Shown here piece after piece: positions 1-41,341 of a DNA stretch of 41,341 bases. The position numbers and the translations under genes were made by a program. The DNA comes from a virus (Duplodnaviria; Caudoviricetes): IMG/VR virus record IMGVR_UViG_3300032270_000871, positions 1-41,341 of that record, one strand, 5' to 3'. Each line of letters starts with the position of its first letter. The first letter of the stretch is position 1. A model generated the notes under the pieces. That model was given only the letters and a program-made list of their open reading frames with translations. It was not told where the DNA came from and ran no database searches.

Positions 1-302
1 AGTTTTTTATGATAATCTTCGGCAAGAAAGAGTTCATACTCATCAGCAAGTTTCTTCATATCATCTTCCCTGTTGCAATCATTAAATGCAACACGACAAG
101 CACCATCCATAATGCCGTAATCATCAAACCCAACAGCACGAAGAAATCCCTTAAAGAGTTCAAAATACTGATGAGTATTCAAGTCTTGTGCGGGTGCTTC
201 AATAGTAATCGTCTGCTTATCAACGATTTCGGGAAAATACTTATTGTGAGATGCTTCTGTGTCGTTGATGTAGCAGAGTTTGACGGTTGCGTTGTAAGTC
301 AT
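1..302 (-). CDS. hypothetical phage protein, 3' end outside window
   Basis: Own translation: ATG at 302, MTYNATVKLCYINDTEASH..., open to the window edge; lies downstream of TATAAT at 326-331. Confidence 0.75.
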   Translation of the reverse strand, partial: MTYNATVKLCYINDTEASHNKYFPEIVDKQTITIEAPAQDLNTHQYFELFKGFLRAVGFDDYGIMDGACRVAFNDCNREDDMKKLADEYELFLAEDYHKK

Positions 303-325
303 CGCAGTTCTGTGTGTATGAGACT

Positions 326-370
326 ATTATAAGGCATCTGGTGGGGAATTGGAGGGGGATTGTGCCAGTT
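326..370 (-). promoter_or_regulatory. early-type promoter, AACTGGCACA-N29-TATAAT (copy 1)
   Basis: Motif recurs four times with near-constant spacing. Confidence 0.7.
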
Positions 371-551
371 CATTTTCTGTCCGTTTCCTCTTGAAATACT
401 CCTTATAATACTTCTGCTTCATAGTTTGAATATACTCATACTCCTCTGGTTCATCCAAACAATCCAAGATATAAGAAACGCCCTCTAATTCTCCAATTAG
501 ACGGGCGATTGTGATTGCAGATTGTGGATCAACGTTCCACTTACTTTTCAT
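327..551 (-). CDS. hypothetical protein
   Basis: 74-aa ORF overlapping the upstream gene in a co-oriented string. Confidence 0.65.
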   Translation of the reverse strand: MKSKWNVDPQSAITIARLIGELEGVSYILDCLDEPEEYEYIQTMKQKYYKEYFKRKRTENELAQSPSNSPPDAL

Positions 552-753
552 AGTATGCGCTAATTATAACATCATCCCAAGCACTCGGCAGCTGGTGCTC
601 TCTTGCTTTAAGATGATTTAAACCTGAAACTGGGAGTTCCATAAGTTCTGGATCGTGCAGCACTCCATCTAGCTGCTTTCTTTCGTTTTCTGTATGCGGA
701 TGTCTAAATGCTCCGTTATGCCATCCTTCCGTATTTCTATAAGTTCTAGACAT
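541..753 (-). CDS. hypothetical phage protein
   Basis: ORF 541..774; likely start MSRTYRN at 753. Confidence 0.65.
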   Translation of the reverse strand: MSRTYRNTEGWHNGAFRHPHTENERKQLDGVLHDPELMELPVSGLNHLKAREHQLPSAWDDVIISAYYEK

Positions 754-785
754 AATGTTTGTGAATAAACACAATAGTAATTATA

Positions 786-1016
786 TCACTTCTTGAATTC
801 TTTTTCAAGTTCCTTAGCCATCCTTAATGCATTTCTCCACATCAACCACTTCACAATTGGATTGGCAGGATTATAAAGCAACCACCACTTAGTCTTTTCG
901 TATTGGAACCTTATCAGTTTAGAGACTAAGGTAACAGCATATGCTACGCTGTCATCCGTTGCCACAAGGTAGAAGAGAAAGGTAAAGATCCCAAACCAAA
1001 AGTAGTAGGCAGTCAT
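786..1016 (-). CDS. hypothetical membrane protein
   Basis: 76 aa with hydrophobic N-terminus; ATGA overlap with the upstream ORF. Confidence 0.7.
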   Translation of the reverse strand: MTAYYFWFGIFTFLFYLVATDDSVAYAVTLVSKLIRFQYEKTKWWLLYNPANPIVKWLMWRNALRMAKELEKEFKK

Positions 1017-1189
1017 CCAAATTCCTCTTCTCTTCTTTTGTTCAGATACTGGAGAACCTCAGATCTCCATTCAAGCAGTTCATTAAAGCACTGCTGATTG
1101 TGAGCACATTGACGAAGTTCTGTATCTGCCTTTAGCACACTCTCAACAAAAAGACCCAGTGCTCGGTTACGCTTTTCTGCTTTGTCCAT
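1013..1189 (-). CDS. small hypothetical protein (58 aa)
   Basis: Own translation MDKAEKRNRALGLFVESVLKADTELRQCAHNQQCFNELLEWR...; preceded by ATTAAATA late-type box at 1209-1216. Confidence 0.75.
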   Translation of the reverse strand: MDKAEKRNRALGLFVESVLKADTELRQCAHNQQCFNELLEWRSEVLQYLNKRREEEFG

Positions 1190-1221
1190 CAAAAAAATGT
1201 GATTGTACTATTTAATCAAGT

Positions 1222-1488
1222 TTAGATGAATGGTTCCAGCGATGATGTACCTGGCTTTCTTTTCTTTGGTTTAGTTTTGATTGCCTTGGATGCCTTAATC
1301 TGTTTGTTGATATAGGACTTGGCAGTCACCAGAGTTCCAGCAACATGAACTTGTTCTCCGTTGTGAAGAATCATAAACTGCTTGCCAAAAGGGACTGCTG
1401 CCCACATTCCATCTTTGGTTACATAACCAGAAGGATCGGAAACTTTAGGGTTCAGCAGTCCGTAGTTAGAAATAAGAGGCAAATTCAT
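1222..1488 (-). CDS. hypothetical protein
   Basis: 88-aa ORF, TAATG-coupled to the upstream ORF. Confidence 0.7.
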   Translation of the reverse strand: MNLPLISNYGLLNPKVSDPSGYVTKDGMWAAVPFGKQFMILHNGEQVHVAGTLVTAKSYINKQIKASKAIKTKPKKRKPGTSSLEPFI

Positions 1489-1628
1489 TAGAATGCAGCA
1501 TTCACACTAATGACTTTTGCGGATGGATTACGTGCCAGAGCAGTACGCTTGGCATCCTGATAATCACGTGCTTCAACGAGTTCATAGAACACTTTGCCAG
1601 CGACGTAGAGTTCAACTTTGCATTTCAT
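1488..1628 (-). CDS. small hypothetical protein (46 aa)
   Basis: Own translation MKCKVELYVAGKVFYELVEARDYQDAKRTALARNPSAKVISVNAAF; GAGG RBS and promoter upstream. Confidence 0.75.
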   Translation of the reverse strand: MKCKVELYVAGKVFYELVEARDYQDAKRTALARNPSAKVISVNAAF

Positions 1629-1656
1629 TGGGGGAAACCTCTTTGGTTATGAGTGT

Positions 1657-1700
1657 ATTATAGCAGAAAGGAGCTCCCGTAGGAACCCCCTGTGCCAGTT
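1657..1700 (-). promoter_or_regulatory. early-type promoter, AACTGGCACA-N28-TATAAT (copy 2)
   Basis: TGC-TATAAT extended -10 at 1657-1665. Confidence 0.7.
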
Positions 1701-2926
1701 CAGCGATTGATCGTGCTGAAGGCAACCTCACCTTGATTGAAGATGATGTCCACGACATTCTGGACCTTCTGGGCAGTGCCCGTAGATGCCTTGTCAAAGG
1801 TCGGGCAGATGACCAGACCATAGGATTTGGTGTAGGAGGGCAGATCGCCCGCCACAAGGGCACCAGAGCGGATCCCAGCGGCGTCTTGGGGGTGCAGACG
1901 CAGGGTACGACCAACGGTCTGACCAATGCCCACGATGTCCATAGAGCGCATAAAGACGACTGCCTCCAGAGCACTGATATTGATACCCTCAGCCAGGATA
2001 CTGTGGTGCAGAACCACAAACTTCTTGTCTGCATCCTTGCCCCAATCGTTGAGAGTGTCAAAGAACACCTCACGATTGACCTTCTCACCGTCAATAAATG
2101 CACCGTGCTTAGACGTAATGTGCATCACAGAATAACCTTCCTCTGCCAGTTGCTCAGCAAAGTCAGTCTCAGACAGCAGACCAATGATATGCTTGGTTGC
2201 CTTCGCACAAATCAGAATCTTATCAACAGGATTGTCCTGAATGGTTTGGAGAAGATACTCACAGTCACGTTGAGCAATATCCTCACCCTTGACAGAGAGA
2301 CGCATTTGAGTTGCAATCACCTTAGGAGGAATGATATAACCGTTCTGCACCAACTGAGGAGCAGGAACTTTGGCGATGATTTGACCATAGACCTCAACAT
2401 CATTCATACCTGCTTTGCCAATTACATTACTGTACTTGGGAGTTGCAGTAAAGAAGTAGCAACGATTTGCCTCTGCAGAAAAATACTCTACAGCAGGAAA
2501 GAAGTGACGTTGAATGGAGTTATGTGCCTCGTCAAAGTAAATTGTATCCACCTTGATCTCTGCACGTTGCAACTGCTGCAGAGAATTATAGGTCGTGAAG
2601 ATGAGTTTGTGACCAGGAGTGGTAGAAGCAAACCAAGCAATATCACTGGGTTTGGTAGAAGAATAATGATGAGTCTCACCACTATGAACGTGCATCACAG
2701 AAGCATTAGTGATAAACTCAAGATACTCACTGGAAAGTTGCTCTGCCAGCAGAATACGAGGAGCAACAATTACAATAGTCTGAGGAGTTGCAGACAGAAA
2801 CTGATTGATGGAATCAAAGATACCCACGTTGGTTTTACCACCACCCGTAGGAAACACACAGATACCCTTAGAATGCTGTTGAAGCGCATCCAGAGCATCT
2901 TGCTGGTGGGGACGAAGTTGAAACAC
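1700..2926 (-). CDS. SF2 DEAH-box helicase
   Basis: Q motif LRPHQQ, Walker A PTGGGKT, DEAH, motif III TAT, motif VI QTVGRTLR. Confidence 0.92.
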   Translation of the reverse strand: MFQLRPHQQDALDALQQHSKGICVFPTGGGKTNVGIFDSINQFLSATPQTIVIVAPRILLAEQLSSEYLEFITNASVMHVHSGETHHYSSTKPSDIAWFASTTPGHKLIFTTYNSLQQLQRAEIKVDTIYFDEAHNSIQRHFFPAVEYFSAEANRCYFFTATPKYSNVIGKAGMNDVEVYGQIIAKVPAPQLVQNGYIIPPKVIATQMRLSVKGEDIAQRDCEYLLQTIQDNPVDKILICAKATKHIIGLLSETDFAEQLAEEGYSVMHITSKHGAFIDGEKVNREVFFDTLNDWGKDADKKFVVLHHSILAEGINISALEAVVFMRSMDIVGIGQTVGRTLRLHPQDAAGIRSGALVAGDLPSYTKSYGLVICPTFDKASTGTAQKVQNVVDIIFNQGEVAFSTINR

Positions 2927-2948
2927 GTTCCTCGTTGCGTATGAGACT

Positions 2949-3002
2949 ATTATAGCATTAAAAAAGGGGGCACGAAGCCCCCTGTGCCAGTTTCAGAACT
3001 GG
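2949..3002 (-). promoter_or_regulatory. terminator hairpin fused to promoter (copy 3)
   Basis: CCAGTT-N4-AACTGGCACA, hairpin GGGGGC-TTCGT-GCCCCC plus T6, then TGC-TATAAT. Confidence 0.75.
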
Positions 3003-3003
3003 A

Positions 3004-4029
3004 TCACATACGCACCAATCGGTTTTGATCTTCGGCATTGTCACCGCTCTTGATTTGGGGGTAAGCAAAATTGCGGTTGATGGGAAGTTTCCAATCATTG
3101 ACAACCATATATTTTGCAACTGCCTCCATTACTTTACGACATTCTTCCCACTTTGTTTCGGAATTTTGACGACGAGCAATAATAACTTGATCATTATCAC
3201 CGGTGTTTTCAAAGTGTTGAGCTACTTCCTGAACCTTGTTCGTTTCATAATACTGTTTCAAAACAGGGTAGATACGATCTTGAAAGTAGTGGAAAGGGAA
3301 AGAATAATCAATCTCAACTTCATCAAGACACTTTTGATCCAACCACTCACGACATTCATTATCGCGCCAAGTAATGGTTACGGTCGGAACTTCTTCGTTT
3401 TTAAGAACTTGACGAACTGCTTCATTCTTATCTTGAGTTGCCATATTAGGGGCAGACTCATATACAAAGTCACGAATTGCAAGTTCTTCTTTGTCAAGAT
3501 CTCCAGAAGCAATTAAACGAGAGCAAGATGCTACAATATCTTCAACAGAATGTGATTGTTGAGGAAGACCATCATTTTCTCGTTGCAACCAGATTTCACG
3601 GTTGTATTCGGCAGAACGGCTATCTTCAGCCTCAAACCTAACTACATCAAACCAGGCACCATCCTTGTACCCGTTGTAAAAATCTGCTTTCTTGCGGGTA
3701 ATGCCATTCTCTGCCTTAAAACGATAGCACTTTCCACTAGAATCAGTGATGATGGCAACACTAACTGCTGGCAATTCAGCAGTTACATCAATTCCAACCT
3801 TACGCGAACTGGCAAGACTTTTGATGTTGTTTTTCGAGGATCCTTTTACACGACCAGGGTTTTCTTCGGTTTCTCCCCAAAAAATATCAGCATATTCAAT
3901 ATATTTGCGATCTTCGTGAATTACACCAACTCCTCCACGAAATTCATACAGAAAATTATCAGGTGAAGCTTTCTTTAGATCATCATAAGAAATTCTTCCA
4001 GGAAGAGTTTCGGGGAAAACAGATTTCAT
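3004..4029 (-). CDS. hypothetical protein, possible ParB/Srx-like N-terminal domain
   Basis: Likely start MKSVFPET at 4029, downstream of a promoter; ENGITRKKA resembles the ParB DGxxR motif. Confidence 0.7.
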   Translation of the reverse strand: MKSVFPETLPGRISYDDLKKASPDNFLYEFRGGVGVIHEDRKYIEYADIFWGETEENPGRVKGSSKNNIKSLASSRKVGIDVTAELPAVSVAIITDSSGKCYRFKAENGITRKKADFYNGYKDGAWFDVVRFEAEDSRSAEYNREIWLQRENDGLPQQSHSVEDIVASCSRLIASGDLDKEELAIRDFVYESAPNMATQDKNEAVRQVLKNEEVPTVTITWRDNECREWLDQKCLDEVEIDYSFPFHYFQDRIYPVLKQYYETNKVQEVAQHFENTGDNDQVIIARRQNSETKWEECRKVMEAVAKYMVVNDWKLPINRNFAYPQIKSGDNAEDQNRLVRM

Positions 4030-4071
4030 AGTTTGTTGCCGCCCTAACTTGGCGGTTTTGATTACTTGGTT

Positions 4072-4125
4072 ACTATAGGACAAAAAAACAGGGGCGTCAA
4101 GCCCCTGTGCCACTTATGTAACTGT
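4072..4125 (-). promoter_or_regulatory. terminator hairpin fused to sigma70 promoter (copy 4)
   Basis: TTGACG-N17-TATAGT; the -35 box forms the loop of hairpin GGGGC-TTGAC-GCCCC, followed by a T tract. Confidence 0.8.
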
Positions 4126-4128
4126 CTG

Positions 4129-6381
4129 TTAAGCGAGTGCGAAGGAGGTTGAACCGATGCCAACCACATTAAAGATCAATCTGTTACCCGAGACCCAGAT
4201 TTGAGTAGCTGCATTATTAACACCACTTGCAAATCCACCTGTTGCAGTGATAATACCAGTATTACCACTATTCATAGTAATACCCGTACCAATTCTTACA
4301 GGTCCATTAGTGAATGTGGAAACACCAGTGACTTGTAATGTAGTAACGTTTGCAATACCACCACTTACGGTTGTTGAAATGCCTGCCTGAGTAGATACAG
4401 TTGCAAATCCTGCTACTGATGCAATCGTAGAAACTCCCGATTGAGCAGCAAAGGTTGCAAATCCAGCAACAGATGAGATTGTAGAAATACCTGCCCATCT
4501 TGCGAAGGTAGAGAACCCAGCATTTGCCGAATTACCATCCGTTGTTGCAACATCAAACCATCTGGTTCCGTTATAATACTGTTGAGTGCTAGTATTGCTA
4601 TTATAAATCATACCACCAGCAACAGTGGAAGCAATTGAAATACGTTGAGCTGTTGTAAGAGTAGGTGGAATAATATATCCTAATGTAGCGGCTAAACCAA
4701 CTCTACCAAAGTCAAAAATAGAACGAGGATTATAAGTATTAAATCCTACAGCACAGAATTCATTTAATCCTATTTGTGACCCAAAAATGGTCATTGATGA
4801 ATCAAAGTCTTCAGTTCCGTGAATTTGAATTTGACCATAGAAACCAGGATCATAAAGTGCCGTTGTTCCAATACCAATACTTGAAAGTTGTGAATGTCCA
4901 TTTACGGCAAGTGTAGTATTTCCATTAAAAAGAGCAGTCGTTGAAAGTCCAAGACTGTCAAAATAAGCAACGGAACTACGAGCATCAAAACCTACTTCTG
5001 GTTTGCTAGTTCCCAAACCAATGCTGCTAATACCAGTCGGATTGTATACATTTAGATTTGTAACTGTAGAAACACCAGATGTTGCATAAATGTTGTTATT
5101 AACAACTCCACCACCACCGAAAGTGCTTCCACTAACAGTAAGTGTGCCAGTTATGAATGCACTGTTATTAACATATAAATTGTCTCCGACATAACAATCA
5201 TTAGTAACCGTAGATGTTCCTACAACGTGCAGAGCATTTAATGGAGCGGTAATACCAATTCCAAGATTTCCATCATAGGTCAATGACATCAAATTGGTGA
5301 GATTTTGACCATATAACCAGTTAAATGCTCCTGTTCCTAGTCCAGAAGCACCAAGATGAATATAATTATTAACATTTCCAACATCATAATTAATAATATC
5401 TAAGGAATTTGGAGTGCTGTATGGATATAAAGCACTAGTGTTTCCGAATCTTAAAACTCCATTATATCCTGTAAGTGCAGTGCTTCTACCAAATGCAACG
5501 ATTGCTTCTGCACTATCACTCGTAACCTGCAATTTAGATTGTGAGGTTCTTCTAATATGAATATCACTAGATGGAGAATTGGTGCCTACTCCAATTGATT
5601 CGGCATAAAATCTCGTATAAACTGTTGAAACTCCTACTGAAGAAATACCGCCCCTAATTACAGAAGAAGTTATAACTCCAGTATTATTAATATTTGAAGA
5701 GGTTATATTTGATACTGAAATATTAGGATTTCCACTTAGGCTGAGTGCCGTTGATGCAATACCAACTAAAGTTCCATAAAACGTGGTTGCTGTAACAACA
5801 CCAATAAAAAGGGATTGTGGAATAACTGTAGATGGAAGACTACCTCCCGTAATATTAGATGCATTTATTGATGTAATTCCATATCCTGCACCAAAAAATG
5901 AAGTGGCACTTATAATACCAGTGGTGATGATATTACCATTTGAGTTAATGCCGACACCAGGAAGATTATCTAATGGATTAGCACCAATTTGAAGACTAAA
6001 TCTTGGGTCTAATGTATTAACACCTACATTTCCTGCGGCATAGATGCTCGTAAAACCAAGACCCACATCCACATCAACCCATTGTGATGTGGGAAGATTA
6101 GATAGTGTGGCACCATTTCCATAGAATGCAGTTGCTGTAACAACACCAGCAGATGCAGAAAGTTGAATAGAACCTACACGAACCTGATTAAATGTTGCAA
6201 CTCCAGTTACACTTAAGTTTGTTGTTGTAACAAGACCAGCAACTCTTACATTACCAAGAACATCAAAAGTTTCTCCCGGAATTGACGTTCCAATACCAAC
6301 CAGGCTTCCACGAACAATAAACTTGTCTACATCAACCTGTACACCATTTTTGAAGTTAAATGACTTATTATAATTTGCCAT
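4129..6381 (-). CDS. tail fibre-like virion structural protein
   Basis: 750 aa, G/S/T/V-rich with repeated VGIGT and GVST/GIST motifs; AATAAATA late promoter at 6396-6403. Confidence 0.8.
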   Translation of the reverse strand: MANYNKSFNFKNGVQVDVDKFIVRGSLVGIGTSIPGETFDVLGNVRVAGLVTTTNLSVTGVATFNQVRVGSIQLSASAGVVTATAFYGNGATLSNLPTSQWVDVDVGLGFTSIYAAGNVGVNTLDPRFSLQIGANPLDNLPGVGINSNGNIITTGIISATSFFGAGYGITSINASNITGGSLPSTVIPQSLFIGVVTATTFYGTLVGIASTALSLSGNPNISVSNITSSNINNTGVITSSVIRGGISSVGVSTVYTRFYAESIGVGTNSPSSDIHIRRTSQSKLQVTSDSAEAIVAFGRSTALTGYNGVLRFGNTSALYPYSTPNSLDIINYDVGNVNNYIHLGASGLGTGAFNWLYGQNLTNLMSLTYDGNLGIGITAPLNALHVVGTSTVTNDCYVGDNLYVNNSAFITGTLTVSGSTFGGGGVVNNNIYATSGVSTVTNLNVYNPTGISSIGLGTSKPEVGFDARSSVAYFDSLGLSTTALFNGNTTLAVNGHSQLSSIGIGTTALYDPGFYGQIQIHGTEDFDSSMTIFGSQIGLNEFCAVGFNTYNPRSIFDFGRVGLAATLGYIIPPTLTTAQRISIASTVAGGMIYNSNTSTQQYYNGTRWFDVATTDGNSANAGFSTFARWAGISTISSVAGFATFAAQSGVSTIASVAGFATVSTQAGISTTVSGGIANVTTLQVTGVSTFTNGPVRIGTGITMNSGNTGIITATGGFASGVNNAATQIWVSGNRLIFNVVGIGSTSFALA

Positions 6382-6401
6382 TGACGTTTTTTAGTTATTT
6401 A

Positions 6402-7469
6402 TTAGAGAGGAGCAGTATTATATACAGAAGCTCCAGATACTGTTCCATAATTTGTTAATGAAGACCCTGTTCCATTATTATAATAAACGATGGCATAACC
6501 AGCACCTCCTCCAGCACCTCCACTTCCCGCATATTCTCCACCTAGACCACTTCCATAAGAACTCTGAGCTCCATTTTGACCATTGCCACCACCACTGGCA
6601 TATCCGCCGCTGCCTCCCCAACCACCATAGGCATTACAATTGGTGGCACTGACAAATTGGCTGGAACCGCCGCCGCCACCACCATATAGTGATCCAGCAC
6701 TTCCATATCTTCCTCCCGATCCTCCACCACCTGCTGGCCATCCAGCACCTCCTCCTCCACCACCGCCGCTGGCACGGGCAGTAGCAAATGCAAATCCAAA
6801 TCCTCTTCTGTAGCGGGAGCGTCCATATCCACCACCACCGCCGCCTCCTCCGCCACCACCAGAGCGAATAGTTCCTCTATTTACAATCGTAGTTGGATAA
6901 TCAATTCCCAATCCACTAGTTCCTGTGGATCCTGGTTGTCCACTACCAGTTGAAGGTGATCCACCATCACCAGCATTACCACCATTACCACCAGAACCAA
7001 CAATTAATCCATTTGTTCCGTTTTCCAAACGAAGATCTGTTCCAGAGTCCCAATTTCCTGTTCTGAACGCAACTATTGTGGAACTTCCCTGAGTCGATCC
7101 AATTCGAGTATTCGTATTGATATAAACTTTACTTGTCCCTGTATTAGTTGGTTTTGATTTAAATCCACCAATGACAGATACAGAAACTCCAGATATTGAA
7201 GTAGGATTATTATATAAATTTCTGGCATTAACTCTGCTTGTCAAATCAGGCATTCCAGTGCAGTTCAAAATGACATTCAATCTTTTGCTATAAAAATCAC
7301 TAAATTTTATTGCACCAGATTGTGGTATTCCAGTATCCAGAGGAAGATTTGTTAATGTTCCTACGGTTTGACTAACTCTGTAGGCACCAAGATTTTTCCC
7401 TGTAGGAGATCCAAACTCTGCCGCAATTTCACTATATAAAAGTGAAGCACCAGAAGCCTTGATAGTCAT
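6402..7469 (-). CDS. glycine-rich adhesin (T2 gp38-like receptor-binding protein)
   Basis: Polyglycine runs separated by variable loops; immediately follows a fibre gene with an S74 chaperone. Confidence 0.7.
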   Translation of the reverse strand: MTIKASGASLLYSEIAAEFGSPTGKNLGAYRVSQTVGTLTNLPLDTGIPQSGAIKFSDFYSKRLNVILNCTGMPDLTSRVNARNLYNNPTSISGVSVSVIGGFKSKPTNTGTSKVYINTNTRIGSTQGSSTIVAFRTGNWDSGTDLRLENGTNGLIVGSGGNGGNAGDGGSPSTGSGQPGSTGTSGLGIDYPTTIVNRGTIRSGGGGGGGGGGGYGRSRYRRGFGFAFATARASGGGGGGGAGWPAGGGGSGGRYGSAGSLYGGGGGGSSQFVSATNCNAYGGWGGSGGYASGGGNGQNGAQSSYGSGLGGEYAGSGGAGGGAGYAIVYYNNGTGSSLTNYGTVSGASVYNTAPL

Positions 7470-10400
7470 TTAGTTTCCTCCTTTGAGTTCATTAATCTCC
7501 GCTTTAAGATCTTTAATTGCTTCAATTAAAAGTGGAACAAGTTTTTCATAACGAACTGCAAGATATCCATTATCTCTGGTGGTTACTGCTTCTGGAAGAA
7601 CTTCTAGAATTTCTTGTGCGACCACACCAACATCATTTCCTTCTTTATCTGATTTATCATTCCAATCGAATGTATTACCACTGATTGAAAGTACTTTATC
7701 TAGTGCATTTGGAATTGGAGTAATGTTATCCTTCAGTCTTTGGTCAGAAGTAGAGAATGCAGTAATATCACCGTTTGTTTCAATTTGACCATTTACAAAG
7801 ATTCTATTATTGAAATAGAACGTATCTGCAGCAACGCTACTACCACCAATGGTGCTTGCATTATCTACAAATTGAATTGTTGGACCGTAGTTATCAGCAC
7901 TATCATTATAGAAGTAAATATTGGAATCTCCTCCTCCATTCTTACCAACATACAAGTCACCTTGAACTGTGGCATCATTTTGGAATGTTGCGATGCCACT
8001 AATTCCCAGGTTGGAATTGAAGTTTACGGAACCATTAATTGTAACACTAGAGTAGAACGTAGAGACGCCAGCAACTCCTAAACTATTTGCAAGTGTGGTG
8101 ATTCCAAGTACACTCAGGTCATTATAAGTATAAACCTTACCAGTAAGTCCAGTTGTTCCACCAACAGAAATATTGGCACCGATATTTGTATTCTTAACAA
8201 CTCCAATACCACCACTGAAAACAACAGAACCATTTGTTGCTGCGGTAGAATCAGTTGTGTTTGTTTCCTTAATAAGAGAAGTAACGGTTACGGTTCCGTT
8301 CATCTTCAGTTCCTTATTAAAGGTAACTGGACCATTGAACTGGGAAAGAATGGTTCCAGAGTTACCACCCTGAACCAGCAGTCTTTCTCTTACCGTAACT
8401 TCATCATAAATGACACTCAAACGATTTGGATCTTGTCCAGTTACGGATGGAGTTGGAATTGCAAATGTGGTTTGCTCACCTGAAGATGCAGAGTACTTGG
8501 TATTACCAATGAAGAAGTCTCCATCATTGTTCATACCAGTATAAACAACCACACCACCAGATCTTTGTTGTGATTGAACAAGGAATGCTTCTCTTTCACT
8601 TAGAGTCTTGACTTGAACTTGTGGAAGACCCGTTGAATAGTTACCAGGACCATATCCAAGATATTCAAATGTTTGACCTGATGCACGAAGAATAGAAGGT
8701 CTGCGGAATTCAATGGCAATTGGATTAATTCTACGAATCAGGGATCCAGTAGTATGAGCCGCAACATTTGTTCCCAGAGCACCACGAAGAACTGTCAGTT
8801 TATCATTACCAGGACCAGACAGAGTGCTGCTGGCAACTCTCATAATCTCGGCATCAATTTGAATATAAGAACCAAGTGGGAATCTCTTATAGGTTCCGAC
8901 ACCAACAGTGCTGATGACCGAGAATGAAGTATCGTTTGCAGAGTTTGTTAATGTGGCATTCAGAGTTAGATATTCATTTCCAAAAATAGGAACATCACGA
9001 ACACCAATGTTCTCTCCAGTAGAATCGGAAACGGCATCATTTGCCGATAATCCGTGCTTAAGAATAAATCCAGAAGCAATCGAAGGAGAAGTTAATGGAT
9101 TATTCGTTGTCGCACTGAATGTTGTTGTTGTAGCTGCCTCTTTAACGATGTAATCACCAACATTATTATTGGCACTGGTCAGAATTCTAAATCTATTACC
9201 AGCAAGCAATCCGTGTGCCTGTGTTGTTGTAAATGTTGCAACACCAACAGTAGAGTTATAAATGACTGTTGAAATTCCTGCCGAAGGTCCTACCAAGAAT
9301 ACATATTGATTAGAAGCAACATATGGATCTCCAGATGTTCTTGCAATCGAAATAGTATTACCGGAAGGAACAGTAACGATACGAGCATAACTGTCGGTAA
9401 TTGTTCCAACACCAGTAAATTGAACTACCTGACCAATATTGGTTGAGATACCAGAAGTTGCAATCGTAACTGTTGCGTTTGCGGCACCACCAATCTTAGT
9501 AGTATCAAGATAAAGAGTTCCGCTTGAATATCCAGAACCAGGTGATGTAATATCAACGGATGTAACCGTTCCGCCAGTAGAAACAACTACCTTAGATGTT
9601 GCACCGTTCCAAGAAGTAAGTCCAGAATCATTATAAAGTTTAACGTTATAATAAGTTCCAGGTGATTTACCAGATCCACCTGCAAATGAACTATAAGTTA
9701 CAATACCAGAGAAATTGTGCTCTTCGGTAAAGGTGACTGTTGTGATACCTGCCTGAGTTGCCGTTAATGAAACTCCAATACCAATACCAAATTCCTGAAG
9801 GAAGTAATCAAGAGTTTCTTTAGTAATACTCTTCTTGAGATCGTTTGTTACGACATCACCAAGAGGCGCTCTCTTCGCAAATGATTTTGCTGCTTGTGGA
9901 TTATCATCAATATTATCATTATCTAATTGTGGGAATAGATCAACAACATTCTGTGCATACTTATATGAAGTAAATTCATTAGGAACAGTATTCCTTGAGT
10001 TCAGAACATAGAGGTGATAGATACCATCTTGAGTTCCTTCAATATAAGGAGTGATAACCTCATTACGATAGATGTAGTAGTTTGATTGAATATCTGCTCT
10101 CTGCCATCTCGGCAAATCAATAGATCTTGAATTCTGATCATAACTCGTAAAGGTTCCTGGAGTATGAAGAACTCCATCTGTATCAGTTGAAGAATACTTA
10201 AAGACCTTATTCGTTGGTATTGCAGTAACCAGGAAGGTTCCGTTATATCCAGAATTATCTGCCCCAGAAGTATTGGTAGAACTTACAACGTTCTTGACAA
10301 TAATCTTATCACCAACAAATAAACAGTGTGGTTGTTCTGCAGTTACTGTAATTGTACTTGTACCATCATAAGTACAGCTACTGATAAATCTTGGATTTCT

Positions 10401-12944
10401 TCCGTACTCAAAATCCGATGGTCCAAGAACCGTTAGTGAAGGATCAGTATCACTTCTAAATCCAGTTTTGCTTGATTCTTGAATGACAAATGATGCGGTA
10501 GGATCTTTTGCATTTTCAATTTCTTTTGGAATAAAGACTCTTAACTTATAAATCTTCTCATCAATACCTCTACCATCAGAAGTTCTGTAGAATTGAAGAA
10601 CATTAGATCTCGAACCTAATGTTGCAACACCATACGTTGATAGTGCATTAAAGATGTCATTATTACGATTAACATGAACATACCAATTGGAACGATTGGT
10701 ATCATATTGAATTGGATGCCCATAGCTACCAGGACTCTTATCAGATACTCTACTTACAACTTTCAGTTTTGTTCCACCATAGATGGTAATTGCATTTCCA
10801 AGTGTTGCGTTTGTTGGAGATGTGGCAACCTTAATTGTTGTAGAAGTATTATAGATTACATAATAAACAGTATTTGCAGTGATATTTTCTGGAAGATCAC
10901 CATCATCACTGAAGATTCTAATTGTTTCTCCTGTTTGTAGTGCGTGAGGAACGGTTCCAAGAGTCAGAACATTACTGGTTGGACCAGAAGTTACTTGATA
11001 TGACTTCTCACTTGTATTTGTTCCATAAGAAATTGTTGCACCAATCGAAGGAGACCCATAAGGATTAATGGAATCCGTCATATAAATGTTGGAAGTTACC
11101 GTTCCACCAATACCTGCTCCAGTGGCAAGATAAAGTTGATCATTAACTTTTGCACCAACTCGGTATCCCTGAATAATTGTTGGTGGTAGATCTGTCTGTG
11201 ATGTAAATCCGTAGAGATATAGATGGCTGGAAATACCAACGGCAGTTGTGAGTCCAACATCTAATGAAATCCAATCAATGGATGTTGCAGATGCAGTGAT
11301 TGCTCTTGGAGCAACAATTGAGGTAATGACAGCGTGATTATCTTTCTCGAATGCTTCTTTCTTAAATCCACTAGAATTCAGTGAGATTTGTCCGAAGTTA
11401 GAGTTAGAGTTTGTGATGGATGCGTCACCACCATTAATTGCATCAAAGTGTTTGTTGTATCCGATTGCGAATACAGAAACAACCTGAATAAATGCATCAT
11501 TTGAAAGTTTGATGTGACTTGTTTCCCATCCACTTCTGTAGATGGCATCTGAATCAAGGTGATATGCAGAGGTTATATCAGTTGAGGTTGCTCCACTGGA
11601 TAGATCTGCACCAGTTACCTTGTTAATTGGACTAATGCCTTTGTAAATTCTTGATGATTGGTCATATTTTACAAATGCACGGTCATCTTTTTGTAGAGAA
11701 ACACCTGTGAATTGAGCAACAACCATTGAACGCAAACCTGATGCCTTAGCACCATCAGCGTGCATACCGTTCATACCCCATACAGAACGGAGCGAACAGT
11801 TAAAGACATAAGGTGATGCACCACCTACGGTATCGGTCTCAATCGTAACTGTTGCACCAGCTGGAGATGGAGTTGCTGGTAGGTTTGCCCTTACGGCAGG
11901 CATCAAATAAGTGAATTGTGTATCCGAAAGAACAGTCTGAACTTTTGTTGAAATATTATAATCGGTAGTTGTAACACCATTAATCTTAATAGGTGTTCCA
12001 GCATTAAGACCGTGTGCAATTGCGGTAGTTACCGTAATGACAGAAGTAGGAGTATATCCATCACCAGAAATAATGGATGTGATACGAATTGGATCACTTG
12101 CAAATGCTCCAACAATTTCCCATTCTGGACGTTGTTTTGCAAATCCAAGGGGTGAAGTTGGGTATTTTTGATCAATATCACGACCTGATGCAGCATTGAA
12201 GGCATTGGATACCTTGCTATAATACATATCAAGGTCTGTAAGGTCATATCCAGTTACAGTATTGAAACCATCGGCATACTCAAAACAGGTGAGTTTATGG
12301 TGAGAGAATGTAGGAGTTGCAGAATTAACGACCGAGAAATCAGATTTATCGGTATAAACTGTTCCTGTTTCATCGCCATCAAAAATGGAGAACTGCCAGA
12401 AGTAGCAGGCACCAGTAATTCTAAAGATTGCCGAAGATGGAACTGTTGAATCAGTTGGGTTTGGAACATACTTAGGACGAATCTTGGTCTTTCTTAAGTC
12501 AAGACCAACGATTGATGTACCTCTAGGAACAATAACACCACCATTGACACTATTGAACTTGTAAAGAATATTGTCTCTTTGGTTTAAGTCAAAGTTTGAT
12601 GTAAGTGTGAGTGAGAGTTCGTTTTCTGCTGGAAATACTGTTCCGTTAGGGGCAGTTACATAAACTCCACCACTGCTGTAGATTGCATATCCTGGTCTGT
12701 TATCAACAGGGTGCTCACCAGGAAGAAGCAAAATAGTCGTTCTTTCAGTAATGTCATTATCATTACCTCTAATATAAGAGAATCTAGCGGATTCTAGAAG
12801 TGCTCTTTGAATAGTTTTGAATGGTTGTGATAGTGAATTACCTTGGTTACTAACACTATCAGTAGCATTTAGATCACTTGGGCTGACGTATAAGATTCTA
12901 CCTTCAGTGTTCTTGATAAAATTGTCAAGTCTATTAAGAGGCAT
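7470..12944 (-). CDS. long tail fibre protein with C-terminal peptidase S74 intramolecular chaperone
   Basis: 1824 aa; C-terminal SDQRLKDNI...ALDKV...FDW...GVVAQE...YEKLVPLLIEAIKDL signature; CTAAATA late box at 12977-12983. Confidence 0.88.
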   Translation of the reverse strand: MPLNRLDNFIKNTEGRILYVSPSDLNATDSVSNQGNSLSQPFKTIQRALLESARFSYIRGNDNDITERTTILLLPGEHPVDNRPGYAIYSSGGVYVTAPNGTVFPAENELSLTLTSNFDLNQRDNILYKFNSVNGGVIVPRGTSIVGLDLRKTKIRPKYVPNPTDSTVPSSAIFRITGACYFWQFSIFDGDETGTVYTDKSDFSVVNSATPTFSHHKLTCFEYADGFNTVTGYDLTDLDMYYSKVSNAFNAASGRDIDQKYPTSPLGFAKQRPEWEIVGAFASDPIRITSIISGDGYTPTSVITVTTAIAHGLNAGTPIKINGVTTTDYNISTKVQTVLSDTQFTYLMPAVRANLPATPSPAGATVTIETDTVGGASPYVFNCSLRSVWGMNGMHADGAKASGLRSMVVAQFTGVSLQKDDRAFVKYDQSSRIYKGISPINKVTGADLSSGATSTDITSAYHLDSDAIYRSGWETSHIKLSNDAFIQVVSVFAIGYNKHFDAINGGDASITNSNSNFGQISLNSSGFKKEAFEKDNHAVITSIVAPRAITASATSIDWISLDVGLTTAVGISSHLYLYGFTSQTDLPPTIIQGYRVGAKVNDQLYLATGAGIGGTVTSNIYMTDSINPYGSPSIGATISYGTNTSEKSYQVTSGPTSNVLTLGTVPHALQTGETIRIFSDDGDLPENITANTVYYVIYNTSTTIKVATSPTNATLGNAITIYGGTKLKVVSRVSDKSPGSYGHPIQYDTNRSNWYVHVNRNNDIFNALSTYGVATLGSRSNVLQFYRTSDGRGIDEKIYKLRVFIPKEIENAKDPTASFVIQESSKTGFRSDTDPSLTVLGPSDFEYGRNPRFISSCTYDGTSTITVTAEQPHCLFVGDKIIVKNVVSSTNTSGADNSGYNGTFLVTAIPTNKVFKYSSTDTDGVLHTPGTFTSYDQNSRSIDLPRWQRADIQSNYYIYRNEVITPYIEGTQDGIYHLYVLNSRNTVPNEFTSYKYAQNVVDLFPQLDNDNIDDNPQAAKSFAKRAPLGDVVTNDLKKSITKETLDYFLQEFGIGIGVSLTATQAGITTVTFTEEHNFSGIVTYSSFAGGSGKSPGTYYNVKLYNDSGLTSWNGATSKVVVSTGGTVTSVDITSPGSGYSSGTLYLDTTKIGGAANATVTIATSGISTNIGQVVQFTGVGTITDSYARIVTVPSGNTISIARTSGDPYVASNQYVFLVGPSAGISTVIYNSTVGVATFTTTQAHGLLAGNRFRILTSANNNVGDYIVKEAATTTTFSATTNNPLTSPSIASGFILKHGLSANDAVSDSTGENIGVRDVPIFGNEYLTLNATLTNSANDTSFSVISTVGVGTYKRFPLGSYIQIDAEIMRVASSTLSGPGNDKLTVLRGALGTNVAAHTTGSLIRRINPIAIEFRRPSILRASGQTFEYLGYGPGNYSTGLPQVQVKTLSEREAFLVQSQQRSGGVVVYTGMNNDGDFFIGNTKYSASSGEQTTFAIPTPSVTGQDPNRLSVIYDEVTVRERLLVQGGNSGTILSQFNGPVTFNKELKMNGTVTVTSLIKETNTTDSTAATNGSVVFSGGIGVVKNTNIGANISVGGTTGLTGKVYTYNDLSVLGITTLANSLGVAGVSTFYSSVTINGSVNFNSNLGISGIATFQNDATVQGDLYVGKNGGGDSNIYFYNDSADNYGPTIQFVDNASTIGGSSVAADTFYFNNRIFVNGQIETNGDITAFSTSDQRLKDNITPIPNALDKVLSISGNTFDWNDKSDKEGNDVGVVAQEILEVLPEAVTTRDNGYLAVRYEKLVPLLIEAIKDLKAEINELKGGN

Positions 12945-12979
12945 GGTATTATGACTTCTAAAATATTTCTATCTTCTAT

Positions 12980-13282
12980 TTAGCTACTCAAATCTTCCTC
13001 GTCAAACTCCATAATATCCTCTGGTAAGTCTTCTGGATTTTCCAAATCCATCTCAAATAATAGTGGATGTGCCTCCTCATCTATCAAATAGAATGAGTTC
13101 TTAAATAAGTCTTCTGGATCAAACGTTCTGTTCTTATCTGCTTCCCGAAGAAGATCCATATCATTCAAATGTCCATCGGGCATTTCATCAAAAGTGAAAG
13201 GAATTTCATTGACAAAATACATCTTGACTATCATACTACCATCATTATACCAGCAGTAAGCAGTGGAGATTCTATAAGACAT
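12980..13282 (-). CDS. acidic hypothetical protein
   Basis: 100-aa ORF; AATAAATA late box at 13302-13309. Confidence 0.75.
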   Translation of the reverse strand: MSYRISTAYCWYNDGSMIVKMYFVNEIPFTFDEMPDGHLNDMDLLREADKNRTFDPEDLFKNSFYLIDEEAHPLLFEMDLENPEDLPEDIMEFDEEDLSS

Positions 13283-13312
13283 TATAGTTTTCCGTATCTT
13301 ATATTTATTTTA

Positions 13313-13385
13313 TGCCCGTGGTCGGATTCGAACCGACCCTGGAAGGATTTTAAGTCCTCTGTCTCTTCCGCTGGACTACACGGGC
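13313..13385 (-). tRNA. tRNA-Leu(TAA), short variable loop
   Basis: Acceptor GCCCGTG/CACGGGC, anticodon arm GAGGA-CTTAAAA-TCCTT, T loop TTCGAAT; no encoded CCA. Confidence 0.9.
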
Positions 13386-13416
13386 GTGTATGAAACTATT
13401 ATATCATAATAGTCAA

Positions 13417-13489
13417 TGCTCCTTGAGGGGATCGAACCCACCTGAGGCGAATTATGAGTTCGCTGCTTTCACCAGATAGCTAAAGGAGC
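13417..13489 (-). tRNA. tRNA with CAT anticodon (elongator Met or Ile2)
   Basis: Acceptor GCTCCTT/AAGGAGC, anticodon arm GCGAA-CTCATAA-TTCGC, T loop TTCGATC. Confidence 0.88.
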
Positions 13490-13492
13490 AAG

Positions 13493-13581
13493 TGCGAGTG
13501 TAGGGAATCGAACCCTAACACGGGACTAATCTGGTCCACTTGGGCTTATAAGACCCACGATGCTCCATACATCACACTCGC
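13493..13581 (-). tRNA. tRNA with TAT anticodon (nominal Ile), long variable arm
   Basis: Acceptor GCGAGTG/CACTCGC, anticodon arm TGGGT-CTTATAA-GCCCA, variable arm GGAC-CAGATTA-GTCC, T arm TAGGG-TTCGATT-CCCTA. Confidence 0.8.
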
Positions 13582-13588
13582 AAAAACA

Positions 13589-13795
13589 TTATTGTGCTTC
13601 GTTGTTTTCTTCTGTGTGTATTCGTATCAGGTCGTCATTCCCTTCTATCTCATCTACTATACACTCATAGTCCTTTGCAGACATTATTGCAACTTCTTTT
13701 CCTTGATCGGTGATAATGAAATTCTCCCCGCTCTCTACGCGCTCAAGGAGATTATCAAAGTCGTCTTGAAATTCTTCTACTGTAAATTTTTCCAT
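13589..13795 (-). CDS. Phd/YefM-family antitoxin-like protein
   Basis: FTVEEFQDDFDNLLERVESGENFIITDQGKEVAIMS matches the Phd N-terminal fold pattern. Confidence 0.7.
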   Translation of the reverse strand: MEKFTVEEFQDDFDNLLERVESGENFIITDQGKEVAIMSAKDYECIVDEIEGNDDLIRIHTEENNEAQ

Positions 13796-13798
13796 TTG

Positions 13799-13990
13799 TC
13801 AAAAGGGATTAGAATATGCAAGGCAATCTTCACTTACTTGACTGCGAACAATTTCCAGTACATTCATAAACTGGTCAATAGTCTCACATTCTACGAGTTT
13901 CTCTCCACCTTCACTAGAATAAAGATAGAACTTACGTGCCAGAGTATCCACGACACAGCGGGACAGAAACTCTTCGGTGTTGGCAGGCAT
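13799..13990 (-). CDS. hypothetical protein
   Basis: 63-aa ORF directly downstream of a consensus promoter. Confidence 0.75.
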   Translation of the reverse strand: MPANTEEFLSRCVVDTLARKFYLYSSEGGEKLVECETIDQFMNVLEIVRSQVSEDCLAYSNPF

Positions 13991-14015
13991 TTGGTCTTGT
14001 GTTGATTACCCTGAT

Positions 14016-14044
14016 ATTATAGGGCATCTGGGGGTGCCTGTCAA
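14016..14044 (-). promoter_or_regulatory. perfect sigma70 promoter
   Basis: TTGACA-N17-TATAAT. Confidence 0.9.
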
Positions 14045-14538
14045 GGGGTCGGTGTCGGTGGCCAAATTGGATTCTTTGGATCTTCAGTATTTCCCGGAAG
14101 ATCCCTAAGTTCCTGACGATAATTTGACCAAGCAGTTTTTTGTTCTTCTGTTAATGGCACATCAGGAATTTGTGTCCAATCACATTTAGAAAGTTTTCCG
14201 TCTCTTAAAATTCTCAATTTTTTCCAATAATCTCTTCTAGATTCTATTGCTTCTTCTTGTGCTTCTTCTTGTGCTTTTTGTTCATCAGCAATTCTTTGTT
14301 TTTCATTATTAAACATTTGAATTGCCCTTTCATAAATCCCAAGTTCTGTAATGAATTCTACAGGACCATTTCCAGATTCATCAATCTCATAATTAATACT
14401 TCCTCTAGTACCATACCATATAAGATAAGTCACATTTGATGGAATCCAAGAAAAATCTTGTCCTGTAACATTAAACAGGGTTTCATTTTCAACTGTAATA
14501 TTTTTATTTAAAACATCAATAGATAATACAATTTTCAT
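14041..14538 (-). CDS. tail fibre assembly chaperone-like protein
   Basis: C-terminal LRxxRDxxLxxCDWTQxPD...WxxYRQELRDLP...WP motif. Confidence 0.8.
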   Translation of the reverse strand: MKIVLSIDVLNKNITVENETLFNVTGQDFSWIPSNVTYLIWYGTRGSINYEIDESGNGPVEFITELGIYERAIQMFNNEKQRIADEQKAQEEAQEEAIESRRDYWKKLRILRDGKLSKCDWTQIPDVPLTEEQKTAWSNYRQELRDLPGNTEDPKNPIWPPTPTP

Positions 14539-14879
14539 TTTTCTTTTTCTTCTTCTAAAATATTTATTGGTGAATTGAGTGGAGTTACTTGTGCAGGAAC
14601 AACTCCTTGTTGAAGTGCCTGAACATAAAGTTGCTGATTCTGTTGATTTCCTTTTACGACTTCATTACGGAAAGACTCCACAGCAGCACCAGTTTGATTG
14701 GATTTTTGTGCGATTTCTACTGCCATTATTGGCATCCAAGTTACGGCACATCCCCATTCATCTACTGGTTCTCCAGTATTTGGATTGGTTCCTCGCATTT
14801 GTGTATACCAAGAACACTTCAATCCAATACAATCTTTTTTAATGAGGGGACAAAAATTGCCCGGTTTGATTTTTGCCAT
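14535..14879 (-). CDS. Cys-rich hypothetical protein
   Basis: 114 aa, CPLIKKDCIGLKC...WGC; ATTAAATA late box at 14884-14891. Confidence 0.75.
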   Translation of the reverse strand: MAKIKPGNFCPLIKKDCIGLKCSWYTQMRGTNPNTGEPVDEWGCAVTWMPIMAVEIAQKSNQTGAAVESFRNEVVKGNQQNQQLYVQALQQGVVPAQVTPLNSPINILEEEKEK

Positions 14880-14886
14880 ATTTTAT

Positions 14887-15567
14887 TTAATTCTTACTAC
14901 AAATTATAACATCAATGTACTGAACTGCAAAGTCCATTGCTGCTCCAGCAGTACCTTGATTATCAGTTGTAAAGGAGTGTGTGTGATTACTATTTGTACC
15001 AGCAGTAGTCCAGTCGGTGTACCATGGAACGTTATCAAAATCGTCACCTGAATTGGAACCAGCATATGCATTTGGTAGACCAGAATTTCCATCAACTTCT
15101 GCAAAATAAAAGTTTTGAAAATTGTGACTATGATCTGCACTGTGCCCACCAGTACTTCCACCGTGAGCGTGTTGTGGAAGTGGAACACCTCTACTTGTAA
15201 ATACACTTGTAAAGTTAGTTGTACCCCCAGAACCTCCACCAGTTCCAGAGACTACTCGCATAGCCTTGTTATCGTGAGTAGTTTGTTTTGTATATCCTGT
15301 TGGAGCAGTTGCTTGATAAAATAATAAGGTTGTTCCAGCAAGAAATTCTGCCGTTGGTAACACCAATGTTGCAGCAGTTAAATATGTATTGGAGTCTAAA
15401 GTACCATCTGCCTTCAAAAATTGATTAGATTTGCCCGAAGAAACACTAACAGTATTGCCAGTAATATTGCCACCAACACTAATATTGCCAAAGGAATTTA
15501 CATCACCAAAAAAGGTGGCATTATCATTAAAAAATGTCGGTGAGCTGTAATAGATATCGTCTGCCAT
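14887..15567 (-). CDS. short tail fibre/collar-like protein
   Basis: AGTTLLFYQATAPTGY and HxH motifs typical of fibre tips. Confidence 0.7.
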   Translation of the reverse strand: MADDIYYSSPTFFNDNATFFGDVNSFGNISVGGNITGNTVSVSSGKSNQFLKADGTLDSNTYLTAATLVLPTAEFLAGTTLLFYQATAPTGYTKQTTHDNKAMRVVSGTGGGSGGTTNFTSVFTSRGVPLPQHAHGGSTGGHSADHSHNFQNFYFAEVDGNSGLPNAYAGSNSGDDFDNVPWYTDWTTAGTNSNHTHSFTTDNQGTAGAAMDFAVQYIDVIICSKN

Positions 15568-15572
15568 TTTAA

Positions 15573-16310
15573 TTATTCCGCAAGAGTTCCACCAGTAGCG
15601 GCGCCACCAGTACTTACAACATTTGCCGATGTTGTTACATTAGCACGATTGAGTTCTGCATTTGAGAGAACATCATCGGCATATTTACTATTTTCTGTGG
15701 CAGCAGGAGAATCAACCTTTGCATCACAACTTGATGCGGTATTACTTGCCGATGCAACATTACTTGCCACTCCACCATTAAATGTTGATGTGATTTTATC
15801 ACTACCAACAAAAGTTCCGGCAAAGGCAATTTCACCAAAAGTTGCACCTTTCGGCACGAGATTTCCATCAATACCATCAGAAGCAACAGTAGTTCCTTTC
15901 AAAAATACTCTTCCAGACCCAGATAATAGATTAATATTTCTTCCTGCCACAATATCAATATCCTCGTCGGCATCTAATGTAATATTTTGAGCCCGAATTC
16001 TGACTCTTCCACTCTTCTCTGCCGTGATACAAACATCACCGTTTCTACCAGTGATCATAATATCAACACCACCACTGTTCTTCTGACCGGCAACGATTTC
16101 TATAGACTTATCATTGTAAATCTTATAAAGACCGCCTTCGGTAAGTCCAGTAATAGCAACATCTTTACCGTCCGTTACACCATATAAGGTATATACATCA
16201 GTTCCATTCACCCCCATCTGGGGGTTTGCTACATCAATTCTAAACTTTGGACCAAAACTTGTGACTTGTCTTCCTTGCCAGTTTTGATTTTTTGTGGGTC
16301 TTTTAGCCAT
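15573..16310 (-). CDS. baseplate spike protein (gp5 C-terminal beta-helix-like)
   Basis: Repeated short beta motifs (IEIVAG, IRIRAQNITLDA, IDIVAGRNINL); abuts gp5. Confidence 0.65.
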   Translation of the reverse strand: MAKRPTKNQNWQGRQVTSFGPKFRIDVANPQMGVNGTDVYTLYGVTDGKDVAITGLTEGGLYKIYNDKSIEIVAGQKNSGGVDIMITGRNGDVCITAEKSGRVRIRAQNITLDADEDIDIVAGRNINLLSGSGRVFLKGTTVASDGIDGNLVPKGATFGEIAFAGTFVGSDKITSTFNGGVASNVASASNTASSCDAKVDSPAATENSKYADDVLSNAELNRANVTTSANVVSTGGAATGGTLAE

Positions 16311-18383
16311 TTATGAAACACAATCAATTGATTTTGTAGGAGTTCCAATTCTTTGAATTGTTGTAAGAATTGGTCTGAGAACCGCACCAGATCCAGTACT
16401 TGAATTAACAGTGAGAACTGGAAGATCGCTGACTGAATTATTTATTGGGGTAATCTTAGTGATAGAACCATTATACAGTTCAAACGCAAACTTATTACCA
16501 TTCTCGTCGGTGACTGTATCATTCTCGGTATAATCATTTCCAGATTCTTCAACTACAACATCATCAATAAAGTATGGGACTTGTTCATTAATTGGATAGT
16601 TTTCGCCGTCTGATACAATATAGATGTACTTAATTGTTCCGTCATCGTTCAGAACAGATCGTGCAACGGCACCATAACCTTGACCACATTCATCGGTAAT
16701 CTCAACAAATGGTGGGAACTGATACCCATATCCAGGATTTGTGAGTTGAACACCAATGATACTACCAGTTTTGCTTCCAGTTTCCCCAACAATAGAACCA
16801 AATAAAGGAATGGCAGCACCACCTAATCCACCACCACCAAAAATTTTAACAACTGGAGGACCACAAGATACGGGAGGTCCAGCATAACAACTACCAGATG
16901 CACTCTTATTGCCAGGAGTTTTACTTAATACTGCCAAATCTCTGAATGGACCAACTACATCTTTAGCGGTAGAAGCAACTGCATTCGCAACACCTGTTGC
17001 AGAATTCACGGCACCCATTAATCCACTTGCGGTATCAATTGCATTATTTGCAACACCAACACCTTCAGTAGCCTTACTGGCAGCATCCATAAAGTTTGCA
17101 CTTTCCAATACATCATTAAAATTATAACAAGAACCATTCTTAGGTCCACAACCAATGACCCACTGCTTGACCATTCCTTGTGCCTTTCCTTTGGTTTGAT
17201 TTGAGTCCAATAAACCAACCAAACCCTTGATTGCATCAGAAGAAGTTCTAAGAATATTAGATACGCTGAATGATGGGAAAAACTTTAAAATACTTCCAAT
17301 TCCACCCAGAACAGAAGACATTCCTTGAGTTGCCTTATTGATTACATCATTCACCAGAGCACCAGTAAATTGTGTTGATGCACAACTTACAAATCTCGTT
17401 TGGTTATCAACCACGGCATTCAGTAATCCACTAATGGTTCCACCCAGACTACCGACGATTGAACCAGTCAAACTTCCAACAATCTTTTGAATGTTTTGAA
17501 CAGGAATCACCATTGCATTTTGAGCTGCAACACCTGCCTTGTGAGCAAGTGCAGGTATTTTTGTTGCGGCAAGAATTAAATTATAAACTTGGCGATATAA
17601 AAGTTTAAGTCCCTTATTGATGATTGGAGCAAGCTTCTTATAAAAAGCTGTTACCATATTACCAACCAATTGATTAGATATTGCCTGGATTTTTTGAACA
17701 ACAAAACTAACTTCATTTGCCAAATTTATAAAGATGGCACTGGCATTATTAATTTTGTTCAGTAAATTACTAATTTCTGTTGAAATCTTACTGATTACAG
17801 TATTATTACTACCATCGGCAAGTTGAATTGTCTCACCAATTCCAGAAAAATAAGAAATCTCATCAGATCCAATTACCTTTGCCTGTGCTGGTGATACATT
17901 TCTTGGAGATTTTTGAGCATCTGCTGTTTGTTCGTTGGTTTGGTCTGTTTTAACTGCCTTACCATCATTCTTAATTTTGCTGGTATATCCAGTAAATGGT
18001 TGGAATGGTCCGGCATTTTTGGAAGTAAGAACCTGAGAAGTTCTACCAAAAACTCCCATAATGACAGGAATTTGAGCATTATCACCATCAAGAAAGAAAC
18101 CAAATACTACATCACCAGGAGCAATCTTAACCGTTGTGGCATTATTTCCTGCGCCAGATCCAGCAGTTGTAGAGATTAAAACTTGTGCCCAAGGTAAATC
18201 ATCATCAGGAAGTTCGGTAATATCATAGGGATGATATCCCATAATACGAACTTTAAATCTATTTCCCCATCCACCTTTATTAATTTGAGCACCGTGAGCA
18301 CTCTCTGGTGGAACTTGTCCGATCCACCATCTAAATCCATCTCTACCGATAAAATTACTTTTTAAAAGGGATGCTTCAATCAT
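16311..18383 (-). CDS. gp5: baseplate hub subunit gp5 (N-terminal OB fold)
   Basis: FRWWIGQV...RFKVRIMGYH...LPWAQV...GDVVFGFFLDGDNAQIPVIMG. Confidence 0.88.
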   Translation of the reverse strand: MIEASLLKSNFIGRDGFRWWIGQVPPESAHGAQINKGGWGNRFKVRIMGYHPYDITELPDDDLPWAQVLISTTAGSGAGNNATTVKIAPGDVVFGFFLDGDNAQIPVIMGVFGRTSQVLTSKNAGPFQPFTGYTSKIKNDGKAVKTDQTNEQTADAQKSPRNVSPAQAKVIGSDEISYFSGIGETIQLADGSNNTVISKISTEISNLLNKINNASAIFINLANEVSFVVQKIQAISNQLVGNMVTAFYKKLAPIINKGLKLLYRQVYNLILAATKIPALAHKAGVAAQNAMVIPVQNIQKIVGSLTGSIVGSLGGTISGLLNAVVDNQTRFVSCASTQFTGALVNDVINKATQGMSSVLGGIGSILKFFPSFSVSNILRTSSDAIKGLVGLLDSNQTKGKAQGMVKQWVIGCGPKNGSCYNFNDVLESANFMDAASKATEGVGVANNAIDTASGLMGAVNSATGVANAVASTAKDVVGPFRDLAVLSKTPGNKSASGSCYAGPPVSCGPPVVKIFGGGGLGGAAIPLFGSIVGETGSKTGSIIGVQLTNPGYGYQFPPFVEITDECGQGYGAVARSVLNDDGTIKYIYIVSDGENYPINEQVPYFIDDVVVEESGNDYTENDTVTDENGNKFAFELYNGSITKITPINNSVSDLPVLTVNSSTGSGAVLRPILTTIQRIGTPTKSIDCVS

Positions 18384-19741
18384 TTTGTATTATTTGTTCC
18401 GTATTGACCGAATGTATCTCGTACCAATTTCATTGAAGTATATGACCCACCAGTATCAAAATGATGACACAGTTCTTTAATCATATATAGACCACTTTGC
18501 TCCTTATCAAATTCTTCTTTGTTTGATCTTGAAATAGTCGGAAACTTACAAGAAATAATATCACCAGCTCTCAGATTGGTATTGGAAGGAACAACCATAC
18601 TCAATGTCTGAGTGAATAGAATATTATATCTCATAATTGACTGAGATTGATACTTTAATGGATCCGAATTTACATCGGTTGAAACATCCTTCTCCATCGT
18701 CCCAACATCTAAACATTGGGTAAAAAATCTCGTAGGAATATCTCCAAGATCCACATTAGATGAATTGGAAATCTTAGGAAGTTTAAGTTGTTGCCCAAGA
18801 TTAGTCACTCCACCAACATAATCTCCCAACTTAAATACACCTTTTGCAGGATCTGTAAATGTAAAATCTAATGGGTTGTAGAAAATACGATAACTGGAAT
18901 AGGTTCCCATTCTCAGTTTCTCAAGTAAATTTTGATTTTTGGATGTACTGTAATTTAAAATCTTAAAGTCATTACTTTGAAGTTCTGGTTTTCCTTCGTA
19001 TTCAAATTCAGATTGATTGACCTGAGTATAAACATATTCTGCCTTCGGATCTTGTTTGATAAGTCCGTCAATAGATCTAAATTGAAACCCATCCTTTGTC
19101 TGGAAAAATACAAATCCAGCGGTTGCATCACCAGATTTATCAGGAACTGCCTTTGATGCCAACCAGACAAGAACAGTGAATGGTTTTCTCAAATTCCCAA
19201 TAAATCCATATTTGTTTGAGGTCTTATCAATTACTCCAACTTTTTCAGTTTTTAAATAATCTTTTAAAATACCCTCAACAGAAGTATTAATTGTTGATGT
19301 TGTTGGATATTTTTTACCTACTCGTGAAGTCTCGTTCGTAATTGCCTCTCTTGAGACGAGATTTAAAGTAAATGTTTCTCTCTGACTTTCTGACAGTACA
19401 TTTGTAATGGCAGAAACATAAAAATAATTATCTTCTTTTGAGGAAAAGTCTAGTCCGGGATTTGTCTTGGAATTACCAGCAATCTTAAGAGATATTCTTT
19501 CCCCACCCCTTAAAGGAAGACCATTATAGATTGATTGTGCTGGACCATCGGGATTTCCTTCACTATCTGGTGCAGAAATACTATCACCACCATTCACTAT
19601 TTGAAGAGTTGCCGTAATGGTTGGTGAAAATATATCCTCATAATAATCAATTGAGATGGTTCCCTGCTTCAAATCAATCGTCCTTTTCTGATCGTTTGAC
19701 TCTATTGTCAGTTCTTCGTAAATAGATCTTTTTGTTGACAT
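18380..19741 (-). CDS. baseplate hub protein (gp27-like)
   Basis: YEDIFSPTITA, FFQTKDGFQFRSID, LRAGDII, SGLYMIKELCH motifs; positioned before gp5. Confidence 0.7.
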   Translation of the reverse strand: MSTKRSIYEELTIESNDQKRTIDLKQGTISIDYYEDIFSPTITATLQIVNGGDSISAPDSEGNPDGPAQSIYNGLPLRGGERISLKIAGNSKTNPGLDFSSKEDNYFYVSAITNVLSESQRETFTLNLVSREAITNETSRVGKKYPTTSTINTSVEGILKDYLKTEKVGVIDKTSNKYGFIGNLRKPFTVLVWLASKAVPDKSGDATAGFVFFQTKDGFQFRSIDGLIKQDPKAEYVYTQVNQSEFEYEGKPELQSNDFKILNYSTSKNQNLLEKLRMGTYSSYRIFYNPLDFTFTDPAKGVFKLGDYVGGVTNLGQQLKLPKISNSSNVDLGDIPTRFFTQCLDVGTMEKDVSTDVNSDPLKYQSQSIMRYNILFTQTLSMVVPSNTNLRAGDIISCKFPTISRSNKEEFDKEQSGLYMIKELCHHFDTGGSYTSMKLVRDTFGQYGTNNTK

Positions 19742-21559
19742 TTAGGTATAAGCCAAGTCTAAGAGTAAATAATTTCTCATCAAGTTATTTAACACATTCT
19801 CACTATCGATCATTGGTGGAGCAGATCCACCACCAGATGCAACTTGAGGTTGTTGTGGTTGTGGTGCTGGGCGATCATCCATTACCATAACTTGTGGTGC
19901 TCTTGCTGTTGATGGGAGATTCAATTGATTTGCTGCTCTAGTAATATTATTGTTTCCTGGAGCAAGATTAAATTGACCAGGAATTCCAGTAATTGTTTTA
20001 CCAATTGATAGTAATCCAAGATAAGGTCTTGGATCTATGGAGTTTTTACCACCAGGTCTTACTTCAAAGTGAAGGTGTATTCCAGTAGATCCACCAGTAC
20101 TTCCAATTTCACCAATTGTTTGCCCATTATAAGATTGTCCACTTTTTACAAATACTTTTGCTAGATGAGCAAAACGATATATTGTATTTTCAGATTTAAT
20201 ATCAACAAAATTGCCATATCCACCAGCGTCAAAACCAATATAATCAACTGTGCCAGAAAGTTTTAATGCAACATAATAACCAGGACCTGCTGGAGCAATA
20301 TCAATTCCGTGATGCATTCTACCATTTCTCCATCCTCTTTCTGATGTAATTATTCCTGCTGCTCCACCAGGTTTACCTTTAAATTGATCTTGAACAGTAG
20401 TTGTAGATGATGGAGATGGAGATGTTTTTGCTGGAGTTGGTGCTTGTGGTGCTTGTGATTTTCCTAAAGGAGTATCTTTTGCTTTATACATTATAGATAT
20501 TTCTTCTTTAGAATATTTTGAATACTTACTCCAAGCACCTGGTCCTTGAACCTTCAATAATCCAATTCCCAATAAATCTTGATTATTTTTATCAAACATA
20601 TCACTATCTTTTAATCCAGCAGCAGATTGTGCTGTTGGAAGAGATACTGGTATAATTTGATATCGACCAGCTGCCCACAAATCCCCCCTAACATTTTGAT
20701 GTTGTTTAACTTCACCAATGGTCATATCAGTAAGATTTTTTCCAAGCCATTTTTTAGACCCACCAGGTCTATCTCCAGAATTACCATTATTCATAGCATT
20801 GTAATTACCACCACTTTCTGGTCCAGAAATAATGTCCAGTGCTTGTTTATGGATTGGTTGCAATTGACCACCAGTTCCAGATTTACCTACTTGTTCGGGG
20901 GGCATAGTATAATCAGTGCCTGCTGGTGGTACTGGGGTTTCTCCAGTCATTTGACCCAAAGGAGTTGTCAGCAGTTTAATTCCATCATCAAACTGCTTAT
21001 TCATATCACTAAAAACACTCTCAAGATCTCCTAGTGCCGTGCTTACTCTTTTTTGACTATCGAAGAAATCAAGGCTTGTAATATTTGTAACTACTGCTCC
21101 CAATACTTTTGTACTTGCCGCAAATATTCCACCAATATCCCTTACAAAATTACCAAGAATATTGGCAGTTTTTTGTATTCTTCCCATCAAATCTTGTGCC
21201 ATTGTCATAATTGTTGGGAGATTATTTACTAACCATCCAACTAATAAAGTTCCGACAAAATCCACAATTCTACCAAATATCCCTTTACCGCTATTAAGAA
21301 CAGCATTTCCTATTCTTCCAATTCCAGTACCAATTTTTGATGCTTCTACAACCGCTTCAGAATCCTTTCTTCTTTGATTCTCTATGCGTTTGGAAAATAA
21401 ATTTCTCTTTCCAGCAATTGCATCTCTTTTAACTTTTGTTCTTTTGAGTAGAATGGTTCTTATAGACCCAACAGATTTATTGGCTTTTTTAAATCCAGCA
21501 CCTATTGTGGTAAAAGAAGATTTAATATTAATAGTTGGTCTAAGAGTAGTTGCTGCCAT
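19742..21559 (-). CDS. virion-associated lysin: lysozyme-like plus M23 peptidase domains
   Basis: ESGGNYNA...AAGRYQIIP (lysozyme fold); HHGID, GYGN and HLHFEVR (M23). Confidence 0.82.
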   Translation of the reverse strand: MAATTLRPTINIKSSFTTIGAGFKKANKSVGSIRTILLKRTKVKRDAIAGKRNLFSKRIENQRRKDSEAVVEASKIGTGIGRIGNAVLNSGKGIFGRIVDFVGTLLVGWLVNNLPTIMTMAQDLMGRIQKTANILGNFVRDIGGIFAASTKVLGAVVTNITSLDFFDSQKRVSTALGDLESVFSDMNKQFDDGIKLLTTPLGQMTGETPVPPAGTDYTMPPEQVGKSGTGGQLQPIHKQALDIISGPESGGNYNAMNNGNSGDRPGGSKKWLGKNLTDMTIGEVKQHQNVRGDLWAAGRYQIIPVSLPTAQSAAGLKDSDMFDKNNQDLLGIGLLKVQGPGAWSKYSKYSKEEISIMYKAKDTPLGKSQAPQAPTPAKTSPSPSSTTTVQDQFKGKPGGAAGIITSERGWRNGRMHHGIDIAPAGPGYYVALKLSGTVDYIGFDAGGYGNFVDIKSENTIYRFAHLAKVFVKSGQSYNGQTIGEIGSTGGSTGIHLHFEVRPGGKNSIDPRPYLGLLSIGKTITGIPGQFNLAPGNNNITRAANQLNLPSTARAPQVMVMDDRPAPQPQQPQVASGGGSAPPMIDSENVLNNLMRNYLLLDLAYT

Positions 21560-21561
21560 TG

Positions 21562-23070
21562 TTACATTACCACATTATAATTAACTTGCGAATATAATGT
21601 ATAAAAATTGCTGGGATTTGATGATGTAATTGCTGGAACATCACTTGCCGCTCCTCCACTACTTGTCATTTGTGGTTGTTGAGGTTGTCCACCACCTAAG
21701 GAAGACATCATTACAACATTTGGTTGTTGTTCAGGTGCTGGTCCAAGATTAAATGTACGAGATGGCATTTTTGTAGTTTGTGCCTGTTGGGATACATCCG
21801 CTGGAATATCAACATTACCAAATTCTGGTGATTTAGAAGCATCTAATTGTTTTGATTTATCTACTTTTGCTTGCATTTTTGGTTGTTGTTTTTTATTTCC
21901 ACTTGGTTTTCCTTCTCCAGGAGAACCTAAAAGATTATAACCCAATCCTCCAGCAAGAAATGCCCATCCTATAGGTCCTGGAATTGCCGAACCAAAATCA
22001 AATGCGGCACTTATTGGTTTTCCTTGTGAAAGATCGTGTATACCAAAACCAACTCCCAAAGCAGTTTGAGCTACTGGTGCAATTCTTCCTAATAATTTTC
22101 CACCACCTTTTGCTGTTGCTTCTAGTCCAGTCTCAGCAACTCTTGTGCCTAATTTTCCACCACCTTTTGCTGTTGCTTCTAGTCCAGTCTCAGCAACTCT
22201 TGTGCCTAATTTTACTTCAGTTTCTGTTGCTGCAGCTGCTGTTTTTGCACCTCCTCCTGTTAGTGCTTTCCACCCCGCTTGTGCTCCCGAAACTATTCCA
22301 TTTCCAGCAGATTTTAATATGTTTCCAAGTGCTCCAAAAAATCTACCTACAGTGTTTGTAAGTAGCCATCCACCCATTTTAAGAGATAATCTGGTAATGG
22401 TTCCAGCAATTGCAAAAAATCCACCATTCAATAATAATAATGTTCCAGCAGCAATTCCAAGACCCTTTAGAACATTATCTCGGATTTCTTCTAATTTTTT
22501 ACCATAACCTTTGGCATTTGCCTTTAAAGTTTCAATTAATTGATTAGTTAACCATCCAAAAAGTAAAGTTGTAAAAAATGTTTTCAGTCTTTCAAGAATA
22601 GATTGAGTTCGTGCCGCAATAAATCTAACGGGTGCTAAGAGTGCCGATTGTATCTTTCTTTCCAAAAGACTTTCTTTACCTGCTCTTGCACCTTGTTCTG
22701 CAAGTGTTTTTTCTTGTTTCTGTTCCTGAAGATCTTTTTGTTGCTCTAATTTTGTATCTGTCGCAAGAAGATTATTTGTGACATTAAGTCTATTACCCAA
22801 ATCCTGAACGGTAACACGAATTGTATTCAATCCCTGTGTTAGTGTTCCTATTGCCTGCTGAAATGAGGCAATTGCATCGCTCTGCCTTTTTGCCAAAACA
22901 CCAATGTTCTTATTGATAAGAGTGATATCAGTTGTTTGTCTCTTTACAATTGATGAAGTTTCTGGATCTCCTGCTGCTCCTCCTCCACCACCAGAAATAA
23001 CCGAACGAGATACCGTTCTCGCATTAATATTAATAATAGGTCCTGCGATTGGTGATCCAATACTAGCCAT
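21562..23070 (-). CDS. tape-measure/gp29-like tail protein
   Basis: Helical A/G-rich sequence with hydrophobic segments; follows gp26-gp51. Confidence 0.6.
   Translation of the reverse strand: MASIGSPIAGPIININARTVSRSVISGGGGGAAGDPETSSIVKRQTTDITLINKNIGVLAKRQSDAIASFQQAIGTLTQGLNTIRVTVQDLGNRLNVTNNLLATDTKLEQQKDLQEQKQEKTLAEQGARAGKESLLERKIQSALLAPVRFIAARTQSILERLKTFFTTLLFGWLTNQLIETLKANAKGYGKKLEEIRDNVLKGLGIAAGTLLLLNGGFFAIAGTITRLSLKMGGWLLTNTVGRFFGALGNILKSAGNGIVSGAQAGWKALTGGGAKTAAAATETEVKLGTRVAETGLEATAKGGGKLGTRVAETGLEATAKGGGKLLGRIAPVAQTALGVGFGIHDLSQGKPISAAFDFGSAIPGPIGWAFLAGGLGYNLLGSPGEGKPSGNKKQQPKMQAKVDKSKQLDASKSPEFGNVDIPADVSQQAQTTKMPSRTFNLGPAPEQQPNVVMMSSLGGGQPQQPQMTSSGGAASDVPAITSSNPSNFYTLYSQVNYNVVM
22093..22213. 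repeat. perfect 57-bp tandem duplication (about 2.1 copies)
   Basis: Units start at 22093, 22150 and 22207; encodes KLGTRVAETGLEATAKGGG twice. Confidence 0.95.
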
Positions 23071-23239
23071 TTGCTTGTTGGTTCTTCTGGTTTTCTTCTT
23101 CTATGTACTGGCGAAGGAGTGCAATATAAACTTCACGTTCCCAAGGGATCATATTTTCAAGCTCTGTCAAGCTATATTTATGATGCTGCATCAACTGAAA
23201 ATTTGTCCTGTAGTATGACACAAGATCTTCGTGTGCCAT
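23063..23239 (-). CDS. gp51: baseplate hub assembly catalyst gp51
   Basis: Own translation MAHEDLVSYYRTNFQLMQHHKYSLTELENMIPWEREVYIALL...; not in the ORF track. Confidence 0.88.
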   Translation of the reverse strand: MAHEDLVSYYRTNFQLMQHHKYSLTELENMIPWEREVYIALLRQYIEEENQKNQQANG

Positions 23240-23241
23240 AC

Positions 23242-23958
23242 CTACCCGAAAAAAGCAGTTAATCCCTCCAGAACTACTTCACTCTTCACATTTGTATTTG
23301 GATTCTGCAATTCAATTGTATGAGAAAGTTTAGGCATTGTTTCAAAGAACCTTTCAACTTCTTTAAATTGATTTGAGGTCAATTGATCCACAAATTCTGT
23401 CAGTTCTTTCTTTGTAAAATCACCAGAGTTCCAAGACTCTTCTTCACTATAAACCTGTTCAATACAAGAACAGATAAGATCAAAAGTATCATCAACACTG
23501 ACTTCACCAGATCCAAAATTGTTTTTGATGAACTCTGTCATTGATGGATATCTCATTCTCATCGTAAGAGTATCATCAACCTTAATGTCTCTTGAATGAT
23601 TTTTATCAACCTGAACTTTAATATCATCAAGAACAATTGATACTGGAACCTGTGTCTCGCCATCATCGGGACAGGTTACAAGAACATCAACGGTTTCTCC
23701 AACAGACTTACCACGAATATTCAAAAAGAGATATTCAATATCAAATGTGGCAAGCTCTTCTACTTTAATTCCTTTTGTAAGAATACAATTTGAGATTACG
23801 GTTTTAACTGCATTCGCAATCTGTTTGTTATCCTCACTCTCCATCGCAATGATGAGGATCTTTTCTTCTTTGACTAAAAATGGACGATATTTGACTGTCT
23901 TTTTTAATGAAGGAATTTCCAACTCATATGTTGGTGTGGCAATCTTTGGTAAAGGCAT
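23242..23958 (-). CDS. gp26: baseplate hub subunit/chaperone gp26
   Basis: MPLPKIATPTYEL...YRPFLVKEEKIL...FDIEYLFLNIRGKSVGE; CTAAATA late box at 23986-23992. Confidence 0.9.
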   Translation of the reverse strand: MPLPKIATPTYELEIPSLKKTVKYRPFLVKEEKILIIAMESEDNKQIANAVKTVISNCILTKGIKVEELATFDIEYLFLNIRGKSVGETVDVLVTCPDDGETQVPVSIVLDDIKVQVDKNHSRDIKVDDTLTMRMRYPSMTEFIKNNFGSGEVSVDDTFDLICSCIEQVYSEEESWNSGDFTKKELTEFVDQLTSNQFKEVERFFETMPKLSHTIELQNPNTNVKSEVVLEGLTAFFG

Positions 23959-23988
23959 AATGACCTATAGAATTTCAGTTAAAATTAT

Positions 23989-24795
23989 TTAGCGAGTATA
24001 ACTTGAGATCACTGTACTATCTGGGCTTGGATTAAAGTTATTTGGTAATGTGCTGGTATTGGGAAGAGCACTAAATTGAGTTTGCTTTACAATATCATAG
24101 AAATTACGATATTCATCAATAGATGCTGGATTTACTGTAGGAATAGTTTTATTCATAATGGAAGGAACCAAATTATTGAAATTACCACGAAGAGAATCAA
24201 TTGTGTAAACTGGACCACTTACATATCTCTCGTAGTTAAATGTGGCACTTACAGTCATTACTTGTGAAGAATCATACGAAACTCCGACAGAACTCAAAGC
24301 CATTGGAAAAAGTCCAAAAAATCTATATTCTAATTCTACTTTATAATCTCGATTAAACTTTGTAATCTTAGTAAAGTCACACTTGTATTGATTTGGATAC
24401 TTCATTTTAAAATAGTATCCATCATTATTTGGAGCCACATTAGAAGCACTTGACATATATTCCATCCAGTGCTCCAAGAATTTCATCGTTTTATATTCCT
24501 TATCAACATAAAAAGTTAAATCAATTGGAGTAAAAATACGAGTATGGGCAAACTTCTCCATTACACCAGTATAATTCCCAGAAATATCGGCAGTTGCAAA
24601 TGAACTTCCTGGTAATGATGCAGAATTACATAGAAGACCTACGGTTTCTCCAGTAAATCTTGGATCAACTCCTCTTGCTGCAAGATAATTTTGTAACTCT
24701 AGATTAAATCCACCAAACTTTACCTCATACTGTGAAGTCTGGGCAACATTCGTAAATATTGGTTTGATGTCCGCTATTCTGCGAGGTCTTACCAC
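23989..24795 (-). CDS. tail tube initiator-like protein (gp54/gp19 fold)
   Basis: CNSASLPG, DLTFYVD, FLEHW, LFPMALSS pattern; GTG start. Confidence 0.7.
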   Translation of the reverse strand: MVRPRRIADIKPIFTNVAQTSQYEVKFGGFNLELQNYLAARGVDPRFTGETVGLLCNSASLPGSSFATADISGNYTGVMEKFAHTRIFTPIDLTFYVDKEYKTMKFLEHWMEYMSSASNVAPNNDGYYFKMKYPNQYKCDFTKITKFNRDYKVELEYRFFGLFPMALSSVGVSYDSSQVMTVSATFNYERYVSGPVYTIDSLRGNFNNLVPSIMNKTIPTVNPASIDEYRNFYDIVKQTQFSALPNTSTLPNNFNPSPDSTVISSYTR

Positions 24796-24796
24796 T

Positions 24797-24836
24797 CTAA
24801 ATACCTGTTATGGATCTTTTAATTATAAGTATTTAG
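24797..24836. promoter_or_regulatory. crossed divergent late promoters
   Basis: CTAAATA on + at 24797-24803 and on - at 24830-24836. Confidence 0.75.
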
Positions 24837-25274
24837 ATGTCATATAAGGGAAAATATAGTCCAATCAATCCCAGAAAATATAAAGGTGACCCCAATAATG
24901 TAATTTACAGGTCATTATGGGAACGCCGTTTTATGAAATATTGTGATACGAATGTAAATATATTGGAATGGGGAAGTGAAGAGATTGCTCTTGGATACAT
25001 ATCTCCTCTTGACAATCGCCCTCATAGATATTTTCCAGACTTTTATATCAAAGTCAAAGAAAGTACGGGTCAGATTAAAAAATACTTGATTGAAATTAAA
25101 CCAAAGAAACAAACGGTTGAACCAGAGAAGAAGAAGAGAGTGACAAAAGGATATCTTTATGAAGTGATGGAGTATGCTAAAAATCAGGCAAAATGGTCTG
25201 CGGCAAGAGATTTTTGTAAGGATAATGGTTGGGAATTTAAGATACTCACAGAAACAGAATTAGGTATCAAATAA
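24837..25274 (+). CDS. gp4: head completion nuclease gp4
   Basis: YRSLWE...WGSEE...YFPDF...EIKP TnsA-like motifs. Confidence 0.9.
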   Translation: MSYKGKYSPINPRKYKGDPNNVIYRSLWERRFMKYCDTNVNILEWGSEEIALGYISPLDNRPHRYFPDFYIKVKESTGQIKKYLIEIKPKKQTVEPEKKKRVTKGYLYEVMEYAKNQAKWSAARDFCKDNGWEFKILTETELGIK

Positions 25275-25675
25275 TGCCAAGAAAGACTCTTAAACAAAGA
25301 AAAAATCCATCAGAGACAAGTGATAATAGAGTTCGTGGAGTGATTGATAATTTAGTCGGTAATGAGAAACCCGATGATTTAATGATTGAAATTATTTCGG
25401 TATTAACAGAAGTTGATAAAGTTCCACAACCTGGAAAATTTTATACCTTTGTTTATACCCCAAAGACACCGAACATACAATATGATCAAAATCCATTAGT
25501 CGCAGTGACTGATAGATTTGAGTGGGGATTTAGAGGTATTAACTTTCACTGGGGATCCAACGGAACCAGACAATATACTTGGGATGAAATACCAGGAGGA
25601 ATTTATGAAGTAAGATCTGATGAGTTAGAGGATTTACGGTCTATTCCTTATGCAAATATCCGTCTAAATAGTTAG
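25274..25675 (+). CDS. DNA end protector gp2-like protein
   Basis: PGKFYTFVYTPK...YDQNPLV...GFRGINFH; adjacent to gp4. Confidence 0.65.
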   Translation: MPRKTLKQRKNPSETSDNRVRGVIDNLVGNEKPDDLMIEIISVLTEVDKVPQPGKFYTFVYTPKTPNIQYDQNPLVAVTDRFEWGFRGINFHWGSNGTRQYTWDEIPGGIYEVRSDELEDLRSIPYANIRLNS

Positions 25676-25684
25676 AAAAGATAA

Positions 25685-26653
25685 ATGGCAGTTTCTTTCC
25701 CACAAAGTTTATCATCAGCAACTCAGGCAGCTGTTACTCAAGGGTATAAGGATGCTGCTGCTCCTAAATCAATACAAACTCTGAGATATCCATATAAAAA
25801 ACTTACAGATTCTGATGATTACTTGTTGATTAAGATAATTGCATATCAACCTCCTGGCATTAGTTCTGGTACTAATAATTTTTCATTTAGAACATCAACT
25901 CAGTCTCTTCAAAATAATATTAAAACTCCAGAGGCGATTATTTTATTACCAATTCCTCAGAACGTTCAAGATCAAAACTCGGTAAATTGGGGAGATAGTA
26001 CATTAAATGCATTTGAACTTGCTGGCGCTGAAGCTGTTAGCGGTGTTATAAGATCTAAAAAATTAGAGGGCATTGGTAAAGAATTGAGTAACTTTGCAAG
26101 TAAATTTCAAGCATCAGCGGTTACTGGAAATTTGCAAGATCAAACAACCAGTCTTTTTTCTGCAGCTGCTTTACAAACCTTAAATGCCAATGTACAAACT
26201 TCCGATCTTGTGGCAAGGACAAGTGGGCAGGTTCTTAATCCAAATATGGAACTTCTTTTCAGAGGAGTAAGTCTTAGAGAGTTTGCCTTTGAATATGATT
26301 TGGCACCAAGAGATGGTAATGAGGCAAAAGAAATCAAAAAAATTATCACTACATTAAAAAGAGCGCAGGCAGCAAGAACAAGTGCCACTAATTCTCCTGG
26401 TTCTGGATTGTTCATTAGTGCTCCAAGAGTCTTTCAACTTGAATATAGAAGTGGCAATAAGAAGCATCCTTTCTTGCATTCATTCAAACCAATGGCAATG
26501 AAAGGAATGGCAGTTAATTATACTGGTTCTGGAAATTATTCTGTTTATGGGGATTCCACACCGGTTCATATGAAAATTTCTATGAACTTTCAAGAACTCA
26601 ATCCAATCTACTTTGAAGATTATTCAGATCAAGACACAGGAGTTGGTTACTAA
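25685..26653 (+). CDS. gp48: baseplate tail tube cap gp48
   Basis: NPNMELLFRGVSLREFAFEYDLAPR...FQEL; CTAAATA late box at 25664-25670. Confidence 0.88.
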   Translation: MAVSFPQSLSSATQAAVTQGYKDAAAPKSIQTLRYPYKKLTDSDDYLLIKIIAYQPPGISSGTNNFSFRTSTQSLQNNIKTPEAIILLPIPQNVQDQNSVNWGDSTLNAFELAGAEAVSGVIRSKKLEGIGKELSNFASKFQASAVTGNLQDQTTSLFSAAALQTLNANVQTSDLVARTSGQVLNPNMELLFRGVSLREFAFEYDLAPRDGNEAKEIKKIITTLKRAQAARTSATNSPGSGLFISAPRVFQLEYRSGNKKHPFLHSFKPMAMKGMAVNYTGSGNYSVYGDSTPVHMKISMNFQELNPIYFEDYSDQDTGVGY

Positions 26654-27303
26654 TGGGATACTTCAGAGAGCTACCAGACTTAAACTATCAATCACCACTT
26701 TCTCGTAGATCATCTTCTGATGAATATGTGAAAGTTAAGAATTTATTTCGCCGTATTAAACTTCGTGACGATCTTCAGAATGTTTTTACGGTATTTGATA
26801 AGTATCAGATTGCCGATGGTGCCAGACCAGATACAGTCGCAGAAGAACTTTATGGTAGAGCAGATCTCGATTGGGTTGTCATCATTTCTGCTGGTATTGT
26901 CAATATCAGAAATGACTGGCCTTTATCCGATAGAGATATTTACAGGTTTTCAGAAGAGAAATATGGAATTGAGCATCTAAGTGATATCAAATATTATGAA
27001 ACAACCGAAGTTAAGGACTCACAAGGTCGTTTGATTCTTCCAGCAGGTAAAGTTGTGGATTCAACATTTACAATACCAAATCCATCTAATGCTTTGGATA
27101 CTTTAAATCCTGTTGCTGGAATTACAAATTATGAGTATGAAGTTATGAAGAACAATGAGAAGCGTGGAATTTATGTTCTGAAGAAAGTATATCTACAGCA
27201 GTTCTTGAATGATATGAGAAAGATTATGTATTATGATAAGTCTTCTCAGTATGTTAATGAGAGACTGATTCAGACAGAGAATACAAGAAATACCATCCTA
27301 TAA
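26653..27303 (+). CDS. gp53: baseplate wedge subunit gp53
   Basis: YFRELP...GARPDTVAEELYG...DWVV...WPLS LysM-like motif. Confidence 0.9.
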   Translation: MGYFRELPDLNYQSPLSRRSSSDEYVKVKNLFRRIKLRDDLQNVFTVFDKYQIADGARPDTVAEELYGRADLDWVVIISAGIVNIRNDWPLSDRDIYRFSEEKYGIEHLSDIKYYETTEVKDSQGRLILPAGKVVDSTFTIPNPSNALDTLNPVAGITNYEYEVMKNNEKRGIYVLKKVYLQQFLNDMRKIMYYDKSSQYVNERLIQTENTRNTIL

Positions 27304-27326
27304 AAAGAGGGGAGGTTTCCCTCCCC
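27302..27326 (-). terminator. intrinsic terminator between convergent gp53 and gp32
   Basis: Stem GGGGAGG/CCTCCCC with T tract on the minus strand. Confidence 0.8.
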
Positions 27327-27333
27327 GTTCTTA

Positions 27334-28248
27334 TCACTCAGCCAACTTTGCGAAGTAGGAGAGAGTATCGTCTTCATCTTCATCGTAGGAAGAAGACTTG
27401 GAAGAACTCAGATTACTCAGTTCGGTGCGAAGATCTTCATCAAGATCACGAACTGGACCACGAGAAGTCTCTTCCTCATCGGCAACCTCAGGATCCTGAC
27501 GACGAGCAACTTTGTTACCAAGAACATAATCAAGACGCTTCTTCAGTTCATCATAAGACTTGAACTGATCGGGAGCAACAAGTTCTGCAAGAGAATACTG
27601 CTTCTTCCACACTGCTTCCATCTCTTCATCATCATCCAGAAGAGCACCTTGTGCGGCAAACTCACTGGAGTCATAGTTACGATAACCAGCAACATTCTTT
27701 GCCTTCAGTTTGAAGTTGGCACCCTGCCAGAAGTCAAACGGATCGATAGGAGTCTCATCTTCAAACTCAGGTTGCATTGCAGCAGTAATCTTATCAAAGA
27801 TTTTCTTACCGAACTTATAGAGGAAGACTTTACCTTCGTTGGAAGGATTAGCAGGATCTTTGACAACATAGATGTTGGCAACATAAGTCAGCTTACGCTT
27901 CTGCTTACGAGCAACTTCTTTGCCAGCATCAGTGCCATTGTTCCACAGTTCGGAGTTCAGTTCCGACACAGGATCTTTTTGATTCAGAGTGGTGAGAGAA
28001 TTCTCAATGTACCAACCACCAGAACCTTGGAATGCGTGGGAGTACAGTTTCACAAACGGCAGATCTTCACCGTTAGGAGCAGGGAGGAAACGAATGACGG
28101 CATAACCATTGCCGCTCTTATCGCATTCAAGTTTCCATACACGTTCATCACCAGATGACGTGTTATTATTCATTTTTTCTACTTCTTTAACCAATTTAGC
28201 AGTCAGGGAGCCCAGTTTGGACTGCTTCTTAAGATCAGAGAAAGACAT
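27334..28248 (-). CDS. gp32: single-stranded DNA-binding protein gp32
   Basis: GNGYAVIRFLP, WYIENSLTT, GANFKLK, NYDSSEF and acidic tail. Confidence 0.95.
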   Translation of the reverse strand: MSFSDLKKQSKLGSLTAKLVKEVEKMNNNTSSGDERVWKLECDKSGNGYAVIRFLPAPNGEDLPFVKLYSHAFQGSGGWYIENSLTTLNQKDPVSELNSELWNNGTDAGKEVARKQKRKLTYVANIYVVKDPANPSNEGKVFLYKFGKKIFDKITAAMQPEFEDETPIDPFDFWQGANFKLKAKNVAGYRNYDSSEFAAQGALLDDDEEMEAVWKKQYSLAELVAPDQFKSYDELKKRLDYVLGNKVARRQDPEVADEEETSRGPVRDLDEDLRTELSNLSSSKSSSYDEDEDDTLSYFAKLAE

Positions 28249-28291
28249 TGGATACCTCGGATAGTTTTGGATTTTGGGGGATTACTTGGAT

Positions 28292-28320
28292 AGTATAGCA
28301 AGGATGGTCTCACTTGTCAA
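28292..28320 (-). promoter_or_regulatory. sigma70 promoter of gp32
   Basis: TTGACA-N17-TATACT. Confidence 0.85.
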
Positions 28321-28642
28321 GAAATTGCTTGAGAGACTCAATTGTTTTGGTCATACTATTAAAAAGTAAATTCATATCTGTGTCAGGGGGAAATCCCATA
28401 ATTGCCACAGATTTACGCAGATTCTCTTTCATCTCAATCGCTTGTGGATCATCAGAAAGAGAAAGTCTCGTGTACATAATGCGTTGCTTTTCCAGCAACA
28501 GTGTCATCTTTTCAATGTGTTCCAGTTTATCTTCACGGGTCATTGAACCAAAAGTAAGAATACTTCCATAAATGAACCTTTGAAGTTCATTGATTTCTTC
28601 AAGTTCTTCTTGTATAAGGTCAGAGTCAAAGAATTTACTCAT
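28310..28642 (-). CDS. DUF1825-like cyanobacterial/cyanophage protein
   Basis: FFDSDLIQEE...KQRIMYTRLSLSDDP motif. Confidence 0.75.
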   Translation of the reverse strand: MSKFFDSDLIQEELEEINELQRFIYGSILTFGSMTREDKLEHIEKMTLLLEKQRIMYTRLSLSDDPQAIEMKENLRKSVAIMGFPPDTDMNLLFNSMTKTIESLKQFLDK

Positions 28643-29225
28643 TTACAATTTCCCGTAAAAGTTTTTTGTACTGGAATACATCGATATTTAGAAATGGTTT
28701 GTACTTCTTGATTTTTAAACTTACGGTTTCCCATACTGGGTCCAAAAGTTTCTTATCAAATATATTCCCGAACTGGAAGATTATATCATAAATCACCAGT
28801 ACTTCAGGTGAAATCTTCCCGCCCAGGAATTTTTTTAGAACTGGTGGATGACCTTTCGAACAACTGAAGACATCTTCTAATTTGATTTCCGAGAGTAATT
28901 CTTCCGATTGTTCTTTGAACAAGTAGGTTAAACTCTGCTGTCGTTTCATCCACTCCGTGTATGTTCTTTCGCCAGAGTTTATGATTTCTCCAATCCATAT
29001 GTTCTGTGGGTTGTCTGTGGCAACAAAATTTGATACAAGAAAATCTACAATTTCTTTGTCGGAATATTTCCTTGATGATTTCTCAAAAAAATATTTATCC
29101 TTACGTTTGTTAAAGGAAGTCATAGTTGCCCGTGACTTCCCACCGTATTTAAAGAAATCGTATTTTGGATTTGTAAAATGACTTTTGAGAGAAAGATAAT
29201 GTTGATAGCATTCAAATGGACTCAT
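28635..29225 (-). CDS. gp59: helicase loader gp59
   Basis: YLSLKSHF...YDFFKYGGK...FNKRKDKYFF; gp33-gp59-gp32 synteny. Confidence 0.88.
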   Translation of the reverse strand: MSPFECYQHYLSLKSHFTNPKYDFFKYGGKSRATMTSFNKRKDKYFFEKSSRKYSDKEIVDFLVSNFVATDNPQNIWIGEIINSGERTYTEWMKRQQSLTYLFKEQSEELLSEIKLEDVFSCSKGHPPVLKKFLGGKISPEVLVIYDIIFQFGNIFDKKLLDPVWETVSLKIKKYKPFLNIDVFQYKKLLREIVNE

Positions 29226-29482
29226 AGAGGAAGACGAGCTCTCGATGTTTTCTTCATAAAGTTTAGATTGATAGCATCATACTTCAATCTTTCTTTCAGT
29301 GGTTTGGATACGAGTTTCGTAATTGAATCAACCTCGATGTTATTAATCTCACAATAGTGACAAATAGCATCGATATAGTTCATACCTTCCTCCGCAACGA
29401 TCTTCTCTATTTCAAGAGAAAATTTGGAAGGAGTGAGAAACTTATCCTCTATTACCTGCTCTAGTTCTTTATTTGGTTCCAT
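29222..29482 (-). CDS. gp33: late transcription coactivator gp33
   Basis: KFSLEIEKIV...YIDAI...KPLKERLKYDA; likely start MEPNKEL at 29482. Confidence 0.88.
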   Translation of the reverse strand: MEPNKELEQVIEDKFLTPSKFSLEIEKIVAEEGMNYIDAICHYCEINNIEVDSITKLVSKPLKERLKYDAINLNFMKKTSRARLPL

Positions 29483-30155
29483 ACTGCTCAAGTTTATCTC
29501 CAACAAATTTTCTAATATATTGGACGAGCAATTTAAGGTACTTTGCTTTGTCGTATTCTTCATAAACTACACATTCTCCATTTTCACAAGACATAATGAT
29601 AACAAATTTTTTGACTGGTATCTCAGTCAGTTCGTAAAACATTGCCGCATAGGCACAACACTGAACGAAATAATGGTCAATCCACTCACGTGGTTTGGGT
29701 TTCTTAGAAGTCTTAAAATCGATGATTGCCAGCTCACCATTATACTCGGCAATGCAATCAACGGTTCCCGCAATACCTAATTGCTTACTATATAGGGAAC
29801 CTTCAAGAGAGTGAATATTATTTATATTCTTGAGAGTTGATTTCGCAATATTAAATAAAAACTCTGAGATTGGAAGAATCTCCGTAGGAGATTCTAAGTT
29901 TTTCAAGAAATACTCAGTAAGAGTATGCATATCCGTACCACGACTTGTTGCAAGTTTTGTGATACGGTCTGCTTCCTCATCTCCAACTTTTTTTCTCCAC
30001 TTCACAAAGATCTCTTTATTAAAGTGACTTGTGATAGAAGTAATCGAAACTAACTTGAGTAGTTCTTCATCATCAGGTACTTTATAATAACGAATACCAT
30101 CAATGGTCTCCCTTTCCAGTTTAGGAAGGGCAATGTCAATATGATTAAAACTCAT
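29469..30155 (-). CDS. PD-(D/E)XK exonuclease
   Basis: RGTDMH, AGTVDCI, IIDFKTS and QCCAYA motifs. Confidence 0.88.
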   Translation of the reverse strand: MSFNHIDIALPKLERETIDGIRYYKVPDDEELLKLVSITSITSHFNKEIFVKWRKKVGDEEADRITKLATSRGTDMHTLTEYFLKNLESPTEILPISEFLFNIAKSTLKNINNIHSLEGSLYSKQLGIAGTVDCIAEYNGELAIIDFKTSKKPKPREWIDHYFVQCCAYAAMFYELTEIPVKKFVIIMSCENGECVVYEEYDKAKYLKLLVQYIRKFVGDKLEQYGTK

Positions 30156-31564
30156 TTTGCCCATACCTGTTCATGAAAATTTTTAATATAATCTAAGTGA
30201 TGCATAGTTGGATATTCTTCGTCAAAGATTTTATATGGCAAACTTTTAAGATTTGTTTTCCACTGAACATCTTTGGATGCAATAGTTTGATGAAACATTA
30301 ATATGTCATCATAATTGACGAAATATGGATTATCCAAGTTACTCATTATTATATCATAGAAATCATATTTTACAAGCTTATGGTCTCTCCAGAAGTCAGT
30401 ATCATTACGATGACAAGTTTTGTACTGACACAGAATGAACGAACACCAATACTTATAGTCAAAGGCAATTAATTCATTTATTTTTTCAAGATAGGTAGAA
30501 TTGTCCTGAGGATTTTTAATTGCGAGATAATTAATTACCGATTCTATTGTATTAAGAGTTGCGGTAATTCCGGGTGCATCCAATGGTTCTAGGAAACCCT
30601 GTGCCATTCCCAGAGTACAATAATTTTCGTGAAATGGAGTTTTATTATATTTTGGATTGAAATTAACGACGATTGGTTCAATAGTTTTATCACCAATGTC
30701 ATTTAAAAATTCATCTACAGCTTCATCTATACTTACGTGATTTGTGCTGAATACATATCCAGTTCCAATTCTGGACCAAGTTGGAGTAATCCATCTCCAA
30801 CCGTGCTTCATAGTCTTTGCTTTTGTATAAGGATGAAATTGTTCTCTTTTTTTTGTATATTTGAGAGGATAGACAACTGCCTTATTCGTTAGAAGAACAT
30901 TGGACAAGTCTTCATATTTGATGCCCAATACATCTTCATTTAATTTTGTGTCCCCTGTTGCAAACACATAATAATCTGCAGAAAATTCTACTCCATCAAC
31001 AAAAATAGTTTGAACATCATCATCTCTCTTTATTACATCATTTACCGTTCCAGAAAGAAACTCTACTTTTGGATCTTTGAGTGCATTTTGTGAGAAGAAA
31101 TCTATAAACTTTCCAGCATCAAAATGATACGATATTGGATGCGTATTGCCATCCAAAGAAACATGATCATTGAATATTGTCTGAGTTAGGTTATATGCAA
31201 TTAGATCGTGAATATAAACTTCTGGATCCTTATTTGCCAAAAGTCTTCCATAATGGGCATAATCCTCTAGATCAAAATTCTTGAAGTGATTAATATAATC
31301 TTTTTTGGACCAGTTTATATAATTGACACCATATTTTAATACGGCATCAGTTCCTATAATAAATTCTTCAAGTGTGAAATCTCCATTTAAAATTAATGGA
31401 TTTAGAAAATTATTTACAAAAAGAAGAGTATTGGACTCCCCAACACCAATGGGTGGAATATGGGGAGATCCTACTACCGTAATTTTATCAATGAACTGGA
31501 TATTCTTTAAAAGATTGCAACACATCCATCCTGAAGTTCCAGTTCCAATAATACAAATGTGCAT
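30152..31564 (-). CDS. flavin-dependent (tryptophan halogenase-like) enzyme
   Basis: GxGxxG, IGVGES, conserved Lys (VLKYGV), YHFDA, WRWITP, FLEPL. Confidence 0.88.
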   Translation of the reverse strand: MHICIIGTGTSGWMCCNLLKNIQFIDKITVVGSPHIPPIGVGESNTLLFVNNFLNPLILNGDFTLEEFIIGTDAVLKYGVNYINWSKKDYINHFKNFDLEDYAHYGRLLANKDPEVYIHDLIAYNLTQTIFNDHVSLDGNTHPISYHFDAGKFIDFFSQNALKDPKVEFLSGTVNDVIKRDDDVQTIFVDGVEFSADYYVFATGDTKLNEDVLGIKYEDLSNVLLTNKAVVYPLKYTKKREQFHPYTKAKTMKHGWRWITPTWSRIGTGYVFSTNHVSIDEAVDEFLNDIGDKTIEPIVVNFNPKYNKTPFHENYCTLGMAQGFLEPLDAPGITATLNTIESVINYLAIKNPQDNSTYLEKINELIAFDYKYWCSFILCQYKTCHRNDTDFWRDHKLVKYDFYDIIMSNLDNPYFVNYDDILMFHQTIASKDVQWKTNLKSLPYKIFDEEYPTMHHLDYIKNFHEQVWAK

Positions 31565-31566
31565 AT

Positions 31567-32322
31567 TTAAAAACCTGCTTCTATTTTCGCAAGGATATAT
31601 TCTTTGACAAGTCCAGAACGAACAATATCATCAACACCAAATTCAATAATATCAATCGATGGCATTTTACGCAGGATGCTCATAAAATCAACAATTCCAT
31701 TACGGTCATTAGTCTTCTGTAGATCGGACTGAGTAGCATCTCCACAGAACATAATTTTAGAGTTCTCACCAACACGAGTAATGATTGAATCCAGTTCATG
31801 TGCGGTACAGTTTTGGAATTCATCTACAATCACAATCGAGTTATCAAGTGTGGTGCCCCTTAAGAATGAGGTGCTCCAGAACTTAATGGTCTCCTGAGAT
31901 TTAAGATTACCATAGAGCATCTCAAACTCGACATCAGAAGGCATCTGAAACATATACTTCACCATATTCTTATAAGGAATCTGGTAAATGTCTGACTTAT
32001 CCTCATAAGAGCCAGGAAGGAAACCAATCTCTCTGGTGGCAACTAAAGAACGAACCAGATAGATTTTCTCATAAGGAGTTCTTTCATCAAGAACTTCACA
32101 GAGAGCATTATAAAGAGTGATGAAAGTCTTACCAGTTCCTGCACAACCATAGGCAACAATGTGCTTACCTTCGGCATATGCATCAAAAAGTTTTCTTTGA
32201 TTGTCTGTGAGTGGATCAATATCTAAAAGATATTCACTCCCAAGTGCTTTCTTTCTCTTTGCCTGACGGGTTGTAAGACCAACACCGATTGGTTGATCGT
32301 TCGTCCTTTTTCTTCTTGCCAT
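31567..32322 (-). CDS. phoH: PhoH-family ATPase
   Basis: GCAGTGKT, IGFLPG, RGTTL, DEFQN, GDATQSDL, DIVRSG. Confidence 0.95.
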   Translation of the reverse strand: MARRKRTNDQPIGVGLTTRQAKRKKALGSEYLLDIDPLTDNQRKLFDAYAEGKHIVAYGCAGTGKTFITLYNALCEVLDERTPYEKIYLVRSLVATREIGFLPGSYEDKSDIYQIPYKNMVKYMFQMPSDVEFEMLYGNLKSQETIKFWSTSFLRGTTLDNSIVIVDEFQNCTAHELDSIITRVGENSKIMFCGDATQSDLQKTNDRNGIVDFMSILRKMPSIDIIEFGVDDIVRSGLVKEYILAKIEAGF

Positions 32323-32564
32323 TAGATTTTCTTTACGCGAGAGCCAGGTGCTTTTGATGCCACTCCAAGAACATCATTCCATCCGGGATTACGGCTGATG
32401 AGTTTATCTTTCCACTCACCAACTTCTCCCGGACTTGCGGATCCTTGTGACCAATCCCTTTGCCATTCGGGATTGTCCTGATACCACTGTGTGATGTCAT
32501 GAACACTCATTTCAATCACTTTCGTCTCACCAGTTTCTTTATGAATAATCGGATAAATTGCCAT
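32322..32564 (-). CDS. conserved hypothetical protein
   Basis: 80-aa ORF coupled to phoH; CTAAATA box at 32587-32593. Confidence 0.75.
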   Translation of the reverse strand: MAIYPIIHKETGETKVIEMSVHDITQWYQDNPEWQRDWSQGSASPGEVGEWKDKLISRNPGWNDVLGVASKAPGSRVKKI

Positions 32565-32589
32565 AGGGTTTAATAATGTGTATCGTTAT

Positions 32590-33225
32590 TTAGATCCAGT
32601 CAAGAGCTTCCGAGACTGCTGGGAATTGTTCGGCAAACACTTTCTTACACTCTTCGGCAATTACCATATGTTCTTTCTGAGTTCCGTGAGCAGAACGCAG
32701 ATTGATATAATGGATCCACGACCTACAAGAACCCGTCATATAAATCCTTGTGGGAACTGCCAGTGGCAATACAAACCTTGCACACTCTTTTGCCACCTCT
32801 GCCTCTAAGAGTTCCTTGTAGAGGTCCTGAGCGGCATTAAAGTGATCTTGGATCTTGGAGTAAAGTTGAGCAGTAAGGTCTGCTGGAAGGTCGTCTGTGG
32901 AGTTCTGACGGTTCTTTGTATCCTGCCTACGAAGTTCTGGTAGGGGAATGTCCTCGGCAATCAGATTTGTATCTGCATAGCGTTGGCTGAATTCCTGAAA
33001 TGTGAAACTCCTGTGACGCAAGATTTGTGCCGCAATACCACGGGTTGTTTCAATCTCCAGTGTCATAGAAGACTGTTCAAACACAGACCAATGATTATGC
33101 TTAATACAATAAGCAAGCAACTTGGAATAGTTTTCCGAACTCTGATTACTTGGATTAGAAACTCGTGCAATAAATGCCATTGTTTTTTCTGCATCTGGAG
33201 TCACGCTAATAAGTTTTACGGTCAT
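32590..33225 (-). CDS. thyX: flavin-dependent thymidylate synthase
   Basis: HWSVFE, RHRSFTFQEFSQRY, KECARFVLP. Confidence 0.95.
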   Translation of the reverse strand: MTVKLISVTPDAEKTMAFIARVSNPSNQSSENYSKLLAYCIKHNHWSVFEQSSMTLEIETTRGIAAQILRHRSFTFQEFSQRYADTNLIAEDIPLPELRRQDTKNRQNSTDDLPADLTAQLYSKIQDHFNAAQDLYKELLEAEVAKECARFVLPLAVPTRIYMTGSCRSWIHYINLRSAHGTQKEHMVIAEECKKVFAEQFPAVSEALDWI

Positions 33226-33377
33226 TTCTTTCCAAATCCTTTGTAATCTTTTGTGGGTTCTTTTTGCGATTGTAGCACAGAAAGTTGCGACTTCATAAAC
33301 TTAAGTTCTTCGTCAGAATACAAATGGTCTTGCTTCAGTGCTTCCTTAATTAATTGAATTGCTTTTTTGGTCCTCAT
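33222..33377 (-). CDS. small hypothetical protein (51 aa)
   Basis: Own translation MRTKKAIQLIKEALKQDHLYSDEEL...KGFGKK; ATGA overlaps on both sides. Confidence 0.75.
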   Translation of the reverse strand: MRTKKAIQLIKEALKQDHLYSDEELKFMKSQLSVLQSQKEPTKDYKGFGKK

Positions 33378-33529
33378 TCATCATCCTCAAAGATTTCATC
33401 GTAATCCAATTCTCTAGGCTTAACATCATCAAATTTATATGCCTGAACATCAGAGTAGATTTCTTCTTTGAGACTATCTACAAGAAGTTCCATATTACGA
33501 ACGATGAGTTTCAGTTTTTCCTTATCCAT
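33374..33529 (-). CDS. small acidic hypothetical protein (51 aa)
   Basis: Own translation MDKEKLKLIVRNMELLVDSLKEEIYSD... Confidence 0.75.
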   Translation of the reverse strand: MDKEKLKLIVRNMELLVDSLKEEIYSDVQAYKFDDVKPRELDYDEIFEDDE

Positions 33530-33560
33530 TTAATTGAATACTCTTTGGTCATTCTACCAT

Positions 33561-33586
33561 AAAAAAAGGAGGGGATCAACCCCTCC
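33561..33586 (-). terminator. intrinsic terminator
   Basis: GGAGGGG-TTGAT-CCCCTCC followed by T7. Confidence 0.85.
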
Positions 33587-33592
33587 AGAATA

Positions 33593-33691
33593 TCAGCGCA
33601 TTGCCATTGCAAGTTTTGCTTGGTGTTTGCGTTCTTCTTTTTGCTTTTTCTCTTTAATGAGTTGAAGCACATTGATAGTTTTGTTTGACAT
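33593..33691 (-). CDS. small basic peptide (32 aa) downstream of glutamine-riboswitch-like RNA
   Basis: MSNKTINVLQLIKEKKQKEERKHQAKLAMAMR; AAGGAG RBS; terminator immediately after. Confidence 0.7.
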   Translation of the reverse strand: MSNKTINVLQLIKEKKQKEERKHQAKLAMAMR

Positions 33692-33722
33692 TAGGTATCT
33701 CCTTAGGGGTTTAGGTTAAAGA

Positions 33723-33893
33723 GCGTTCCTTCAGTCGGCGGTTGCGTCTATTTTACACTCGCTGGGTGCAATCTTTTTGATTTCCCAAATTAAATCATTG
33801 CGAATTTGTGGTGGCATATTGACCTCCATTACTCTTCCAATAACCAATTGTGCCTGAAGGCAACTAAGTAAGAGTGTTTCCATAGATGAACGA
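33723..33893 (-). ncRNA. glutamine riboswitch-like aptamer 2, with long insertion in P2
   Basis: CGTTCA-TCTAT...ATAGA-CGCAACCGCCGACTGAAGGAACGC. Confidence 0.65.
33731..33883 (-). CDS. small ORF (50 aa) nested in riboswitch aptamer 2
   Basis: METLLLSCLQAQLVIGRVMEVNMPPQIRNDLIWEIKKIAPSECKIDATAD. Confidence 0.55.
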   Translation of the reverse strand: METLLLSCLQAQLVIGRVMEVNMPPQIRNDLIWEIKKIAPSECKIDATAD

Positions 33894-33896
33894 AAT

Positions 33897-33939
33897 CCGT
33901 TCCACGTCGGCTTACTTCCGACCCTTATGGGTTGAACGT
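33897..33939 (-). ncRNA. glutamine riboswitch-like (glnA motif) aptamer 1
   Basis: CGTTCA-ACCC-ATAA-GGGT-CGGAAGTAAGCCGACGTGGAACG; P1 CGTTC/GAACG and GGAAGTA element. Confidence 0.75.
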
Positions 33940-33946
33940 ACTGTAT

Positions 33947-33982
33947 ATATTAGCATAAAATTGAAAAAGTAGCAACCGATAC
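33947..33982 (-). promoter_or_regulatory. promoter with NtcA box overlapping -35
   Basis: GTA-TCGGTTGC-TAC at 33969-33982; TTGCTA-N17-TAATAT with TGn extension. Confidence 0.6.
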
Positions 33983-34006
33983 TTTATGTGTATCGTGCCG
34001 CTACCA

Positions 34007-34372
34007 TTATTTCCTCTTCTTACTCTTGGGTGGTTCGTATCCCCATACTTTGGGACTAATTTTACCACAACCCCAACTAATACTTTTGATCACTGGTCCC
34101 AGATTATCATAGTACATATCAAAAAGATTTACCTTTTTGCCACATCTCGTCAGGTCATAACAAGTCTTGCCGTTCAAAACATAAGTTACGATATGAGCAT
34201 CCGTAGGAACATCAGTAACCTGTGCTTCCTGTAGAGTGCAATTGTGTTTAAGTACTTCGCAACCGTAACGAGATCTTAATAATTCTCTTTCTTGAACAGT
34301 CCAAGTTTCTTGATCTTTTACGGATGTCTTGGTAGTTTCTGCGGACATCTTTCTTTCTTTTATATTTTCCAT
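34007..34372 (-). CDS. hypothetical protein
   Basis: 121-aa ORF; start uncertain. Confidence 0.75.
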   Translation of the reverse strand: MENIKERKMSAETTKTSVKDQETWTVQERELLRSRYGCEVLKHNCTLQEAQVTDVPTDAHIVTYVLNGKTCYDLTRCGKKVNLFDMYYDNLGPVIKSISWGCGKISPKVWGYEPPKSKKRK

Positions 34373-34391
34373 AGTTAATAATGTAGATTAA

Positions 34392-34997
34392 TCAGGCTCT
34401 ATTACCCCATACAATATCGGGATAGGCTTGCGAAACAATTTCTTTTGTGATGTTATATTTGGTATCAAGTTGCTTGTCCTTAATCAGGCACAAGATTTCT
34501 GCTTCCAGTGGATGAAGACCCTCAAGAATATTAATGAACATCGCTTCTCTACGAATTTTGCTCATTCCATCATTACCACCCTTGATAAAGTGATAAAAAT
34601 GCTTGAACTCTCTGCGAATGGTTGTGCGTCCGCTGTCATCAGAGGTATTGCCTAATGAGAAGGAACTAACCTCGTGCATCTTACGAATTTCTTCACTAAT
34701 TCTTGTAGATAAAGATCCACTATAGGTGGTCTGGTCCGCATATCCCGCATAAGGAACTTGTCCTTCAGGAACGGCAGAGATGATGCTCTCATCAAAATTC
34801 CAGATAAGAACTGCCTTGAGAGACATATCCTCATATTTTTTCAGTGTTTCCACTTTTTTGGCAATTACCTTTTGTCTGGATACGAGATCCAGAACCTCAA
34901 AGATAAAAGGATTTTTTGGTAAATTATCAACGACCGCAGTAACTGTTCTTTTTGTAGTTGCTGGTTTAGTCGTCTTCGCCTTCGTCGTAGTAGTCAT
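34392..34997 (-). CDS. conserved T4-like hypothetical protein
   Basis: RREAMFINILEGLHPLEAEILCLIKDK motif; likely ATG at 34997. Confidence 0.8.
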   Translation of the reverse strand: MTTTTKAKTTKPATTKRTVTAVVDNLPKNPFIFEVLDLVSRQKVIAKKVETLKKYEDMSLKAVLIWNFDESIISAVPEGQVPYAGYADQTTYSGSLSTRISEEIRKMHEVSSFSLGNTSDDSGRTTIRREFKHFYHFIKGGNDGMSKIRREAMFINILEGLHPLEAEILCLIKDKQLDTKYNITKEIVSQAYPDIVWGNRA

Positions 34998-35199
34998 CTG
35001 TGTGCTCAAATCTCACTGTAGTAATTTCTTGATCTATAAAATTTCCTTCGTTATCATAAAACTCTGGATGATATGCCATATTTCTGGCACCTTCTTGATG
35101 CGTCATCATATATTCTCTGGCAACCCATCCTCCAATCACTCCCACTATAAGAAACAGTACGGTTAAAAATGAACCGAATACTAAGCTAATTGCTAACAT
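34966..35199 (-). CDS. hypothetical membrane protein
   Basis: N-terminal transmembrane segment followed by HPEFYD. Confidence 0.75.
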   Translation of the reverse strand: MLAISLVFGSFLTVLFLIVGVIGGWVAREYMMTHQEGARNMAYHPEFYDNEGNFIDQEITTVRFEHTDDYYDEGEDD

Positions 35200-35440
35200 T
35201 GTTTTTACTCCTTACGGGAATTGATCGTTCTTTCTTTATGCTTAAAGAAAACTCAAAATAGATGGTTACTTCCCGTTTTAGAAAGCAAACCAACTTCTCA
35301 AAAATAATATGAAAATCCTTGGGTTGCTTTCTCTTACCTCCACTTAAGATAAGTTCAAAACCACGATTACCGTGATTGTTGGAATTATTTATGTCGGGAT
35401 TAGACGATTTGTTGTTCCTTGAGGTATTTGATGGTTTCAA
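35186..35440 (-). CDS. hypothetical protein, start uncertain
   Basis: Fills the gap between co-oriented genes. Confidence 0.5.
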   Translation of the reverse strand: MKPSNTSRNNKSSNPDINNSNNHGNRGFELILSGGKRKQPKDFHIIFEKLVCFLKREVTIYFEFSLSIKKERSIPVRSKNNVSN

Positions 35441-35636
35441 CGGAACCTCCTAATTTCTTTTCGTCACAGAGAACTTGTGGAAAAGTAGAACCTTCTCCAA
35501 ACTCTGCATAAAACTGTTCTCTTGTGAAATCAGTATCTAAAGTATAAACCACAAAGCTTTGTTTTGTCAAGTCCAATACTTGTTTTACTTTTTCGCAATA
35601 TGGGCAATCAGTTTTAGAGTAGATTGTAAATTTCAT
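35400..35636 (-). CDS. nrdC: glutaredoxin
   Basis: CPYC, TFPQV and LGG motifs; start MKFTIYSK. Confidence 0.9.
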   Translation of the reverse strand: MKFTIYSKTDCPYCEKVKQVLDLTKQSFVVYTLDTDFTREQFYAEFGEGSTFPQVLCDEKKLGGSVETIKYLKEQQIV

Positions 35637-35667
35637 TTCTTTTTGTATATGCAATAAGATTTATATA

Positions 35668-35770
35668 AGAAAAAAGAGGAGACTTTGCTCCTCTTATTTT
35701 ACCACCAAAATGACTTCTTCCCACCACAGAAGAAGATCTTCAATCCCAAAGATACAAGGATGTTGAAGAC
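35668..35770 (-). ncRNA. putative structured sRNA (about 100 nt)
   Basis: Own promoter, two hairpins, two UGGUG motifs and terminator GAGGAG/CTCCTC plus T6. Confidence 0.55.
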
Positions 35771-35776
35771 TTGAAT

Positions 35777-35838
35777 ATTATAAGGGATTTTGATTTTGCT
35801 GTCAAGGGATTGACAGAATGTGATTTTATGATTAGAAT
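35777..35838. promoter_or_regulatory. back-to-back sigma70 promoters
   Basis: Minus strand TTGACA-N17-TATAAT (35805-35777); plus strand TTGACA-N17-TAGAAT (35810-35838). Confidence 0.85.
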
Positions 35839-35863
35839 AGGTTTGTCTGGGTTGAAGATGGGA

Positions 35864-36148
35864 CTATAAACCTAAAGCTTCTTTAAGTTCTTCTATTGTA
35901 AGACCAGCAGCCTGTAGTTTTTCTTGAACCGTGAGTTCTTGTGGTTCAATAATATCAAAACCAATTTTATATTCCTCTATCTTATTTCCTCCAGAAATCC
36001 AAGTTAATATTCTTTTATATTCTTCATTACTTTCATCAATAGGAACATAACTAATTAAATCATTTTCATAAGTTACTATTAAAGTATTTGCCTCACAAAT
36101 TTCTTCAGATTTTTTAATAATTTGTTTCTTAACCGATTTTATATTCAT
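35864..36148 (-). CDS. fibre-associated hypothetical protein
   Basis: VPIDESNEEY...W and LTVQEKLQAAGLTIEELKEALGL; likely start 36148. Confidence 0.75.
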   Translation of the reverse strand: MNIKSVKKQIIKKSEEICEANTLIVTYENDLISYVPIDESNEEYKRILTWISGGNKIEEYKIGFDIIEPQELTVQEKLQAAGLTIEELKEALGL

Positions 36149-36149
36149 T

Positions 36150-37373
36150 TTATAGCTCCGAATTTGCAGTAAACATAAAATAAGATTCTGTTGTACTACC
36201 AGTAGCAGCAAGAGTAACTGTCAATAATGCGTGGTCTGGTGTTGTATATGTTACGGGCAATGAGAAATTTCCAGTTCCACCAGATCCACTATATCTATAT
36301 CCTTGTCCAGATGTTCCATTGTTTGGACTATAAATTGTAACTGTTGGGGAATTTCTTTTTGTCACTTTCCAATATATACTTTGTGCAGTAACTGCATCAT
36401 CAGAAGCATTAAAATTTAAACCCCATGCTTTTGAATTAGTCCAGGCATATGTTTCATTAAAATTATAACCAGGAGTATATCCTGGTTGATAATTAGTTTC
36501 ATAATATCTCTGACAGAAGGCAAGCTCTTGGCCTATGGATCTTCTTTCAAAAGGAGTAGCTGTAGAACCTAATTCTAACTGAACTCCTGTGACTTGGAAT
36601 GTTGCACCATTTGTAGAAATAAGATTTGTTGAGCTTGTAGAACGATAATAATTTCCAGTTTGCCAAGAATTAAGTGTTGAAGTTTGATAATTTGAACCAG
36701 AACCCAAATCAAAAAGAACACTTATTCCGCAAGTATTATCAAGTGCTGGAACTTGCCCAGTATCACCTGCAGCAGTTACTGTTACATATTGCCAGGTATT
36801 TGTAGAATTGATTGTATAGTTAAAAACATAAGAACGATATAGTGGAACTGCAGTTTGTGCTCTTAAAAATCCAGAAAAAGTTCCGGTTAATGAAGATTTA
36901 ACCCAAAAAGATAATGTAATTGTTTTTGCCGATGCAGTTCCAAATGCAAAATCAATTATATTTTGTCCCTCTACTGGTTGGTAAATCCAAAAATTATCAC
37001 TAGCAGCAGGAGTTTTTGCATTAGTTACTGTATATTTGAGGCTATAAACAAATCCTGCAGGAGCATCGGCAACTCTTTGTGCAGTTGCTGTGCCAGTTCC
37101 TGAACCACCTATAGCAGCTGCTTGCCATCTATCAACAGTATAAAGATTGGTGTTATTCAAAGTCACAGAACCACCAGCGTTTCTCTGGTCTATTTCCATG
37201 GATCCGTTGATTATCCGATTTCTGGTGCCACTAATGGCATTTCCATTAATAGAACTCAAAGTTACATCATTAAATGTTGGAGTTCCCGAGAAAGAAACAC
37301 CACCACTACCCAGAGTTACGGTTCCTACTCCTGTTGTGCTTGTGATGGTATTAACTCTTAATTCGGAAGCCAT
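36150..37373 (-). CDS. tail fibre-like protein with carbohydrate-binding-like domain
   Basis: RNRIING..IDQR, TLSFWVKS, GVQLELG.ATPFE.R...ELAFCQRYY; AATAAATA late box at 37388-37395. Confidence 0.8.
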   Translation of the reverse strand: MASELRVNTITSTTGVGTVTLGSGGVSFSGTPTFNDVTLSSINGNAISGTRNRIINGSMEIDQRNAGGSVTLNNTNLYTVDRWQAAAIGGSGTGTATAQRVADAPAGFVYSLKYTVTNAKTPAASDNFWIYQPVEGQNIIDFAFGTASAKTITLSFWVKSSLTGTFSGFLRAQTAVPLYRSYVFNYTINSTNTWQYVTVTAAGDTGQVPALDNTCGISVLFDLGSGSNYQTSTLNSWQTGNYYRSTSSTNLISTNGATFQVTGVQLELGSTATPFERRSIGQELAFCQRYYETNYQPGYTPGYNFNETYAWTNSKAWGLNFNASDDAVTAQSIYWKVTKRNSPTVTIYSPNNGTSGQGYRYSGSGGTGNFSLPVTYTTPDHALLTVTLAATGSTTESYFMFTANSEL

Positions 37374-37410
37374 TATGGTTTTTTAAGTATTTATTAGTGG
37401 ATTATTCCTT

Positions 37411-38445
37411 CTATCTAATGTATAATTCAACTCTGGCAGTTCTATTAATGCCTGTTGTATCCTGAGCACCTGCATAATCCCCAGCAGAATAATTTCCTTT
37501 ACCACTATCCAATCCAAGTCCTCCAGAAGTATCATTAGTCGCTTGGTCATTTTCATTATTCCAGGCAAATCCCCATCTTACTCTGGAAGTGGCATTTCCC
37601 TGATAATTAAATCCGTGCCATTGAAAACCCCCCTGTGATGAAAATGTTCCAAATCCCCATCCACCAAATGATTTACCACTTCCTTTGTTTATTTGATGTC
37701 CAGTATTGAAGAAATTTTGCAGAGTTGTTTTAGCACCACCTAAGAATGAATTTTCAACCCAAGACCAACAACCAGTATTTTGTAACATTCCACCTTGACC
37801 AATATCTGGCCAAAGTGCTAATAAATCTTTGCACTGATAATAATTAAATGTATTGAATTTAGCATCGGCATCGTTTCTAGTATTATCTGCAGGAGTTAAA
37901 GTATTAATACTTGTCCAATAAGATGATGCATAGTTAAAGGTAGTTCCTCTTGTAGCTTTCATTGCCATCATCCAACCACCACCAGCCCATTTGGTATCCA
38001 TCAAACAATAAATTTGAGTAGGACCAACTGTGGGTAAGTTAATCCAATAAACACCATCAGTATTAGTTCCAGTTACATTTTTAATATCAAGAGCTGATAA
38101 TGCCGCTAATGCAGATGTTGATCCATCATATACTGTGCTTCCACTAACAACATCATACCAATAACTTCCATTATAATATTCAACTAAATTATAACTATTA
38201 TTATATCTAACCATTCCTGTTGAAGAAACGGGTCTTTGTGCTGTAGTTCCTTGTGGAAGCAAAATAGAGTCTGTTCTTGATTTTAAATCAAGAGAAGATG
38301 CTGGATTATTAGTTCCTATACCAACTCCAGAAGAATTGGTAGTCATAAAACTTGATGCTCCTGTGGCATTATAAAACTGAACTGTGCTTCCAGTTGCCGT
38401 GATGCTACTGATACCAGAGATGCCATCATAATTGATAATTGCCAT
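37411..38445 (-). CDS. virion protein with fibrinogen C-terminal-like (lectin) domain
   Basis: DGVYWI...IYCLMD...GGGWM motif after a fibre-type LPQGTTAQRP segment. Confidence 0.75.
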   Translation of the reverse strand: MAIINYDGISGISSITATGSTVQFYNATGASSFMTTNSSGVGIGTNNPASSLDLKSRTDSILLPQGTTAQRPVSSTGMVRYNNSYNLVEYYNGSYWYDVVSGSTVYDGSTSALAALSALDIKNVTGTNTDGVYWINLPTVGPTQIYCLMDTKWAGGGWMMAMKATRGTTFNYASSYWTSINTLTPADNTRNDADAKFNTFNYYQCKDLLALWPDIGQGGMLQNTGCWSWVENSFLGGAKTTLQNFFNTGHQINKGSGKSFGGWGFGTFSSQGGFQWHGFNYQGNATSRVRWGFAWNNENDQATNDTSGGLGLDSGKGNYSAGDYAGAQDTTGINRTARVELYIR

Positions 38446-38456
38446 TCTATTCTACC

Positions 38457-38723
38457 TCAAACAACTACAAGAACACCATTAACTACAATTGAACCCGTAA
38501 CATTGATTGGACCAGCCAGAAGACCATTATAATTTGCACCAATCGTATAATTTCCTGTTAAAACTTTAGGAAATAAGAGAGGAGCAGTTACTATTGCATT
38601 TGTTGCCGTCAGATTGGTAACCGTTGCATTTGCCGCATTCAGTGTTGAATTAGTTCCCCTGAGGGTAATGTCATCAATCTGAACTGGTTCTGGTAGATTG
38701 TGCTTAAATTGGTTAAGTGCCAT
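38457..38723 (-). CDS. small virion structural protein
   Basis: 88 aa, TAATG-coupled, beta-rich C-terminus. Confidence 0.7.
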   Translation of the reverse strand: MALNQFKHNLPEPVQIDDITLRGTNSTLNAANATVTNLTATNAIVTAPLLFPKVLTGNYTIGANYNGLLAGPINVTGSIVVNGVLVVV

Positions 38724-41341
38724 TATGCCTGTGCCTCAGTCCAGGAGATACGACCGAACACCTGAACTGGTGTCGGACCAACGTTTGATGCAGTAATCGT
38801 CAGAACATCAGGTCCATCAGGATAGATTTGAGTATTAGAGTTAGGACCACCACCACCAAGAATGGAGTTACCCAAGTCACGAACGTTTGAAAGATCAATA
38901 CTTTGTGTGCTGCTTGCAAAGAACCCGGCAGTAACCTCACCACCAGTAATAACGGTAGCACCACCAGAGTAGTCAGCGATTTGTGCGAGTGATGAATTGA
39001 CAAGACCAGGAATGTTACCAACGGCATTGGTCCAGGGAGTTGCCGTTGATGGGGTAGCATTCAAATATGCTCTTACCAGAACATTGGAGAATGATGTGAC
39101 AAGACCAACAGGAGAAAGTCCAAGGTCAAGAGAAACAAGTTTTAACTGCATTCTATTGATAAGTTCTCTGGCACCAAATGCCGCTGGTTGTCCATTATCA
39201 ACAGAAGGTGCAACACGAATGGAGAACAGAGCGATTTGTTGTCCTGCCGCAATAATCGTAGGAGTTCTTTGACCATAGGTGAAAATCAACGATTTGTCAT
39301 CGTCAAATCTTCCGTCCATAATCACACTTGTACCCCAGTGAGAAATTGTCGGAGCATAAGTTGGATAGGCAAGTTCTACGGCAACTGGAGCCGTTGCACT
39401 ATAAGTAAATGTCTGTGCCGATGTTGCACCCATTGGAGCAAAGGTTACGGCAACACCAGATAGAGCAAATGCGGCACCTTGAGTAAGATTAACAGTTCCT
39501 GCACCAATTGATGCAACAAAGGTTGATTCTGGGAAAGCACTGTTAATGACCCTCTGACCGACCTGAATGCCCGTTGTGGTTGCCGTTGCGACCACAGCAC
39601 CTTGTGCCACCGTAACCGATGGGGTGGCACCTGCCTGCGCTCTGGTGAGACCAGTGAAGACGCTTGTACCGGCACTTACATTACTGTAATTGACATATTC
39701 ATAAGTATTAGCATTACGAACAACCAGTGTTCCACGTGGTGGAAAACCTGTGGTACTTGCAACACTGATACTGGTATCACCTGAATTGAGCGTTGAAAGA
39801 ATATAGGTATAAGGAGGAACTGCAGAACTTTCATAACGTGCTGGTAGGTTACCAGAACGCATATATGCTTCGGTATTGAGGTTGTTGTTTGGTAACTTAT
39901 GGCAGTAGATTACGTCACCTGTTGGACCTCTAAATCCCCAACGAATAAAACCTGCACCATACCAAGAATAGTCAATATAGAACATCTGCATCTTAGAAAG
40001 ATCCAAACTATATCCAGAAGGACCTGTTCCATCACACTTATCAATATTCCATTGTGATTGGGGAATTCTTAAGTCCTGTGTCTTAGATACAATACAGAAA
40101 TCAGAGCTTGCTCCACGATAGGATGGAGTAATTGTGAGTGAGGTATCACTTGCGATACCGTCAATTCTGTATTGCTGACCGCGAATGACAATAAAGTCTC
40201 CAATATTCAGTTGCTTATTGAAGTATGTTGGGAAGGAAGCACTTGACTGAGTAATCGTATTTGATCCATTAACTACACTGACACTACCAGAAATCTGGAA
40301 GGTGGAACTTCTACGAACAGCATAGATGTTCTGCCCATCAAATTCAAAGAAAAGACCGTTCTGGAAATCATATGCACCAAGACGGTTAGTGCAACCATAC
40401 CAACCACTAATTGAAGCATAATAGTTACCAGATGCAATCAGTGATGATGGTACTGATAGTGGAATATAGGTGAATGTATTATATCCTGTTACAGAATAGG
40501 TTGTGAAGGTCCCATTATATCCTACTTCAGTTGCACCAAAAATTGTAAGAGTTGAACCTGGTTGAAGATTGTGCTGCTCTTTTGTTTGGACCGTGACAAG
40601 ACCAGTACCACTGGAAAATGTCATTGAGTCAATTTGAAGATTTGGCTTCAGAATTGAACCCGAACTGATTTGAATACCTTTACCTGACTGATAACGGAAA
40701 TAACGTCTGGTTTGACGAATTGCCTGCTCATAGTTTGCATTCGCATTACTTGTAAAAATTACGCCACCGTCAAATGGTCTGTGTAGGAACTGTGCCTGTG
40801 GTCTTACAAAAATATTTGCTCCACCTGCAGTACCGAGACCTGCTGGGTTTGGTCCATAGGTATAATAAGTGAATGTTCTGGAACTTGTGACACCAGAAAC
40901 AACGAATGAACCGTTTGGTGGAGTGGTTCCACTCAAGTTTGCCATTGCAATTTCATTACCAATTGTGAGACCGTGTGGAACGGTTGTGGTAACTCTTACG
41001 GCATTACCACCAATAGACTCAACAATTGCCGAACCAAGACCAATTGTTGCATTGGCATAAGTTGTTCCACTAAAGATACCAGTCTTATTAGCATCAAAAA
41101 TATTGGTAACCGCAGTTGAATTGACTGCTCTTGCGCTATATGTGAATTGTGTTACGGAAGGAGTTGTCTCTACGACAAAGTTTCCATTCGCAATGTTGAG
41201 ATAGGTATCCTGAATATTAACTGCCGAACCAATACCAGGAACCGCACCAGACGAAAGATTGACTGTTACTATTCTAGAATTGGTTGGCAGCGAAATGGAA
41301 CTAATCGTCTGAACCGGTGTTGCTGATTGGAATGCAAAAGG
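38723..41341 (-). CDS. large virion structural/fibre protein, 5' end outside window
   Basis: Frame stays open from 40945 to the window end; IRQTRRYFRYQSGKG and DYSWYGAG motifs. Confidence 0.8.
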   Translation of the reverse strand, partial: PFAFQSATPVQTISSISLPTNSRIVTVNLSSGAVPGIGSAVNIQDTYLNIANGNFVVETTPSVTQFTYSARAVNSTAVTNIFDANKTGIFSGTTYANATIGLGSAIVESIGGNAVRVTTTVPHGLTIGNEIAMANLSGTTPPNGSFVVSGVTSSRTFTYYTYGPNPAGLGTAGGANIFVRPQAQFLHRPFDGGVIFTSNANANYEQAIRQTRRYFRYQSGKGIQISSGSILKPNLQIDSMTFSSGTGLVTVQTKEQHNLQPGSTLTIFGATEVGYNGTFTTYSVTGYNTFTYIPLSVPSSLIASGNYYASISGWYGCTNRLGAYDFQNGLFFEFDGQNIYAVRRSSTFQISGSVSVVNGSNTITQSSASFPTYFNKQLNIGDFIVIRGQQYRIDGIASDTSLTITPSYRGASSDFCIVSKTQDLRIPQSQWNIDKCDGTGPSGYSLDLSKMQMFYIDYSWYGAGFIRWGFRGPTGDVIYCHKLPNNNLNTEAYMRSGNLPARYESSAVPPYTYILSTLNSGDTSISVASTTGFPPRGTLVVRNANTYEYVNYSNVSAGTSVFTGLTRAQAGATPSVTVAQGAVVATATTTGIQVGQRVINSAFPESTFVASIGAGTVNLTQGAAFALSGVAVTFAPMGATSAQTFTYSATAPVAVELAYPTYAPTISHWGTSVIMDGRFDDDKSLIFTYGQRTPTIIAAGQQIALFSIRVAPSVDNGQPAAFGARELINRMQLKLVSLDLGLSPVGLVTSFSNVLVRAYLNATPSTATPWTNAVGNIPGLVNSSLAQIADYSGGATVITGGEVTAGFFASSTQSIDLSNVRDLGNSILGGGGPNSNTQIYPDGPDVLTITASNVGPTPVQVFGRISWTEAQA

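What the first reader, a model, noticed from the sequence alone, without database searches (positions are those of the whole stretch)
33723..33893. A complete 50-codon ORF nested inside a riboswitch aptamer stem-loop
The two halves of aptamer 2 (CGTTCA-TCTAT and ATAGA-CGCAACCGCCGACTGAAGGAACGC) are about 130 nt apart. The gap is an ORF whose start codon lies in the 5' strand of P2 and whose TGA lies in the conserved CTGAAGGAACG. Aptamer folding would sequester the start codon, while translation would unfold the aptamer. This suggests mutually exclusive translation and ligand binding, and possibly reciprocal control of the 50-aa and 32-aa products. GTCGG in aptamer 1 can also pair with the CCGAC present in both aptamers, giving an alternative fold.
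Basis: partly seen in the sequence, partly recalled or inferred. Interest (0 to 1): 0.85.

Follow-up and report, generated by a model that had tools for sequence, protein, structure and literature searches.

The report
Gene nested inside interlocked glutamine riboswitch
In this cyanobacteria-infecting phage, a conserved 50-codon protein gene sits inside one hairpin of a predicted two-site glutamine-sensing RNA switch, so the ribosome and the folded sensor would compete for the same RNA, a layout shared by many related phages that I could not find described.

Summary
Confirmed, with a corrected fold. The window is a T4-like cyanophage fragment. On the minus strand a 50-codon ORF (33883-33731) lies in a hairpin loop of a glutamine-I-like riboswitch. 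In 158 distinct related elements this loop is short (45) or holds a 49-69-codon, two-cysteine ORF (113). The closing stem covaries, and the ORF is under purifying selection (dN/dS about 0.3). The sensor is not two side-by-side aptamers. Covariation shows one core nested in the other: the first CGTTC pairs with the last GAACG, the halves share P3 and its E-loop, and a circularly permuted second core carries the ORF. The outer linchpin C also begins a predicted anti-SD helix, which suggests glutamine switches the downstream 32-aa gene on and the nested gene off; binding and translation are untested. In relatives, two other loops carry genes too, one a homing endonuclease. Rfam's threshold misses the element, and I found no paper on it, though two key papers were unavailable. 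This scan noted the nested gene and interlocked fold before on other phage DNA; its notes showed no match for the endonuclease slot.

The parts
33947..33955 (-). Likely extended -10 promoter element (TG-n-TAATAT), 8 nt before the first riboswitch base
   Evidence: Sequence. A TAnnnT hexamer lies 7-9 nt before the first C in 116 of 135 relatives (loose pattern). The consensus scan did not call a promoter here in the window.
33934..33938 (-). Outer P1 5' strand (CGTTC); pairs with 33724-33728
   Evidence: 145 of 145 loci paired at the variable position, including a U-A change; five further loci
33921..33932 (-). Outer P2 hairpin. Short here; holds a second small two-cysteine ORF in some relatives
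   Evidence: Rfam alignment. Long in 21 of 145 loci; ORFs listed.
33913..33920 (-). Outer junction CGG (linchpin G33918) and AAGTA, the 5' side of the E-loop
   Evidence: G33918 pairs with C33723; Watson-Crick in 156 of 158 elements
33905..33912 (-). Shared P3, 5' strand; pairs with 33733-33740 (six pairs, two C/A mismatches)
   Evidence: Compensatory U-A/G-C/A-U changes at the tip pair and further changes
33887..33903 (-). Inner, circularly permuted P1' hairpin: GAACG 33902-33898, linchpin partner G33897, short loop, CGTTC 33892-33888
   Evidence: 158 of 158 paired at the variable position, 6 with a G-C swap; predicted 0.9 or more
33882..33886 (-). Inner P2' 5' strand (TCTAT), including the A and T of the start codon
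33731..33883 (-). Nested 50-aa ORF (phrog_504 family), invariant Cys8 and Cys43, predicted helical hairpin
33744..33751 (-). Inner P2' 3' strand (ATAGA) and inner junction CGC (linchpin C33744); also codes for the protein's tail
33723..33740 (-). Shared P3 3' strand, stop codon, E-loop GAA, outer P1 3' strand (GAACG 33728-33724) and linchpin C33723
33699..33723 (-). Predicted expression platform: anti-SD 33723-33717 pairs with the SD region 33705-33699
   Evidence: Pair probabilities 0.91-0.99; same outcome in 37 of 37 loci of the G-C class
33593..33691 (-). Downstream 32-aa basic peptide; weak match to the N-terminal part of phrog_545. The DUF4278-like gene found here in most relatives is absent
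33560..33586 (-). Intrinsic terminator-like hairpin with T run

Best explanation
A conserved 50-codon gene lies inside the inner hairpin of a phage leader RNA that covariation predicts to fold as two interlocked glutamine-I-type cores, and glutamine binding likely turns the downstream gene on while shutting the nested gene off. Steps: (1) Shown by sequence and relatives: the ORF, its selection, and the covarying long-range pairs. (2) Inferred from covariation: the outer core closes from the first CGTTC to the last GAACG; P3 with its E-loop joins the two halves; at the tip of P3 sits a circularly permuted second core whose P2' encloses the ORF. (3) Inferred from homology to solved structures: both cores keep the glutamine-contacting bases, so up to two glutamines would bind. 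(4) Predicted: without ligand, outer P1 and P3 are open and C33723 starts an anti-SD helix that blocks the downstream 32-aa gene (an IF17-like DUF4278 gene in most relatives). Binding would pull C33723 into the linchpin pair and free that SD, as proposed for Synechocystis gifB. (5) Inferred: a ribosome on the nested ORF must unwind P2', P3 and outer P1. It also has a 130-nt head start during transcription, so each mRNA would alternate between translated and sensor-folded states, with glutamine shifting the balance.
For: Outer linchpin with the base after the final GAACG: Watson-Crick in 156 of 158 (119 C-G, 37 G-C), against 122 of 158 for the side-by-side model. Inner linchpin with the base after the first GAACG: 150 of 158 as parsed, 155 after five parse errors found, against 116 (121) for side-by-side. 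On 36 ORF-less loci the nested fold has 99.0% of 838 cells paired, 10 pairs with double changes and both linchpins at 100%; side-by-side gives 75% for both linchpins. Both linchpin bases flip together in sister pairs L061/L078 and L106/L150, and between the close relatives L045 and L095 (short proteins, weak tree, at least 3 changes forced by starred branches). P1 swaps follow the nested model even across a 597-nt insert in 5 loci. ORF: 113 of 113 open with exactly two Cys; dN/dS 0.14-0.50 for the window against 18 of 19 relatives; pooled pN/pS 0.34 over 35 disjoint pairs. A GGAG appears before the nested AUG in 46 of 54 ORF-bearing and 0 of 15 ORF-less loci of the short-P3 class. At least one AUG base is in the stem in 101 of 113. 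Ligand contacts and the long-range pair are from PMC6698751; the anti-RBS model starting at the linchpin C is from PMC6212724.
Against: No binding, translation or expression data; the only RNA run found does not cover the element. The window's class has no GGAG before the nested AUG (0 of 59). Inner P1' and P2' are predicted to form without ligand, so ligand may add little to start-codon masking. In the larger C-G class the downstream SD is predicted paired in only 64 of 115 loci, so the ON logic is clear only for the G-C class. 45 of 158 elements lack the ORF, so it is dispensable for the sensor. pN/pS is biased downward because pairs were chosen at 60% or more amino-acid identity. The first half scores 32.4 bits, below Rfam's 35. 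The window's 32-aa product has no DUF4278 match, so its link to glutamine synthetase is unknown.
Confidence: 0.58

Rival explanations
1. Cargo slot: the interlocked sensor is real and controls only the downstream gene. The nested gene uses a tolerant loop behind a strong early promoter and is translated regardless of glutamine.
For: All three loops accept whole genes in relatives, including a homing endonuclease in the P1' loop. The ribosome has a 130-nt head start. 45 of 158 elements have no ORF. 51 of the top 150 family representatives lack the riboswitch-coded tail, with unknown context.
Against: The start codon stays at the stem edge in 101 of 113 loci and the stop at one fixed place in 105 of 113, despite lengths of 49-69 aa. 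Any translation must still unfold the sensor, so the two functions cannot be independent.
Confidence: 0.17
2. Translational coupling: a ribosome terminating at the nested TGA covers the anti-SD 8-14 nt downstream and frees the next gene's SD. Nested translation and glutamine binding would then be two alternative ways to turn the downstream gene on.
For: The stop is fixed 40 nt before the downstream ATG and next to the anti-SD (105 of 113 loci). The ribosome footprint length is recalled, not measured.
Against: The stop position may simply be the first in-frame stop the RNA consensus offers. S-SRM01 lost it through a compensatory P3 change and reads five codons further. ORF-less loci keep the same platform.
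Confidence: 0.15
3. The fold is conserved but the ligand is not glutamine, or only the outer core binds and the inner one is a structural relic.
For: No binding data. Each half alone is below Rfam's cut-off in the ORF-bearing and short phage loci tested. There is one E-loop for two cores.
Against: Both cores keep the bases shown to contact glutamine. The inner linchpin itself covaries (3 C-G swaps in 36).
Confidence: 0.07
4. Two independent side-by-side aptamers, the second closing its own P1 around the ORF.
For: The P1 strands are near-identical, so both pairings are possible, and constrained folds are equal in energy (-53.5 against -53.0 kcal/mol).
Against: Linchpins mismatch in 36 or more of 158 elements, P1 swaps mismatch in 6, and neither half has a P3 of its own. 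In the window itself both linchpins would be mismatched (G-G and C-C).
Confidence: 0.03

Closest known systems
Glutamine-I riboswitch (glnA RNA, Rfam RF01739), e.g. the Synechocystis gifB/IF17 leader (PMC6212724)
   Same: P1/P2/P3 junction, E-loop, long-range linchpin pair, anti-RBS starting at the linchpin C, and a DUF4278-like downstream gene in most relatives
   Different: P3 is capped by a second, circularly permuted core instead of a loop; a protein gene lies inside P2'; phage-encoded; the window's downstream gene is not a DUF4278 match
Glutamine-II riboswitch (RF01704) strand-exchanged crystal dimer and two-piece form (PMC6698751)
   Same: A binding site built from the 5' part of one copy and the 3' part of another, with two sites back to back
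   Different: There it arises between two molecules in a crystal or by design and uses a pseudoknot; here it is one natural chain with an E-loop P3
Tandem glnA RNAs of Weinberg et al. 2010 (PMC2864571) and the glnA annotation of S-CREM1 (PMC9964418)
   Same: The 2010 alignment holds sequences like the two phage halves; S-CREM1's annotated 99-nt glnA is the ORF-less form of this element
   Different: The halves are aligned as separate aptamers without P3; the passages I saw mention neither interlocking nor a nested gene
Group I introns with endonuclease genes in peripheral loops (recalled, no call)
   Same: A complete ORF looped out of a structured RNA, with its start masked by RNA structure; relatives here even carry a homing endonuclease in one loop
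   Different: No splicing core was seen; the host RNA is a ligand sensor that stays in the mRNA
Leader-peptide attenuators and riboswitch leaders with overlapping uORFs (recalled, no call)
   Same: A ribosome competes with RNA folding upstream of a regulated gene
   Different: The ORF here codes for a folded two-cysteine protein under purifying selection and lies within the aptamer, not in the expression platform

Membership tests
Glutamine-I riboswitch (RF01739) | P1 with CGUUC/GAACG and the C1, G2, G18, C39, G40-equivalent ligand contacts | tested here: met
   Present in both cores (numbering from the glutamine-II structure); invariant in the outer core of alignment A2
Glutamine-I riboswitch (RF01739) | Long-range linchpin pair (G23-C60 type) | tested here: met
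   Outer 156 of 158; inner 155 of 158 after correcting five parse errors
Glutamine-I riboswitch (RF01739) | Three-way junction with P3 and E-loop (AGUA/GAA) | tested here: met
   Met by the outer core only, using P3 strands from both halves; the inner core has no E-loop of its own in the window
Glutamine-I riboswitch (RF01739) | Single compact domain in normal strand order reaching the Rfam gathering score | tested here: not met
   No hit at gathering; first half 32.4 bits against 35. The element works like RF01739 but is not filed as a standard member
Glutamine-I riboswitch (RF01739) | Selective L-glutamine binding and switching | not testable with these tools
   Needs probing, ITC or reporters
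Glutamine-I riboswitch (RF01739) | Upstream of a DUF4278/IF17-like or nitrogen gene | tested here: inconclusive
   87 of 143 relatives have an N-terminal YRG motif. PF14105 is above cut-off for P-SSM7 and below it for two others. No match in the window
Glutamine-II riboswitch (RF01704) | Pseudoknot helix with the 3' tail in place of an E-loop P3 | tested here: not met
   19.5 bits against 33, with mismatches in that helix; P3 covaries between the halves instead
phrog_504 (cyanophage small protein, unknown function) | Profile match | tested here: met
   Window protein E 0.0057; 80 of 87 aligned members match, best E 9e-31
Glutamine-codon leader peptide (attenuator) | Conserved run of Gln codons in a short unstructured peptide | tested here: not met
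   Invariant columns are C8, C43 and A47, with no Gln; confident helical-hairpin model

The most novel reading that the evidence does not exclude
Cyanophages carry a widespread two-site glutamine riboswitch, a natural single-chain form of a strand-swapped aptamer dimer, whose three loops are gene cassettes. Glutamine binding cooperatively toggles one mRNA between making a nested disulfide mini-protein and making an IF17-like regulator of host glutamine synthetase, letting the phage tune host nitrogen assimilation during infection.
Probability: 0.35. Interest if true: 0.9.

Novelty: new variant of a known kind. Interest (0 to 1): 0.77.

Why it matters
A 2017 census found only two glutamine aptamers in phage genomes and concluded that phages rarely use riboswitches (PMC5473149). 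The motifs of this element are estimated in about 4,100-5,400 IMG/VR stretches, and one nested protein matches 311 phage records. Interlocking and gene inserts hide it from Rfam's threshold. If it works as predicted, a protein gene is regulated from inside an aptamer and cyanophages sense host nitrogen status directly. Both claims can be tested in cultured phages with the ORF (Syn30, S-RIM2, P-SSM2, P-SSM7, S-TIM5) and without it (S-PM2, S-CREM1). It also suggests that other riboswitches are missed because genes sit in their loops.

Tried and rejected
Rfam at gathering found only three tRNAs. Pfam, PDB sequence search, Foldseek against the PDB and the ESM Atlas gave no functional clue for the 50-aa protein. 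The viral fold library gave one match at E 0.001 or better, unnamed, followed by uncharacterised cyanophage proteins. The only RNA run found covers 33221-33443, not the element, so it says nothing on expression. The genome contigs pattern scan was mostly chance: 3 of 120 loci parsed as the element. In 401 cyanobacterial genomes the protein matched only one single-cell contig with phage gene order, and the RNA pattern gave no more hits than its reversed control: not found in those searched. Rejected: the GTCGG/CCGAC alternative fold (8 of 145), the side-by-side fold, glutamine-II membership and a Gln-codon attenuator. Energies cannot separate the two topologies. Ten probe words found no nested or ORF-bearing rows in the 2010 alignment, but gaps can break words, so this is weak. 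I did not test signal peptides or measure the Cys-Cys distance; no complex prediction was run.

Full report
Setting. The window is a 41-kb virus record, about 20% complete. Its genes near the finding look, by eye, like the thyX, phoH and glutaredoxin genes of T4-like cyanophages (labels recalled), and the DNA matches cyanomyophages, best S-SRM01. The element is on the minus strand, ahead of a 32-aa ORF and a terminator-like hairpin.

Observation. All stated motifs are at the stated places. TCTAT (33886-33882) and ATAGA (33751-33747) are 130 nt apart. The 50-codon ORF starts in the first strand and stops in CTGAAGG. Rfam finds nothing here at gathering; at low threshold the first half scores 32.4 bits for the glutamine-I model.

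Relatives. I collected loci by protein, by two RNA motifs (120 loci each, from 2 of 64 parts of IMG/VR), from a genome scan and from named phages. One search parsed 263 loci into 158 distinct elements; it left out 117 genome-scan loci that had not parsed, and loci that were truncated, chance matches or had long linkers did not parse. The inner loop is short in 45 and long in 113. Counting only the RNA-motif scans, 94 of 136 have the ORF. S-PM2 and S-CREM1 have the short form; S-SRM01, DSL-LC02, DSL-LC03 and P-SSM7 have the ORF. So do all 5 further phages checked: S-RIM2, S-TIM5, S-SZBM1, Syn30 and P-SSM2, whose record does not annotate it.

The ORF is a gene. 113 of 113 long inserts are open frames of 49-69 codons with exactly two Cys; shuffles are open in 2.9%. 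105 of 113 stop at the same TGA or TAA. dN/dS is 0.14-0.50 for the window against 18 of 19 relatives (one saturated), and pooled pN/pS is 0.34 over 35 disjoint pairs, biased low by the identity filter. 80 of 87 aligned members match phrog_504, and 352 clusters at 50% identity match the profile. AlphaFold gives a two-helix hairpin, mean pLDDT 86.8; a disulfide is inferred only from the invariant Cys pair. No function was found. Of 105 loci fetched by protein, 97 match the full layout, 3 are truncated, 3 are variants with the element and 2 carry an endonuclease gene in the linker. Against strict linkage, 51 of the top 150 representatives lack the riboswitch-coded tail and their context is unknown.

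The enclosing stem is real. Positions 3-5 are Watson-Crick in 101, 103 and 102 of 113 loci, against shuffled maxima of 77, 61 and 70; pairing fades at position 6. The window's fold predicts the stem at 0.71-0.87 across the ORF.

The fold is nested, not side by side. The structure paper describes a long-range pair between the junction base and the base after GAACG (PMC6698751), and PMC6212724 reports the same for G23-C60. Here the first half's junction base pairs with the base after the LAST GAACG in 156 of 158 elements, and with that after the first in only 122. The second half's base pairs with the base after the FIRST GAACG in 150 of 158 (155 after five parse errors), and with the last in 116 (121). 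The variable P1 position agrees: 145 of 145 and 158 of 158 nested, against 139 of 145 and 152 of 158. The two strands that each half seems to lack as a P3 pair with each other, with compensatory changes, placing AGUA opposite GAA as one E-loop. On 36 ORF-less loci the nested model has 99.0% of cells paired and beats shuffled and slid controls; side-by-side linchpins reach 75%. These controls do not fully remove relatedness, but both linchpin bases flip together among close relatives on the protein tree (weak tree). Folding energies do not separate the models. The result resembles, in one chain, the strand-exchanged dimer seen in glutamine-II crystals. Two loci (L375, L270) have symmetric halves, each with AGUA and GAA-like strands; Rfam scores both halves of L375 above cut-off. 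They may show the ancestral duplication (inference).

How it likely works. A -10-like hexamer lies 7-9 nt before the first C in 116 of 135 loci, so the transcript likely starts at the riboswitch; the consensus scan did not call that promoter in the window. Without ligand, the predicted fold has outer P1 and P3 open and an anti-SD helix that begins at the linchpin C33723 (0.91-0.99); 37 of 37 G-C-class loci give the same. This matches the model for gifB, so glutamine would turn the downstream gene on. In the C-G class only 64 of 115 loci have the SD predicted paired, so the logic there is open. A ribosome on the nested ORF must unwind P2', P3 and outer P1. At least one AUG base is in the stem in 101 of 113 loci. 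In the short-P3 class a GGAG precedes the AUG in 46 of 54 ORF loci and 0 of 15 ORF-less loci, but the window's class has none (0 of 59). I therefore favour reciprocal control (0.58), with cargo slot (0.17) and translational coupling (0.15) as main rivals. Nothing here shows binding, translation or direction of regulation; the one RNA run found misses the element.

Downstream gene. 87 of 143 relatives have a YRG-motif peptide; P-SSM7's passes the DUF4278 cut-off, the domain of IF17-like proteins. The window has only a 32-aa basic peptide with a weak match to the N-terminal part of phrog_545. Its target is unknown.

Other loops carry genes. The outer P2 is long in 21 of 145 loci, 12 with both loops filled; those listed hold two-cysteine ORFs, and one protein type occurs in either loop (L186 against L036). 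A targeted scan gave 35 loci: 30 have a 182-197-aa ORF after the first half, in the P1' loop, 2 have remnants and 3 are too short to tell. Both proteins tested match a PHROG homing endonuclease (E 2.5e-8, 3.4e-5) but no such Pfam family. In 28 fully parsed loci both P1 helices follow the nested model, and the outer linchpin is paired in 23.

Literature. Nine searches showed no description of the interlocked fold or nested gene. What I saw: PMC6698751, parts 1-3 of 5; PMC6212724, passages and section 20; PMC2864571, passages, one part of the glnA alignment and word searches of supplements, where phage-like halves are aligned as separate aptamers and wide insert columns mean unseen rows may hold long inserts; passages of PMC5473149, PMC9964418, PMC9004378, PMC12379486, PMC7357161, PMC3037559, PMC7657543 and PMC9602691; abstract of PMC9373788. 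Ames and Breaker 2011 and Ren et al. 2015 were not held, and either could mention tandem forms. Glutamine riboswitches in cyanophages as such are already noted.

Earlier notes of this scan. After I had formed my reading, one search showed eight agent reports on other genomes with the nested gene, most also with the interlocked cores. They are repeats, not independent evidence. A word search of the notes for the endonuclease slot found nothing.

Verdict. A real feature: a new architecture of a known riboswitch class with a gene inside the sensor. Interest 0.77.

Noticed in passing
L482:958-1533, L483:988-1533, L484 and others: A 182-197-aa homing-endonuclease-like gene fills the small P1' loop of the riboswitch in 30 of 35 targeted loci. 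L484 has all three loops filled; L481, L509 and L086 look like deletion remnants.
   Followed up: partly
L394:235-435 (S-TIM5), L032, L035, L053, L078: The outer P2 loop holds a second family of two-cysteine ORFs (phrog_6471 for S-TIM5) with hydrophobic, signal-like N-termini, starting about 10 nt after the first riboswitch base.
   Followed up: partly
L375:272-392 and L270:272-540: Symmetric double aptamers whose P3 strands pair better across the halves than within them. L375 lies in a gammaproteobacterial genome bin, so some 'tandem glnA' RNAs outside cyanophages may also be interlocked.
   Followed up: partly
L001 (S-SRM01) 1244-1470: A compensatory A-U to C-G change in P3 removes the nested ORF's stop codon and extends the protein by five residues, so RNA pairing was kept at the cost of the stop position.
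   Followed up: yes
window 33593-33691 against L004, L007, L010, L088: The downstream genes are modular: a YRG (DUF4278-like) peptide and a basic helical peptide occur as two genes, as fusions in either order, or, as here, the helical peptide alone.
   Followed up: partly
L031, L068, L122, L140 downstream of the final GAACG: An extra conserved hairpin lies between riboswitch and SD in some loci.
   Followed up: no
window 13313-13581 (- strand): Three tRNA genes found by Rfam.
   Followed up: no
window 30152-31564 (- strand): A 470-aa ORF with a GxGxxG flavin-binding start that looks like a tryptophan-halogenase-family gene (label recalled, not searched).
   Followed up: no
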